64,000 nt of DNA, taken from assembly GCA_045047305.1 (NCBI GenBank), contig JASFYO010000010.1, positions 19,591-83,590 on the forward strand, written 5' to 3'. How positions within the stretch are numbered: the first letter of the stretch is position 1; every line of letters starts with the position of its first letter. Positions 1 to 64,000 of the stretch are shown here, piece after piece. This stretch comes from Planctomycetota bacterium. Lineage in GTDB: Bacteria; Planctomycetota; UBA1135. The notes under the pieces are model-generated. The model did not search any database. It had not been told where the DNA came from and was given only the letters and a program-made list of their open reading frames with translations. The position numbers were made by a program, and so were the translations under genes.

Positions 1-111
1 TCAAGGATGTTCAATTGCACGTTGCACCTGCGCGAGGCCCCTTAGCGCGTAAGCTGCCCATGTAATTCCAACAGCGGAGCGGCATTTACCCGGCATTCTT
101 AAGTCTCATGA

Positions 112-800
112 ATGCGCAGTATTTATTTTCGCCTAGCTCCCCATTACGCCATTTTTCCAAACTTGGGGTGGCGGCATTCAGTACGCTACTTTGCTATTGA
201 AGAAGATGGGGTCCCGCTGGCAGGAGTTGCAAATCGTAATCACATTCAAAACCAGCGTGGCCCCATTAGCCCGATTACAGAACTTGGTAGCGGTGCATAC
301 TCTTTTGTACTAACCCCAGCAGGAACTGGGGAACACCCCTTGACGGTTCGTTTTGCAGAAGCAAGCTTCCACAGGACTCCGCTTGTCTTAGGTGCTGTAC
401 ACCCGCATTGGGGCCAGCCTATGGCTGTTGAAGGGCTTGTGAATACAGCTGGCTATGAAGACGGGATCTCCGTTTCGGCGGACGGAGAATTTTATTCGTT
501 TGGTACGGCGCGTTTACTTTAGTGACATCGTTTTATTTGGACTGCCCAGGGCAGCCGGCGGATGTCGCGGCAACCGGCTCCTCCCTACCCGATGCTCCCA
601 TCCTTCGCTGGACCACGTCATTGGCCCCGTTGGGGAGCCAAGCCTCGCCAGGCGCAGTCATGGCCGTTATTTATACCTTGTGTATGCGAAAGTAAAAGAC
701 AACCATGATCCCAGTGGTATTCCGGACTTGGACTTCCAAGCGGGTTACGTCCTTGAGAGATTAACCCATAGCGGAGGAACTACCGAAGTATCTCTTGTAA
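112..800 (+). pseudogene. Frameshifted remnant of a secreted protein (Ig-like segment followed by a PD40/TolB-like propeller motif)
   Basis: ORF 112-522 reads like real protein (ITELGSGAYSFVLTP; WGQPMAVEGLVNTAGYEDGISVSADG). Plausible coding continues in another frame in ORF 455-1033 (DIVLFGLPRAAGGC...; YLYLVYAK...DLDFQAGYVLE). No credible start. End coordinate approximate. Confidence 0.45.
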
Positions 801-1029
801 AGGCGTCCTCATGCATTTCCTCACGCCGCTACTTTTATTCATTCTTGCTGCGCCCAAGGCGACAGCACCGTGGTGGCATTCCACCTGCCTATCCAATTCG
901 AACAAGCCTTAGAAACCGCGCACTCGGAGCATCGGTCCTACTCATCAAGGGTGCGGTCTTCGGCATCAATCAAGCCAGAGCCCAATGCGCTACCAAGGGA
1001 CATTGGAGCCCCATTTGCAAAATGGCAAA

Positions 1030-1485
1030 CTAAGTCTGGACGCAAAACCCAGCCTGCTCCAGTTTTTCTTTTAAAGAAATCATGAATGCCGTATGCCGCT
1101 GTGAATCGAACTGTTCTGCAGCATCCCAATCATGCAACCAAATGGGTTCCGTGCGCACCTCTTCGGCCTCAGTCGTATACCGCGGAAACAAGTGCGCATG
1201 AAGTGCGGGTTCGATGTTACCAAGCATTTCATAATTGATGCGCAACGCCATAGTAAGCTCCAAAATGGCATCACCCACAGCTGTCATTTCGTAGAGGAAG
1301 CACTCACGCGCGTCTCGATCAAGTGCATTGAGGTGCGGCACCACTGGGTCTGGCAACAACAGGCAATAGCCCGGAACAATTTGAGGATCGCCAAGGATGA
1401 CCCACCCAGACGATAACTTGCAAATCGCGCGCTCGAAAGCACCCACTTGGCACTCACGAACCTGCTGATGTATAGCAGTTGGCAT
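1030..1485 (-). CDS. HIT-family nucleotide hydrolase
   Basis: PGYCLLLP, VPHLNAL and INYEMLGNIEPALHAHLFPRY histidine-triad-like motif. Confidence 0.85.
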   Translation of the reverse strand: MPTAIHQQVRECQVGAFERAICKLSSGWVILGDPQIVPGYCLLLPDPVVPHLNALDRDARECFLYEMTAVGDAILELTMALRINYEMLGNIEPALHAHLFPRYTTEAEEVRTEPIWLHDWDAAEQFDSQRHTAFMISLKEKLEQAGFCVQT

Positions 1486-1490
1486 AAAGC

Positions 1491-2192
1491 CTAGCTAAAA
1501 ACGTTGTAACGCACGATGTGCCACAAAGCAGCCACACCATCTTTCCATCCGATCTTTTTACCCTCGGCATAATCACGCCCGTAGTAACTAATCGGTACCT
1601 CGTATATACGCACGCGTTTCCCATTCAAACGCTTACGGGCAATCTTTGCAGTAATTTCAGGCTCAAATCCAAAACGATTAGACTTGGTTTCAATGCCCTC
1701 CAAAACCTCTGCCTTGAACACTTTGTAACAAGTCTCCATGTCGGTGAGGTTCAAGTTAGTGAACATGTTCGACGCTAAAGTGAGAAAGTTGTTCGCCATT
1801 TGGTGCCAGAACAAGTGCACCCGCGACATGCGCGATCCTTTGAAACGGGAACCATAAACCACATCTGCCAAGCCTTTCTTAATCGGCTCCAGGAGAATTG
1901 AGTATTCACCGGGATCGTATTCCAGGTCGGCATCTTGCACCAGCACCACATCGCCGGTGACGTGCTTGAAGCCGGTACGCAGGGCTGCACCTTTACCTTG
2001 GTTTACCGAGTGGTAATGAATGGAAAGATCTTCATCGCCCTCGAGGTCCTTCAAAATGGCGCGAGTGCCATCTTGGGAACAATCGTCGACCAAAATGATT
2101 TCCTTTTCAAACGGGGTAGCACGCACCCGCTCGATGATATCGAGCAGCGTTTCTTCCTCGTTAAAGATGGGGATTACGACGGAGAGTTTCAC
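1491..2192 (-). CDS. GT2 glycosyltransferase, DPM1/polyprenol-phosphate glycosyltransferase-like
   Basis: [59 protein letters not shown]. Confidence 0.93.
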
Positions 2193-2195
2193 GGT

Positions 2196-4121
2196 TTACT
2201 TCTGAGAGACACTGGCGCGGTACATCATGATGGCAACTCCTGTCATGGCAAAAGCTGTCAAAAATGGCGTAAATGCGCCTTCTAGGTCAGGTAAATCGAC
2301 CTGGGCTGCCTTAGGGATGGCAATGAGAACGCCGGCAATTGCTTCACCAGCAATCAACCCGGAGGCTAAGAGTACCCCCTTCTCGTGCCCACGTCCGCGA
2401 CTTTCCGGATTGGCATGCGCGCGACCGGAGAACCAGGCCAACAAGCCGCCGACAAGAATGGCCATACTGAGACCGAGCGGCAAGTACATGCCGACCGCAA
2501 CTGGCATCACGAAGAGGCGGAACTTCGACCGTTTGGGCATCAGGAACAACTGATCGATAACAATGATGATGAGGCCGGCTGTAGCGCCTGCAGCGATGAT
2601 GCCCCATGGCAAATCGGCCTCACCAAAGAAGCCTTGCATAAGGGAGGCGAAAAGCTGCGCTTGCGGCGCTTCGAGTGCATGGCCTTGCAATGCTGGCGGG
2701 AGGTGCACATCGGTGCCAATGCCGTAAGCGTTATGTAAGAGTCCAAGAACTGGTGCCATGACGAAGCTGGCAGTAATTACGCCAATAACTTCCGCCCATT
2801 GTTGGCGATAAGGCGTGGCTCCAATGAGCTGACCAGTTTTCAGATCTTGGCAAACATCGCCAGAAGTGCAAGTTGCACAACACACCACACCGGCCACAGC
2901 CATGGTGGCAAGAATCGCAGTCTCCCCGCTATAGCCGAAGAGGAAAATGACACCCGAAGTCAGGAGCACCGAACAAATGGTCATGCCGCTGACCGGGCTA
3001 TTCGAACTGCCAACCAGCCCAACAATGTAACTAGCGACAGCGACAAAGAAGAAGCTACACACCACCATCAGTGGAGTCGCTAGCGCAGCCAGGCCCATGT
3101 GCCCGGTGACGCGGTAATAAAGGAATAGCACCACCATGCAGGTGGCGGCAATCAGGAACAGCAACCATTTGCGGCTCATATCCTGATCGGTGCGCGGCGG
3201 TGGCGCGGCATCTTCCATGGCCGCACGGTAACCACCAAAGGTTTCACGCACTCCCTGCGCAATGCCTTTACGGATTTGGATAATCGACCAAAGTCCGCCC
3301 ACAATCATGGCGCCAACCCCAAGGAAGCGGACGTCGGCCTTGACCAAACCAAACAATTCGGGCGCATCGAGAGCCACTCCGTAATCGGAAGTCGCAGTTA
3401 AATAGGGTGCTGCAATCAACCAAGAAATCGCGCCACCGACAAAGACCAGCAACGAAATATTGAGGCCGACGATGTATCCCACCGCAATTAAGGCTGGCGA
3501 CGCGGTGAAGCCTCCGAACACACGTGCGCCGAAAATAGTCCAAGCACCAGAAAGGTCAGCAGTCAATAAACGCAGACCGTTAGTCAGGATTTGAATGAAG
3601 GTTCCGACACCCAGAGCGGCGAACACTATCTTCATGCCACTGCCACCCTCTTCACCCGCGCGCAACACTTTCGAACACGCGACACCTTCTGGGTAAATGA
3701 GATCTTTGTCCTCCACAATCATGGGACGGCGCAATGGGATCATAAACAGCACACCCAACATGCCGCCGGTCATCGAAATCAGGGTTGTGGTCCAGAAATC
3801 GAAGTCGCTCCACACCCCAGCAATCACCAAAGCCGGCATGGTAAAGATGATTCCCGCCGCTAAGGACTCCCCTGCCGAAGCGATGGTTTGCACGATGTTG
3901 TTCTCGTGAATCGTGCCACGCTTGAAGACTCCCTTGAGCAATCCCATGGAGATGACAGCGGCCGGAATCGAAGCGCTGACGGTCATGCCCGCGAACAGTC
4001 CAAGATACACATTCGCCAGCGACATACCGAGGCCGACCACAATGCCGAGGCCAATGGCTAGACCAGTGAATTCGGCCGTAGGGATCTTGTCGCGTTGATT
4101 TACGGGGTCCTCAGACTGCAT
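2196..4121 (-). CDS. OPT-family oligopeptide transporter
   Basis: NVYLGLFAGMTVSASIPAAVISM, ENNIVQTIASAGES, YPEGVAC, GSSNSPVSG, QDLKTGQLIGATP; many TM helices. Confidence 0.93.
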   Translation of the reverse strand: MQSEDPVNQRDKIPTAEFTGLAIGLGIVVGLGMSLANVYLGLFAGMTVSASIPAAVISMGLLKGVFKRGTIHENNIVQTIASAGESLAAGIIFTMPALVIAGVWSDFDFWTTTLISMTGGMLGVLFMIPLRRPMIVEDKDLIYPEGVACSKVLRAGEEGGSGMKIVFAALGVGTFIQILTNGLRLLTADLSGAWTIFGARVFGGFTASPALIAVGYIVGLNISLLVFVGGAISWLIAAPYLTATSDYGVALDAPELFGLVKADVRFLGVGAMIVGGLWSIIQIRKGIAQGVRETFGGYRAAMEDAAPPPRTDQDMSRKWLLFLIAATCMVVLFLYYRVTGHMGLAALATPLMVVCSFFFVAVASYIVGLVGSSNSPVSGMTICSVLLTSGVIFLFGYSGETAILATMAVAGVVCCATCTSGDVCQDLKTGQLIGATPYRQQWAEVIGVITASFVMAPVLGLLHNAYGIGTDVHLPPALQGHALEAPQAQLFASLMQGFFGEADLPWGIIAAGATAGLIIIVIDQLFLMPKRSKFRLFVMPVAVGMYLPLGLSMAILVGGLLAWFSGRAHANPESRGRGHEKGVLLASGLIAGEAIAGVLIAIPKAAQVDLPDLEGAFTPFLTAFAMTGVAIMMYRASVSQK

Positions 4122-4127
4122 CTAGGG

Positions 4128-4133
4128 ATTGTA
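4128..4133 (-). promoter_or_regulatory. -10-like element TACAAT 6 nt before the OPT start codon (candidate leaderless promoter)
   Basis: Minus strand reads TACAAT-CCCTAG-ATG; no Shine-Dalgarno. Confidence 0.55.
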
Positions 4134-4179
4134 GAGAATCGAGAGTTATGATGGAGGCCCAGAACCCTGGACCTTAGTC

Positions 4180-5169
4180 ATGCGCCTTTCCTCTCAAATC
4201 CTTCACGCCGCCGCGTTGCTTAGCTGTAGCCTTCTCCTAACCGCCTGCAGGGAAAGCCATGTAAGCCCTCGGAGCCAAATTGAGATCGATTTAGCCCAGG
4301 GACATGCCCCAGCCTTTGATGAGGAACGTGCTTTCACAGACCTTCGCTTTCTTTGTGAAGCAATTGGTCCGCGCAGGATTGGAACCAAGGGATTGGAACG
4401 AACGACAACCTGGCTACAAGAAAATTTAGCGAAACTCAACGGTTGGGATGTGAGCCTAGACTATTTCAAAGCTCAACCACCTGTAGGCGCGCGGCGCAAA
4501 AGTGAGATATCCGGGGTGAATGTTTTAGCCCGACGCGAAGGGACAACTGCAGGCGAGGTTTGGATTTGCAGTCATTACGATACTTACGACTACCCTGGCT
4601 TTATGGGCGCCAATGATGGAGGCAGCTCTACGGTGGTGCTATTAGAACTCGCACGCCAGCTAGCCGGCGAAGGGAAACACAATGGTCAGACAATAGTGCT
4701 TGCTTGGTTTGACGGCGAAGAGCGCTTCCCCCCTATTCCGTGGGATGACTTCACCAACTCGACCTTTGGGAGTCAAAATCTCGCGCAACGAATGTTTGAA
4801 GATGAAAGCATCCGTGCCATTTCAGCACTCATTCTGATTGACATGATTGGCGATTCCAAACTTGGGGTGATCAAGGAGAAATCTTCCGACCCTAAGCTAA
4901 AGCGGATTATGGAATTGACTGCTGGCGCTTTGGACGATCCCAATCTGTTTGTTGGCCAACGGGACATTCAAGATGACCATATTCACTTTCGCAGGCGCAA
5001 TGTCCCTTCCGTTAATCTAATTGACTTCAACTTTGGGCCTGGCAATTCTTATTGGCATACGCGGGAAGACAACATGAAACACGTAAGTGCCAAATCGCTT
5101 GGCCGGATTGGACGTTTGCTACTTGCTGCCCTGCCACTTGTGGAGCGGGAGTTTCATCCGCGGGATTAG
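4180..5169 (+). CDS. M28-family lipoprotein, probable Zn-dependent (mammalian-type) glutaminyl-peptide cyclotransferase
   Basis: Lipobox LLLTA-C; SHYDT, GANDGGSS, FDGEE, DMIG, IQDDHIHF, YWHT motifs. Confidence 0.8.
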   Translation: MRLSSQILHAAALLSCSLLLTACRESHVSPRSQIEIDLAQGHAPAFDEERAFTDLRFLCEAIGPRRIGTKGLERTTTWLQENLAKLNGWDVSLDYFKAQPPVGARRKSEISGVNVLARREGTTAGEVWICSHYDTYDYPGFMGANDGGSSTVVLLELARQLAGEGKHNGQTIVLAWFDGEERFPPIPWDDFTNSTFGSQNLAQRMFEDESIRAISALILIDMIGDSKLGVIKEKSSDPKLKRIMELTAGALDDPNLFVGQRDIQDDHIHFRRRNVPSVNLIDFNFGPGNSYWHTREDNMKHVSAKSLGRIGRLLLAALPLVEREFHPRD

Positions 5170-5397
5170 CCGCCGTCGACGGAGCTGATGAATCCTTAGC
5201 TCAGCTCAACTCTTAATGCGCAGTGAGATGCCCTGGGGATGATGCCGGCACTAGGATCCGGCAACAATCTTGGCGTTGCCCAAATCTCCTGGCGTTACCC
5301 AAATCTCCGTATTCCTAACAAGGAGACAAATGGCTTGTTTCATGCCCCTTGAGGGCCGGTGGAGCAAAGCGGAATCGACCCCACAAGGGAGTACAGA

Positions 5398-5790
5398 AAT
5401 GCGTTTCAGGCGCTCCGCTATTAAAATAATGCTAGAGGGCCTGGTGATAGGTGTCATCACTGGATTTATTGGAGTCGGTGATGGATTCCTAATTATCTCA
5501 GCTTTAGTTTTGCTTGGCAGACTTGCTATGCGCCGCGCAGTTGGAACTAGCTTGTTCAGCATTACGCTAAAGACCTCCTCTGGATTTAGCAAATACTTGA
5601 ATCTCCTCCATGACCAAGGTCTCGAACTCGACTGGGAAATCCTAGGAATTTTCTCTGTACGAGGAATCTTGGGACGCTTCGCAGGAACTGTCATCAGCTC
5701 CAAGCTACTTCAAGACCGTCTGAACAGGCCTTTGCATTCTTCCTATTAAGTTGGCTTTCTAATCGTCGCGTAAACCTGATCCGAGTTGAC
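5398..5790 (+). pseudogene. C-terminal fragment of a TauE/SafE (TSUP) sulfite-exporter-family gene
   Basis: EGLVIGVITGFIGVGDGFLIISALVLLG and AVGTSL motifs are present. The N-terminal half is absent, and the last TM helix (AFAFFLL) lies in a shifted frame near 5728. Confidence 0.7.
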
Positions 5791-5949
5791 CAACTAACGC
5801 GCTGAAACGAACACTCTTTATCCTCACATAAACTTCACAAAAAGATAGGATTTGGCACAAGCGCAGAAGTCAAAAAAAATATAAATTCTCTGAACCAAAC
5901 TTGAGTGAGATCCGTTTCATAGTGCTAATCAGGTCCCCAAACCTTAGAC

Positions 5950-8130
5950 ATGCTCCTCCTAACCGCACTGCTTTCGCCTCTCTTCTTCCCACAAGAGCCA
6001 GCTCCTCAGGAAGCGGAATCCACCGAGGTGCAAACTTCGGAAACGCAACAAAAGCCTTCACTCTATTCCGCCAAGGAAATTGTTGTCATTGCAACTAGGC
6101 TTGCAGAGGATCTTTTTGAGGTCCCTCGTTCGGTCAACATCATTGACGCACAGGACATAAAGGAGCGCACACCACGGACTGCAGCAGAAGCCTTACGCCA
6201 GCAGCCTGGAATCTGGATCCAACGTACTGGGCATTCTGGTGGAGCCCCCATTATTCGCGGTTTTATGGGCAAACGCGTTATCTATATGTTCGATGGCATC
6301 CGTCGCAACACGGCCAGTCTTTTCAACGGCCCAAACGGTTTCTTGGGCACGGTCGACGCCCTCGACATTGACCGGATTGAGGTTCTACGCGGCCCCGGCT
6401 CGGTCCTTTACGGTTCCGATGCGATTGGTGGTGTCATCAACGTGGTCACCAATGAAAAACCTCTCTACACCGATGGTGGCATTTCAACCGGTGGACGCTT
6501 CCATACTCGGTTTGCAAGCGCCGACCATGAAGCCTCCGCCCGCACCGAGGCTTATATTGCTGGCCAGGACGCTTACGCTTTTTTAGGCGCAACACGTCGC
6601 AGTATTGCAGACGTAACTTCCGGGCGCGGAGGTGGCCTTCAAGACCCCAGCTCTTGGCATGAGACCAACTTTGACATCGAAGGTGGATATCGCTTGAGTG
6701 ACAAACAAGACTTACAGATTTTCGCGCAAAGCTATGACCGCCCAGATGGCACTCGCTACGACAAGCCGACACGAGTCACAAGTAACAAACGGAACCTCTA
6801 TGGCCTACGTTATCGTGCCACTGATTTGGCCTTCACCGATCAGGCCACGATGACTGCGTATTACCATCGACAGGAAAAACTAAACGATGATCCAACCCGT
6901 GATTCACTCTCTCTAGACACATCCATGGGGCTCGATCTCCAACTCGAAAACGCCTTAGGCAATGGTGGTTCTCGTCTGGTTTACGGCCTTTCCGCGATTG
7001 CTGACGACGTTCAGAAGAGTAATCCACAAGGCGGTACACGCGACCCCGAAGCCTCTTGGTCGGACGTGGCAGCCTTCGCCCTCACCGAGATGTACGTCAC
7101 TGATACAGTTCGTATCGACGTTGGTGTCCGAGTCGACCGCACGCGCTTGAAGTTTGACAACCTCCCACTCAATGAACTTGACACCCTAGTGCAAGATGCC
7201 ATCAGCAATGGTGAACTTTCTCTTTCTGATCTCGCGCTTGAGAATACGAATACTGCACTAACCGGAGGTATTGGTCTTAGCTGGTTCCTCAACGATGACT
7301 TAGCAGTTTTCACCAACTTAAGCCGAGCATTTCGCGCGCCCAATAAGAGCGACCTATTCAGCTTTGGCCCCTTCACCAATGGCTTTAACGTTCCATCCCC
7401 CAAGGTCGATCCTGAGTCAGCCTGGAGTTACGAACTTGGCATGCGTGGACAGTCTCATGACTCTGCATGGAGCGCGACTGGCTTTTACACCGAACTCGAC
7501 AATGCCATCGTTTCGGAGCCAGGCACTTTTAATGGCGACTCCTTCATTGACCTCGATGGAAACGGAACACTGGATCCGGGCGAAGAAGTTTATGTGAAAA
7601 GGAACTCCACCGACAAGGTTACGGTCCAGGGTGTTGAACTCCAAGGCACCCAATACCTCCCGACTCGCTGGACCCGCTCCTTGTTGAGCCATGGTGTGGT
7701 TTCGGTCTACGGAAATGCCTCTTGGATTGACGGCAAGAATCAAGCTACCGATGGCCCGCCTGACCGTCTCTTCCCGACCAATGCACTACTCGGTGTGCGT
7801 TGGGAAAACTCCCGCAATCCACGGGAACGAACCACTTGGGTTAGTTTTGAATCCTGGATGGTCGATAGCTTTGACGACATTGCGGCTTCCCGTGCTGGCG
7901 ATCCGGCCTTCAAAAATGACCCGCAGGACAGAGGTTCCGGCCTTCTGGCTCCGGGCCCCCGGGTTCCAGGCTTCTCCGTCTTCACCTTGAGGGGTGGAGT
8001 CCAACTCAACCAGCGAGTTTCCTTGACACTCGTTGTCGAAAACCTCGGCGACCGCCTTTACCGCGTAAAAGACTCCCGGATCGACGCACCGGGGATTAAC
8101 TTCGTGGCGGCCGTGGATATCCTTCTCTAA
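5950..8130 (+). CDS. TonB-dependent outer-membrane receptor
   Basis: TonB-box-like EIVVIATR; plug motifs PIIRGF and IDRIEVLRGPGSVLYGSDAIGGVINVVT; AFRAP; C-terminal VENLGDRLYR...APGINF. Confidence 0.95.
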   Translation: MLLLTALLSPLFFPQEPAPQEAESTEVQTSETQQKPSLYSAKEIVVIATRLAEDLFEVPRSVNIIDAQDIKERTPRTAAEALRQQPGIWIQRTGHSGGAPIIRGFMGKRVIYMFDGIRRNTASLFNGPNGFLGTVDALDIDRIEVLRGPGSVLYGSDAIGGVINVVTNEKPLYTDGGISTGGRFHTRFASADHEASARTEAYIAGQDAYAFLGATRRSIADVTSGRGGGLQDPSSWHETNFDIEGGYRLSDKQDLQIFAQSYDRPDGTRYDKPTRVTSNKRNLYGLRYRATDLAFTDQATMTAYYHRQEKLNDDPTRDSLSLDTSMGLDLQLENALGNGGSRLVYGLSAIADDVQKSNPQGGTRDPEASWSDVAAFALTEMYVTDTVRIDVGVRVDRTRLKFDNLPLNELDTLVQDAISNGELSLSDLALENTNTALTGGIGLSWFLNDDLAVFTNLSRAFRAPNKSDLFSFGPFTNGFNVPSPKVDPESAWSYELGMRGQSHDSAWSATGFYTELDNAIVSEPGTFNGDSFIDLDGNGTLDPGEEVYVKRNSTDKVTVQGVELQGTQYLPTRWTRSLLSHGVVSVYGNASWIDGKNQATDGPPDRLFPTNALLGVRWENSRNPRERTTWVSFESWMVDSFDDIAASRAGDPAFKNDPQDRGSGLLAPGPRVPGFSVFTLRGGVQLNQRVSLTLVVENLGDRLYRVKDSRIDAPGINFVAAVDILL

Positions 8131-11100
8131 TGAGAAAGATGGATTTTGCGGGTAGGGTACTTGGGTTGTTCCTACCCGCATTTTTTTTCGGATTGCTCGC
8201 CTCTACCTTGGCGGCACAGGAACCAGATTCTCCATTAACCACCTCTGACGAAAGCCAGCACCATGCTGTTTTTCTCGGAGTCTGGGACCGTGCCCAACCT
8301 TTATTGGATCGAGTGGGCCCGAAGGCAGGTTTCAAGGTCGAATTCCATAACGACCACGACTTAGGACAGCTCAATGTCGAATCTCTCGCCAAGGCAGATC
8401 TCATCTTGGTGCTCAATTTGCGCCCCGAAGAAGCCTCTGCACTGACTCAAGCCTTAAGGGAGCTACGCCGCGCAAGGCCGCAAATACCGATTCTTGCCTT
8501 AGACCAACGCGATTCGCAAAAAGGTTTAGAGAGCAAGTCCTTATTGTCGCGCGACGCCACCTTGCAATCTTATTGGAGGAATGGTGGCAGTGAAAACTAT
8601 CGGCGCATGTTTAGCTACCTGGGCTTCGCCTATCTAAACGACGGCCAAAAACCACTCCCACCAGCAGTCATCCCAGAGAGCGGAATTTGGCATCCTGCTG
8701 CGAGCGATTTATTCACGACTGCGGAATCCTTCCTCGCGTGGCAAAAGAGCCGCCCGAATGCCCCGCAAGGCCCTCACATCACCCTTGCCACGCAACGAAG
8801 CTTTGTATTACTAGAAGATATTAAAGTGCACAAGGCTATGGTGGAAGAACTTGAATCGCGTGGCCTTCAAGTTGCGGTCATGTTCTCTGCCGACCAGAAA
8901 ACTTTTATGGACATGCTGCGGCAATGGAAACCGCAAGTGTTATTAGACGATGGCCACGCATCCCCCATGTTGCTCGCCGGAGCTAAGGAACTTGACATTC
9001 CGCAAATGAAAGTCATTTCCATGCTTCGATCCACCCTTGAAGAATGGCGTGCATCGCCCCTTGGCCTGGAACCGGGCGATGTCGGTTTGCATCTCATTAG
9101 CCAAGAGGTCTATGGCATTGCAGATCCCCAAATCGTAGGTGGAATCGAAGCACACCTTAGTGGATACCGAATCCATCAACCGGAAAAGGAACGCATTGCT
9201 CACATGGTCGACCGCGTTCTTGCATGGCTCGCTTTACGCAGTAAGTCCAATCAAAAAAAACGCATTGCGGTTATTTATTATCACAAATCTCTAGGCGGCG
9301 GCGACTTAACCCGTGGCAGTCCCAGTGGCGCATTCCTCGATGGACCAGAAAGCCTTTACCGTTTCCTTCTCGCCATGCGCGATGCTGGATACAAGGTGGA
9401 CCCGATGCCTAAGAACGCCGAGGAACTCCTCCAGTGGATGCGCCAAAGGGGACGCAACGTGGGCGTTTGGGCAGATGGCGACAAAAAGAAGCTGGTCGAA
9501 GAAGGTGATCCAATCCTTTGGCCGATGGCTTCCTACCGCAAATGGTTCCAAAAGCTACCCGCCAAAACCCAAGAAGAAGTCCTTACCGCTCATGGCTCCC
9601 CGCCTGGCGTGCAAATGGCGTGGCGTGAAAACCAAAAGGACTATTTTATTATCCCACGCATAGATCTGGGTGGAGTCGTTTTACTTCCGCAGCCGGCAAG
9701 AGGGCCTGAGAATGACCCTAAACTCCTGCATGCACGCGATATTCCTCCACCCCATCAGTACCTGGCCACCTATGCGTGGCTGCAAAACGACGCCAAAGTC
9801 GACGCTCTCATTCACTTTGGCACCCACGGTTCCGAATTGCTTCTTCCCCTGCGTGGCTCCGGCTTGGGCCCCACCGATTTTGGTGACCGCATTTTGGGTC
9901 GTCTTCCCAATATCACTCCCTGGATTTTGGACAATGTTGCGGAAGCTACATTAGCCAAACGTCGCGCCTATGCGGTCCTTGTCGATCACCAGGTTCCTGC
10001 TTATGAAGCCTCTGGCCTGTCGCCCGAGCTCCTCCTTTTGCAGGGAGATCTGCAAAAATTTGGCGACATGGAAGATGGCATGGTGCGCAATCGCTACCGC
10101 GACAGCATCCTAGAAACTGCAGCTAAGAATGGTCTTCCCGTCCCTGACCATGCGGAAGATTTCACGGCTGAATCCGCGCGCGAACTCCTAGAGGAAGTTG
10201 AAAATATTCGTGAGCGCGTGGCCCCCATGCACCTTCACATTCTTGGCCAGCCAGCGCAAAGAGATCGCCTCATCGCCATGGCCACAACCATGCTGGGGAC
10301 CGGTTTCCGGCAGGATTATGCGAGTCGCGAAGAAGCCGAAGATGCCGTACGCCATGCCATAGACTCGAATGAGGAATTTCCTGCGGAGAGTTGGCAAGGA
10401 AAGGCGCAAATCTACCAGCAACGTCTCTCCGACACCGATGATGAAATTCTTAATGTCCTGCACGCACTCGATGGTTCCTTTGTGCCACCCGGTCCGGGCA
10501 ATGACCCACTGCGTAATCCCTCTGCGGTCCCCACGGGGCGCAATCTTTACGCCCTAAACCCAGAGGAAATCCCCACCCCTACGGCTTGGGCAATCGGGGT
10601 CGAACTGGGTGACAAATTGCTCGAACGCGGCCCTCTCAAAAAGGTTGCCTTCGATCTCAACGCCTTTGAAACCATGCGCGACTATGGCGTTATGGAGGCT
10701 GAAATCCTCTACCTCATGGGAGTGCGGCCTATTTGGGATGAAAACGGTCTAGCCGCAGAAGTTGAGGTGATTCCGCACGAAGAATTGGGCCGCCCACGGG
10801 TCGACGTATTCATTGCCATTAGTGGCGCGATGCGCGACAACTTCCCTTCCCGTGTGCGCTTGTTTGATCAGGCCGCACGTATGGTTGCCGCTCTAGACGA
10901 GCCAGAAAACGAGGTGCGCATAGCAACCCTAAAACGGGAGCAAGTGCTCCTTGGTGAAGGTTTCGCGCCGATACAAGCCAAGCGTTTATCCGCTGCCCGC
11001 GTATTTGGGCAAAAGCCTGGCGAATATGGAACGCGCATTCTATACATGGTTCCGAAATCTGGTTCCTGGGATTCCAATGAAGAAATTGCCAGTGTTTACA

Positions 11101-12014
11101 TGGACACGATGTCGCATGTCTATACCGAAGGAATTTGGGGTGAAAAAGTGGAGGGCCTTTACCGCCATGCCATAGCCGGTTCTGATTTAGTGCTACGGAA
11201 TTGGGCGTCGAATATGATGAGTCCACTATCGAATCATCATGTTTACGAATATGCCGGTGGACTTAGCCTTGCGCTAACCTCGGTGAATGGCACACAACCC
11301 GAATTGCTCATTAACGACGTACGCGAAAACGCCAAGTTACGTGAATTTGATTCGGTCATGCGCGAAGAATTCCATGCCACCCTCCTGAATGCCAAATGGG
11401 TCAAAGGGATGAAGGAAAACGGCTATGCTGGAGCCGGGCAAATGGCCGAATTGGTCAAGAACAGTTTTGGCTGGGAAACGGTACGTGATGGCTCGGTTGG
11501 GCAAGCCATGTGGGATGGCATCGACGAGGTCTACCTCCAAGATCGTTATCAACTTGACCTTGAAACCTGGTTTCAAGATCAAAATCCGCATGCCTTCCAA
11601 GAAATCGCTGCGACCATGCTTGAGGCCAACCGTAAAGAATATTGGGAGGCCAGCGAAGAACGTCTGCAGCAGATCGCAAAAGACTATGCACAATCCGTTG
11701 CTGATTATCGATTGTCAGGAGGCATTGTCGATGGCGGGAATAAACACCTCCAAGAAGCCGTCCAAAGGTTTCTCAATGCTGCTGGCGAGTTAGAACTCCT
11801 TGATGCCTATCAAGCTTCCATTCAAGAGAGTGAAGCCTCGAATGGCGAAAACCGTGTCAAGGGCATGCAGCTTGCAAAAGCGCCCACGGAAGAGCCCAAG
11901 GCCCAACCCGCCCAAACTTCTGGCGCAAGGGATTGGCTCTTCCCGCTCATCGCTGGAGCTGGAGCTATTGTGGTGTTCCTTGTAGGCTTCACCCGTAGAT
12001 ACCGTAAGAGTTAA
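8130..12014 (+). CDS. CobN/magnesium-chelatase-family protein with signal peptide and C-terminal membrane anchor (HmuS/BtuS-like)
   Basis: KKRIAVIYY, PPHQYLATYAWL, HFGTHG, EATLAKRR, PGPGNDPLRNP-VPTGRNLY, LGRPRVDV, ISGAMRDNF, HVYEYAGGL, KWVKGMKENGYAGA; N-terminal ...TLAA|QEP and C-terminal TM followed by RRYRKS. Confidence 0.92.
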   Translation: MRKMDFAGRVLGLFLPAFFFGLLASTLAAQEPDSPLTTSDESQHHAVFLGVWDRAQPLLDRVGPKAGFKVEFHNDHDLGQLNVESLAKADLILVLNLRPEEASALTQALRELRRARPQIPILALDQRDSQKGLESKSLLSRDATLQSYWRNGGSENYRRMFSYLGFAYLNDGQKPLPPAVIPESGIWHPAASDLFTTAESFLAWQKSRPNAPQGPHITLATQRSFVLLEDIKVHKAMVEELESRGLQVAVMFSADQKTFMDMLRQWKPQVLLDDGHASPMLLAGAKELDIPQMKVISMLRSTLEEWRASPLGLEPGDVGLHLISQEVYGIADPQIVGGIEAHLSGYRIHQPEKERIAHMVDRVLAWLALRSKSNQKKRIAVIYYHKSLGGGDLTRGSPSGAFLDGPESLYRFLLAMRDAGYKVDPMPKNAEELLQWMRQRGRNVGVWADGDKKKLVEEGDPILWPMASYRKWFQKLPAKTQEEVLTAHGSPPGVQMAWRENQKDYFIIPRIDLGGVVLLPQPARGPENDPKLLHARDIPPPHQYLATYAWLQNDAKVDALIHFGTHGSELLLPLRGSGLGPTDFGDRILGRLPNITPWILDNVAEATLAKRRAYAVLVDHQVPAYEASGLSPELLLLQGDLQKFGDMEDGMVRNRYRDSILETAAKNGLPVPDHAEDFTAESARELLEEVENIRERVAPMHLHILGQPAQRDRLIAMATTMLGTGFRQDYASREEAEDAVRHAIDSNEEFPAESWQGKAQIYQQRLSDTDDEILNVLHALDGSFVPPGPGNDPLRNPSAVPTGRNLYALNPEEIPTPTAWAIGVELGDKLLERGPLKKVAFDLNAFETMRDYGVMEAEILYLMGVRPIWDENGLAAEVEVIPHEELGRPRVDVFIAISGAMRDNFPSRVRLFDQAARMVAALDEPENEVRIATLKREQVLLGEGFAPIQAKRLSAARVFGQKPGEYGTRILYMVPKSGSWDSNEEIASVYMDTMSHVYTEGIWGEKVEGLYRHAIAGSDLVLRNWASNMMSPLSNHHVYEYAGGLSLALTSVNGTQPELLINDVRENAKLREFDSVMREEFHATLLNAKWVKGMKENGYAGAGQMAELVKNSFGWETVRDGSVGQAMWDGIDEVYLQDRYQLDLETWFQDQNPHAFQEIAATMLEANRKEYWEASEERLQQIAKDYAQSVADYRLSGGIVDGGNKHLQEAVQRFLNAAGELELLDAYQASIQESEASNGENRVKGMQLAKAPTEEPKAQPAQTSGARDWLFPLIAGAGAIVVFLVGFTRRYRKS

Positions 12015-12580
12015 TGCTGGAACTCCTCCCTCTGCTATCGCAAGCCCTCTTGTGGCCCGTCATCATCTTGCTTTTCCTCGGGATTGCAGCGACCTTAACC
12101 ATGCTTGGTGGCTTATGCGGAGAATTTTTGCAACGCAGGAAATGGCGCCAAGCAAACGCCACATTAGTGCAGAATTTAATGGAGGACACACAGCGCCAAG
12201 TCCCCTTGGCGGAATTGGAACAGGCCCTCCGTTGGCGCAGAGTGCAAGCAACCTTTTCCTCTCCCAACCCAGACCTCGATAAAATCCTAGACGATTATCA
12301 ACTACGGGTGCAAAAGGATTTATCGCGGCCTAATATGTTGGTACGCCTGGGCCCCATGCTTGGACTGGCTGGCACACTCATTCCACTGGGACCGGGTTTA
12401 ACCGCACTATCTAGCGGAGATGTAAACACTTTATCTAGCCAATTGGTCATCGCTTTCACCTCCACCGTTCTCGGGCTTTTTGTGGGCGGATTAAGCTATG
12501 TCATCCATTCGGTGCAACGCAACTGGTATGCACAAGACCTAGGCGATCTAGAATTCCTCTTCCAAAGGCGCGGAGCATGA
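12014..12580 (+). CDS. MotA/TolQ/ExbB proton-channel family protein (HmuU-like)
   Basis: LVRLGPMLGLAGTLIPLGPGL...LVIAFTSTVLGL; TAATG coupling to the chelatase gene. Confidence 0.9.
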   Translation: MLELLPLLSQALLWPVIILLFLGIAATLTMLGGLCGEFLQRRKWRQANATLVQNLMEDTQRQVPLAELEQALRWRRVQATFSSPNPDLDKILDDYQLRVQKDLSRPNMLVRLGPMLGLAGTLIPLGPGLTALSSGDVNTLSSQLVIAFTSTVLGLFVGGLSYVIHSVQRNWYAQDLGDLEFLFQRRGA

Positions 12581-12918
12581 GAAGCAAGCGCGAGTTAATC
12601 ACCCAGGAGGAAGATCCGCTTACCGGATTTGCCAATCTATTCGATATTGGCATCGTGTTCTCCTTAGGTTTTATGGTGTCCCTCATTACCTATCTTGGAT
12701 TGCCTGAATTACTTGGCAACCAAGATATGGTTTTGGTCAAGAATCCAGGAACCGACAGCATGGAAATGATTATCAAGAAAGGCGAACACCTTGAGAAACT
12801 CCAACCTACCGGCAGCAGTCTGGCGGGAGACGGTGGACAGAAACTCGGCACGGCTTACCGCCTCCCCTCAGGAGAGGTGGTTTATGTTCCAGAAACGGCC
12901 GCGGACAGCGAAGGGTAA
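12577..12918 (+). CDS. DUF2149 protein (ExbD-like, HmuV-like)
   Basis: EDPLTGFANLFDIGIVF, VKNPG...MEMIIKKG, G-KLGTAYRL-SGEVVYVPE; ATGA overlap with upstream gene. Confidence 0.88.
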   Translation: MRSKRELITQEEDPLTGFANLFDIGIVFSLGFMVSLITYLGLPELLGNQDMVLVKNPGTDSMEMIIKKGEHLEKLQPTGSSLAGDGGQKLGTAYRLPSGEVVYVPETAADSEG

Positions 12919-12932
12919 AAAGTCTTGGAGAC

Positions 12933-15900
12933 CTAAGAGTTGGTCTCCATTTCCTTCTCGACCACGACCTCGCGATCAGCCGCAGCGCCTTGATCCAAAC
13001 GAGCACGCGCTGGGTCCACGGCCTCGGCGTTGGAAAGATCAAGCTCTCCTTCACCTGCCACTTGATCGAGTTGCACGCTCACTACCATGGAGACGCCACG
13101 TTTACGCATGGTGACACCAAAGAGGCGTTCACAACGCGACATGGTGATGCGGTTGTGGGTCACGACCAAGAACTGCGTAGTCCCCGTGAAGTCGCCCAGC
13201 ACGTCTACGAAGCGCTCTACGTTGGCATCGTCCAGGGCGGCATCGACTTCGTCTAAGAGACAGAATGGCGACGGGCGCGATTGGAAAACCGCAAGTAGCA
13301 GTGCAAGAGCGGTCAAGGTGCGTTCACCACCCGACAGAAGGTTGATCGAACGCAATTCCTTGCCAGGAGGGCGCACCGTGATTTCAATACCTGCATCGAG
13401 CGGATCGACATCGGCCTCGAGTTGAATCGAAGCTTTACCGCCACGGAATAAGCGGCGGAAGATGTGCTCGAACTCCCCTTGCACCTTATTGAACGTCTCC
13501 ACAAAGCGCTCCCGACACTTGATATCGAGTTCCTCGAGGGTGTCCTCTAAGTTGGTTTTAGCTCCAACGAGGTCATCACGCTCACGGATGAGAAAGGATT
13601 CACGCTCTTGACGATCTTCTAATTCCTGAACGGCATCGAGATTCACCGATCCAATGCTCTCGATTTTCTTCTTCAGCTGATGCAATTCCTGGCGCCAAGC
13701 ATAGGCATCGGCATCTTCTGGAAGTGGAATGGAAGAATCAATCTCTAGGCTGCGTGCCAGGTCTTCGAGCGGCTGCCCAAACTCCTCCACCACACCACGA
13801 ATCAGCTCATCCAACTGCATTTGCACCTTTTGCACATCCAAGGCCAGTGCTTGACGCTGCTCAAGCAAGCGCTCCATGTGTCCACTTCCATCTGCGTTGC
13901 GCGCTCTTGCACCATGCAAAACTTCCGTAGCACGTTGCAATTGCGTTGCAGCATCATCCACACGCTCTGCGATTTCTGCGCGACGCTCTAACAAAGTGGA
14001 ACGTTCGACACGCGCCTTCTCCGCTTCTTCGCGCAAGGCCACACAACCCTTTTCCAAGTCGGTGATTTCTGATTTAAGGCTACCGTGCTCGCGGGTTTGC
14101 TTCTCGGTGCGAGTCAAAAGTTCTGCATGACGCTGGCGCCAATGCTTAAACTCGGTTTCCAAACCAGAATGCCCAACTCGAGCTTCTTGTTGGGATTGCG
14201 ATGCGCTTTCAAAGGCTGCGTCCTTTTCATCTGCAACACTCTGTAGCTCTTCCAATTCTTCATTGCAACGCACCCGATTTGCCTCCACGGCATCGCGGCG
14301 TTCTGCGGCCTCCTCCTCTGCCTTGGTGGTAGTTTCGACGACCTCCGCCAACTGTTTGGCTTCCTGGTCCATTGCTGCCAGCTCTTCGGCCAAGCCTTTC
14401 GCACGACGTTCTACTCCTTGGAAGCGTGCGCGGCAATCCTCACGCACTGCGACTGCTTTGCGCAAAACCACATCCGCTTCCCGTGCTGCAATCTCTGCGC
14501 TCACAAGTGACTTTGCTACTGCTTCTTCAAGGGCAAAAGCACCATCAAACTCGATTTGAGCTTCTTTCAAAGTGCTTGCGGCCAAGTCGCGCTCATTCCG
14601 ACGTGCAAGACGACCAGTGGAGTCCTCGGCGAGCACTCCGCAACGTAGGTAGCCTCGGCCCTGAATGGCGCCGTTCGCACTGAGGAATAGTGCTTGTGGA
14701 TGCTTCGCTGCAAGAGCTTCGGCATCGGCGCTTTCGTCGACACAGTAAACCGCACCCAAGCGGGCGCACAAGGCATCGCATGCGGCTTCATTGCCGGTCA
14801 ATAAAGAACGTAAGGAACGGGTTCCACCGATCTCTATTGGGGTTTCCGCTTGCCCTTGCAACGGGAAGAAAAAGTCATACATGCCATCGGCCAAATTCTT
14901 GGCAGCACTGCGGTCGTCTAACCAAATCGCATGCTGTAAACGGCCAAGCAAGTTTTCCAATAAACGGTCCCATGGTTGCTCAATCTGAACATCCTCCAGA
15001 ATCCAACTTCCGACGCCTTCGTGTTTCGCCTCTAAGAATTTGCGCAGATAGTCGGGGACTCCTGGCATTTCTTCGTCGATGGCTTGGAAGGCTTCCAGAC
15101 GTGCGGAAGCTGAGGCGCGGCGTTGGCGTGCTTCATGTGCAACTTTGGCATAGCCGCTGCGCTCATCCTTGAGCCGCGAGACTTCCTCTGCGGTAGTACT
15201 GCCTGCTTCTTGCGCCTTCTTGGCTGCGGTTTCAAGACCATTCAAAGTCAGGCCGAGTTCGCCAAACTCCTTTTCGGAAGAAGCGCTCTCTGCAGAAATC
15301 TCCACCCGACGACGCTTTAACGCCGACTGACCGCCTTCGGCCTCACTACGCCGTTTCGCGGCATTTGCAACTTGGTTATTCCATCGCGTGCGCTCTTGCA
15401 AGGCATCTAGTACCGTGCGACGCAACCCCTCCATTCGATCCCGCTGAGTGCGACGTGCCTCACGAGCTTCTGCGAAAGCGGCTTCGGCTTCTTTCAAAAC
15501 CGCTGCGGTCTTCTCCAGACCTTCAGTGAGACGGGTCTGCTCTTGCAATAGGCCTGAGGCTGCATCGGCATCCTCTTGTTTCTCACTGGTAAGCGAAGTC
15601 AAACGCAGGCGGTCACGCTGGATCCGTGTTTCGCCTTCACTGGCACGTGTTTCTAAACCGTGCACCCGCTCTTCTAAACCGGCGGCCTTCTCTTTAATCT
15701 CACCTGCCTCGGAGCGCAATGCGTCATGACGCTCACGCAAGGTTGACTCTTCCTTTTCCAACTCCGCTAACTTCGCCTGGACTTGGTCGCGCTCAACACG
15801 CAATCCTTCAACCTGGTTTTCCAGCTCCGCTTCTTTCGCACGCAGCTCTTGGTCTTGTTGCGACCAAGCCGCGTTATCGCTCAAGGCGAAACGCACGCGC

Positions 15901-16574
15901 AGTTCACGATGGCGGTCGCGCATCTCGACAAAGCGTTTGGCTTTACCAGCCTGCAAACGCAAAGAACGCACAGCCCGAGAAACTTCCTCGAGTACGTCTT
16001 CGACGCGCGACAAATCTTGATCGACCCGCTTAAGCTTCAATTTCGCTTCATGCTTGCGTGCCTTGTAGCGCGAAATACCAGCTGCTTCTTCAAACACGCT
16101 GCGGCGTTCATCTGGGTTCGCAGCAAGTACGGCGTCGATTTTGCCTTGCGCCAACACCATGTAGCCTTGCACGCCAAGGCCGGTATCTAAAAGCACTTCG
16201 CGCACATCCTTGCGCCGCACTTTGCGGCCGTGAAGCAGATACTCTGCATCGCCTCCTGCAAACAAGCGGCGCCCAACCGCAAGTTCTCCACCAGGTTCCA
16301 CAATTTTGCCTTCTGGATCTCCCAGAATGACCTCCACCATTGCGTATGGTGCCGCTGCTCGACCTTCAGCACCTTTGAAGATGACGTCGTCCATAGCATC
16401 GGCGCGCAATGCTTTGGCAGAGCGCTCTCCCATGACCCAAAGCAGGGCATCTACCACATTGGACTTGCCGCAACCATTGGGGCCGACAATACCAGTTAAA
16501 CCACGCTCAACAGGGATGACGGTGCGGTCGGCGAAGGACTTAAAGCCTTCCAGTTCGATTCGTTTCAGGTACAT
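12933..16574 (-). CDS. smc: Chromosome segregation protein SMC
   Basis: GFKSFAD, Walker A GPNGCGKSN, FEEAAGISRY, long coiled coils, LSGGE signature, LLDEVDAALD Walker B, VVTHN. Confidence 0.97.
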   Translation of the reverse strand: MYLKRIELEGFKSFADRTVIPVERGLTGIVGPNGCGKSNVVDALLWVMGERSAKALRADAMDDVIFKGAEGRAAAPYAMVEVILGDPEGKIVEPGGELAVGRRLFAGGDAEYLLHGRKVRRKDVREVLLDTGLGVQGYMVLAQGKIDAVLAANPDERRSVFEEAAGISRYKARKHEAKLKLKRVDQDLSRVEDVLEEVSRAVRSLRLQAGKAKRFVEMRDRHRELRVRFALSDNAAWSQQDQELRAKEAELENQVEGLRVERDQVQAKLAELEKEESTLRERHDALRSEAGEIKEKAAGLEERVHGLETRASEGETRIQRDRLRLTSLTSEKQEDADAASGLLQEQTRLTEGLEKTAAVLKEAEAAFAEAREARRTQRDRMEGLRRTVLDALQERTRWNNQVANAAKRRSEAEGGQSALKRRRVEISAESASSEKEFGELGLTLNGLETAAKKAQEAGSTTAEEVSRLKDERSGYAKVAHEARQRRASASARLEAFQAIDEEMPGVPDYLRKFLEAKHEGVGSWILEDVQIEQPWDRLLENLLGRLQHAIWLDDRSAAKNLADGMYDFFFPLQGQAETPIEIGGTRSLRSLLTGNEAACDALCARLGAVYCVDESADAEALAAKHPQALFLSANGAIQGRGYLRCGVLAEDSTGRLARRNERDLAASTLKEAQIEFDGAFALEEAVAKSLVSAEIAAREADVVLRKAVAVREDCRARFQGVERRAKGLAEELAAMDQEAKQLAEVVETTTKAEEEAAERRDAVEANRVRCNEELEELQSVADEKDAAFESASQSQQEARVGHSGLETEFKHWRQRHAELLTRTEKQTREHGSLKSEITDLEKGCVALREEAEKARVERSTLLERRAEIAERVDDAATQLQRATEVLHGARARNADGSGHMERLLEQRQALALDVQKVQMQLDELIRGVVEEFGQPLEDLARSLEIDSSIPLPEDADAYAWRQELHQLKKKIESIGSVNLDAVQELEDRQERESFLIRERDDLVGAKTNLEDTLEELDIKCRERFVETFNKVQGEFEHIFRRLFRGGKASIQLEADVDPLDAGIEITVRPPGKELRSINLLSGGERTLTALALLLAVFQSRPSPFCLLDEVDAALDDANVERFVDVLGDFTGTTQFLVVTHNRITMSRCERLFGVTMRKRGVSMVVSVQLDQVAGEGELDLSNAEAVDPARARLDQGAAADREVVVEKEMETNS

Positions 16575-16580
16575 GAAAAA

Positions 16581-18278
16581 TTAGGATTCACGCGCAGCAG
16601 ATGGGCGCCGGTCTGGAGGGTTCGAGAGACGGACGATGAGATGACTCTCGAGTAAAGCAGCGGCCGGAAGTTCCAGCCATGGGGCGGTGTCTAGAGCCAT
16701 GGACAACATGTCATCCGACGATGCCCCGGGCATCCAGCCACAAGTATGTTCTTTAGGTCCAAAAATCCCACTGCGCTCTGCCAGACGGAATCCGGCTGCA
16801 CGAGCATGCGGAGGACAGGTATATTCCAAACGCAAGCCAGCCTTTTTGGTGGCGCGTTCAAAGCGGTCACGCAATGCCAAAATAAGACGTCTGGAACGGA
16901 CACTGCGTAAGGCAGAATCTGGAAAAAGGATGTCGAGTGCTTTGGGCAAGCCAGAGGGAGTCAGATGAACTCGTGGATGTTCGCCTGCTTTGGCACGATC
17001 ACAAATTGCAGCGAGGGTGCCACAAGTCAAATCCAAAGATTCTTGAGTCTGCGCCAAAAAGTCATCCACCTGCAAAGGCCCAGCCTCCACGGCGGCTTGG
17101 ATGAGGTCTATCGCAGCACCCTGATTCAAGCGACGCTCACTCAACTCTGCAGCCAAAGGATAACGGGTTGGTGGTTGCCACTGCACCGAAGTTTTCCCTA
17201 GCGCCACCAGTGCGAGAGCCGTTTTGCGCTCAGCATGCAATAACGGATGCGCCGGAATACGATGCCAAACCCCAGCCTCTGCCCATTTCTGCGCCAGCTC
17301 TAGGGAGGATGTGGCGAAACGTAAATGCATCCCGGGGCCAGTAAGCCATTGCGGCGCATTCACCGACAAACTTCCATGCGCACGGGAAGCTGGCCAAAAC
17401 ACCTGTACCTCATGCGCGCGCAAACGGGCTTCTGCCACTCGTTTCCAGAAGGCGGTTTCGGATTCTTCCGGCTCTGGATGCAACCATAACCGCAATGGAC
17501 GCATCCAATCTCCTAGAGCAAGCAGGTCGAAACGTCCTGCGCGCCAAGCTTCAAGCTGCGCTGCGGAAAGGACTTCCTCCAAGGCAAACCGAGCCAACAA
17601 TTCACTGCCTAGCAGTGGACGCGCATCTTGGCCCTGCGGACCTAAACTCGGCAAACCGGGAGCGCCAACTTCAGAAGGCATACATTCACCCCCGAGCCAC
17701 GCACGCAACTGGCGACGTTCAATCCCCAGGCTTTCTGCATGCATCGGGCCACCGCGCAGCCCCATGGTGCGGCATTCATTTTCGGTTAACGCACTGACCA
17801 ACCGCCCAGTTAAATGTTTGCTACCAATCGCTACGAGGCGACGTTCAACGCGCCTGGCAACGCTGCGTGCAACACTGCTCTCCAAATACAGATCACGCAT
17901 AAGGGAGCGTGCGACACGCGCGCGATCCCAGAGGTTCGAGACGGCATCCTTGCCTGAAGGCGTAAACACCCGCAAACCAGCCTTAATCTCTGATTCTTCC
18001 ATGCGGTACCAGGCATAGGCATCGGCCGCCTGAGTACATTCGTAAAGCCGCAGGACAGCAACCACCTCTTCAGCCAGACGTTCGCTTTCAATGCGACCCA
18101 TTGGGTTCGATGCGCGTACCCAAACAGTTTCTACAAACTGCTCGGCAAGCAAGGAGTGATCTCCTCCAGCAGCAAGCGCGTTTGCAATCGATTCGCTTAA
18201 GCGGTGACGGTCGAAACTTTGTTCGCTGCCATCACGTTTCACGACACGGCGGATATCAGCGTTTTTGGCCACTTCCAC
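16581..18278 (-). CDS. Tandem ATP-cone protein with a degenerate class III ribonucleotide reductase (NrdD)-like core lacking the glycyl-radical domain
   Basis: Cone 1 [16 protein letters not shown]...AYAWYR; cone 2 [10 protein letters not shown]...ARRVERRL...[13 protein letters not shown]; NrdD-like blocks [46 protein letters not shown]; no C-terminal CxxC pairs or RxxGY loop. Confidence 0.75.
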
Positions 18279-18726
18279 CTTCGAGGAATGGTTTTAGTTC
18301 CGTGACAAACTGTTCAACGTCTTTAAATTCCCGATAGACCGAGGCAAAACGAACATAGGCCACTTGGTCGAGCTTTTTCAACTCTTCCATGACTAGTTGC
18401 CCGATGTATTTGCTGCCGACTTCGCGGTCGAACATCTCGGTCAGGCGGCGTTCAATTCCAGCAGTAATCTTCTCCAACTCCTCCATCGATACTGGACGCT
18501 TCTCACACGCCTTCAGGATCCCTTTCAGAATCTGGCCACGATCAAATGGAACGCGCGAGCCATCCTTCTTCACCACGCGCAACGGAGTTTCCTCCATCCG
18601 CTCGTAGGTTGTGAAGCGGCGACTGCAATCCATGCATTCCCGGCGACGGCGAATGGAGAACCCATCAGCGGCGGAACGCGAGTCAATGACTCGGTCATGA
18701 TCTGCTTGGCAATAAGGACAGCGCAT
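18256..18726 (-). CDS. nrdR: Transcriptional repressor NrdR
   Basis: [36 protein letters not shown] cone, [15 protein letters not shown]. Confidence 0.98.
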
Positions 18727-18768
18727 CGGACAACCCGTGGTAGAGCTCGGGTTACAGAACCCTTTTTA

Positions 18769-18784
18769 CCACAACACCTAGTGG
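18769..18784. promoter_or_regulatory. NrdR box upstream of nrdR
   Basis: CCACAACACCTAGTGG, within the palindrome ACCAC-N8-GTGGT, fits the consensus acaCwAtATaTwGtgt. A weaker copy, GGACAACCCGTGGTAG (18728-18743), lies 41 bp away next to the start codon. Confidence 0.7.
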
Positions 18785-18830
18785 TGTTCTAGGCATAGAG
18801 GGGCTTGAGACCCTTTTATTTTACAACTTC

Positions 18831-20213
18831 CTATTTTCCTATGCAAAAATCAGCGAACAAGCGGTCCAGGACGTCCTCAGGGGTAGCCTCGCCCACCAAT
18901 TCTGCGAGACTGGCCAGAGCGCTGCGGATGTCCTCGGCCACTAGGTCCTGATGACCGCCACCCGCATCCCATTCTTGCCCCTGCTGGATGCTTAAAATGG
19001 CCTCACGAAGCGCCTGTTGATGCCTGGCGGAATGTCGCGCGGCCTGTAAATGAGCATCTTCCGATTGCTGAAATGCCTCAAAGGTGACGGACTCGAGCCG
19101 CTCCACGCCATCGCCAGTTTTGGAGCTTATTTCCACTTCGGGCACTTCACCAAGCAAGCCTTGAAGCTTTTGCTTTAACTCCATCGAAGCCGATCCAAGC
19201 GCGCGGTCCGCTTGAGACCACAGGATTACGACTGGAGCTTCAGGAAGTGCCACAGGTAAAGTCGAAGGCTCCTCATTGTTTGGAAGACAAAACCACACAA
19301 GATCCAGAGCAGCATCTTCTTGCTGCGCCAACTTACGTGCGGAGGCGTCATGCACATCCACCGCCTCGCCGCCAAAACCAGGAAAGTCGACCAGGGTGAT
19401 AGGAATTTCGAGTTGTGGAATTCGCCAGTTGGCTTCCCGTCGGTCTCGGGTGGTACCGGCCTGCTGACTAATCAAACTTGGCTTACCACTGAGTGTTTGG
19501 AACAAACTGCTCTTGCCCGCATTGGGTGGCCCAAACAAACCAACGCGAAATTGTCCACCATGGCGCAATTGCCGATTCTCCTCTGCAGCAAGCCCTTGGC
19601 GTAAAACATCCAGCGCTTGGACTAGGAAATGCCCGACTTCCCCTGGCTCCAAATCTTGGCTGTCGCCTTCTTCAAAATCCAGGCCGGCTTCCAACTCGAC
19701 TAAGGCGGAAAGCAAAACATCGCGGCATTCCGTGAGCGGTGCGGCAAGGCTCCCACCAAGTAAACGTGCTGCAGATAGTGCGCCACCCTGGGAACGAGAT
19801 TGGACTAACTCGAGCACCGCTTCGGCTTGGGTCAAATCAAGGCGCCCACGCAGGAAAGCACGTCGGGTGAACTCACCAGGTTCCGCTAAGCGGGCACCGC
19901 GGGCTTGGAGCTGCTCCATCAAAGCATCGAGGATAGGCATGGAGCCAGGCAGATGAATTTCTATGACATCCTCCCCCGTGGCCGATGCCGGCCCCTCGAA
20001 ACAAAGAATCTGCAAGTCGACGGAAACACCGGGTAGCACTTCACACGGAGAAAAAAACACTCCACGCTTTCCAGAGAGCACATTTACATCCGCCGGCAAA
20101 TAGTGGTTTGCCTGCTCAAGAAGGCCAATGCCGCTTAAGCGAAGGACTGCCCTCGGCGCCGGACCACGTGGAGTAGCCGGCGCAACAATGACATCTAGCT
20201 CAGGATTTAGCAC
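18831..20213 (-). CDS. mnmE: tRNA modification GTPase MnmE (TrmE)
   Basis: [64 protein letters not shown], C-terminal FCIGK. Confidence 0.95.
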   Translation of the reverse strand: [460 protein letters not shown]

Positions 20214-22080
20214 CGGCCCTTTCAGCCAGGGCTACAGCCTGTGGGGAGCCAGGAACCGGCCAGCGCTTACGGATGACCTGCTGCTCAAAGATGCCGATGG
20301 CTGAACTGGTAATCATGTACAACGACAGGCCAGCTGCGTAGTTGTACAAAATGAGGCCGAACATAACCGGCATGAAGGCCATCATTTTCTGCATTTGTGC
20401 TTGCTGCTTATCCGCTGGCTTAGGCATGGAGCGTTGGTGCGTGACCCACAACACCACCATGATCAAAGGCAAGATGTTGAAGGTAGTGATGTTACTGAAA
20501 GGCCAGAAACCAAGCACCGGGCCGGAAAACTGGATGAGAGCATCGGGCTTAGCTAAGTCATCAATCCAAAAGAAGAATGGTTCCTGCCGAATCAGAATGG
20601 AACTGCGCAAGGCTTGAAACAGACCGACAAAGATGGGCATCTGCAGGAACATCGGCAAGCAGCCTCCAATCGGCGGAGAAAGCTTGTGCTTCTGGTACAT
20701 CTTCATGGTCTCCGCATTCTTCTTTTGCGAATCATTAGCGTACTTCTTATTAATGACTTCCAGTTGCGGCTTCACCTTGGCCATCTTGGCTTGATAAGCC
20801 GCCATTTTGACCTGGCTATGACGCATAATCGGGAACACTGCAGCCTTCACGACAATAGTCAACAGAATAATAGCCAACCCCCAATTCCCGACTAGGGTAT
20901 GGAAGAAGGACATAATCCACAAAATGATCGGCGCGATATAAGCGGTGCCAAACATACGGTAGAAAAAGGAGCGTCCGTAATCTGCGTAATGGATGACTTC
21001 TGACATTTCACCGTAAAGGCTTTCTGTCATGATGCGCGTATCCTTTGGACCGAAATACCAGCGGAACTGTTGACGCTCTGCCGTATCCGCCGCCGAAAGG
21101 TGCATGGTGAATCCGCCTGCAACCGAAGCGCGGCCCCAATACTCCGACGCAGGGTTGGTGACGACAGGTTCGCCATTGGCGTTCTCCATGTCGTTACTGA
21201 ATTGGAGGTCATCAAACAGGACCTCCGCCACAGCACCATCGAAACCGCGATCTCCAAGCGCCTCGATGCCAGAAAGGAAGTACTTCGATCCTTCTACCAC
21301 GAAAGGAATCCCAGTTGCTGTCCAGCGCTGAGCTACCGCGCGGTTTTCCCGAGGCTTCCCATTCGGAAGCATGAAGTCGACTTCATCCAGTTGGCCATAC
21401 TCGCGCAAACCAACGCCAACGTATGGGTTGGGGTAAAATTTATCCGCAGTCATGCGAATACCCCCTCCAGTAGACAACTCAAACGTGACGTCGCGACCAA
21501 TCGAAACTTGGTCATGCGGAATGACCGTGACTTCCGCATCAAAGTGATAAACCCCTGGATCGAGGCGCATTTTTTTGATGACGGTAACCGCCGCGGGACT
21601 CTCCCAAGTGAAAGTCATGGCATTATGCTCAGCATCGAAGTCCACATCCCAAGTAACCGAATCCAAGTTCTTCTTCACCCCAGTTTCCTGGTTCGAAGGA
21701 ATCAAGAAATCTGAGGACTCAAGCAGGCGGAATGCATCGCGACGGCGATAATCATTCAATCCGACACCAGGTTTTTCTTCGACCCAGTGGGCATCGTAAA
21801 CCACCAACCAGTCTTGGTCAGTGACCTCGCCTTCATGTAGATCTTTGGTGAATTGCTTCAGCAAGACCCGGCCGCAAGAAGCGCCGGTAGCACTCCATTC
21901 GGAGCGGATGAACTCGTTCTCCAACACCAACGGGTATTCCGCTGGCGCAGGCACTTCGAAGCTCTCAAGCCATTTGGCTTGCTGTTTGGTTTGTTCCGGA
22001 GTCTTGTCCGGAACACACTGCTGCATGATGAAGACCGCGACGAGTCCCCAAAGTGCAATGGTTAAGATGCGTTTTCCCAT
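20200..22080 (-). CDS. yidC: Membrane protein insertase YidC
   Basis: N-terminal TM, periplasmic domain, YFGPK, GNWGLAIILLT, GGCLPMFLQMPIF, WIDDLAKPD, AGLSLYM. Confidence 0.96.
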   Translation of the reverse strand: MGKRILTIALWGLVAVFIMQQCVPDKTPEQTKQQAKWLESFEVPAPAEYPLVLENEFIRSEWSATGASCGRVLLKQFTKDLHEGEVTDQDWLVVYDAHWVEEKPGVGLNDYRRRDAFRLLESSDFLIPSNQETGVKKNLDSVTWDVDFDAEHNAMTFTWESPAAVTVIKKMRLDPGVYHFDAEVTVIPHDQVSIGRDVTFELSTGGGIRMTADKFYPNPYVGVGLREYGQLDEVDFMLPNGKPRENRAVAQRWTATGIPFVVEGSKYFLSGIEALGDRGFDGAVAEVLFDDLQFSNDMENANGEPVVTNPASEYWGRASVAGGFTMHLSAADTAERQQFRWYFGPKDTRIMTESLYGEMSEVIHYADYGRSFFYRMFGTAYIAPIILWIMSFFHTLVGNWGLAIILLTIVVKAAVFPIMRHSQVKMAAYQAKMAKVKPQLEVINKKYANDSQKKNAETMKMYQKHKLSPPIGGCLPMFLQMPIFVGLFQALRSSILIRQEPFFFWIDDLAKPDALIQFSGPVLGFWPFSNITTFNILPLIMVVLWVTHQRSMPKPADKQQAQMQKMMAFMPVMFGLILYNYAAGLSLYMITSSAIGIFEQQVIRKRWPVPGSPQAVALAERAGAKS

Positions 22081-22111
22081 GGTGGAAAGCTATGTTGATT
22101 TCGTGATTGAC

Positions 22112-22876
22112 CTAACGGCCAACAATCAGACGTGCCGCCAAGGTGTCAGGAAGCCCAGCTTCTTGAATCCGCGTGGCAGCTTTTTGGTGATCGTATTCAA
22201 GGCGACGCCAACGCAGGCTTTCCCCATCAAAAAGGGTGTAGCACAAACGTGGGTCTCCATCGCGGGGCTGCCCCACCGAGCCAACATTGACTAAGTAGCG
22301 CTTATCCGCTTTAAGTTTTAGGGTGGCGTCGTGGCCTACCGCCTTTTCAAATTCTTGGCCTTCCTCAAACCAACCAGGATGGTGGGTATGTCCGTAAAAA
22401 GTCAAACGATGATGCGCCGCCTTGAAGTTGGCCACCACGCGCTCACTGTTCCCGGCCAAGGTTGGCATGAGGTATTCCGCAAGTGGTTCGCGCGGAGAAG
22501 CGTGCACGATTTGCATCGACTCGTAGCCATTGGGCGACAATTCCATCGACGGCACTAGAGAACCCAACCAATCCCAGATCGGCCAATGCTCTTCTTTTTC
22601 CGGATCGAGTTTTTGCCGGGTCCAATCAATCGCACGCAGGGCGCGTTCGTTGAAACCGATGGCATCTTGGTCATCAAGCAAGGCGGCATCGTGATTACCC
22701 TGGAGACAAACACTGCAGTGCTCTTGCACCAAGCGACAAACCTCATACGGCGCAGCGCCGTAGCCAATGACATCGCCTAGGCAGACGATAGTATCGACAC
22801 CCAATGACTCAATGTCATGGAGTGCCGTCTCCAACGCTTCTTGGTTGGAGTGCAGATCGGAGATGAAAGCAATCAA
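22112..22876 (-). CDS. Metallophosphoesterase (PPP/calcineurin-like)
   Basis: SDLHSN, LGDVIGYG, GNHD, HASP, GHTH, NVGSVGQPRDGDPR. Confidence 0.93.
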   Translation of the reverse strand: MIAFISDLHSNQEALETALHDIESLGVDTIVCLGDVIGYGAAPYEVCRLVQEHCSVCLQGNHDAALLDDQDAIGFNERALRAIDWTRQKLDPEKEEHWPIWDWLGSLVPSMELSPNGYESMQIVHASPREPLAEYLMPTLAGNSERVVANFKAAHHRLTFYGHTHHPGWFEEGQEFEKAVGHDATLKLKADKRYLVNVGSVGQPRDGDPRLCYTLFDGESLRWRRLEYDHQKAATRIQEAGLPDTLAARLIVGR

Positions 22877-22955
22877 GGGGTTTCACTAACCAGGGCTTCC
22901 GCCGAAGTCAGATGGGCAGTATTCTCGTTCCCCTGTCTACTTGTCGCAACCCGTC

Positions 22956-23921
22956 ATGAAACTAACTCGCCCATCTTTACTTTTTTGCCTTATTTCGGCC
23001 CTCACAAGCCCAATTTTCGCCCAAGACGAGAAGCCCAAGCCCCCGTTGCCGGCCGATGTCGCCGCCATCGTCGACGGCGAGCCCATTTTGCAGGCGGAAT
23101 ATGAGCATTTCCTATATCAGAGTTTTGGCAAACGCCCGCTACATCAGTTGATTGATCAGCGCCTGGTCCTCGCTGCCGGCAAGCTCTACGGCATTCAGAT
23201 CTCCGCCGAGGCGCAGCAGACCATTTTCGAGGAACGTTTGCTCCAAGCCCACCAAGGGCGCAGCGAAGAGCAGTTTCTGATTTCTCTAAGCGATGGTGGA
23301 CTCAGCATCGAACTATTTGAATCGAATACGCGGCTTGAAATTGTGCAAGAACTCACTTTGGATGCATTGGTGCGCCAAACCCGGGTCCCCACCGATGTGC
23401 GCCTGAACAAAGCCTTCGAGGCTCAATACGGAGCTGGCGGAGTCAAGGTTGAAGTGAGCCATATCCTGGTCATGCCTCACTTCCTCCGCGCCAACCTCAT
23501 CAAAGCAGGAGCCGATGCGCGCAGCATTGACAATGCCAAGATGAAAATTGATGCTGAACGCCTTGCAGGTGAATGCCACGACAAGCTGGTTGCAGGTGCG
23601 GATTTCAAAACCATGGTTGCCGAATATTCACACGACCAAGTTTCCCTGCGGTCGGATGGTCTGTTGCCGAGTTATCGCCCGGGCCTTTATGGACCAGAAT
23701 TCACCCAAGCAGTGGCTAGCCTAGAGCCGGGAGAGTTTTCCAAAGTGATTGAATCCGGTGCTGGATTTCACGTAGTCAAACTGATTTCTCGTCAGGTGAC
23801 CAAGTTTGAGCAGGTGCGTTCTGCCCTCATCGAAAAAGTCATGACCGCCGCTCCAACTTGGCAGGAGCGGGAAGAAGTACTGACCTCGCTACGTGCCGCT
23901 GCGGATATCCAACTTTGGTAG
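22956..23921 (+). CDS. Exported parvulin-type peptidyl-prolyl isomerase (PrsA/SurA-like)
   Basis: Signal peptide ...IFA|QDE; VAAIVDGEPI; VSHILV; GADF-A-YSHD-G-L; S-VIESGAGFHVVKL. Confidence 0.88.
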   Translation: MKLTRPSLLFCLISALTSPIFAQDEKPKPPLPADVAAIVDGEPILQAEYEHFLYQSFGKRPLHQLIDQRLVLAAGKLYGIQISAEAQQTIFEERLLQAHQGRSEEQFLISLSDGGLSIELFESNTRLEIVQELTLDALVRQTRVPTDVRLNKAFEAQYGAGGVKVEVSHILVMPHFLRANLIKAGADARSIDNAKMKIDAERLAGECHDKLVAGADFKTMVAEYSHDQVSLRSDGLLPSYRPGLYGPEFTQAVASLEPGEFSKVIESGAGFHVVKLISRQVTKFEQVRSALIEKVMTAAPTWQEREEVLTSLRAAADIQLW

Positions 23922-23967
23922 TCCAAGCAGCAAACCGACGGGTGCCTGCAGGCTCCTTCCGGAATGG

Positions 23968-24573
23968 CTAAACCGGGCCCAGTAGCCCGAATTCACGCAT
24001 CAAGGCGACCACCGGCTGAGGCAGACAAGGCGGCACTAAGCCTTGATTCAAGGCAGCGCGTACTTCGGTAGAGCTAGCCGGCACTTCTTTCATGGGGAGA
24101 AACTGGGCACGAAAAAACTCGGCCAAGGGCGTAGGCAAAGCATGCGTAAAAGGAGCTAGTTTTTCCACCCCCCAACCAATTCGCGGTACAAATAAGAATT
24201 GCACGCGCTGGAAAAGTTCTGCCAAATCGCGCCAAGTGGACAGATGAGACAAAGAGTCGCCACCGAGCAGGAAGTAAAGGTCGACGCCTGGATACTGCGC
24301 CTCCAACTCGCGCAAAGTATCTACGGTGTAGGACAACCCTTCGCGCTCCAGCTCCATGGTGCAGACTTCCTCACCAGGGCGTTCATCCACCACTGCATGT
24401 AAAAAGGCAACGCGTTGGGAGGCATCGGCCGGAGGGTAATCGGGCTTATGTGGAGCCTGACGAGAAGGAATCCACAAGATCTTCTGCGGCTGCAACACCT
24501 TCTGCGCAGCATCGGCCATCGCAATGTGACCGTCGTGCACAGGGTCAAAAGAGCCGCCGAAGACAATCAACAT
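23968..24573 (-). CDS. nadD: Nicotinate-nucleotide adenylyltransferase
   Basis: FGGSFDPVHDGH, PHK, SYTVDTL, LLGGDSL, W, SSTEVR. Confidence 0.96.
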   Translation of the reverse strand: MLIVFGGSFDPVHDGHIAMADAAQKVLQPQKILWIPSRQAPHKPDYPPADASQRVAFLHAVVDERPGEEVCTMELEREGLSYTVDTLRELEAQYPGVDLYFLLGGDSLSHLSTWRDLAELFQRVQFLFVPRIGWGVEKLAPFTHALPTPLAEFFRAQFLPMKEVPASSTEVRAALNQGLVPPCLPQPVVALMREFGLLGPV

Positions 24574-24575
24574 GC

Positions 24576-25910
24576 TTACACTCCGAGGGCTTCTTGCAGT
24601 ACGGCGAGCACCGCATCCTGCTCCACTTTGCGCTCGTGCTTTGCCACCAAATCCTTCATCACGATTTGATGTGCCTCGCGTTCATCCGCACCAAGCACCA
24701 GGGCAAATCCTGCGCCACTCTTCGAGGCTTCCTTAAACTGCGCCTTAGGTGATTTACCACGGTGATCCATTTCTACCCGAATCCCAGCCTGGCGCAAATC
24801 CGTCACGATTCGGAATAATTCCAAACGGTCTTCCTCAGCGATGCCGATGGCATAAACCTGTGGTAACAAATCGGTTTCCAAATCGAGTAAATCTTTGGCG
24901 TGCGGCAATCCGAGCTCTTTCAACGCCAGTTCGGTTGGCGTAAAGCCAACCGAGAATCCAACACCTGGAGTCGGCTTACCGCCCATTTCCTCGACTAAAC
25001 CGTCGTAGCGTCCACCACCGCATAAGGCCGAACGTGCTCCAAGCGGAGGATAATGCACCTCAAATACGGTACGCGAATAGTAATCCAAGCCACGCACAAT
25101 GCTGCGGTCTTCCACTGGCTCAAAGCCAATCGCACGCAAAGAATTGCCAAAGTCCTCATGGTGCTGCTTAGCTTCGGCGCCCATCACCGAAAATAAATCT
25201 GGAGCACCGGCGTTCCGTTCGACACAACGTGGCACCTTGCAATCCAATAGGCGGAAGACATTGCGCGCATAACGGGTTACGCAATCATTGCAGCGGTCGC
25301 TAGTTTCGCCCATAAATTGGTCGGCGAAAAATGCGCGCAATTGGTCACTCCAAACAGCGCGATCTTGCGCATCGCCCATCGAATTCACCCGCACCTCAAG
25401 CTGCTCATCGAACCCTAGCGCGCGGAAAAATTGCAGCGCGATGCCGACCACCTCGGCATCCAATGTTGGGCTTTGCGGGCCAAAGGCCTCGACTCCAAAC
25501 TGGGTGAACTGACGCTCACGCCCTTTCTGCGGGCGTTCATAGCGGAACATGGGACCAATATAGAACCACTTTTGCAGCGGCGCGCTCTTGGCGAATCCAC
25601 CTTGAATATAGGCCCGAGCAATGCTGGCGGTATTCTCGGGGCGAAATGTGTAGCCGTCGGCCAAATTCAGCTCAGCTCCAGGAGCGCCTCGTTTGGGCAC
25701 GCTGAACATCTCCTTAGCCACCACATCTGAGGTTTCGCCCAAAGAACGCTGAAAAAGGCGGGTTTCCTCAAATAAGGGGGTGCGAATTTCGCGATATGAG
25801 GCAGCCGACGCCACCTTTTGCGCTACACGCTCCAAATGCCGCACAAGAACTAGGTCCTGAGGCAGCAAATCGCGGGTACCACGGGCGTTACGGAAGGGCT
25901 CGGCGCTCAT
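24576..25910 (-). CDS. hisS: Histidine--tRNA ligase
   Basis: RGTRDLLP, RPENTAS, PMFRYERPQKGRERQFTQFGVE, VRGLDYY, GGGRYDGL; start placed at MSAEPF. Confidence 0.97.
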   Translation of the reverse strand: MSAEPFRNARGTRDLLPQDLVLVRHLERVAQKVASAASYREIRTPLFEETRLFQRSLGETSDVVAKEMFSVPKRGAPGAELNLADGYTFRPENTASIARAYIQGGFAKSAPLQKWFYIGPMFRYERPQKGRERQFTQFGVEAFGPQSPTLDAEVVGIALQFFRALGFDEQLEVRVNSMGDAQDRAVWSDQLRAFFADQFMGETSDRCNDCVTRYARNVFRLLDCKVPRCVERNAGAPDLFSVMGAEAKQHHEDFGNSLRAIGFEPVEDRSIVRGLDYYSRTVFEVHYPPLGARSALCGGGRYDGLVEEMGGKPTPGVGFSVGFTPTELALKELGLPHAKDLLDLETDLLPQVYAIGIAEEDRLELFRIVTDLRQAGIRVEMDHRGKSPKAQFKEASKSGAGFALVLGADEREAHQIVMKDLVAKHERKVEQDAVLAVLQEALGV

Positions 25911-25941
25911 AATCAGATGCAAGGATAACGCCTCCCGGCGA

Positions 25942-25970
25942 TTGACGAGACTTCCCGCCCCTCCTAACCT
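25942..25970 (+). promoter_or_regulatory. Sigma70-type promoter for the lipoprotein gene at 26004
   Basis: TTGACG-17 bp-TAACCT. Confidence 0.6.
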
Positions 25971-26003
25971 TATGCCGTCCCGTTTCCTACCCGGAACCCG
26001 AAC

Positions 26004-26381
26004 ATGTCCCGCACTCTGACCGCACTTCTCGTACTCCTCGGCCTAGGCCTAGGTTCTTGCTCCAGTAGCCCTTCTTCTACGGAGCTTGGTATCAATCCAG
26101 ATGTCGATACCAGTCATTTCAATCCACGCCCACGCGGTATGCATGGAAGTGGCGTTGCCTTCGATAAGTACTTCCTTGCAAGTGAAGAAATTGGGCCTGC
26201 CCACCGTGACACCTGGTACCACGTCTTTACTCCATGGAATTGGGGCAAGCAGTCATCCTTCGGCAATGTTACCAAGCGTACCAACCGCTCACGCACAAGC
26301 TCAATTGAGCGTGATAATGGTTTCTATGAGTTCTATAGCTGGGCGATGAACGAAAACGCCAACGACCCCTACAACGACTAA
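26004..26381 (+). CDS. Hypothetical lipoprotein
   Basis: Signal peptide with lipobox LGLGS-C; has its own promoter and terminator. Confidence 0.75.
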   Translation: MSRTLTALLVLLGLGLGSCSSSPSSTELGINPDVDTSHFNPRPRGMHGSGVAFDKYFLASEEIGPAHRDTWYHVFTPWNWGKQSSFGNVTKRTNRSRTSSIERDNGFYEFYSWAMNENANDPYND

Positions 26382-26400
26382 GCTCCCAGCCTTCTTGGAT

Positions 26401-26430
26401 AAACCCCGCAGCTTCTGCTGTGGGGTTTTC
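26401..26430 (+). terminator. Intrinsic terminator (possibly bidirectional)
   Basis: AAACCCCGCAGC-TTCT-GCTGTGGGGTTT hairpin with a short T tail. Confidence 0.75.
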
Positions 26431-26460
26431 TCATGGGCAAGCTGCGGATAGTGTCGGGGT

Positions 26461-27129
26461 ATGCGTTTTACTCTCCTTACCATCCTCGTGCTAGGCCTTA
26501 GCTTTGCCTGCCTTCCGGATTTCTCAGCCAATGTTTCCGCGCAAGAACCAGAATCATCCGATTCTTCTGCAGGCCAAGATCTTTCTGTTGAGATTGCCAC
26601 CCTCAAGCGCGATTTGTCGGTTGCGCGGTTACGCATGGAAAACTTACTTAGCGAGCAAGAACTTACACGGCTTCAAACCGAAATCGCACATAGCGATGCA
26701 GTTTCTGACTTGCAAGAGTACAACGTCTATGCGAGGGAAGCATCGGTACAGCAAGCGGAACTGGATTTGCAATATTCCAAGGATGAGTTAGCGGATGCCG
26801 AGGAGGAATTACGCCAACTTGGCATGATGTACGACAGAAATAACCTTGCTGATTCCACAGCACAGATTGTCATGGAACGCGGGAATCGTGGAATCGAACG
26901 TCAGCGCAAAGCTTTAGAACTTGCTACCAAGGAGCACGCAAACTGGATTCAATATGGTCTCCCTCGAGAACTCGCTGAGAAAAAAAATGCCGAGATCGTA
27001 GCAACGGCAGAATTGAACCTCATGTTTCTCGCGCAAACTTTGGCGCTGAAGGAGATGGAAAATACCATTTCTGACTTAGAGAAAAGCATCAAGAAACTGG
27101 AATCCGAATCGGTGGAGTCGGGAGATTGA
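26461..27129 (+). CDS. Exported coiled-coil hypothetical protein
   Basis: Signal peptide ...VSA|QEP; heptad-rich helical sequence. Confidence 0.75.
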   Translation: MRFTLLTILVLGLSFACLPDFSANVSAQEPESSDSSAGQDLSVEIATLKRDLSVARLRMENLLSEQELTRLQTEIAHSDAVSDLQEYNVYAREASVQQAELDLQYSKDELADAEEELRQLGMMYDRNNLADSTAQIVMERGNRGIERQRKALELATKEHANWIQYGLPRELAEKKNAEIVATAELNLMFLAQTLALKEMENTISDLEKSIKKLESESVESGD

Positions 27130-28265
27130 TTGCCATCATCTTGACTCTGGCGCAAGCGGTAACCCTGGCACCAGCGACCAATGAAGCCATCGTCACAGCC
27201 AGAAAAGTAATTGTAGACGGCGCCGGTTTTCTCATCGAAACACAAAACGCCAATGGCTCTTGGGGCGGACCACAGACGCCAATGATTTACGATCGATACT
27301 GGAGTAATCCGGAAACCCATCGTTCTTGGCAGATTGCCACCACCGGTCTAGCAGTGATGGCTCTCATCGACCTACCCGAAGATGCCAATGCACGCGCTGC
27401 CGTGGATCATGGTATCGACTACATCACCAGTGGGAGCAAACTAAAGCGTCCAAACGGATGGGATAGCGACAACACTTGGGGTTATGTGTATGGATTGGCG
27501 GCCATGGTCAAGGCCGCTCAGGACCAGCGTTTAGGTCAAGGAACACGACACATTGCGATTGCGGTAAAAGGCAAAGAATTCCTTCAGCAGATTTGGGACT
27601 ACCAAGCTCCGAATGGCGGTTGGGCCTACTACGCTATGGATACCGGGGCAGCGCGTCCGAGCTGGGGCACCTCGTTTATGACGGGAGTTGCAGTCCTTGC
27701 GATCCTCGATGCCAAGGCGCTCGGTTGGGAAATTGAGGAGAAGCGACTTACGGCTGGCATTCGCGCCATCGTCCATTGCCGGCTTCCAGATGGCTCCTAC
27801 ACCTACGACGTCAACCCAATTTCAGCCTGGGATGCGGGCACTGGCATTGACCGAGTGCGTGGTTCTCTATCCCGTATCCAGGTGTGTAATCTTGCTTTAG
27901 CACGCGCCAAGGATGCAGGTTATGAAACACCAATCACCGAAGCGGATCTCCAAGAAGGGCTAAGTTTATTGTTCCGCGAACATCACTACCTAGACATCGC
28001 CCGCGGACGTCCTTATCCGCATGAAGCTTTCCACTATAACTCAGGATACTTCTACCACTTTGGCCATTATTACGCGGGTTATGTACTACAAAGGTTGGGG
28101 CCGAAGGCTTGGGATCAACTTCTCCCTCCCTTGGTGCATGCAATTGCCAAAACCCAAAGCCAAGACGGAGCCATGATCGACTTCTTCATGAACGATTATG
28201 GGCGTCCATACAGCACCGCATTTGGAATAGGCGGACTTATCCGCGCCACAACATTGGCGCCTTAA
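27126..28265 (+). CDS. Exported prenyltransferase/squalene-oxidase-repeat (alpha/alpha toroid) protein
   Basis: Repeats LIETQNANGSW, YQAPNGGWAY, CRLPDGSYTY, KTQSQDGAM; TTG start overlapping the previous stop. Confidence 0.8.
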   Translation: MIAIILTLAQAVTLAPATNEAIVTARKVIVDGAGFLIETQNANGSWGGPQTPMIYDRYWSNPETHRSWQIATTGLAVMALIDLPEDANARAAVDHGIDYITSGSKLKRPNGWDSDNTWGYVYGLAAMVKAAQDQRLGQGTRHIAIAVKGKEFLQQIWDYQAPNGGWAYYAMDTGAARPSWGTSFMTGVAVLAILDAKALGWEIEEKRLTAGIRAIVHCRLPDGSYTYDVNPISAWDAGTGIDRVRGSLSRIQVCNLALARAKDAGYETPITEADLQEGLSLLFREHHYLDIARGRPYPHEAFHYNSGYFYHFGHYYAGYVLQRLGPKAWDQLLPPLVHAIAKTQSQDGAMIDFFMNDYGRPYSTAFGIGGLIRATTLAP

Positions 28266-29169
28266 GGTCTCCACGCCAAACCACCTGTTGCTGCGGTAAT
28301 TTCTTGAGCTGAAAATGCGGGATTAAGTCTTCGGCTTGACAAGGAGTCGCATCCATTTGCAGGCCGCAACTCCAAGCGAGCCAACCAAGAATGGCCGCGG
28401 ACGCAACACCTTGGGCGCGAAAGGCGCGCAAACTGGTATCACCGTGTCGTTTGGCTAGGCGCCGCCCATCCTCCCCCACGACCAGGGGTAGATGGGTAAA
28501 GGTAGGCATGGAATACCCCAATGCCGCTCCTAGCTGAATCTGACGCGCGGCAGAGCTCAGCAAATCATCTCCGCGCAAGACCTCTGTGACCCCCATGGCG
28601 ACGTCATCCACCACCACCGCTAGTTGATAAGCCGCTTGCCCATCACGTTTAAAAATAACGAAGTCGCCAAGTTCTTGTTGCACATGCATCTTGCATGTGC
28701 CGCGAAACCCATCCTGGAAGCTCATGTTTCCGTCGGTCACCAAAAAACGGAAAGCGGCATTCTCGGTCTCAGCGGAAAGGTTTTTATCGCGGCAAGTCCC
28801 AGGGTAAATCGGGCCTTCTTCTCCGCTATGCGGCGCCGATGCAGCTAACTCCACTTCCTTGCGTGAGCAGGTGCAGGCATAAGCTAGTCCTCGCTGCAAA
28901 AGCTTGCGCAGAGCCTCAGCATAGGATTCCTGACGCTCACTCTGCCGCACAATCGGTCCATCCCAATCCAAGCCTAGCCACTCTAAATCAGCTAAGCATT
29001 CCAGCTCTGCACCTGCTCGAATCCGCGGCCCATCTAGATCTTCGATGCGCATCAAGAGTCGTCCATCCTGCGAACGCACCGATAACCACGCCAACAAGAA
29101 ACTGCGTGCATTGCCTAAATGCAGTACACCGGTTGGACTTGGCGCCAAACGCCCCACGACCTCACTCAT
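28237..29169 (-). CDS. gluQ: tRNA glutamyl-Q(34) synthetase GluQRS
   Basis: GRLAPSPTGVLHLGN, RIEDLD, YACTCSRKE, YPGTCR, YQLAVVVDD, RGDDLL, RLAKRHG; about 310 aa, no anticodon domain. Confidence 0.93.
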   Translation of the reverse strand: MSEVVGRLAPSPTGVLHLGNARSFLLAWLSVRSQDGRLLMRIEDLDGPRIRAGAELECLADLEWLGLDWDGPIVRQSERQESYAEALRKLLQRGLAYACTCSRKEVELAASAPHSGEEGPIYPGTCRDKNLSAETENAAFRFLVTDGNMSFQDGFRGTCKMHVQQELGDFVIFKRDGQAAYQLAVVVDDVAMGVTEVLRGDDLLSSAARQIQLGAALGYSMPTFTHLPLVVGEDGRRLAKRHGDTSLRAFRAQGVASAAILGWLAWSCGLQMDATPCQAEDLIPHFQLKKLPQQQVVWRGDLKAPMLWRG

Positions 29170-30311
29170 GAATCCGAGGTCCACTCCAACAGGAATTCTC
29201 GGGGAGTTTTCCCCTCGGAGGCAGCACGTTGCACCAAGCTTTCGAACTCTGGTTTAAGATTTTGCATCGCCTCTCCCTCCACGGCTGCGGCGCACTTCCA
29301 TGGCAAGCCTTCCTTCTCCTCTACCCCACGTAGCTGACGCGAACGCTGCAAAACAGTCGCACGAATACCTAAGGTTCCAAGCAGGCGAAACATGCGTTGT
29401 TCCATTTTGCTTTGTTGCACAGCATCAACTTGCACGATGACTTCAAATGCTGGGCGCCCCTTCTTGGTTGCAGCCGGTAGAACATAAGCCTCCTTGGCTC
29501 CTAACGAACGAAGGTCCTCCAAGGCATGCCCCACGATTTCCCCTGATTGGTCATCCACCAAACTGCGCAATTCCACCACACATTCTTGCTCCAAAGCGGC
29601 AGTCTCTAACTCCACGCGCAGAACATTGGGGTAATCCTCTGGGTCACGAGTACCTAATCCATAACCGACGCCTGCGCAAACCGCTGCACCGCGGGTGGAG
29701 CAATCTACCTCCCAGGCGCGGAGTAAAGCGACTCCGGTTGGGGTTGCACATTCTCCTTCTAAATCAAAACCACAGCTGGGATATCCTTCTAAAAGATAGC
29801 GCGTTGCGGGTGCGGGGATTGGCATCGCGCCGTGGGCACAGTGCACGGTTCCATGACCGACCGGAATGGGCGAGCAGAAGATCTCGGAGGGATCTAGCGC
29901 ATCCATTAATGCACAGGCTCCGGAAATATCCAAGATAGCGTCCATGGCCCCGACTTCGTGGAAGTGCACTTCTTGCGCAGAGCAGTTGTGCGCCTTGCCC
30001 TCGGCCTCAGCAAGCGCTTGGAAGGCTGCAACTGCCCACCGATGCGCACGTTGCGTGAGCGGTAACTGCTGCAGGATTGGAAGGACATCGGCGAGGTGTC
30101 GATGTCTATGTCCTTCCGTAATTTGCACGGAAAAGTAGTGCCCAGAAATACCACGCCGAACCTGCTTCTCCCAGGAAGCTTGCACTTCCTCAGCGGGTAA
30201 GGCTCCGAGTATAGCCTGCAATGATTCAGGGGGTGCACCGGCATCCAACAAGCCGGCAATCAACATATCGCCGGCAACACCACCAAAGAGGTTGAGGTAT
30301 ATGCGCATCAT
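29166..30311 (-). CDS. larC: Nickel-pincer cofactor biosynthesis protein LarC (nickel insertase)
   Basis: GVAGDMLIAGLLDAG, HRHRH, LAEAEGKAH, VHFHEVGAMDAILDI, CAHG-PIPAPAT, TPTGVALL, KKGRP, TLGIR. Confidence 0.9.
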   Translation of the reverse strand: MMRIYLNLFGGVAGDMLIAGLLDAGAPPESLQAILGALPAEEVQASWEKQVRRGISGHYFSVQITEGHRHRHLADVLPILQQLPLTQRAHRWAVAAFQALAEAEGKAHNCSAQEVHFHEVGAMDAILDISGACALMDALDPSEIFCSPIPVGHGTVHCAHGAMPIPAPATRYLLEGYPSCGFDLEGECATPTGVALLRAWEVDCSTRGAAVCAGVGYGLGTRDPEDYPNVLRVELETAALEQECVVELRSLVDDQSGEIVGHALEDLRSLGAKEAYVLPAATKKGRPAFEVIVQVDAVQQSKMEQRMFRLLGTLGIRATVLQRSRQLRGVEEKEGLPWKCAAAVEGEAMQNLKPEFESLVQRAASEGKTPREFLLEWTSDS

Positions 30312-30323
30312 CTACGATTCTAC

Positions 30324-30980
30324 TCACTCCACAACTGCCAAGCACAAAGCACGGACCTCACGTACTCCTGCGCTGCGTAAGGCTCGAGCGGCCTCCTGCA
30401 AGGTAGCCCCTGTAGTGGATACATCATCCAATAACATGACCGAAACGGGCACCTTGCCGCCACGCCAATCAAACACTCCCTGCAGATTCGCACGGCGTTC
30501 TGTGCCACTCAATTCGGCTTGATTGCCACGAGTTTGTCGCCGCACCAAAAGCCTTTGAGAGTTGGCGCCAAGTGAGGAAGCTAAAGGTTTGCAGAGAAAC
30601 TGGGGCAAGTACCAATCGGCACGGCGCCGCTGCTTGGAAGGCGGCGGCACACACCACCGCGCTTCTCCTGCTGCAGCGAGATGCGGCGCATCCCCCAGGC
30701 GCACAAGCTGATGTATCGCGGCACGCCGTAAAGCCCAGGCATGGGCACCATGCGGCTGATCTTTCGCCTGCACGATTAAGCGCCGCACCGTTCCGGCATA
30801 GGGCCAAAGGGCAAGACGCTGCAAGTTGGGTAAATCCAGAACCCCGAATGCTGGTGGCCAATCCTGTTTACAACAAGAGCAAAGCATGACCCCCAGGGCA
30901 CTCAAGCCCACACTCGTATCTACATTTCCACAACCAGCGCACCCAGGGAGCAGGAAGGCGTCGGCTAGAATCGTCCACAC
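30324..30980 (-). CDS. ComF-family double-zinc-ribbon/phosphoribosyltransferase protein
   Basis: CAGC...LCSCC, Q-L-ERRANL-F, LLDDVSTTGATL. Confidence 0.85.
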   Translation of the reverse strand: MWTILADAFLLPGCAGCGNVDTSVGLSALGVMLCSCCKQDWPPAFGVLDLPNLQRLALWPYAGTVRRLIVQAKDQPHGAHAWALRRAAIHQLVRLGDAPHLAAAGEARWCVPPPSKQRRRADWYLPQFLCKPLASSLGANSQRLLVRRQTRGNQAELSGTERRANLQGVFDWRGGKVPVSVMLLDDVSTTGATLQEAARALRSAGVREVRALCLAVVE

Positions 30981-31007
30981 CTTGGTAGACGACTTGATGA
31001 AAAAAGG

Positions 31008-31589
31008 TTACGCCGGAAAATGCGGCGCGCGACGCCCAAACAACTTCGATGGAGCTTCCTTTAATCCCAAGCGATCGCGCAAACGGCGCACATAACTCTC
31101 CACCGTGTCTTCCGTTGCACCTGGAATACCAAACAACTCCCCTATTTCACGAGTGAGAGCAAGATTGTCTTCAAAAGAAAAATGAAACTCACGCAAGTGA
31201 GCCTGCAAATAACGCCGCATAGCATTCTCCGTATATTTCCCCTGCAAAAACAACAGAACCGCAGACAAAACGACTAAGCCAATGGCACCACCCGGGAGCA
31301 TGAGTTTGGGTAGCTCGACATCTAATGTCACCGCCGCGCCAATCAGGATGCCCGCCATCGCGAGAAAACAGGCACCAACTTGACCGCGGACCTTGGATTG
31401 CAGCACTCCACGCAGGGGCTCCAACGAAGTAATCATGGTGCCAAGAATCAGCGAGCTGCGGAACCGCGCGCGATCGCGGCCAAAGGCTGAAAAGAAAAAT
31501 CCTCCAGCGAAAATCAAGCAGCAGGCGCCCAAACCTAGCATGGTTGGGTCGGCGTTGGTGAGAACCTGGCGGAGAGGCGTACGCAGCAC
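31008..31589 (-). CDS. Hypothetical membrane protein (3 TM)
   Basis: Three hydrophobic segments; GTG start at 31589 chosen because TACTAT lies 6 nt upstream. Confidence 0.65.
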   Translation of the reverse strand: MLRTPLRQVLTNADPTMLGLGACCLIFAGGFFFSAFGRDRARFRSSLILGTMITSLEPLRGVLQSKVRGQVGACFLAMAGILIGAAVTLDVELPKLMLPGGAIGLVVLSAVLLFLQGKYTENAMRRYLQAHLREFHFSFEDNLALTREIGELFGIPGATEDTVESYVRRLRDRLGLKEAPSKLFGRRAPHFPA

Positions 31590-31724
31590 AAAGGCATAGT
31601 ACCGGCGGCGAGTCTCGGCTCCAATTCCAGAAAAACTTTGCAAGCGCAACATTCCTGAAACATCCCTAGCCGATGATGCAAGAGTCAATGGCGGCTCCCG
31701 CACTCGACCAACCACGTGATTACC

Positions 31725-32693
31725 ATGAAAAATCCACTCTACCCTCTGTTAAGCCTAGTTTTAGGCCTCTTTTTACTCTCTGCAACCCATGCCATGGCGC
31801 AGGAGGCCAGCGCAACACCCCAGGCTGCACTCACCAGCAACTCCACCACTGACCACAAACCTCAATTACACGCAGAAGAAGATGAGGAACTCATGTGGAT
31901 GATGGATGGCCTGTCCCTCGCATCCGATGCCATTGGAATCACTGAAGAGGAATTGTTCGATGCTCTTGCCCACGGACTTTCCATGGCTGACGTCGCCCGT
32001 GCTCACGGACTAGACCCCATCGATTTATTGGATATCGCGGTGAGCTTTGAGGAAAGCGAAATTCTTGAGGAACTCCTTGATGAGGAAATCAATCGCCAAG
32101 ACGCGGAAGAGTGGCGCGAGGAAGCTGCCACCGACAACGCTTGGCTGTACTACACCGAAGACCCATTTGGTTTAGAGGATATTGTTTGGATTCTGGACGG
32201 CGCCAGTGAGGTCATGGATCTCGACATTCTGGAGCTCACGGAATGGATGTACGATGGTGTAAGTTTGGAAACGATTGCCAAAGAAATGGAAGTGGATCTC
32301 GGTGAGATCTCGGACTCCGCTTTAGATTATCTCGACGACACCATCGAAGTTATGTTGATGTTAGAAGATATCGAAGAGGACGAAGCCAAGGAATGGTCCG
32401 ACTGGAGCGAAGAATCCTTAGACGAGATGCTGGCGCAATCCGACCTCCTCGATGTTGTGGCTGAGGATTTGTGGGCGGACGAAATGGCCGAAACCGTGGC
32501 TGACCTATTGGATCTTGACACTGAGGAATTATGGGAAAAGATTGACGCTGGCGGTGACATCATGCTTATGTTGCGCGTCGAAGGAATCAAAATCGAAGAT
32601 CCGGAGCTTGAAGAAAGAATTGTAGAATTCAATGACTGGCTCAAGGAAGACAACCTCGAGGATGATGCTGAAAGCGAGCGCGAACATTTCTAA
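31725..32693 (+). CDS. Exported highly acidic protein with three helical repeats
   Basis: Signal peptide ...AMA|QEA; very D/E-rich; repeats with a period of about 94-98 aa; alternative GTG start at 31716. Confidence 0.8.
   Translation: MKNPLYPLLSLVLGLFLLSATHAMAQEASATPQAALTSNSTTDHKPQLHAEEDEELMWMMDGLSLASDAIGITEEELFDALAHGLSMADVARAHGLDPIDLLDIAVSFEESEILEELLDEEINRQDAEEWREEAATDNAWLYYTEDPFGLEDIVWILDGASEVMDLDILELTEWMYDGVSLETIAKEMEVDLGEISDSALDYLDDTIEVMLMLEDIEEDEAKEWSDWSEESLDEMLAQSDLLDVVAEDLWADEMAETVADLLDLDTEELWEKIDAGGDIMLMLRVEGIKIEDPELEERIVEFNDWLKEDNLEDDAESEREHF
31920..32600 (+). repeat. Protein-level repeat A-x(2)-h-G/D-h-x(2)-EL-x(3)-h-x(2)-G-x-S-h-x(2)-hA (third copy partial)
   Basis: ASDAIGITEEELFDALAHGLSMADVA (31920); ASEVMDLDILELTEWMYDGVSLETIA (32202); VADLLDLDTEELWEKIDAGGDIMLML (32496). 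Confidence 0.7.
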
Positions 32694-32701
32694 ATGACTC
32701 T

Positions 32702-33400
32702 ATGATGACTCGGGTGAAGAAGAACCGCATCTTGGTGGTTGAGGATGAACCGCGCATTGCGCATTGGGTCACCTCCTTCTTTACCCGTGCCGGTTTCGAG
32801 GCCGACAGTGTCCACAACGGCGCTCTTGGCCTTGAACGCATCCTTCATGAGGCACCGGACCTAGTGATTCTAGATCGTATGTTGCCAGATATCGACGGGT
32901 TGGAGGTTCTGCGCCGTGTACGCATGGTTTCTGCAGTACCGATTATTTTGCTCACTGCCCTTGGAGATGATCATCAACGTATCGAAGGCCTGCGCCATGG
33001 CGCCGATGATTATCAGTGCAAGCCATTTCATCCAGAAGAGTTGGTCGCACGTGCCGAGGCTATTCTGCGCCGTGTGCGTGACGAAAGTTGCGAGCAACTG
33101 ATAAGCGAAAATGTGGTTCTAAATCTGGATGCCCGTTCCTGCTGTGTACGGAATACATCGGTGGAGTTGACCCGACTACAATTCGACATCCTTGCCACCC
33201 TCATGAAAAGGCCAGGTCAAGTCTTCCCCCGCCGCGATCTAGTGCAAGCGGCGTTCGACCGCGACTTCCAGGGATCCGATCGCGCTGTCGATGTTCAAAT
33301 CAGACGCCTTCGCGAACGAGTCGAATCGAATTCCTCACAGCCACAATTGATTGAAACTGTGCATGGAGTTGGCTATCGCTTCTCCGATTTGGTTGAATAA
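32702..33400 (+). CDS. OmpR/PhoB-family response regulator
   Basis: ILVVEDE, DLVILDRMLP, PIILLTA, GADDY-KPF, winged-helix motifs RAVDVQIRRLR and IETVHGVGYRF. Confidence 0.96.
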   Translation: MMTRVKKNRILVVEDEPRIAHWVTSFFTRAGFEADSVHNGALGLERILHEAPDLVILDRMLPDIDGLEVLRRVRMVSAVPIILLTALGDDHQRIEGLRHGADDYQCKPFHPEELVARAEAILRRVRDESCEQLISENVVLNLDARSCCVRNTSVELTRLQFDILATLMKRPGQVFPRRDLVQAAFDRDFQGSDRAVDVQIRRLRERVESNSSQPQLIETVHGVGYRFSDLVE

Positions 33401-33404
33401 GTTC

Positions 33405-35132
33405 ATGCGTTCAGGGCTACGCACTCGAGTGTTCATGGCAAGTGTTGCCGTCGTCTTGCTCACCTTAATCCTAGGTGGTGCTTTAGTTGGGGACGCAGTC
33501 CGCGGCAACTTCTCTCGCTTTGCGCGCGCCGAAGCTCGAGACCAAGCCTATGACTTAGGTGTGTATTTGGAGTCTTGGCTCAATCGTTCTGAGAACCAAG
33601 ACCGCCCTGGCCCAGCATTACAGGATTTCTTTGCTGGCGATGTGCCCGACTTCCGACCCTATTCCACCGAGGACTTAGATGGCCCCAAATGGGGTGATTG
33701 GACAGCTCTTGCGGCCAATTCGCTGCGCATGAAGGAAAGCGATTTAGTCGCAAGACTTGCGCTGCAATCGATGGAAGAAATCTGTGATGAAACTGATTTC
33801 TCCACCGAGTCTTTGCTCGCCATCATCATGCGCTATGAGATGAACGCCCTGGAACAAGAGGGTTATGCGGAAGCCGACGCAGTCGATGAATTAGGAGGCA
33901 TTCTTTTTGAGGTACATACCTTCCTCTACGATGGCCCGGCCGAACAAGCACTTCAAATCGACGCCTATGAAAATGCCCTCCCTGAACGCCTCAATTGGTT
34001 CTTGGACACTCTGGTGGATGATGCGCAAATCCTTGCCGTCGACCCCAATGGCAAGGTCCTTTTTGACTCTAGCGGCGGTTCTTTAGGGGTTCAGGTTCCA
34101 GAACCACTGTTCGACGCGGCCACGGCCATTTACGATTGGCGCGATGGGTCTGAGCTGTGCGAAATCATTGTCGCCGCTGGCCCTGGCCACTACCGCGCAG
34201 AAGCTAACTTCTTCTTACAGAGAGTGAAGCGCTCCCTGACAACTAGCGCCTTGCTCCTCCTAGGCGCCGCGCTCCTCCTTTCCTGGTGGCTTGGCCGACG
34301 CCTCTTAGCTCCCATCCAAGCCCTCACCGATGCGTCTGCGCGCCTTGCCAAGGGCGACTCCGACGGACGCCTCCCGGTTGGCAGCGAAGATGAGGTTGGC
34401 AGAATGAGTGCTTCCTTTAACCACATGCTGGAATCTCTGGAGGAGCAACGGGAACTCCGCAAACGCCTCGTTGCTGATTTAGCGCATGAATTAAATACTC
34501 CCCTCAGCGTGATTCAGCTGGAACTTGCAGGGCTCGATGCCGGGATGCAATCCGCAAAAGAATGCGCAGAACGGATTGGGGTGGAATTGGAAGTCCTGAA
34601 ACGCTTAGCCAACGATGTCCGCATTCTCGCCGACTCCGACCGCGGCGCCCTAGAATTACGCCTTGAACCATGTGACGTCCAGGCCTGCTGCCACGAAACG
34701 GTGCAACGTTGGCAACCTCGTGCCGCAGAGAAGAATATCCAATTGGAATTTCTTGACGGACCTTCCTTCCCACCCGTGCAAGCCGACCGCGTGCGCGTGA
34801 TGCAAGTTCTCGGAAACTTACTAAGTAATGCGGTGCGCCACAGTGACATCCATGGAAACGTTCAAGTCGATGCGCAAGTCACTAGCGACGCAAACGGAGA
34901 GTCCTTCCTGCAAGTTTCTGTTCAGGACAATGGCGAAGGCATTCCAGCGCAACAAATCCCCACGATTTTCGAACGTTTCACCCGCGCAGACTCCTCGCGC
35001 AATCGCGAGTCTGCAGGGCGTGGGCTGGGACTTGCCATTGTCGCCGACTTAGTCCAACGCCACGGCGGGCGCGTGTGGGTAGAGAGCGAAATCGGTACCG
35101 GCAGCACCTTCTATTTCACTCTACCCCTCTAG
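33405..35132 (+). CDS. Membrane sensor histidine kinase (periplasmic sensor, HAMP, HisKA, HATPase; BaeS-like)
   Basis: Two TMs, HAMP DEVGRMSASFNHM, H-box LAHELNTPL, N-box QVLGNLLSNAVRH, DNGEGI, GRGLGLAIV, GTGSTF. Confidence 0.95.
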   Translation: MRSGLRTRVFMASVAVVLLTLILGGALVGDAVRGNFSRFARAEARDQAYDLGVYLESWLNRSENQDRPGPALQDFFAGDVPDFRPYSTEDLDGPKWGDWTALAANSLRMKESDLVARLALQSMEEICDETDFSTESLLAIIMRYEMNALEQEGYAEADAVDELGGILFEVHTFLYDGPAEQALQIDAYENALPERLNWFLDTLVDDAQILAVDPNGKVLFDSSGGSLGVQVPEPLFDAATAIYDWRDGSELCEIIVAAGPGHYRAEANFFLQRVKRSLTTSALLLLGAALLLSWWLGRRLLAPIQALTDASARLAKGDSDGRLPVGSEDEVGRMSASFNHMLESLEEQRELRKRLVADLAHELNTPLSVIQLELAGLDAGMQSAKECAERIGVELEVLKRLANDVRILADSDRGALELRLEPCDVQACCHETVQRWQPRAAEKNIQLEFLDGPSFPPVQADRVRVMQVLGNLLSNAVRHSDIHGNVQVDAQVTSDANGESFLQVSVQDNGEGIPAQQIPTIFERFTRADSSRNRESAGRGLGLAIVADLVQRHGGRVWVESEIGTGSTFYFTLPL

Positions 35133-35136
35133 CGAC

Positions 35137-36678
35137 CTACTCCCACTCAATGGTCCCGGGAGGCTTAGAAGTAATATCCAAAACCACACGGTTGATACCT
35201 GGTGAGTTGTTGATGATGCGATTAGAAATCGCCTGCAAGCATTCGCGTGAAGGGTAAACCCAATCCGCAGTCATACCGTCATTCGATTGCACGGCACGGA
35301 TAGCACAAGCCTCTTCATAGGTGCGCTTATCACCCATCACTCCGACAGAGCGCGCGCCAGTAAGCACAGCAAAGTATTGCCAAACGCCCAAGTGCTCCTC
35401 GCGAGCTTCAAACTCTTCGCGTACCACGCGGTCGGCTTCACGTAGGAGGTGAATGCGTTCTGGAGTACAGTCGCCGACACAACGCACCGCAAGCCCTGGC
35501 CCCGGAAACGGCTGACGCGCAACCATCTCTTCTGGCAGTCCCAGAATACGCCCAAGTTCTCGGACTTCATCTTTGAACAACAGGCGGAGCGGTTCCACCA
35601 AGTCCATGTCGAGGTCGTCGGGAAGTCCACCTACGTTGTGATGCGACTTGATGACCTCGGTTGCGCCACCATGCGCAGCAACGGATTCAATGACATCGGG
35701 ATAAAGGGTGCCTTGGCCCAAGAATTTGGCATTCTTGAAGCGCTTGGCTTGCTCGCGGAAGATCTCCACGAACTCATAACCAATGACCTTACGCTTAGTC
35801 TCTGGGTCAGTAACCCCAGCAAGCTTGCTAAGGAAACGTTCTTCAGCATCAATCACCGTCAGGTCTAACTCAAAGTGATCTTCGAATGCCTTCTCCACCA
35901 TTTGGCGTTCGCCCGCACGCAGCAAGCCGTTATCGACGAAAATTGCATGGCAACGGTTACCGATAGCCTTTTGGCACAAAGCACCGACCACCGAACTATC
36001 GACGCCTCCAGAAAGCCCAAGCACAATCTCACCATCATCGCCGACTTGTTGGCGCACGCGATCAATCAACTCAGTTGCTAAATCGCCAGGCGTCCAGTCA
36101 CCGACACATCCACAAATATCCTTCAAGAAGTTACGCAACATGCGCTCTCCTTCTTGAGTGTGCCCGACTTCGGGGTGGAACTGCACCGCATAGTAATCGC
36201 GGGAGGTATCTCCGATTGCCCCTTCAGGACAATCAGCGCTGTGCGCCAGATTTTCGAAACCGTCCGGCAATTTCTCTACGCGATCTCCATGACTCATCCA
36301 CACCACAGTGTCGGAAGCGACTCCAGCAAAGAGTTTCCCTGGTGTATCCACTTTCATCGGAGTGAATCCATACTCACGCGAAGTACCGGGAATAACGGCG
36401 CCGCCGAGCACCTCACACATCCATTGCATGCCGTAACAAATTCCTAAGACTGGAACACCATGTTCCAGAATCTCGGCGGGCAAAGTGGGTGCGCCTTCTG
36501 CATAGGCACTACCAGGACCACCCGAAAGAATGATGCCTTTGAGTCCTTCAGCCTTCGATGCTGCGAGAGCTTTGTGTGGCGGAACGACTTCAGAGAACAC
36601 CTGATGTTCACGCACACGTCGTGCAATGAGCTGGGTGTATTGAGATCCGAAATCGACAATGAGGATGCGTTCGTGCAC
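35137..36678 (-). CDS. guaA: GMP synthase (glutamine-hydrolysing)
   Basis: DFGSQYTQLIARR, LGICYGMQ, QFHPEV, LSGGVDSSV, IKSHHNVGGLP, SKPPGTIEWE. Confidence 0.98.
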   Translation of the reverse strand: MHERILIVDFGSQYTQLIARRVREHQVFSEVVPPHKALAASKAEGLKGIILSGGPGSAYAEGAPTLPAEILEHGVPVLGICYGMQWMCEVLGGAVIPGTSREYGFTPMKVDTPGKLFAGVASDTVVWMSHGDRVEKLPDGFENLAHSADCPEGAIGDTSRDYYAVQFHPEVGHTQEGERMLRNFLKDICGCVGDWTPGDLATELIDRVRQQVGDDGEIVLGLSGGVDSSVVGALCQKAIGNRCHAIFVDNGLLRAGERQMVEKAFEDHFELDLTVIDAEERFLSKLAGVTDPETKRKVIGYEFVEIFREQAKRFKNAKFLGQGTLYPDVIESVAAHGGATEVIKSHHNVGGLPDDLDMDLVEPLRLLFKDEVRELGRILGLPEEMVARQPFPGPGLAVRCVGDCTPERIHLLREADRVVREEFEAREEHLGVWQYFAVLTGARSVGVMGDKRTYEEACAIRAVQSNDGMTADWVYPSRECLQAISNRIINNSPGINRVVLDITSKPPGTIEWE

Positions 36679-36692
36679 GGTTCAGGAATTAC

Positions 36693-38138
36693 TTAGTTCG
36701 CTTGCCAGTAGTTTGGCGCTTCTTTGGTGACGCGGACGTCGTGAGGATGATTCTCTTGCCGCCCCGCTCCGGTAATGCGTACAAAGCGTGCGCGGGAGCG
36801 AAAAATACCGAGGTCTTCGGAACCGAGGTAGCCTAGGCCCGCCCGGATACCGCCGACAAACTGATAAACGAAGGGAGCCAAAGCCCCGCGGTGCGGGACC
36901 ATGCCTTCGATGCCTTCGGGGACTAATTTCTGTTGTTCATCGACACTCGCTTGTCCGTAACGAGCTTTACCACCTTCAACCATCGCTGCGAGAGAACCCA
37001 TACCGCGAACAGCTTTGAAGCTGCGCCCTTGATAAAGAAAGGTCTCACCAGGAGATTCGTTCACGCCGGCAAACAAGGAGCCGAGCATCAGGCATTCAGC
37101 GCCAGCTCCTAGAGCTTTAACGCCATCTCCGGAGTGACGTATGCCGCCATCTGCGATGACAGGTACATCTTCCGCGGAACAGACTTGGCTGACTTGATAC
37201 ACCGCTGTGAATTGTGGGATGCCTACCCCTGCAACCACCCGCGTAGTGCAGATACTTCCAGGTCCGATACCAACCTTAATCCCATCTGCACCAGCATCAA
37301 TGAGGGCTTCTGCAGCTTCGGCGGTAGCAATATTGCCAGCGACGACGTCGACCCAATCGCGCTTCTTCAATTCACGCACCGTCTCCATCACGTTCATGCT
37401 GTGCCCATGTGCGGTGTCAACGGTCAGAACATCTACACCCGCAGCAACCAATGCTTCTGCGCGTTCGTAATCACGCACTCCTACGGCAGCACCGGTGATG
37501 AGGCAACCGTTTTTGTCTTTGGCGGCATCCGGGAACTCGCTCGACAAGCGGATATCACGCATGGTGATGAGGCCCGCCAACCTGCCTTCCTTGTCGGCAA
37601 GAATCAACTTCTCTACCTTAGCTTTGTAAAGAATGGATTTGGCTGTGGCGAGATTGGTATCGGGCGGCGCGGTAACCAAATCACGCGACATCACTTCGCT
37701 AGCTTTTTGGTCATCGCCACCTTGATATTTGAGGTCACGCCGCGTGAGAATTCCAACGACCCGACCATTATCAACCACCGGCAGACCTGAAATATTGTTC
37801 TCCGACATCAAGCGCCGGGCGTCCCCCACAGTGTCATCGGGCTCCAAAGTCAGCGGGTCATGAATCACACCATGGGCACTCCGCTTAACGATATCCACTT
37901 CGCGCACTTGATCTTCAATCGACAAGTTGCGGTGAATGATGCCGATTCCGCCCTGTTGCGCCAAGGCAATCGCCAAACGCGACTCAGTTACAGTGTCCAT
38001 CGCAGCCGAGGCAATCGGAATCTCCAAGCGCACGTTGCGCGAGAACCGGGTGACTGTATTGACCTCCGTTGGAAGGACATCCGACTCCTGAGGAATCAGA
38101 AGGACGTCATCAAAGGTGAGTGCAAGTGGCAGGTCCAT
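36693..38138 (-). CDS. guaB: IMP dehydrogenase with CBS pair
   Basis: [54 protein letters not shown]; start placed at MDLPLAL. Confidence 0.98.
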
Positions 38139-38143
38139 AAGCC

Positions 38144-38149
38144 ATTGTA
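38144..38149 (-). promoter_or_regulatory. -10-like TACAAT 5 nt before the guaB start (candidate leaderless promoter)
   Basis: Minus strand TACAAT-GGCTT-ATG. Confidence 0.55.
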
Positions 38150-38236
38150 GCGCGGCGGCTGGGTGCGATGCTAGCCCCATGCCACGAGGAAATGTGCGTT
38201 ATACTGGCGCTTTCAGCTCGCCCTGAAAGACCTACC

Positions 38237-41005
38237 ATGACCCTGACCGCAAACGCCGTGAAACTGCCATTCGGCCTCAGCCTCTCGCAGATCGATGCCC
38301 TCAACCTGATTGCCGACCGCGCCCTTGCGCAAATGGCACATATGATTTGGGAGGCGAATCATCGCCCAGATCATCTGGCAACGGACCCGAAGGTTGGAGG
38401 ACATCCCGCAGCCTGCGCTAGCAGTCTGCACCTGGCCACGGCAATGCATATGGTGGCGCGTGCACCGCAAGACTTCTGGTGCGCCAAGCCTCACCTGGCG
38501 CCACTAGATCATGCGCTGCACTATCAAATGGGCTTCTTTCGCAATGCCGACGGTAGCTGGATGGACGAAGAAACCATGGAAGGTGCCATGCATCGCCTGC
38601 GTAAGTTTTCGCAGCATGGCGAACCGGTATTTCAGTCTTACCATGCTGCCAGCGACCCTGATGCCTGGCGCATCCTGCCCAGTGGCACCGTCGGCATTCC
38701 ACCGGTCAACTCTGGATATCTAGCCTTGGCATGGGATTACTTAGTCGATCACGGCGTCGAAGAAAAACGGGATATCCATTTTTGGTCTTTACTTGGCGAC
38801 TCCGAATTCCGCGAAGGCTCGTTGATGGAAGCGATTACTGATTTTGCCGAACGCGAGCTCAACAACGTGACTTGGATTCTGGATTACAACCGCCAAAGCT
38901 TGGACGGCACCCGGATCACCAACAATCAAGTCTTCGATGGCACCGATGCAGACCGTATTCGTCGCACCATGCAAGCCAACGGCTGGGAAGTCCTGGAACT
39001 CGCCCACGGACGCCTGCGTCAGTCCGCATTTACAGGCCCGGGTGGCAAAGCTCTGCGCGCCGTGTTTGAGAAGGGATTAACCGATTACGAACTGCAAGGC
39101 CTTTTGTGGAAGCGCGATGCCGACTTGATTCGCGAGTCCATCAAACGCATCGATGCTAAAGCGGTCAAAGCGATTGCAGACCTAAGCGATGAGGATTTAC
39201 TCGCTTTGTTCGCCGACCTCGGCGGGCACGACATGGTTTTAATCCTGGAAGCTTATGCTGCGGCACGTCAGTCGAAAAAACCGACCATGGTGTTGGCACA
39301 TACTATCAAAGGATTAGGCTTGGATAGTTATGCTCAACCTGGCAACCACTCCTCGGTTCCCAACGAGGCGGAAGTTGGGCGCATGATGCAAGCTCAAGGC
39401 ACCGACATGGAGCACCCATACGCGCGCCTCGGCCAATGGGATACGGATTCCGAAGTGGTCAAGATGCTGCAAGCGCGTGGAGATTTAATGCGCGCTGCTG
39501 TCGCCACGGAAGAGGCGCGCATGCAGGCCAATCGTGAGCAAGTGGAGGCTCGACTGCAAGCTGCAGGCCCCCTCCCCACCGACTTTGGAGTCAACCTGTC
39601 GATGATGCCGATTGTGCATACCCAATGGATGTGGGGACAAGTTGCAGGCAAATTGGTGCGCATTGGCACCCGCGATGAGCTCGAAGCGGCAGGGCAGGAT
39701 GTAGGCAAAGAGCTAAATGACAACGAGAAAGCTTGGCAAGCGGCAGCCGATTTAATGCTGACCATGTCCCCGGACGTCGGCACCAGCACCAACATCAATC
39801 CCGCTATGGATGGAAAGATTTATGGTGTCGTCGAAGATCGCGATTGGGAAGCCGAGTTGGAATGGAATGAGCGTGGACGTCCGCATTTACACTCCAGCCA
39901 CAATCCTTGGACCCGGCACATCCGTTTTGAAATCGCCGAAGCCGCCAGCATGAGTGCGGCTGGGTCCTTTGGCAAAGCTGGAGCCTATTTCGGCGTGCCA
40001 CTGATGCCGATGATGACGGTCTATGACTTCTTCATCAAACGCGCACTCGACCAACTGTATTACAACGTTTACTGGCGCAGTTCCTTCTTGCTCATCGGCA
40101 CTCCTTCTGGGGTTGCACTTTCTCCAGAAGGCGCACAGCATTCTTGGAAAAGCGATATCCAGATGCCAAGCATGGTCACTTGGGAGCCATTCTTTGCCAA
40201 AGAAATGGAGTGGATTCTGGCCGACGCCATGGCCCGACATTGCTCCAGTAATAACCTCGACCGCGAGGGCGTGGTGGTGCGTGCGGTCACCATGGGTGTG
40301 AAGCAGAAGGAAATGATGAAGCACCTGCAAGCGCAAGAGCAACATCAAGGGCGTAACAAGGATGCCATCCTGGAAGCTGTGCGCCAAGATGTACTCGCCG
40401 GCGGTTACTGGCTTATCCAGCGCTCCGGAGAGGAGGACTACCAGCCAGGTGATAACGTAGTCACCATCCTTGCTATCGGTGCCATGGGAGTGGAGGCCAT
40501 GGCTGCTAGTGAGCTACTTCGCGAGCGTGGCATTTGCGCCGACGTGCTCATCTGCACCTCCCCCGAACTCTTGCTCGGACGTTTCGCAGAACGCGACTCC
40601 TTCGCGCAACTCAACAAGCTTGGCGTCAATGGCGCAGTACACCTAGTAGGTACTGCCGGGGAAGTCCTCGACGCGGCCGACGTCTTGTTACTCGCAGCAC
40701 GAAGCATCCCCATCGTATCGGTGGTCGACGGCGAGCCTGGCATATTGGATAACGCGGGCTCCATTGTGGGCGTAAAGCAGGTATCCCTTGGAGTGAAAAG
40801 ATTCTCCAAGTCCGGGCGTCCGCAAGAAGTTTTTGCCTACCACAACATGCACGCCGATGCGATTGTCGAAGCTGCAGGCCAAGCCTTGTCCGAGGCCACT
40901 TTGCGCGAAGTCAAGCTCTCCAAGCAAGCCGCACAACAGCTTGCTGCTCAGGGTAAGGTTACGCAACCGACTTCCGATTGGCGCACGCTCTGGCCGAAGA
41001 CTTAA
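38237..41005 (+). CDS. aceE: Homodimeric pyruvate/2-oxoacid dehydrogenase E1 component (AceE-like, transketolase superfamily)
   Basis: KVGGHPAACAS, KPH, QSYH, TPP motif GDSEFREG...DYNRQSLDG, LGGHD, AHTIKG, SPDVGTSTN, EIAE, VYDFFIKRALD, SPEGAQH. Confidence 0.8.
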   Translation: MTLTANAVKLPFGLSLSQIDALNLIADRALAQMAHMIWEANHRPDHLATDPKVGGHPAACASSLHLATAMHMVARAPQDFWCAKPHLAPLDHALHYQMGFFRNADGSWMDEETMEGAMHRLRKFSQHGEPVFQSYHAASDPDAWRILPSGTVGIPPVNSGYLALAWDYLVDHGVEEKRDIHFWSLLGDSEFREGSLMEAITDFAERELNNVTWILDYNRQSLDGTRITNNQVFDGTDADRIRRTMQANGWEVLELAHGRLRQSAFTGPGGKALRAVFEKGLTDYELQGLLWKRDADLIRESIKRIDAKAVKAIADLSDEDLLALFADLGGHDMVLILEAYAAARQSKKPTMVLAHTIKGLGLDSYAQPGNHSSVPNEAEVGRMMQAQGTDMEHPYARLGQWDTDSEVVKMLQARGDLMRAAVATEEARMQANREQVEARLQAAGPLPTDFGVNLSMMPIVHTQWMWGQVAGKLVRIGTRDELEAAGQDVGKELNDNEKAWQAAADLMLTMSPDVGTSTNINPAMDGKIYGVVEDRDWEAELEWNERGRPHLHSSHNPWTRHIRFEIAEAASMSAAGSFGKAGAYFGVPLMPMMTVYDFFIKRALDQLYYNVYWRSSFLLIGTPSGVALSPEGAQHSWKSDIQMPSMVTWEPFFAKEMEWILADAMARHCSSNNLDREGVVVRAVTMGVKQKEMMKHLQAQEQHQGRNKDAILEAVRQDVLAGGYWLIQRSGEEDYQPGDNVVTILAIGAMGVEAMAASELLRERGICADVLICTSPELLLGRFAERDSFAQLNKLGVNGAVHLVGTAGEVLDAADVLLLAARSIPIVSVVDGEPGILDNAGSIVGVKQVSLGVKRFSKSGRPQEVFAYHNMHADAIVEAAGQALSEATLREVKLSKQAAQQLAAQGKVTQPTSDWRTLWPKT

Positions 41006-41027
41006 ACCCGCACTGCTGTGGAAGCCG

Positions 41028-41630
41028 TTAGTTCTTGCGAAAGAACACGGAGGCAACCACGCTGAGCGTAAAAACGGTCACCACAATCCACGCCCATGAG
41101 GCCATGTCGCCCTGAACGTTTTCCAGAATTGGATTAGCGACTGAAGCCAGTTCACCGTTGGGAATCATCTGATCTCCTTCGCCAGACGCATTAGAAACCA
41201 AGTTCACTAAAGTGAGGGAACTGATGGTTATGCGCACCCCGATGAGGGCCCAAACCACGGAACGGATGCCGTTGCCAGCGAATCCCGCACGCACCCAACC
41301 AAAACATGTGATGAGACTGCCAAAGACTACGGCAATACCGAGAAGAACCATGCTCATCAGTTCCCGCGCCCACTCAGCAAGCAGGGTCTTGCTTGGCTCC
41401 ACGGCACCATGCAGAAGCTGTAAATCACCCCACAAAGTCCAACCCAACCACAGCATGAATACGGTGACCAAGGTCAAGGCGACACTCTGCGCACGCATCA
41501 GTTTTTCTTTGCCAGAAGGTGCAGCAAACAAACTCAACCCGACCAAGGCTCCGGTAAGGAAAAAGAAAATGACCGCAACTAAACCGGCGAGGAAGAACAG
41601 GCTAAAAAACGTCGAATCCATGATGTTCAA
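41028..41630 (-). CDS. Hypothetical integral membrane protein (about 5 TM)
   Basis: Hydrophobic ORF coupled by ATGA overlap to the DUF4340 gene. Confidence 0.7.
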   Translation of the reverse strand: MNIMDSTFFSLFFLAGLVAVIFFFLTGALVGLSLFAAPSGKEKLMRAQSVALTLVTVFMLWLGWTLWGDLQLLHGAVEPSKTLLAEWARELMSMVLLGIAVVFGSLITCFGWVRAGFAGNGIRSVVWALIGVRITISSLTLVNLVSNASGEGDQMIPNGELASVANPILENVQGDMASWAWIVVTVFTLSVVASVFFRKN

Positions 41631-42652
41631 TCATCTTGGAGCATGCGCTCCACAGGCTGCCGAAGTTGGCTCACCTCAAAATCAGAAAGGGTGAAGATAT
41701 AGGGCAAATCCTTCACCCGCAAGAAACGTTGACCATTTTTGGTCGGGTTACCCAGCTCGAAGCGAAACACGTCGCCTTCAATGCCTACTGCAAACTGATC
41801 TTTGGGAAAACCAAAGCGAGCTTCATCGGTGCCATCTTGACTTGCAACACCAATGATGTCGGCAAACTTTAACCCCACGATGGAGGTGGCCATGGAATCC
41901 CCAGCATAGCCTAAAGCGGGCTGCTCCGACGGTTCGGTCATGAACCATGCGCTGCTTGCACCGACCTCGCCGCCAGCCTCTGCTGCTCGGCGCTCCACAC
42001 GCCAGCTCTCGCCAGTCTGAAAGTCCTTGCGTTCGATCCAGCTCACGCGATCCATGCCGATGCCTTTCAGTGGCTGCACTTCACACCAGCCCACGGGGTC
42101 AACAGCAGGGAGTATGGCGTCGCCACTGAGATATACGCGGTCACTACGAGCATCGCGCATATAAAACTCAAGCACTGCACGATCACCTCCCTGAATGTCT
42201 TGCTGACGCATGGAACCTGCGATCCAATCGACCAAGAGGCGGTTATCATCTGAGTAAATCTGAACCCGGCGGCCCTGGCCCTCCGCCACTCCATACACAC
42301 CATGTTTCTCGGGGTTCACCGACACTACATCGGATGTTTGGATGCTCGCCAAGTTATCCAGCATTTGCGTAAAACGGGCATAGTCCAGCGGGAAGTTCTT
42401 TTCCTCAACCATCCATCCACGACCAATAGTGCGGTTCTCGCGGCTCACTAAACTAAGTGTGGCACGCTGCTCGCCATCCGTGATAATAATGCGTGCGATG
42501 CTATCGATTTGCTCCGGAAGCTGCGGATAAAGTGCGCCGATTTGTGCTGCGGTACGCGCATGCGCATCCCCCTGCCATGGACGAGTCAGGCCGAGGTAAA
42601 GCGACCAAGCTAGCGCCGCCGCGATGAAGAGTTTCCAATTACGCCCGCTCAT
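41627..42652 (-). CDS. DUF4340-domain protein
   Basis: N-terminal anchor, W-V-FPLD, VVS-NPEKH-YGV, duplicated domain; usual position after GldG-like genes. Confidence 0.75.
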   Translation of the reverse strand: MSGRNWKLFIAAALAWSLYLGLTRPWQGDAHARTAAQIGALYPQLPEQIDSIARIIITDGEQRATLSLVSRENRTIGRGWMVEEKNFPLDYARFTQMLDNLASIQTSDVVSVNPEKHGVYGVAEGQGRRVQIYSDDNRLLVDWIAGSMRQQDIQGGDRAVLEFYMRDARSDRVYLSGDAILPAVDPVGWCEVQPLKGIGMDRVSWIERKDFQTGESWRVERRAAEAGGEVGASSAWFMTEPSEQPALGYAGDSMATSIVGLKFADIIGVASQDGTDEARFGFPKDQFAVGIEGDVFRFELGNPTKNGQRFLRVKDLPYIFTLSDFEVSQLRQPVERMLQDD

Positions 42653-44355
42653 GAGGAGGCTCTCTCTTTTTGGAATGACATTTGAGCCTGCCTCCGGTGG
42701 TAGAAGAAATGCAAGGCAGCGAAAATCAGAACTAAAAGTACTGGGGCTAAAACATTGATCCAGGCAATCCAGCGATGCATCGAGCGCTGATGCCGCGTGG
42801 AATCTCGGTGCAGAATCTCTAAAGCTTCAATTTCCTGGTCCCAGCCACCATGAGCAGCGACATATTCTTCCCCAAAGTCCGTCAAGGGACGTGCACGTTT
42901 GCCGCGCGAGCGTAAAGCAATTAGGGCAGAATCTTGCGCTACCCAATCCATAAGGTTGGCAGCGAAATCCGCATTACCCTGGGCCCCAGAGGCGAAGGTC
43001 GTGTTGTGAAATAGATCGGCGTCGCCAAGGACAACCAAAACGCCTGGCGCCGGCACCAAATCAGCATGCGCAAATTCAGGAGAGAAAACCCCTTCCACGG
43101 CAATCGCAAGTGGATACGAAGTAGCGTTACCACTTGCACGTGCGCTTTTATCCATGGCCCTGATGTTGCTCAGATTCATCGCCAGATCAGTCTCTGCCGG
43201 AAGCAGCCAAGATCGCGGACTACTCCGCAAAAGCACATCGGCCTCCAAGCCAGGGGAAAGATCCGCAAATCCGATTGGGTGCGCCCACAGGGCTAGAACT
43301 ACCGAAAGGTCCGCGGTCGCCACATGATCCTGCGCCAAGCTAGCGCCCTCGAGTTTCAGGCCTAGGCCATACATCTCATGCAGTGGCACTACCTTATTGC
43401 CAGTGGAAGTCTTTAGCGTTTGCACACCGGCAGGCACCATGATTCCGTTTAAGTCATAGATAAGGCGGGCATCCGTAGTGATACCGAATCCCGCCAACCA
43501 AGACTCTAAACCGGTCTGTAATGGGTCCGAATCTAAGGTCGAGGGATCCACTACTTCAGAGTCTTGCAACACCACGACCTTGCCACCTTCAGCAAGATAG
43601 CGGTCGATGAACTCCAGCTTGTTTTGCGCCAAATTGCGCGGCCGTGCAACCACTAATGCGACCAGGTCCTGGGGGATTTCTCCCTCGTAATCCAAGTCTA
43701 AATCACGCACGGCATAGCGCGCGCCAATGCGACGACGGAATTGCTCAAAGATCCGCGCTGCCGGGATTTGTCGTGCCACACCTGGCATCGGGCGAGGCAG
43801 CGGCGGCTCATCCGAAACAAATCCAATCACTGGCCGCGTAGGACGTAACAACGAAGCTAGGCGCACGGTAAACGCGAACTCAAACTCCGATGCTGTGACA
43901 AATGGGATTACCTCACTGCGGTCTTGATAGCGCAGTTCCAAGCCCTGGTATTGCAATTGCACCCGAACCCCTGCGAGGCCCTGACCGGTCAGCTGCAATG
44001 GCTCCACCCCCACATGTTCGGCGTCGCGCATGGCTGCAAGGTCAGAGGTCGGATCTACAGTTTCCACCTCGACGTATGCGCCACCAACACTTGCGATTTC
44101 ATCCAACAAATCGGTCATTAAGAGACGTTGCGGTAGCAAGGCCTCCGCTCCCTCAATGTCGCGGTTGAAATATAGCTTGACCTGCAAGCGGTCCTCAAGC
44201 TCATGCAACAGATGGATGGTCACTGGAGCCAAGGAATACTCCCCATCTTGAGTCAGATCGATGCGTACCGGCCGAATTTGCAACAAGCCCACCACAGGCA
44301 CCAGCAACAAAAGTACCAACCACAGGGAAAGCGAAGACTGGCGTGATTCTCTCAC
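42649..44355 (-). CDS. GldG-like ABC-transporter auxiliary component
   Basis: RIDLTQDGEYSLAP-T-L-L, YF, VDP, IDRYLAEGGKVVV, VLGDADL, NADFAANLMDW, LIALRSR, C-terminal TM; GTGA overlap gives start 44355. Confidence 0.85.
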   Translation of the reverse strand: MRESRQSSLSLWLVLLLLVPVVGLLQIRPVRIDLTQDGEYSLAPVTIHLLHELEDRLQVKLYFNRDIEGAEALLPQRLLMTDLLDEIASVGGAYVEVETVDPTSDLAAMRDAEHVGVEPLQLTGQGLAGVRVQLQYQGLELRYQDRSEVIPFVTASEFEFAFTVRLASLLRPTRPVIGFVSDEPPLPRPMPGVARQIPAARIFEQFRRRIGARYAVRDLDLDYEGEIPQDLVALVVARPRNLAQNKLEFIDRYLAEGGKVVVLQDSEVVDPSTLDSDPLQTGLESWLAGFGITTDARLIYDLNGIMVPAGVQTLKTSTGNKVVPLHEMYGLGLKLEGASLAQDHVATADLSVVLALWAHPIGFADLSPGLEADVLLRSSPRSWLLPAETDLAMNLSNIRAMDKSARASGNATSYPLAIAVEGVFSPEFAHADLVPAPGVLVVLGDADLFHNTTFASGAQGNADFAANLMDWVAQDSALIALRSRGKRARPLTDFGEEYVAAHGGWDQEIEALEILHRDSTRHQRSMHRWIAWINVLAPVLLVLIFAALHFFYHRRQAQMSFQKERASS

Positions 44356-45071
44356 CGCACACGCCTCCGCTCGAGCACCACACCATTGGCGCATAAGAAA
44401 AACACAATGATGCCGAGATAGAAACTCACATGGCCAAAGTCCAGAACGCCGCGGGTTATCGCATGAAAATGATTGCCGAAATCCAGCATTAAGAACAAGC
44501 GGGCTAACCCCTCTGGCATGGCCTCAGCCATAGATGCAATTCCAATTAGATTGAATCCCATCAGCACCGTCGCGCCAAGCAAATAGGCCACGATTTGATT
44601 ATCAGTAATGGAGGATAGAAATAGGCCAATCGCCAAACTTGCACCGCCAAGGAGCAGGACGCTCAGATAACCACCTATCACAGGGCCCCAATCTAAATCG
44701 CCGAGGACTTCGGCAGTGATCGGCACACCCAAGGTGAAGGCTAAAGCTAATGCGAGAACCGCCCAAGCCCCCAAGAACTTTCCAAGCACTAAGTCGCGTA
44801 AACGAAAGGGATAGGTAAGCAAAAGCTCTTCCGTCCCAGAGCGACGTTCCTCCGCCCAAAGCCGCATGGTAATGGCTGGTGCAAGCATCACTAACAACCA
44901 CGGCATAGTGGAAAAGAAAGGACGCAGGCTGGCTTCATCTAGGGCAAAGAATGGTCCAGTCAAAAAGAACAGAACCGCCGCCAATCCAGGAAAAAGTCCA
45001 AGGATGACGTATCCAGTGGGCACATCAAACGTGGAGAAAAACTCGCGCTTGGCAATCAGGAGACTCCTCAT
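44352..45071 (-). CDS. GldF-like ABC-2 permease
   Basis: IAKREF-S-F-P-GY, PAITMRLWAEERRSGTEELLLT-P, VLGKFL, SSITDNQIVA, RGVLD. Confidence 0.92.
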   Translation of the reverse strand: MRSLLIAKREFFSTFDVPTGYVILGLFPGLAAVLFFLTGPFFALDEASLRPFFSTMPWLLVMLAPAITMRLWAEERRSGTEELLLTYPFRLRDLVLGKFLGAWAVLALALAFTLGVPITAEVLGDLDWGPVIGGYLSVLLLGGASLAIGLFLSSITDNQIVAYLLGATVLMGFNLIGIASMAEAMPEGLARLFLMLDFGNHFHAITRGVLDFGHVSFYLGIIVFFLCANGVVLERRRVR

Positions 45072-46036
45072 TATTCCGCCTCAACTGGTAAGTTTTGGAA
45101 TAAGGATTCCAGGGTTCCGCTTTGCGGGGCAAGTTCAATTAAATCGACACCGCGATCCGCCGCTGCTTGGGCAACGCGGGAAAGGCCTTCGCAGCCGTCT
45201 ACCTCAATCAGGGCGCTACAAATCGCGGTATCTGAAAATGGACTTGGACGTTCCTCCAGCAACACGGCGTCGGCCTGCTCCAAAAGTCCTTCTAAATCAC
45301 AACTCGCGCAACGAAAAGTCACCCGTGCAATGCACGATCCTTGACCATTACATGCAATGCCTGCGAGCGGTCCATCAGCAACTTTGCGCCCCTTATGGAT
45401 TAAAACTACGCGATCGGCAAGGGCTTCAATCTCTGGTAAAACATGACTGGTAATGATGATGGTTTTAGTTTTACCCAGTTCCCGGATGAGGTTGCGCATC
45501 TCCACCACCTGCAACGGATCCAAACCATTGGTCGGCTCATCCAAAATAAGAAGCTGCGGGTCATGCAACAACGCCTGCGCCAAACCCACCCGCTGCCGAA
45601 AACCCTTGGAGCACTGTCCGATGCCCCTGCGATACACCTCTTGCAATCCAGTCTGCAACACCGCACGCTCAATGGCTTGCTGAGCTGCTCCAGCGGTTAA
45701 ACCAAAGGCACTCGCGGTGAACTGCAAGAAATCGGCAACCCGCATATCTAGATAAAGCGGATTATTCTCTGGCAGGTAACCAAAGCGCTTCTTTACCTCC
45801 AAAGGCTCCTTGGCCACATCGAATCCACATACTTCCACCTTGCCGGCGTCGGCAACCAAGTATCCAGTGATCACTTTGATCGCGGTTGTCTTGCCCGCCC
45901 CATTGGGCCCTAGGAATCCAAGAATGGAGCCAGCTGGGACTTCAAAGTCTATACCACGCAGGGCCTTCACTGGACCGTAGGATTTCTCCAGACCAGTGAC
46001 GCGCACTACGGCAGAAGCGTTTTCCTTAGGCGACAT
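45071..46036 (-). CDS. GldA-like ABC ATP-binding protein
   Basis: GFLGPNGAGKTT, GYLPENNPLY, SKGFRQRVGLAQAL, LILDEPTNGLDP; start placed at MSPKEN. Confidence 0.93.
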   Translation of the reverse strand: MSPKENASAVVRVTGLEKSYGPVKALRGIDFEVPAGSILGFLGPNGAGKTTAIKVITGYLVADAGKVEVCGFDVAKEPLEVKKRFGYLPENNPLYLDMRVADFLQFTASAFGLTAGAAQQAIERAVLQTGLQEVYRRGIGQCSKGFRQRVGLAQALLHDPQLLILDEPTNGLDPLQVVEMRNLIRELGKTKTIIITSHVLPEIEALADRVVLIHKGRKVADGPLAGIACNGQGSCIARVTFRCASCDLEGLLEQADAVLLEERPSPFSDTAICSALIEVDGCEGLSRVAQAAADRGVDLIELAPQSGTLESLFQNLPVEAE

Positions 46037-47444
46037 CGTCCATGGAAAACGCGGCAAGGAACTCCTGGTTCGATGGATATCGAGCCAAACGATCAATCAG
46101 CATTTCCATTGCTTCGCGGGAGCGCATACGGCTCAAAACACGGCGCAGAATGTTGATTTTGCGCAGAGTCGTGCGCGACAACAAACGTTCTTCTTTTCGC
46201 GTTGCCGTTTGCTCAATCGAAACCGCTGGGTAGATGCGACGATCAGCCAATCGGCGATCAAGGGTCAGCTCCATATTGCCGGTGCCCTTAAACTCCTCAT
46301 AGATGACTTGATCCATGCGCGAGCCAGTGTCGACCAATGCAGTCGCTAGGATCGTCAGCGAACCGCCATCCTCGGTGTTTCGCGCTGCGCCAAAAAAGTG
46401 CTTCGGGCGCTGAAACACCCGTGCATCCAAACCACCAGACATGGTGCGCGAGTCTTTGCCGCCCCCCATCGTATTGTTGAAGGCCCGAGTCATACGGGTA
46501 ATCGAATCCAGCAAGATCATGACTTCCTTGCCCGTTTCCACTAAGCGTTCAGCACGAAACTGCACCAGTTCCGACAACCGTGCATGATTCTTCGGTGATT
46601 GGTCCATCGTGCTTACGAAGACCTCACCATTCTTGATCGAACGGCGCCAATAAGTGGCTTCTTCGGGACGCTCATCGACCAGCAACACAATCAAGTGAAC
46701 ATCTGGATAAAGCGCTTCCATGGCATTTGCCACAGCCATCATCAAAGTGGTCTTTCCAGTACGCGGAGGCGCAACCAGCAAACCACGTTGGCCGCGCCCA
46801 ATCGGGCACAGCAAATCCAAAATACGCATGGAGAGTTGGTTCTCTTGCTCAAAGCCTCCCAACTCAAAATGAAAGTCAGGGTCAATCACAGTGAGGTTCT
46901 TAAACCCACGCTGCTTGCGTAGTTCGTCCACGGTGAAGCCGTCCACCGTTTCAATCGAAGTGACGCGCGCGCTTTGATGACCGCGGCCCTTCATGCCCTT
47001 ACCCACAATCAGGGAACCGTTTTTCAAACCATTCCGCTGTACCATTGGCTGTGGAATCATCGGATCGCTTGGTTTTTCGGCGAGGTCATTGACTAGCTGA
47101 CGTAAAAAGCCAGTACCGTCTTTGCGTAAATCCAAGATACCGGAGACCTCTTCGAGCTCACCACCACGAGGCTCAGCTTGAGAACGTGCGCGCGCTCCTC
47201 TTCCGCCACCACCCTTCTGTTCATTGCGTCCACGCGGAGCTTGGCCAGCTTCACGTGGTGCCCTATCTGGGCGTTGACGACGACGGCGACGTTGTGTATT
47301 TCCGGAGGACTCGCCGGAGGCAGCACCATTTTCTCCACAATCAGGCTTCTCCGCAGCTACGGATGATCCTGGATCTTGGATGGGATTACGACGCCTTCGA
47401 CGACGCCTACGCTTTGCCGGCTGTTGGCTTTGTTCTTCAGTCAT
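46026..47444 (-). CDS. rho: Transcription termination factor Rho with Arg-rich disordered N-terminus
   Basis: [74 protein letters not shown]; start placed at MTEEQ. Confidence 0.96.
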   Translation of the reverse strand: [472 protein letters not shown]

Positions 47445-47620
47445 TGGGACTCCAAAGAATGGCCGTGAAATACGACCGTCGGATCCAAACGGGTAAGGGT
47501 TTGATGCAAGGGAGAAATACTCCCTGCCCAGCATCCCTCGGTATAGCGTTTTGCCAGGTTTCGCTTCGCCCTTCAGTGGGCGGCGTACTCTGGCTGCTAT
47601 CGGACCCAGGTCAAGTATAG
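47445..47620 (-). promoter_or_regulatory. Putative structured 5' leader of rho with an upstream TATACT -10 element
   Basis: Hairpins at 47553-47594, 47503-47535 and 47461-47477; TATACT on the minus strand at 47614-47619. Confidence 0.4.
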
Positions 47621-47688
47621 AAGACTCTTTCCTTCCGTTACCAGCCCCAGGAAGGTTTTCCCCAAGGTTTTTTATTGTTTTGAGCTGC

Positions 47689-49230
47689 TTAACTGCCCAA
47701 ATCCACGAAAACCCCGCCATTATCCTTGGCTAAATCCTGGATAAAACTGCTGGGGAAGTCACCAATGGCGATGGTATGGATGACAACGCCGCGGAATCGG
47801 TTGATTTCTCGAATGGCATTTTCAATGTCCTGGGTGTCGACCAACTCCCCTACCGTCGGCTTACCGTCCGAGAGGAAAAACATGGTATCTGCCACCTTTT
47901 CGGGGTCTTTACCTGCCACTTCGGTCATAGGACCTCGCTTTTTGGGGTCGGGACTTACACCCAAACCAGCTAAAAGGCCGGCATAGGTGTTGGTGCGACC
48001 ATCCTCCATCTTGGAGGAGCCGCGCAATCCCGCCGACGCCATGGCCGATGCCTGGCCGCCACCAATGGGCTTCAACTTGCGAATCCATGCGATTGCACTT
48101 TTCTTGTTCAAAGCATTGGCTGGTACTGGCTTTTTGCGCCATGGATGTACTTTGCTGGCAAAACTATAGATGTTAAACACCACATGCTCGCCAAGCTGAT
48201 CGATCGAGCGCGAAAGCTCTTCTTTGACGATAGCTAACTTAGAAAACTGAGTAAATCCACGCTCGCGGAAGGAATCGCGATTGATGATTTCCTCCTCCAT
48301 CGACCCCGAAACGTCAATCACAAAAACGATCTGGCGACTACTAGTTTTCACACCCATGAAATCGGCTTCGGCCTTGGGAGTAAAATACTGCGCATTCGCT
48401 TTCGCTCGAGCTTCACGACGGGTAGCGATTTCCGCATCGGTTGGGATGGTGTATGTCGCTTCCACCTGAGTCCACCAACCACGCCAAATCCCTGGATCGT
48501 CATTAAATGGTTGGTCTGTGATCTCAACCAAAGTAGGCCATAGCAACTCCACAATGCGGCCCTCACCCTCTTCTAACAGCCGAATCAGAGGTCCAATCGC
48601 TTCCTTGGTGCGAATAGTGCGCAAGCCAATGCAGGCTGCTGTGCTCACCGAAGTACTTTTATCATCCAAGGCGGCCACCAAAGGCGGGCCGGCTTCGGCT
48701 TCGCGTCCGCGCCCCAAAAGCACCAAGGCCTGAACCGCAGCAGCGCGCACCAGGGTGTGATCATCTTCCACCACCATGAGGCCTACCTGTGGCAAAGAAT
48801 CAGCATCGTGGATGGTGCCGACAGCCGTGACCGCCCACAGGCGCACGCTGTCATCACTATCTAAAAGGTAGGGACGGACGACTCCAGAGAATTCGGTCCA
48901 ACGACCGTCGGCAACAGCGCGCAAAATTGGAGCGAAGTAGTCACTCTGCTTGGCCTCGAGGAGTACCTCCTTCAGAGGAATTCTCGACTTGGAAGAGGGC
49001 AACTGCGTAATCACGCTCAAAGCAGCCTGTGCACAGAGCGGCTCCTTATCCTTCAAAATCTTGAGTAGGACCTTCGGCACACTTGGGTCATCGATCCCCT
49101 CCAGAGAGTAAATCAGCTCCGCTTTATTGAATGGATCCTTCTCCTTGCGGTAAAAGCGTTTGAACTCCTTAACCGTTTCATCGGTCTGGAGGAACATTGG
49201 GGCAGCGAGCAGGAGTGCAGTGGCCAGCAT
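47689..49230 (-). CDS. Exported HEAT-repeat plus von Willebrand factor A domain protein
   Basis: HEAT repeats (DSVRLWAVTAVG, LVRAAAVQAL, VSTAACIGL); F-G-S-IVFVIDVSGSM MIDAS; TN, FFLSDGKPT, IHTIAIG. Confidence 0.88.
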   Translation of the reverse strand: MLATALLLAAPMFLQTDETVKEFKRFYRKEKDPFNKAELIYSLEGIDDPSVPKVLLKILKDKEPLCAQAALSVITQLPSSKSRIPLKEVLLEAKQSDYFAPILRAVADGRWTEFSGVVRPYLLDSDDSVRLWAVTAVGTIHDADSLPQVGLMVVEDDHTLVRAAAVQALVLLGRGREAEAGPPLVAALDDKSTSVSTAACIGLRTIRTKEAIGPLIRLLEEGEGRIVELLWPTLVEITDQPFNDDPGIWRGWWTQVEATYTIPTDAEIATRREARAKANAQYFTPKAEADFMGVKTSSRQIVFVIDVSGSMEEEIINRDSFRERGFTQFSKLAIVKEELSRSIDQLGEHVVFNIYSFASKVHPWRKKPVPANALNKKSAIAWIRKLKPIGGGQASAMASAGLRGSSKMEDGRTNTYAGLLAGLGVSPDPKKRGPMTEVAGKDPEKVADTMFFLSDGKPTVGELVDTQDIENAIREINRFRGVVIHTIAIGDFPSSFIQDLAKDNGGVFVDLGS

Positions 49231-49237
49231 GGGGTAC

Positions 49238-49244
49238 TAGGATA
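49238..49244. promoter_or_regulatory. Overlapping bidirectional -10 elements in a 23-nt divergent gap
   Basis: Plus strand TAGGAT (49238-49243) is 10 nt before ATG 49254; minus strand TG-TATCCT (49239-49244) is 8 nt before ATG 49230. Confidence 0.5.
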
Positions 49245-49253
49245 CACGGAGCG

Positions 49254-50117
49254 ATGGAGTTCACGCTCTCTACCCATCTTCTCGTCTATGACGAGTTGGG
49301 CAGCAAGGCTTTAGAGGCCTTGTCGGGGGGCGGTTACCCGAAACTGGAAGTCTGGCTGGCCGAACCCCACGTGCCTTGGCGCAGCGCGGAAGGGCTTAGT
49401 TCCTTCCGTTCGCGGCTGGAGGACTATGGATTGTCAGCAGGAAGCGTGCACCTTCCCTTCTATCCATCGGTCCCAGAATTGGTGGAAGAGAACGCACGCT
49501 GGTCTTTAATCGCCAACACTGCCGACGCCCGCCGCACCGCTCTTGCCGGTTCCGCCGAAGGCTTGATGGCAGCCGGAGCCTTAGGGGCTGAATGTGGCGT
49601 GCTTCATCTTGGGTGGCAAAAGGATGCATGGAATGACCACACCGATGGCTGGGCTCGAGAAGCCGTGGCGGAACTGGTACCCATCGCGCGCAAGGCTGGC
49701 GTGAAGTTGTTGTTGGAGAACATCATTTCCGACGGCACCCGTGTGCATCGTCTAATGCAGTTACTCGATGAGGTCGACCCCGAGCAGGAAGTCGGCTTGT
49801 GCGTAGATTTGGGCCACGCACATGTCGAAGGCGATGTCGTTGCGGAGTTGAAAGCTGCCCTACCCCGCTTGCACCATTTACATGTGCACGACAACGACGG
49901 CTGCAATGATTCGCATTTAGCTCCAGGCCAAGGCACCATTCCTTGGACCGAGGTGCTCCAAGTCCTCCACCACGCCGGTTTTGATGGCCTCGCAGCTTTA
50001 GAAATGCGCGACTACTCCCGTGGCGAGGAGGATTGCGCTACCACTTTGCAACGCAGCTTGGGGCAAGTGGCGGATTTCCGCCAGCGATTTTTGAAGGAAA
50101 ATCACCCTTCCGCATGA
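49254..50117 (+). CDS. Sugar-phosphate isomerase/epimerase family TIM barrel (xylose isomerase-like)
   Basis: SVHLPF, VLHLG, LLENI, CVDLGHAH, HLHVHDN, HLAPGQG-IPW, LE. Confidence 0.88.
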   Translation: MEFTLSTHLLVYDELGSKALEALSGGGYPKLEVWLAEPHVPWRSAEGLSSFRSRLEDYGLSAGSVHLPFYPSVPELVEENARWSLIANTADARRTALAGSAEGLMAAGALGAECGVLHLGWQKDAWNDHTDGWAREAVAELVPIARKAGVKLLLENIISDGTRVHRLMQLLDEVDPEQEVGLCVDLGHAHVEGDVVAELKAALPRLHHLHVHDNDGCNDSHLAPGQGTIPWTEVLQVLHHAGFDGLAALEMRDYSRGEEDCATTLQRSLGQVADFRQRFLKENHPSA

Positions 50118-51055
50118 ACACTGAAACCACCCAATCCCCATCCCAGCTTCTGCTTGGAGGCATTGTCGAGTTACAACAATTGACTCCCGAAGCCAGTGCT
50201 AGACGCTACTTTCGGCCTCAAGAGGAAGTGCAAATACCAGGCTTGGACGAAGCGCAAAGCGCGGTAAAGAAGTGGCTGCTCGTCACCTCCCCCGACATCG
50301 CGCCCTTGGCCACCACACAATTTTTGCGACATCGCGGGGTGCGGGTTCCACAACTAGGCCCGACCTGTGAAGGTGCCTACTTGATTGAAGATTTGGGTGA
50401 CCGTCACCTAAGCGATGATCCAGGATTAGAGCACTACAACGCCATCCTTGAAGCTTGGCAGCCCTTTGCATTCGAACCGCTGCCGAAAAAACATCCCAAT
50501 GCAAAGTTGGCCCTGGACGAAGCCCTTTTTCAGCGTGAGTTGCACATGTTTGTAGAGCGTTACGTCGAAGGATTCCGCGAACGCAAAGACTTGCCCGAAG
50601 CCTTTGCCTTGGATTGCGCGGAACTTGCGCACCTTGCAGCACAAGGCCCAACTTGTCTGCAACATCGTGATTTCCATTGCCGTAATTTCTTGCTGCCAGA
50701 TGATGGCGAGCCGGTATGGATTGATCATCAGGATTTGCGCCGTGGCCCCCTGTTCTACGATCTAGCCTCCCTCTACACCGACTCCTATATCGATTTATCC
50801 GACAAAGTATTTAGCCGCTTGCGTACCGAAGCAAGCTTGCTCGGTGCTTGCTTTCAACTCGGCGCCGAGGAAGCGCAAGAACGTTTTCATTTCTCCGCTC
50901 TACAGCGAGTGCTAAAAGCGCTTGGCACCTTCGGCAATCTGTTGCTCCAAGGGCGCAACGATTACGCCGAGGCAGAGGAACGCGCGCGCGGCATGGCCTT
51001 AGCTTTGCTCGATATGACTGGATTCTCCCCCACCATCCGCAAAGCGATTCAATAG
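50114..51055 (+). CDS. amgK: Anomeric MurNAc/GlcNAc kinase AmgK-like (APH phosphotransferase family)
   Basis: EASARRYFR, LIEDLGD, QHRDFHCRN, IDHQD-GP-YDLASL-D, LQRVLKALGTFG. Confidence 0.8.
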   Translation: MNTETTQSPSQLLLGGIVELQQLTPEASARRYFRPQEEVQIPGLDEAQSAVKKWLLVTSPDIAPLATTQFLRHRGVRVPQLGPTCEGAYLIEDLGDRHLSDDPGLEHYNAILEAWQPFAFEPLPKKHPNAKLALDEALFQRELHMFVERYVEGFRERKDLPEAFALDCAELAHLAAQGPTCLQHRDFHCRNFLLPDDGEPVWIDHQDLRRGPLFYDLASLYTDSYIDLSDKVFSRLRTEASLLGACFQLGAEEAQERFHFSALQRVLKALGTFGNLLLQGRNDYAEAEERARGMALALLDMTGFSPTIRKAIQ

Positions 51056-51771
51056 TGGCCACGGCACTTATTCTGGCAGCTGGTAAAGCTACACGCCTAG
51101 AAGGCATCCGCGATTGTTACGCCAAAGCGAATGTCCCGATTGGCGACACCACACCGCTGCGCTTTTTACTCCATGCACTTGGCACACAGTACTCCGACAT
51201 CTGGATCAACCTTCACTTTAAGGGGGAGCAAGTGCGGGAGCAGGCAGAACGTTTTGTAGCGCCAGGAGTACACTTGCATTTCCTGGAAGAAACCGCTCTA
51301 CTCGGTACCGGTGGCACCTTACTGGAAATCATGAACAGATGTGCTGATCTTCCTGATCTCATGGTGAACGCCAAAATGTTCACCGACTTCAAATTCGCTT
51401 CCCTAGTGCAAGCTCCGCCCAGCAGCCTGGTCTTGCACCCGGCCAGTTGTTTGTCTACTTTTGGCGGTTTGAGTTTTGATGCCGAGCATCGTATTCAGGG
51501 TTTATGTCGCCAAAACCAAACGCCACCAGACGGGCATATCGCGGCAGTCTTCACTGGCATCTGCAAACCATCGGCGGAGTGGTTGCCACACCTAAAGGCA
51601 TCCCGAGCAAGCGCCCCCGATGGCACCCTGTGCTCCATACGCCATGGATTACTACCTGCCCTAAAATCCAATCCTGGTCACGCACGGGCTATCTTACATG
51701 ATGGCACATGGTGCGAAATCAGCACACCAGAACGCGTGCGGGAAGCCGAACGCCAGTTAGCCTTGCTCTAA
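51055..51771 (+). CDS. MurU-like NTP-transferase (divergent)
   Basis: ALILAAGKATRL, INLHFKGEQV, LLGTGGTL, FTGI, WCEISTPER; GTG start overlaps the amgK stop. Confidence 0.78.
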   Translation: MATALILAAGKATRLEGIRDCYAKANVPIGDTTPLRFLLHALGTQYSDIWINLHFKGEQVREQAERFVAPGVHLHFLEETALLGTGGTLLEIMNRCADLPDLMVNAKMFTDFKFASLVQAPPSSLVLHPASCLSTFGGLSFDAEHRIQGLCRQNQTPPDGHIAAVFTGICKPSAEWLPHLKASRASAPDGTLCSIRHGLLPALKSNPGHARAILHDGTWCEISTPERVREAERQLALL

Positions 51772-52616
51772 TCAGGCGTCCAACGCTGAAGCTGACGCAA
51801 GTGCTCGGCCACACCTTCTAAATCGCGATCCCGTTTCAGCACCCAAAAAATTTGTTTGCAGAACAGGGTTTCCACGGAAAGGTTTAGCTTCACCCGATCG
51901 AATAAAATCCGATCCTTGGTTGCCTGTTCGATATGCTGGTTACGTCGGCGGTAAATCGACCACGAAAGCAAACTCATGAAGGCTATCAGCGGGTACAGCA
52001 AAACTCCAAGCAGCAAAGATGTCGCGCTAATTTTGGTACGCACGCGTTGCTCCACCGTGAATCCAGATAAGGTAGAAAAGGATTGTAAGGACTGCACATC
52101 GAGCAGAAATAGGTGTCCGTAATACATCTTGGATGAGCCTTCATCAGCAAACCAGATGCTATCGATTTCCGTTGGCGGAACTCGTTTCCAATAATCGAAG
52201 TCAAAGAGAAAACGCGAAATACGGCAGCGAATATGCGAGTAATTCGGGGTGGTTAAGAGCAGGGTCCCGCCTGGCTTTAACACGCGGTTAAATTCTTGCA
52301 TCACTTGAATTTGATTCGGAGCATGCTCAATGCCTTCCTCACAAATGATGTAGTCCATGGTTTGATCCGCCACCGGCAGAGTCTCAGACAGGTCTGCATA
52401 TTGCGCTTGCAGCCCTTCCACCCGCATAAATTTAGGGAAGAGATCTAAGGGGAGGACATCGGCACCTTGTTGCAAGAAGTCATAACTTGCACGACCCGTA
52501 CCGCAGGGGATATCAAGCACCCGTTTGCCCTTAAGATCACCAAGCTTTTGAATGTAGGCACGCAAATAACGATGGATGCCTCCTTGGTAGAAATCGTAAT
52601 CAGATTTCGTGGTCAC
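51768..52616 (-). CDS. Class I SAM-dependent methyltransferase (glycan-locus type)
   Basis: VLDIPCGTG, ADL-LP, EGIEH, RVLKPGG-LLLTTPN. Confidence 0.88.
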   Translation of the reverse strand: MTTKSDYDFYQGGIHRYLRAYIQKLGDLKGKRVLDIPCGTGRASYDFLQQGADVLPLDLFPKFMRVEGLQAQYADLSETLPVADQTMDYIICEEGIEHAPNQIQVMQEFNRVLKPGGTLLLTTPNYSHIRCRISRFLFDFDYWKRVPPTEIDSIWFADEGSSKMYYGHLFLLDVQSLQSFSTLSGFTVEQRVRTKISATSLLLGVLLYPLIAFMSLLSWSIYRRRNQHIEQATKDRILFDRVKLNLSVETLFCKQIFWVLKRDRDLEGVAEHLRQLQRWTPD

Positions 52617-53779
52617 GTTGTGCGTTTTATGAGGCCATAGGCATAGCCGGTAAGAATGGTGAAGGCTGCCAAGCGAATGGACTGATAAATAGGCGTGTCA
52701 GTGACACTCGTACCGGCCAAAATGAGCCACGCCATGATGCCTAAATAAGCACCATGTGGAGAGTCTTTGAGACTGCGCAGAAAAAACCACAATATGCTGA
52801 ACGCAAACCATGCCGTCACCAATAATCCAAAAATGCCCTGCGTAGCAAGAACATGGAGAGGGTAGTTGTGTGCTGCGAATTGGCCTTGTTCGATGTATTT
52901 CCTTAAGAACTCGCCTTGCTCTGGATGGTTCAGTGCAAGTTGCGAATAGCTCCCCAATCCATGGCCGAACCAAGGTGCACTCTTGAATGCATCCCATGCC
53001 ACAATCCAATGGGCCAATCGGTTGGTATTACTGACATCCAAGTGATTGGGGTCAAAATCAAGCAACAGCGCAAGTTTGCCACCCCCAAGAATCGCAATGA
53101 CTGGAATCACCGCCACCAAAACCGCGACTACCGCCAGCGTGCGGCGATTCACTTTATAATAGAAAAGAGGTGTTATTGCCGCGAGGAAACACCCAATCAC
53201 TACATTGGCTCGTTGCGTAGTGGACACCAAACCGAACAGCACCAACAGAGCAATGCCGCACCACAGAATACGGCGACGCGGATCGCGCAAACAGGCATAG
53301 AAGGCCAGTGGGAGGCCAGTGGTCATGGCAACCGAGAAGGCCATGATGTGAGTTGGGCCAATGTTTAGGTCCGGATATTCAGGGTGAGGTGGCAGCACCC
53401 CCACCGCCATCAAAACCGACCACAAACCACCAAGGCCCACCAAGACCAGAAAGGCCTGCAGGAATACTTCGGGGTTTTTAGCTGTGCGCGCGCTTGCTGG
53501 CACAGCGCACAGAAATGCAAGGGGCCACATGCCATCGATTTTGGCCATCGGGTCGGCCGATTCCGGCGCCATCCATGCTGAAAAGAAGAGGGCCGCCAAA
53601 AAAGCCAGGGCTGCCCACAGAAAGGAAGTGTGGAACAGGCGTAACTGCTTCAATCCAATAGGTAGAAAACACAAAAGGGCCAGTCCGCCAGCGATTCCAA
53701 CCACTGCTTTAGAGAATGCGAGTGAACCAAGCGCCACGCCGTAAAGGGCGGTACTGATTTGGGTCCAATTGGGGGTCAT
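52613..53779 (-). CDS. O-antigen ligase (Wzy_C)-family membrane protein
   Basis: About 11 TMs; TTQRAN, SNTNRL-HW-A-F-PWFGHGLG, AHNYPL-LATQGIFG. Confidence 0.85.
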   Translation of the reverse strand: MTPNWTQISTALYGVALGSLAFSKAVVGIAGGLALLCFLPIGLKQLRLFHTSFLWAALAFLAALFFSAWMAPESADPMAKIDGMWPLAFLCAVPASARTAKNPEVFLQAFLVLVGLGGLWSVLMAVGVLPPHPEYPDLNIGPTHIMAFSVAMTTGLPLAFYACLRDPRRRILWCGIALLVLFGLVSTTQRANVVIGCFLAAITPLFYYKVNRRTLAVVAVLVAVIPVIAILGGGKLALLLDFDPNHLDVSNTNRLAHWIVAWDAFKSAPWFGHGLGSYSQLALNHPEQGEFLRKYIEQGQFAAHNYPLHVLATQGIFGLLVTAWFAFSILWFFLRSLKDSPHGAYLGIMAWLILAGTSVTDTPIYQSIRLAAFTILTGYAYGLIKRTT

Positions 53780-54187
53780 CGGATTGGTTGCTTGCGCTGC
53801 GTTCAAGCCCTCGACTTGCATCGGGGAACTTTATCAAACCGGATTACTCCGTTGGAGCGAAATCGCCCGCTTAGGCAACTCCAACTCCTGTCAATGCCTA
53901 GAACTCGGCAATGATGAGAGGCATGGCTGCTTGCATGAGAAAATAACACCATCCTTTTCACGCGCTCCAATGCATGTGCGCCACCACCTACAAAGCAGGC
54001 GCATCCGGGCCTGATTCTCTGAACCATCGGAAAAACAGGGCGCACAGGGAAATCCAAACCACTACGGCCAGAACGACTTTAGCTTTTCCCATGAATTGTC
54101 GAAATAGGGCCGACTTCTGGGAGCTCAGCTATCTCCATCCTATAGCAAATGGCTAGAATCCGTCAGCGCCACTCAGCTAGCCCACAC

Positions 54188-56428
54188 ATGTCATCTAATC
54201 ACACGTCACACGGACGCCTTTTTCTGGTCAGTAATCGCCTGCCCATCACCATGGAAAAGCGGCCAGATGGGCTGCATGTGCAAATGTCGGCTGGTGGGTT
54301 AGCCACTGGCTTGGCCGGATTACATAAGGAAAGTGGAGGCGCTTGGATTGGTTGGCCGGGCATGGCTACGGACGATGGCACCCTCACCGATGAAATGCAG
54401 GAAGCCTTGGCTAAGGAAAATCTTGTTGGGGTTGGTCTCAGTGAAGAAGAGCATCGGGGCTACTACCAGAACCTATCGAATCAAAGTATCTGGCCACTAT
54501 TCCACTACTTCAATGAACGCATGCATTATGCAGAGGAAGATTGGAAACAATATGTAGCCATCAACCAACGCTTTGCCGATGCCGTTTTGGCTCAGGTCGG
54601 CGATCACGACACTGTGTTTGTGCAAGATTTCCACCTCATGTTATTGCCACGCATGTTGCGCGAGGCACGCCCGGACTTGCACATTGGATTTTTCTTGCAC
54701 ATTCCGTTCCCCTCATCTGAAGTCTTTCGCATTTTCCCAAAACGTGAAGAACTGCTGCAAGGCGTTTTAGGCGCGGACCTGATTGCTTTTCACACCATGG
54801 GCTATGTGCGTCACTTCCGTTCCTCGGTCGCGCATGTGCTAGGCATCGAAACACAGATTACTCGTATCCTCACTGAAGGACGCGAAGTCAAATTATTAGC
54901 GCAACCGCTTGCCATCGACTCCAATCTGTGGGAACCCGGCGACCCCAAGCAGGAACGTGAAATCAGAGACTTTCAGAATTACCTAAAGAAAACGGGTGAT
55001 GGGCGTCGCATGATTCTTGGGGTGGAGCGTTTAGATTACACTAAAGGCATCCCTGAACGCATGATTGCCTTCCGCGAGTTCTTGCGCGAGGACCCATCAC
55101 GAGTCGATCGAGTCATGATGGTGCAGGTTGCAGTTCCATCACGCGCCGATGTCAGCGATTATGCGCAACTGAAAGACGAGGTCGACCGCCTCGCCGGATC
55201 CATCAACAGCGAATTCGGCCGCCCTGGTTTACAACCACTGCATTATCTCTACCAATCGGTACCTCCTGCGCAATTACGCGCCCTTTACCGCAGCGCCGAC
55301 GTCGCCCTTGTCACTCCCCTCCGCGACGGCCTAAACCTGGTTGCCAAAGAATATGTCGCTTCTCGCCACAACGATGATGGAGTACTACTGCTCGGCGAAT
55401 CCACAGGTGCTTCGTGGGAACTTGGTGAGGCTCTACGCGTGAATCCCTTTGATACTTCCGACATGGTGCGCCAACTCACCCGCGCGCTCAACATGCCACT
55501 GGAAGAACAAACACAACGCATGGCACCCATGCGCAAACGCGTCGCATCTTTGAATGTGGAAGGTTGGGCGCGCAACTGCTTAGATGCCATCCACACTTCG
55601 CATCGCTCCAGTCCGGCACCGCAAGTTCTGGCCGCGCAAGCGCAGCAAGAATTACTCCGTACTTGGCAAGAGGGCCTTGTGCAAGGCAATGCGGTCTTTC
55701 TCGACTACGATGGCACCTTGCGCGAATTCACCGCAGCACCACTCGACGCAAAACCAACCCCTGCCATTCTCAATACATTAAAGAAATTCGCTGACAATCC
55801 CAACGTGAACCCTTGGGTGGTATCCGGGCGCTCCGCCGATCTGCTTGCCGAATGGGTCGGGGATACAGGAGTCGGTTTGGTTGCTGAACATGGCGCCTTC
55901 ATCCGTCCACCAGGTGCGAAAAAGTTTCTACCGCTCTTCGAAGTCGGACGTCAGTTGTGGAAGGAAGAAGCGCGCTCCATCCTTCAAGAGTTCACTGCAC
56001 GTGTACCCGGCAGCCGCATCGAGGAAAAGGCCGTGGGCATTGCTTGGCATTACCGTGAAGCCGATCCAATCCTCGGCGCATGGCAAGCCAAAGAGTTATT
56101 CCAGCACCTCGCAGAAATGTTCATGGATCAAGGTGTCCAAGTCATGCGTGGGGCTCGAGTTTTGGAGGTAAGGCCAGCCGGAGTGAGCAAAGGTCAAGCT
56201 CTACGTACCATTCTCGCGGAAGGTACTCCTCCTGGATTTGTCCTTGCCGCGGGCGACGACCACACCGATGAAAGCATGTTCCGCGAGCTCGGGCCGGCCG
56301 ATTGGAGCTTACTGATTGGCAATCGCCCTTCTGCAGCACATTGGCGCCTCGATTCCCCCGCTGATTGCCGTGCTTTGCTTGCCGAGCTGGCCTCTTCAAG
56401 CCTGAAGCCCTTAGACGCCGATAGTTAA
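54188..56428 (+). CDS. Bifunctional trehalose-6-phosphate synthase/phosphatase (OtsA-OtsB fusion)
   Basis: GT20 motifs VSNRLP, GGLATG, WIGWPG, FFLHIPFPS, VERLDYTKGI, DGLNLVAKEY; HAD motifs FLDYDGTL, VSGR, AEHG, KG-A, GDD-TDE. Confidence 0.95.
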   Translation: MSSNHTSHGRLFLVSNRLPITMEKRPDGLHVQMSAGGLATGLAGLHKESGGAWIGWPGMATDDGTLTDEMQEALAKENLVGVGLSEEEHRGYYQNLSNQSIWPLFHYFNERMHYAEEDWKQYVAINQRFADAVLAQVGDHDTVFVQDFHLMLLPRMLREARPDLHIGFFLHIPFPSSEVFRIFPKREELLQGVLGADLIAFHTMGYVRHFRSSVAHVLGIETQITRILTEGREVKLLAQPLAIDSNLWEPGDPKQEREIRDFQNYLKKTGDGRRMILGVERLDYTKGIPERMIAFREFLREDPSRVDRVMMVQVAVPSRADVSDYAQLKDEVDRLAGSINSEFGRPGLQPLHYLYQSVPPAQLRALYRSADVALVTPLRDGLNLVAKEYVASRHNDDGVLLLGESTGASWELGEALRVNPFDTSDMVRQLTRALNMPLEEQTQRMAPMRKRVASLNVEGWARNCLDAIHTSHRSSPAPQVLAAQAQQELLRTWQEGLVQGNAVFLDYDGTLREFTAAPLDAKPTPAILNTLKKFADNPNVNPWVVSGRSADLLAEWVGDTGVGLVAEHGAFIRPPGAKKFLPLFEVGRQLWKEEARSILQEFTARVPGSRIEEKAVGIAWHYREADPILGAWQAKELFQHLAEMFMDQGVQVMRGARVLEVRPAGVSKGQALRTILAEGTPPGFVLAAGDDHTDESMFRELGPADWSLLIGNRPSAAHWRLDSPADCRALLAELASSSLKPLDADS

Positions 56429-56440
56429 ACACAGTTTTTC

Positions 56441-58228
56441 ATGCATCTTGATCACGGCATCATCGGCAACGGCCGAGTTTTGGCGCTTGTCCACCCCGAC
56501 AGTAGCGTGGATTGGAGCTGCATGCCCCGCTTCGACTCGCCTTCGCTTTTTGCGCGGATCCTAGATGAACAGGAAGGTGGTACTTGGCAATTCTTAACCG
56601 ACGGCATCCTGCAAGAGGGCGAACTGAAGTATGTGCGTAACACCAATGTGCTACGCCATGTTTTCCACAGTGAAAGTGGTAGCTGGGAGCTGTTCGATTT
56701 TATGCCACGCATACCAGATGGTTTGCGGCATAGAACTCCATTGTGCCACGTACGTTTGCTGCGTCCGCTCAGTGGACGCCCCCGAATCAAAGTGAACTTC
56801 GATCCACGCCCGGATTATGGACGCACCAAACCAAAGTTATTCCCCGATGGTTCCGGGCTAAACTTCGAATCCAATGGACAACGTTGGTCTTTGCAAACCA
56901 ACTTGCCAGTCGACTACGTGTTGTCCGGGCAAGAATTCACTTTGGATGCACCAAGATTTTTCAAGTTAGATTACGGTCTTCCTGGTGAACCCCAGCATAT
57001 CGATGACATCCACCGCAGCCTTGACCTCACCATTGCTGGCTGGCGTTTATGGGCAAGCAATACTTCGATTCCAGGCTTTGCCGATGCCGACGTCATCCGC
57101 TCGGCCCTATGCCTCAAGCTTCACGCCTATGAGCCGACCGGTGCCATCATTGCTGCCGCCACCACTAGCATTCCAGAAATGCTCGGCGAACCGCGCTGTT
57201 GGGATTACCGTTTTTGCTGGCTGCGCGATTCCGTTTTCACCGTAGAAGCCCTGCGACGCCTGGCCCACTTTGGCGAGGGGCGCCAATTCCTTCGGTTCTT
57301 GCTCGATGTAGTCGAATCCGGTCCATTGCAACCTTTGTATGGGATTGGAGGCGAACGCGAACTTCCAGAATCAGAACTCTCTCACCTGGAGGGTTTCGAA
57401 AGCACCAGCCCAGTACGTATCGGCAATGCAGCGGCTGCACAGTATCAAGCCGACCTCATGGGTGAAGTCGTGCTTTGCATTCGATCGATGCTGATTGATC
57501 AACGCTCTGACTTGCGCGATCCCAGCCAATGGTACCCACTAGTGGCGCGTATGGTAGATGAAGCGATTGATGGCTTCGACAAGGAAGACATGGGCATTTG
57601 GGAGTACCGCGGAAAACCAATGCTGCATACTTTTTCGCGTGCCATGTGTTGGGCTGCCGTCGATGCAGGTGCCGACATTGCCGAACACTTCGACCATCAG
57701 GAACAAGCCGATGCTTGGCGTTTAGTCGCTGCAAGTATGCGCGACCGCTTGCTTGCCGAATCCTACAACCAAGAACTCGGCATGTTCCAACAAGCAGTGG
57801 ATTGCCCACACGCCGATGCTGCACTTCTACTGTTGCCGTCCATCGGCTTCATTGCAGCAACCGATCCGCGCTTTCTCTCCACTCTAGATGCCTACAAAGA
57901 ACGCTTGGTCCGTGAAGGCGGAGTGATGCGTTATGTGCACGAAGATGACTTTGGCACCCCCACCACCAGCACTTTCACCATTTGCAGTTTTTGGTGGATT
58001 GAAGCTCTTGCTCTGGCCGGGCGCCTGGACGAAGCCGTAGAAATGTTTGAAATCATTCGCAGCCAATCCAATAAACTTGGATTGTTCAGCGAGGACTATT
58101 GTGTCAAGGCTCAACGCCTCCTTGGCAATTTCCCGCAGGCTTACACGCATGTGGGCCTAATTAACGCAGCCATGACCCTCGGAAACCTGTTGCGCGCCCG
58201 CGATAGTCAGTTCCACGCTTGGAGCTAA
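56441..58228 (+). CDS. Glycoside hydrolase family 15 (trehalase/glucoamylase-like)
   Basis: GIIGN, DW-C-PRFDSPSLF, TGAIIAAATTSIPE, WDYRFCWLRDS, GIWEYRG, F-ICSFW, GLFSED, GNFPQAYTHVGLI. Confidence 0.93.
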   Translation: MHLDHGIIGNGRVLALVHPDSSVDWSCMPRFDSPSLFARILDEQEGGTWQFLTDGILQEGELKYVRNTNVLRHVFHSESGSWELFDFMPRIPDGLRHRTPLCHVRLLRPLSGRPRIKVNFDPRPDYGRTKPKLFPDGSGLNFESNGQRWSLQTNLPVDYVLSGQEFTLDAPRFFKLDYGLPGEPQHIDDIHRSLDLTIAGWRLWASNTSIPGFADADVIRSALCLKLHAYEPTGAIIAAATTSIPEMLGEPRCWDYRFCWLRDSVFTVEALRRLAHFGEGRQFLRFLLDVVESGPLQPLYGIGGERELPESELSHLEGFESTSPVRIGNAAAAQYQADLMGEVVLCIRSMLIDQRSDLRDPSQWYPLVARMVDEAIDGFDKEDMGIWEYRGKPMLHTFSRAMCWAAVDAGADIAEHFDHQEQADAWRLVAASMRDRLLAESYNQELGMFQQAVDCPHADAALLLLPSIGFIAATDPRFLSTLDAYKERLVREGGVMRYVHEDDFGTPTTSTFTICSFWWIEALALAGRLDEAVEMFEIIRSQSNKLGLFSEDYCVKAQRLLGNFPQAYTHVGLINAAMTLGNLLRARDSQFHAWS

Positions 58229-58331
58229 GCGAGCTCGACTCGATCCGGTAATTCGCCCTTTCCTTACCAAGATCTATGTTCTCGCGTCAATGAGAAGCAA
58301 GAGTTACAGGTACGGAGGTTAAGATACTAGG

Positions 58332-58682
58332 GTGAAAATCCTCTTCCCGATGTTGGTTCTCCTCGGACTCGTGGCCTGCACTATGCGTGGCCAGCCCGAG
58401 CCAGGGGCTTCTGGCGCTGAAATCTTTGCCGTGTCAGGTTGTATTAGCTGCCACGGTGAAGACCGCTCTGGCACCGGCTCTGGGCCAAACTTGCAGAAGC
58501 TAAGTGAGCACTGGCAAAGCCCACTACTCGCAAGTTACCTTGCAAATCCAAAGGACTGGATCGCAAAGGATCAACGTCTACAAGAGCTCGACAATCAGTT
58601 CAGCTCTTCCATGCCCAGCTTCGACAACTTGAACCTGCAGGAACGAGAGCGCTTAGCGCACTGGCTGCTTACCTCAAACTAG
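58332..58682 (+). CDS. Monoheme cytochrome c lipoprotein
   Basis: Lipobox LVA-C; GAEIF-GCISCHG, GPNL, distal Met in SSMP. Confidence 0.85.
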   Translation: MKILFPMLVLLGLVACTMRGQPEPGASGAEIFAVSGCISCHGEDRSGTGSGPNLQKLSEHWQSPLLASYLANPKDWIAKDQRLQELDNQFSSSMPSFDNLNLQERERLAHWLLTSN

Positions 58683-60591
58683 CTTCTGCATTTTGCAGAA
58701 GGCGGTTTGGGCCGACGCGTTCGGTCACACCGCAGTCGTCGAGAAACTCCAGCAATGGCATCACGTATTTACGCGTGGTCCCAAACTGATCGCGTAGGGC
58801 GGGGATATCCATACCTCCGCCTTGCAGCTGCCCAACCACCGCTAGTCGGAATGCATCGACCGAATCAAAGTCGAAAATGAGACCCTGACTTGGCTGCACC
58901 GCTTGCCCGCTATCGAGCAAATAGCCACGGCAGGCATCGACTAGATCGGCAGGCAGTCCGCTCTGCGCGACGACATCTTTCCAGTCCATGGGCACTAGGC
59001 CTCCGGACTTCAATACCGTTCGAATTTTGACGGCCGCCGCGACCACTTCCTCGGAAGCACTGGCCTCGGTCATCACCCACTGCTCACCGCGGCGGCGTTG
59101 CAGCCCAATCATTTCCAATTGGGAATCCGGCATCTTCTCCACCACTTTCCAGCCTTTCTTGCCAAGGCGATCGCGGAAGCGTTGAATCGGAATCATCAGG
59201 CGGCCGGGGTTCTTGCCACGGAAGTTCTCGATCACACCTTGGATTTCTCCCATCATCGCCTGGGCACTTCCAGCTGCCACATAAAGTGCAGTACCAACCT
59301 TCTGCACCTTTTTCGCCTCGGCTAACTCATCCAGCAACTTGGTGGTTGCAGAAACCGTCCAGCCAAGCTCCGGCGCCAACTCCGACGCCTTCTTTGGCGC
59401 ACCATCGCCACGCTCTAGTTGCAGCACTAACATGGCTTCGGGGTCATCTAAAGCTGCACGTACTTTGATGCAGTAATCGCGTTCCTCAGTATCCTTTTTG
59501 CGCAAACGGAACTTGCCGTAACCAAGAAAACGCGCCACCCCGATATTCTTTGCCGGGGACGGACGACGCAGCAAACAGCGTTGCCCTGGAACCAGCGCAA
59601 TCGGATGTTCACATACGATATCGACGAACAACTCTTCCGTTTCCTGATTCGCCGCAAAGTAGATTTTTGCATCTAAGGCCGCAGTGCCTGCCAGCAACTG
59701 CACTTCCGAATCATGCTTTAACTTTGGTGCATCGGGTAAACGCTTGACCGACATGCGGAGTAGAGTCCCGCAGCGGGCGGCTTCTGGAGCCACTAAAACG
59801 GAACCGCGCTCGCAATCGGCTTTGTCTAAATCTGGCAGGTTCAAAGCGGTGCGCAATCCAGCCTCACCGACTTGCGCTTGCCGTCCGTGCACTTGCACGC
59901 GGCGCACACGACTGCGTTTCTCGGCTGGCAACACCACTAAGTCCTGACCGGCTTCAATCTTGCCCGCAGCACAAACCCCAGTGGCAATGGTTCCAGCACC
60001 GTCGATACCGAAGCTGCGTTGAATGGGTAAACGGAAGGCTAAACGTGGATCGGATACTTCCTTGGCACTCAGAGCTAACTCACGCAATGCTGCCCGCAGA
60101 TCCTCGATGCCATCGCCGGTGTGCGCACTCACTGGAAGAATTTTGGCGCCCTCCCAGGCACTGCCTGCAATCAACTCAAGCACTTCCTCCTCCACCAACA
60201 TCAAGGTGTCTTCATCGGCGAGGTCTGATTTGGTCAGTGCAATCATGCCGCAGTCGACGCCGAGCAAGGTGAGCACCTCAAAGTGCTCGCGAGTCTGCAG
60301 CATGACGCCATCGTCACAAGCCACGACCAAAAGAGCAGCGCCCATGCCAGTCGCTCCGGCCACCATTTTGCGCACCAACTTCTCATGGCCGGGGACATCG
60401 ACAAAGCCAAGCTCTAGGCCATCTGGATAGGCATACTGCGCATAACCGAGGTCGATGGTGATGCCGCGGTCTTTTTCCTCCTGCCAGCGGTCCGGGTGGG
60501 TGCCACACAGAGCTTCCACCAAGGCAGATTTGCCATGGTCAATGTGTCCAGCAGTACCAATCACTACAGGTACGGGATGAACTTCAGTCAC
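58669..60591 (-). CDS. selB: Selenocysteine-specific translation elongation factor SelB
   Basis: [47 protein letters not shown]-terminal winged helix [25 protein letters not shown]. Confidence 0.95.
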
Positions 60592-60608
60592 GGGTATGAT
60601 GAGGGGTC

Positions 60609-61544
60609 ATGATTAGCAAGCAGGCACCGGTCCACACGCTTGGGCGTAGTTTAAAGCACCGCTACGGGCGGCGCTTAAGGCGTGTGATGCTGGATTTGGG
60701 GCTCACTTGTCCTAACCGCGACGGCAACACCGGTTACGGAGGATGCATCTATTGCGATTTGTCCGGAAGCGGCACTGGAGCGGCCAAACGCGAGGAAACT
60801 CTGACCACGCAGTGGGAATCCGGCCTGGCGCGGGCGCGTAAGGTGAATCCGGAAGGACAAGCGGCGATTATCTACTTCCAGTCCTACTCCAACACCTATC
60901 CAGACCTGACTCCCCTCGCCGAGGCTCTGGAGCAAATGAAGGAATGGGCCGACGTCGCACCGATTCTGGCGATTGGCACGCGGCCGGATTGCTTCAGTGA
61001 AGAAGCTGCCGATTTATTGGCCGCGCAGAAGGAATATTTCGATGAGGTGTGGATCGAACTTGGCTTAGAGACTGCCGACGACCACGTGCAGCAAGTCATT
61101 CGCCGCCACGACACCTTGGAGAACTTCCACATCGCATGTGAGCGTGCTGGAGAGCGAGGATTGCATCGCATCGCGCATTGCATTGCTGGTTTGCCCGAAG
61201 AGAAAGCGGATGGCTTGTTGCGCCAGGTGGAGGAAATCGCCAAAGCGGGTTGCGAGGGCATCAAATTTCATCAGATGATGGTGTTGCGTAAAACCAAACT
61301 CGCCAAGATGTGGATGGACGGGAACTTAGAGCTACTGCCCGCGGAGGAATATGTGCAGATGGTGGCCGATGCGCTGGAAATGCTGCCTCCGGAGGTCATC
61401 ATTCATCGTTTGGTGGCAGAGGCTCCAGAAGAGGAGTATCTGGCGCCGAAACCTTGGCCAGGACGTCAAAAGGTACATTCTTTGATTGAACAGGAACTGT
61501 TAAGACGCAAAAATCACCAGGGCTCGCGGATTTCAGCGCATTAA
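60609..61544 (+). CDS. TIGR01212 (YhcC-like) radical SAM protein
   Basis: TCPNRDG-GGCIYC, YFQSYSNTY, IGTRPDC, ELGLET, R-H, GIKFH, IHRL. Confidence 0.9.
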   Translation: MISKQAPVHTLGRSLKHRYGRRLRRVMLDLGLTCPNRDGNTGYGGCIYCDLSGSGTGAAKREETLTTQWESGLARARKVNPEGQAAIIYFQSYSNTYPDLTPLAEALEQMKEWADVAPILAIGTRPDCFSEEAADLLAAQKEYFDEVWIELGLETADDHVQQVIRRHDTLENFHIACERAGERGLHRIAHCIAGLPEEKADGLLRQVEEIAKAGCEGIKFHQMMVLRKTKLAKMWMDGNLELLPAEEYVQMVADALEMLPPEVIIHRLVAEAPEEEYLAPKPWPGRQKVHSLIEQELLRRKNHQGSRISAH

Positions 61545-61606
61545 TCCCTTTCCACCACAATAAAATCCATTTTGTTGATGGAAAAGCCAAGCCAGATGCG
61601 CATTCC

Positions 61607-62053
61607 ATGCAGATGCGCTCCTACATCACAATCTTGCTCCTCGGATGGCCTCTTTTGGCAGCCTGCTCCAGCTCGGAGCCCCTTCCAACCGCCGATTTTG
61701 GCCCCGCCCTTGACGCCTTTGGCGAGGAAGGCGCGGTTCTAGATTTAGTGGAAGGACTGCCCGCCTCCTTTTTGGTAGGCGATGCCATCGAAATTGAAAA
61801 CCTGCTGGCCATTCGCTCCTCGCTAGCCCAACAATCAGAAACCACCAATACCCTGATTCAATGTGCGGAGTTGAACGAGTTGAGTTTTACCGGCCTAGCC
61901 GATGAGGTCCTAGAAGCAGCCCTGGAAGACGGTGGTCCGATCCTACTTGATCGTGTAGGCACCACTGCTGCCAGCCTGCGACAAGGCCTGCATGGAGTCC
62001 TGCTGGTCACGGTGGATGATGAAGGTGCCATCGTTAGCGCCAAAGAAATGTAA
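61607..62053 (+). CDS. Hypothetical lipoprotein
   Basis: Lipobox LLAA-C; acidic mature part. Confidence 0.7.
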   Translation: MQMRSYITILLLGWPLLAACSSSEPLPTADFGPALDAFGEEGAVLDLVEGLPASFLVGDAIEIENLLAIRSSLAQQSETTNTLIQCAELNELSFTGLADEVLEAALEDGGPILLDRVGTTAASLRQGLHGVLLVTVDDEGAIVSAKEM

Positions 62054-62058
62054 ATCCT

Positions 62059-63198
62059 GTGACTATTCCATCCACCCCGCACCAATTCGACGTCGCCATC
62101 ATTGGCGGCGGGCCAGCCGGAATGGCATGCGCGTGGAAGACGGCAAACTCTGGGTTAAGCACCCTGCTGTTTGAGCCGAAACTAGGCCCCATCGAAAAGC
62201 CCTGTGGCGAAGGCATCATGCCAGGTGCCTTAGATGTATTAGACGCCATGGGAGTTCCGCACCAGCTCGAAGTCTGTCGCCCTTTCCCAGGCATCCGCTA
62301 TTTTGTACCTGGAGCGCAACCTTTAGCGATTGACTTTCCAATGTCCGGTCGTGCTTATTCTCGCCCGGTACTAGATTCTCTAATGCGCGAACGACTAGAT
62401 TCCACAGTGGGATTTACGCGGGTAGGGCAAAAAGCAAAAGTGGAACGTCTTTCGGGAGCATTTCAAATCACCTCAGCGGAGGGGACCGTATTCCACGCAA
62501 AATGGTTAATCGTTGGCGATGGCGCCGGCGGTCAAACGGCACGCTGGATGCGCGGCCCATCCGAACTGCTAGGCCCACGCCTTGGGCTCCGCACCCGACA
62601 CCAAGACGTGCGCGGCTTGGATCGGGTAGAGATCCATATGGGACAGGGAGTAGATTTTTACATGACTCCGCTCCCTGGTGGCATCGTCAATGCTGCGCTC
62701 ATGATTGAGAATCCACCGCCCGGGGTGCATGGCGCCGAGGACCTATTCTCCTGGGCGCTTGATCGGCACCCTGCGGTTCAAGAACGGCTTGGCACGATGA
62801 CCACCAGCGCTGCATGTGTACCGCTGCAGCATCGTTATCCGCAGCATGTCACCGACGGCAGAGCTTTCCTGATTGGCGATGCCGGAGGCGTGGCCGACCC
62901 CATTTTGGGAACCGGTTTGGCTGTCGCTCTGCGCACAGGATTTCAAGCTGCAGACGCTGTCCTGCAAATCCAGCGAGGCGCTTCTCAAGCCAAAGTAGCG
63001 CACAGTTTTCGTCGCCAAGCCCGCGCGGAACGTGGACCACGGCAGAAGTTGGCGAAGTTGCTTCACTTTGCCTCAACACATGAACGCGTGACCCGTGGAG
63101 CAGTTGCATTTCTTCATCACACTCCAGGATTGGCCAAGCGCCTTGCTGCAACTGCCGCAGGAGTCCGCGTGCAATCAAAGCGCAATATGAAGTCATGA
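62059..63198 (+). CDS. FAD-dependent oxidoreductase (geranylgeranyl-reductase/monooxygenase-like)
   Basis: DVAIIGGGPAG, KPCGEG, R-LD, GDG, IGDAGG-DP-G-G-AL. Confidence 0.88.
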   Translation: MTIPSTPHQFDVAIIGGGPAGMACAWKTANSGLSTLLFEPKLGPIEKPCGEGIMPGALDVLDAMGVPHQLEVCRPFPGIRYFVPGAQPLAIDFPMSGRAYSRPVLDSLMRERLDSTVGFTRVGQKAKVERLSGAFQITSAEGTVFHAKWLIVGDGAGGQTARWMRGPSELLGPRLGLRTRHQDVRGLDRVEIHMGQGVDFYMTPLPGGIVNAALMIENPPPGVHGAEDLFSWALDRHPAVQERLGTMTTSAACVPLQHRYPQHVTDGRAFLIGDAGGVADPILGTGLAVALRTGFQAADAVLQIQRGASQAKVAHSFRRQARAERGPRQKLAKLLHFASTHERVTRGAVAFLHHTPGLAKRLAATAAGVRVQSKRNMKS

Positions 63199-64000
63199 AA
63201 TACCGCGCATGGATCCTCTTGGTAGTGCTACTTGGCTGCCTGATTGGCTTAGCCCGCTATGCCGATGGCTGGTCCACGGATAATCGCGTTGGTATTTGGT
63301 TGCGTGGGCGAGAAGGATTGGAGCAGTACCAAATTCTGCAACAGCGGTTTGGTGGTGATGAAGTCATTATGGTGCGGCTAAAACCATCTTCCAAGGAGGA
63401 CGCTGCCGGGATGCTCGCGGCACGCACCTTGGGCCCGCGGCTTGCCGCCCTACCTTCAGTCATTCAGGTTCTCGACCCATTCCGCTTACCAGGCGCTTCT
63501 CATCCTGGAGCTGAAGATGCTTGGATGGAAGCACAGCAAAGACCCTTAACGCAAACTCTCGACCTCATTGGTTTATCCCCTCTGCACTTTGATTACTTAT
63601 TGCAGCTGGATCCAGGCGTTGACCAAACACAACGCAGCTTGTTGGCCTCCGCTTTGCAGAATTTACGTGTAGAAAGCCGTACGCAAGGTTTGGATCTATA
63701 CATTGCGGGACATCCATTAGTCTCCGCTGCGCTGGACAGCGAATCGAAGCAGGTGCAAAAAGTATTCGCCCCCATGCTAGCCTTAATTGCCATACTTGGC
63801 GTTTGGCTATTACTGCGATCCCTGCCTCTGGCGCTGCTTTCCGCCTTACCGGCACTCTTGGGCGCCTCCTTAATCCGGGCTGCTTACCGGGCATTACATT
63901 GGGATGCCAATCTCATTTTAGTGACAGCAGGCCCTATCATGCTGGTCATCTTACTCGCCAGTGCTTTGCATTTAAGCGGTGCATATTTGCGGCTGCGTGG
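63195..64000 (+). CDS. MMPL/RND-family lipid exporter, truncated at the window edge (absent from the ORF track)
   Basis: ATG at 63195 overlaps the previous stop. Own translation: MKYRAWILLVVLLG...W...YQILQQRFGGDE...LYIAGHPLVSAAL...LLLRSLPLALL; no stop seen. Confidence 0.8.
   Translation, partial: MKYRAWILLVVLLGCLIGLARYADGWSTDNRVGIWLRGREGLEQYQILQQRFGGDEVIMVRLKPSSKEDAAGMLAARTLGPRLAALPSVIQVLDPFRLPGASHPGAEDAWMEAQQRPLTQTLDLIGLSPLHFDYLLQLDPGVDQTQRSLLASALQNLRVESRTQGLDLYIAGHPLVSAALDSESKQVQKVFAPMLALIAILGVWLLLRSLPLALLSALPALLGASLIRAAYRALHWDANLILVTAGPIMLVILLASALHLSGAYLRLR

Follow-up and report, generated by a model that had tools for sequence, protein, structure and literature searches.

The gene between nrdR and smc in the stretch of DNA analysed here (64,000 nucleotides of a Planctomycetota contig, referred to as the window) encodes a protein, X, that is almost certainly a pseudoenzyme. 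It is a pseudo-NrdD of 565 amino acids (16581..18278, minus strand), composed of an ATP cone, a degenerate second cone and an eroded class III ribonucleotide reductase (RNR) barrel. Its ancestor is a class III RNR with two cones, which elsewhere in Planctomycetota is still found intact, accompanied by nrdG, in this slot between nrdR and smc. It is probably a nucleotide-binding regulator of some kind. Our fullest explanation, namely that this dead NrdD is an ATP/dATP sensor for replication or segregation, co-expressed with SMC under the control of NrdR, we consider about evenly balanced between right and wrong.

X is flanked on the minus strand by nrdR (18256..18726, 156 amino acids; TIGR00244, 208.9 bits against a cut-off of 124.65) and smc (12933..16574, 1213 amino acids; TIGR02168, 851.7 bits against a cut-off of 567.35). 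The first-pass annotation described an intact 565-residue frame tightly coupled to both neighbours. The coordinates bear this out: there are no internal stops over the 565 amino acids, the overlap with nrdR is 23 nt, and the stop codon lies 6 nt from the smc ATG at 16574. A terminator-like hairpin is located at the smc stop (12926..12949), facing a convergent operon. A sigma70-like promoter match (18818..18847, minus strand) agrees with 9 of 12 consensus positions and lies just upstream of the predicted NrdR boxes described below; it is called by consensus match only, with four matches found where 2.0 are expected by chance.

The barrel (16626..17639, minus strand; about residues 214–551) has an RNR-like fold. 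Its match to T. maritima NrdD (4con; VIA) has Z 19.0 and rmsd 4.0 over 341 aligned residues, with class I 2zlf close behind (VIA; Z 17.1, rmsd 4.0, 319 aligned), and structure by itself does not distinguish a class III from a class I origin. Alignment by hhalign to the intact NrdDs of the same slot gave 99.5%, E 4e-23, over 490 columns, and the four NrdD-like blocks picked out in the first-pass annotation all align to the NrdD motifs it had named. The homology is seen only via long orthologues together with profile-profile or structure comparison: single-sequence searches (Pfam, NCBIfam, PDB) detected cone 1 as the only part of X, and X was missed in its own genome by an HMM built on the intact barrel.

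The catalytic parts of the barrel are gone. Our large alignment took in 25 of the 49 members of the window's family, and in all 25 the finger loop is deleted and its Cys with it, while the 15 intact enzymes all have CC at this position. The βA column is Arg in the window protein, but Cys in 8/25 family members and in 15/15 intact enzymes. Two substrate motifs of class III RNR, HxHD and the NxN flap (PMC11226230), have given way to other residues in the window protein as well as in its family. The Gly column is empty in 25/25 family members, and likewise in 38/38 and 66/66 aligned sequences. The earlier report that the C-terminal CxxC pairs for Zn and the loop with the radical Gly are missing is correct: the protein has neither.

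Nor are the partners of a class III enzyme found in the host. No NrdG scored above the cut-off in the 87.7%-complete genome (best TIGR02495 score 45.6, against 131.15), so that the absence of nrdG noted earlier for the window extends to the genome as assembled; of the activase-like genes next to copies that are intact or retain the cysteines, all 5 tested pass TIGR02495. The search proposed for a separate intact nrdD or nrdG elsewhere in the genome found neither, and no Gly-loop gene was found in the host. Across the order, NrdD or a separate Gly-loop gene was found in 0/73 genomes, the Gly-loop search having recovered its positive control. The host genome encodes class I and class II RNRs, and its NrdA carries an ATP cone. 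More widely, 63 of the 64 genomes with a dead copy in the slot have a class I or II RNR, and the remaining one has an intact second NrdD.

It could be argued that X is still an enzyme, either as one part of a split class III RNR, working with a separate glycyl-radical protein, or as a barrel with new chemistry. The βA Cys of some family members, the Cys present in the finger segment of 18/38 long orthologues, and the presence of an apparent split system within the phylum (f47) point in this direction. However, X fails the definition of a split enzyme, which is an intact core plus a separate Gly-loop gene; the finger loop, HxHD and NxN have been lost, neither a Gly-loop gene in the order nor an NrdG in the host was found, and by inspection the invariant residues of X contain no obvious catalytic set. 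We regard continued catalysis as extremely unlikely. Family f47 itself keeps all the catalytic Cys, has no Gly loop, and has a separate Gly-loop gene of about 110 amino acids; from these features it is an apparent split class III RNR.

X most closely resembles class III NrdD of the double-cysteine type, of which the intact same-slot copies (e.g. L140, which passes TIGR02487) have two N-terminal cones: both have the order cone-cone-barrel, colinear motifs and a slot behind nrdR. Solved relatives are the NrdDs of T. maritima (4con), P. copri (8p2d) and T4 (1h78). Unlike class III NrdD, X lacks the βA and finger-loop Cys, NxN, HxHD, the Zn site, the Gly loop and nrdG, and is about 250 residues shorter.

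Across the phylum the slot holds a series that runs from the intact enzyme through loss of the Gly loop and erosion of the barrel to a lone ATP cone, and finally to loss of the gene. The 100 phylum loci were hand-picked among the best 150 matches listed and are not a random sample, and the survey left out families with only weak cone-level matches (e.g., f13, f63, f90). Dropped from the alignments were L143 (intact but frameshifted), L204 (contig end), L077 (continues into the smc frame) and L102 (start of cone 1 not found). The lone cone is found in 76 of 81 genomes of the sister family f9, where K, R, D, G, E and K are invariant in the nine aligned sequences and dN/dS is 0.07–0.25. In families f7 and f3, X is gone and nrdR directly abuts smc in 4/4 loci. 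Two large groups of dead copies have identities to the intact enzymes of 0.41–0.49 in the cones, against 0.13–0.19 in the barrel; among intact enzymes it is the barrel that is more conserved (0.78/0.67, against 0.66/0.62 for the cones). In a tree of X the fast-evolving dead copies cluster together, which may be long-branch attraction. A tree of NrdR and SMC (111 of 154 loci) implies at least three changes between intact and dead states, a provisional count given that this is a FastTree tree with weak deep support.

The median dN/dS of X is 0.076 over 17 family pairs, after 2 of 19 were dropped for saturated dS, compared with 0.047 for smc, and it is below that of mnmE. X is therefore not decaying but kept under purifying selection. 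This bears directly on the suggestion that X merely fills space in the operon, or is decaying slowly, and is kept only to carry translation from nrdR to smc. The tight overlaps at both ends of X would fit such a role, as would the repeated shrinkage and outright loss in relatives and the one family member (G122) that appears frameshifted. Against this stand the dN/dS values, and the fact that, beyond the overlap, residues of the cone do not vary even where a lone cone is all that is left. Moreover, nrdR abuts smc where X has been lost, and therefore no spacer is needed. This suggestion is largely refuted and we hold it to be very unlikely.

Cone 1 (17994..18248, minus strand; residues 11–95) is the sole full ATP cone of X above the Pfam cut-off (PF03477, E 1e-8). 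Cone 2 (17766..17972, minus strand; about residues 103–171) lacks the KRDG cap and the last helix. Thus, of the two ATP cones originally proposed, the first stands as a full cone, but the second only as a degenerate one. Cone 2 of the intact ancestors likewise has no cap; the profile match of cone 2 to cone 1 has a probability of 95% family-wide and 18% with the window's family alone. Cone 1 retains K-R-D-G, F, R and Y-R at columns conserved in nucleotide-binding cones, the roles of these residues being deduced from work described in PMC9110341. Its K, R, D, G, aromatic, second basic residue and terminal Arg are kept in 25/25 of the window's family, in which the second conserved Arg at the end of the cone is lost. 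On these residues, cone 1 likely binds ATP/dATP.

Within the window's family, pooled dN/dS is 0.133 in cone 1, 0.044 in cone 2 and 0.03 in the linker that follows it, so that constraint is weakest in cone 1 and strongest in cone 2 with its linker. The identity of cone 1 to the intact enzymes is down to 0.25. These values count against a nucleotide sensor, and would fit if X in this family had given up nucleotide sensing for a structural or scaffolding role, with selection acting mainly on the barrel surface, cone 2 and the linker. It is also described that the inner cone of a tandem pair may fail to bind nucleotide, as in P. aeruginosa NrdA, where a degenerate inner cone lies behind a functional first cone (PMC9669993). 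Such multi-cone RNRs are active, whereas X is dead, with a strongly constrained cone 2. However, pure scaffolding would not require the key residues of cone 1, which are kept in every aligned member, and we consider a scaffold unlikely. A sensor agrees with the preservation of cones over barrel and with the lone-cone end state in f9.

Gene order was examined around 66 dead copies. nrdR adjoins 64 of them and smc is near 53, with smc beyond the fetched flank in the other 13; among intact loci smc is within the fetched flank in 8/15. The order nrdR-nrdD-...-smc is already present in intact loci, and the linkage is therefore inherited. Since it is older than the loss of catalysis and outlasts loss of the gene, adjacency alone tells little about a partner. 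The first-pass annotation had named three results that would tell against a retained pseudoenzyme: no likeness to NrdD beyond the cones, Gly loops in orthologues with dN/dS near 1 here, and smc synteny that is not conserved. None was found (the loop is absent in the order), and its interpretation as a retained pseudoenzyme stands.

NrdR, too, carries an ATP cone without being an enzyme, and senses ATP/dATP (PMC9110341). X differs from it in lacking a Zn-ribbon DNA-binding domain and in having a cone that derives from NrdD. NrdR boxes are described as pairs of 16-bp palindromes with a spacer of 15–16 or 25–26 bp (PMC12051234), and such a pair is predicted upstream of nrdR-X-smc. The strong box (18769..18784) is a palindrome found de novo and scores 19.1 bits, and the second (18728..18743), across a 25-bp spacer, is weak at 3.3 bits, although the same place scores 10–12 bits in five congeners. 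The same matrix, which was trained on the upstream regions that it scores, places the promoters of the nrdJ-like gene and nrdA at the top. Because predicted box pairs precede the operon, smc is likely under dATP/ATP-sensing control. Of the links that might connect dNTP sensing with smc, the one with the best support is transcriptional, through these predicted boxes, and it does not need X.

X might act within the RNR network instead, as a nucleotide-binding modulator whose cone would pair either with that of NrdR, to tune repression, or with that of the class I NrdA, to tune its activity, smc being only a passenger in the operon. ATP cones work through protein-protein contacts (PMC9669993), the host NrdA has a cone, a lone cone suffices in f9, and adjacency to nrdR is tighter than to smc (64 against 53 of 66 dead copies). 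On the other hand, nrdR is retained where X is lost, and in f60 X is never beside nrdR (0/7), which is elsewhere in 5/5 genomes searched; no NrdR box was found at X in f60. Such a modulator would also have no need of the clamp-type motifs described next. We consider it possible, but doubtful.

The clamp-binding consensus QxxLF (PMC12309361) occurs in 34 of 42 long orthologues, where 3.4 are expected. It is found at three different positions among several lineages, being C-terminal in 7/7 and 6/6 and in the inter-cone linker in 4/6. Intact enzymes have it at about the chance level (3/15; 2.5 expected). It was found in 1/49 of the window's family, against 4.3 expected, and in 0/30 lone cones; no looser variant is conserved in the window's family, and in f42 the linker motif is present without its Q.

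In the proposed sensor model, X, derived from a class III RNR with two cones and kept by purifying selection though catalytically dead, likely binds ATP/dATP in cone 1, judging by its conserved residues, and would serve as a non-catalytic adaptor of nucleotide status for DNA replication or segregation. By analogy with the ATP cones of RNRs and NrdR, nucleotide would change the oligomer or the partner contacts of X. The predicted boxes suggest that NrdR represses nrdR-X-smc, and X is likely co-expressed with SMC. A partner in replication or segregation is suggested by the linkage and by the clamp-type motifs of relatives only. The window's family is without that motif, X is dispensable in some lineages (f7, f3), and SMC has its own ScpA and ScpB. 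That the dead enzyme is the chromosome's sensor of dNTP status, reading ATP/dATP with its cone and signalling to the replisome, by docking on the sliding clamp through motifs gained at three positions, or to SMC, while NrdR ties in smc expression, is put forward tentatively. X as a substitute SMC subunit was rejected, ScpA and ScpB being present.

If correct, this would be a bacterial nucleotide-pool checkpoint made from a pseudo-RNR. The betaherpesvirus proteins UL45 and M45 are derived from class I RNR. HCMV UL45 and MCMV M45 are described as inactive homologues of the RNR large subunit repurposed for protein interactions (PMC5469499). X is similarly a catalytically dead RNR; unlike these viral proteins, which act on host signalling, it is chromosomal, class III-derived and vertically inherited, and keeps an ATP cone. 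No report of a chromosomal bacterial dead RNR repurposed for interactions was found in the literature searched. Dead copies in the slot span much of Planctomycetota, and every stage between the active enzyme and the lone cone is preserved, so that the survival of an allosteric domain beyond its enzyme can be seen here cleanly. The smc NrdR boxes, the clamp-type motifs and the 140-residue minimal form provide handles on how dNTP status may be passed to replication and segregation. Finally, databases label some relatives of X as anaerobic RNR, and finding them should consequently not be taken to mean that dNTPs can be made anaerobically.

An intact open reading frame of 565 aa (16581-18278, minus strand), here called X, fills the gap between nrdR and smc, overlapping nrdR by 23 nt and stopping 6 nt ahead of smc, as the first-pass annotation had described. 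Sequence searches of Pfam, NCBIfam and the PDB picked up no part of it beyond its N-terminal ATP cone. Fifty homologues with 38-100% identity came from a database search; apart from one 474-aa partial sequence they are 541-576 aa long, and those that are named are all from Planctomycetota. X is present in 37 of the 42 other genomes of its own family, f1 (E ≤ 2e-39), and as a fragment in one more; it was not found in four, which are 79-90% complete. Other families of the order have longer orthologues in the same slot, mostly of 650-750 aa. The proposed gene order nrdR-X-smc is conserved: both genes flank X in 29/30 f1 loci, the remaining locus being at a contig end, and flank the long form in 34/40 and 6/6 loci under a strict test, the six failing loci having both neighbours under a looser table. 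Elsewhere in the phylum, nrdR adjoins 64/66 slot copies that lack catalytic elements (dead copies), and smc is in the fetched flank of 53/66 and no more than 300 nt away in 34/66; it is absent from the fetched flank in families f20 and f29. X is real and is conserved across many lineages of Planctomycetota.

The AlphaFold2 model of X (pLDDT 82.3, pTM 0.62) best matches class III ribonucleotide reductase (RNR) barrels, namely T. maritima 4con (Z 19.0, rmsd 4.0, 341 aligned) and P. copri 8p2d (Z 17.8, rmsd 3.5, 330 aligned), and the suggested likeness to NrdD extends beyond the cones. Class I is close behind (2zlf: Z 17.1, rmsd 4.0, 319 aligned), and it is sequence comparison that settles the predicted class as III. 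Pfam NRDD is matched by 27 of 38 aligned long orthologues (E ≤ 0.1), and a profile of the long orthologues retrieves the T. maritima NrdD barrel (E 0.0012) and, when run over 251 genomes of the phylum, two-cone NrdDs. From the best profile matches 100 loci were picked, of which 98 were classified: 15 are intact, 17 have the Zn site and no Gly loop, and 66 have neither. The one intact slot copy tested passes the TIGR02487 cut-off, and NrdG genes lie downstream of intact and of cysteine-retaining copies. The f1 profile itself matches the intact slot NrdDs (99.5%, E 4e-23, 490 columns). In the tree of X, each family with several sampled members is a clade, and the same groups appear in the tree of NrdR+SMC, which is consistent with vertical inheritance. 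The nrdR/smc gene order is an inheritance from an active ancestor.

Using the class III catalytic elements as defined in the available parts of PMC11226230 and PMC9669993, alignment against the 15 intact NrdDs bore out the reported loss of the active-site Cys and of the C-terminal Zn site and Gly loop. The finger loop is deleted in X, and Cys is found there in 0/25 f1 members, compared to a double Cys in 15/15 intact enzymes; the βA Cys is replaced by Arg (8/25 f1 members have Cys), the NxN and HxHD motifs are both replaced, and the Zn/Gly domain is missing. Judged by sequence, X is catalytically dead. The window's genome encodes nrdAB of class I as well as a gene resembling class II, and a class I/II RNR accompanies the dead slot copy in 63 of 64 genomes, the remaining one having an intact second NrdD. 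A separately encoded radical domain was a real possibility for X, since such a domain seems to exist in family f47. The evidence nevertheless speaks against X as the core of such a split enzyme: an NrdD or Gly-loop gene was found in 0/73 genomes of the window's order, where a positive control was found, and the absence of nrdG noted for the window holds for its genome (87.7% complete), which has no NrdG over cut-off. That X is an active or split enzyme is extremely improbable, and it is best filed as a pseudo-NrdD, outside the active class. We found no description of such a dead NrdD in the full-text literature, a search lying outside most subscription papers, RNR databases and supplements, so that prior mention is possible; automatic clusters name some relatives ATP-cone/NRDD proteins, with inactivity unmentioned. 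Inactive RNR homologues of herpesviruses come closest as a precedent (PMC5469499).

Several atypical NrdDs were seen elsewhere in the phylum. The f47 cores (L151, L158, L165, L233) retain every catalytic Cys together with the Zn site but lack the Gly loop, and a separate Gly-loop gene of ~110 aa lies elsewhere in the genome (L239-L241, L258; e.g. L241, 1285-1617, plus strand). They are the single NrdD in genomes having no class I/II RNR (4/4, one complete), with NrdG downstream where tested, and this is an apparent split class III RNR. Genome G161 (f21) has the same split look, with class I/II RNR in addition. In two f40 genomes (G180, G230; L263, L264) an intact NrdD is accompanied by another, small ORF with a Gly loop (the open frames are ~130 aa), which may be a radical protein that serves as a spare part. 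The NrdDs of L136 and L149 have intact Cys, a Zn site and adjacent NrdG, and their Gly-loop segment aligns with apparently Ala or Ser replacing Gly; these genomes yielded no separate Gly-loop gene, and the forms may relate to the aminoacyl radical enzymes described in the accessible text of PMC11528403. In f42, an NrdG-like gene (L172, 5058-5831; L174, 2877-3665) is kept beside the dead copy, scoring 122 and 119 bits, just below the cut-off of 131. Downstream of nrdD/nrdG, this slot often contains a radical SAM gene of the AmmeMemoRadiSam type (L136, L158, L171 and others).

X is kept by selection. Its median dN/dS is 0.076 (range 0.033-0.45; Nei-Gojobori, 17 of 19 f1 pairs, many near dS saturation), compared to 0.047 for smc, 0.020 for nrdR and 0.092 for mnmE, and the top value is from a pair whose smc is likewise high, at 0.38. 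This is far from neutral, and the description as a retained pseudo-enzyme stands. The slot gene is gone in f7 and f3, where nrdR abuts smc in 4/4 loci; even so, a spacer or decaying gene is a very unlikely account of X.

In the intact enzymes the barrel is conserved above the cones (0.78/0.67 vs 0.66/0.62). Identity to these enzymes in two large dead-copy groups is 0.41-0.49 for the cones and 0.13-0.19 for the barrel, and in f1 0.25-0.28 and 0.10-0.11. Two ATP cones had been proposed. Cone 1 is upheld, with K, R, D, G, an aromatic, a second basic residue and a terminal Arg conserved in 25/25 f1 members; from their spacing we infer that they match the nucleotide contacts of S. coelicolor NrdR, as given in the available part of PMC9110341. 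Cone 2 is degenerate, its cap already missing in intact enzymes, and inner cones of this kind can be non-binding (PMC9669993). Within f1, constraint is weakest in cone 1 (dN/dS 0.133) and strongest in cone 2 (0.044) and the linker (0.03), which speaks against a simple story. A scaffold in f1 without nucleotide sensing would suit this pattern, has the invariant cone 1 residues on the other side, and is regarded as unlikely. The most likely reading, with about an even chance of being right, is an ATP/dATP-binding relay: cone 1 is predicted to bind ATP/dATP, binding would change oligomer or partner contacts as with other cones, and X would relay the state of the nucleotide pool to proteins of replication or segregation.

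Reduced forms occur. A lone cone of about 126-177 aa occupies the slot in 76/81 genomes of f9, a sister family (L265-L273, L292-L321); it comes after nrdR in 30/30 loci checked and ahead of smc in 29/30, with dN/dS of 0.07-0.25 (20 closest pairs). The one protein tested had no NCBIfam match at E 1e-6. This is the smallest form for biochemistry. Shorter dead forms of 474-492 and 378 aa (L226-L230; f20, f43) have both cones and a truncated barrel; genomes G195 and G183 of this set have a further NrdD elsewhere, and a nucleoside-diphosphate kinase gene follows the dead copy in L228.

QxxLF is a general clamp-binding consensus, according to the accessible text of PMC12309361 and PMC5397184. It occurs in a barrel loop in 34/42 long orthologues (3.4 expected) and in 67/77 related representatives (5.1 expected), whose lineage is largely shared with the 42; at the C-terminus in f60 (7/7) and f19/f53/f76/f85 (6/6); and between the cones in f61/f95 (4/6). 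The f42 version lacks the Q. Intact enzymes are near expectation (3/15; 2.5 expected), and the motif is absent from f1 (1/49) and from lone cones (0/30). The three positions suggest that a linear clamp-type motif was gained repeatedly, which may point to the partner of the proteins that have it. SMC's own ScpA/ScpB partners are present.

A de novo search found a 16-bp palindrome scoring at least 8 bits in 117/178 nrdR upstream regions, the same regions on which the matrix was trained, compared to 4.85 after shuffling and 0/52 mnmE upstream regions. It also occurs upstream of 6/17 metallophosphoesterase genes, some divergent from nrdR so that the region is perhaps shared, and 1/2 yidC genes. 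Spacing is 31, 32, 41 or 42 bp in 51/55 pairs, the spacings reported for NrdR boxes in the available part of PMC12051234. As independent evidence, the best pairs in the window's genome precede the class II-like gene, nrdA, one other site and the nrdR-X-smc operon, so that nrdR-X-smc is likely a single NrdR-repressed unit. NrdR control would then probably tie dATP/ATP sensing to smc, with X not required. X could instead, with lower probability, modulate NrdR or NrdA; in f60 it is located away from nrdR. An additional predicted box pair lies in front of other genes at 5518-5564 of contig C34 of the window's genome. The SMC (12933-16574) passes TIGR02168, and its hinge looks divergent, with no Pfam hinge-domain match at E ≤ 1. 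Convergent on smc (8130-12918, plus strand) are a CobN/BchH-like chelatase, below all cut-offs, and two small unnamed ORFs; as a guess, these genes might have a part in supplying B12 for the class II RNR.
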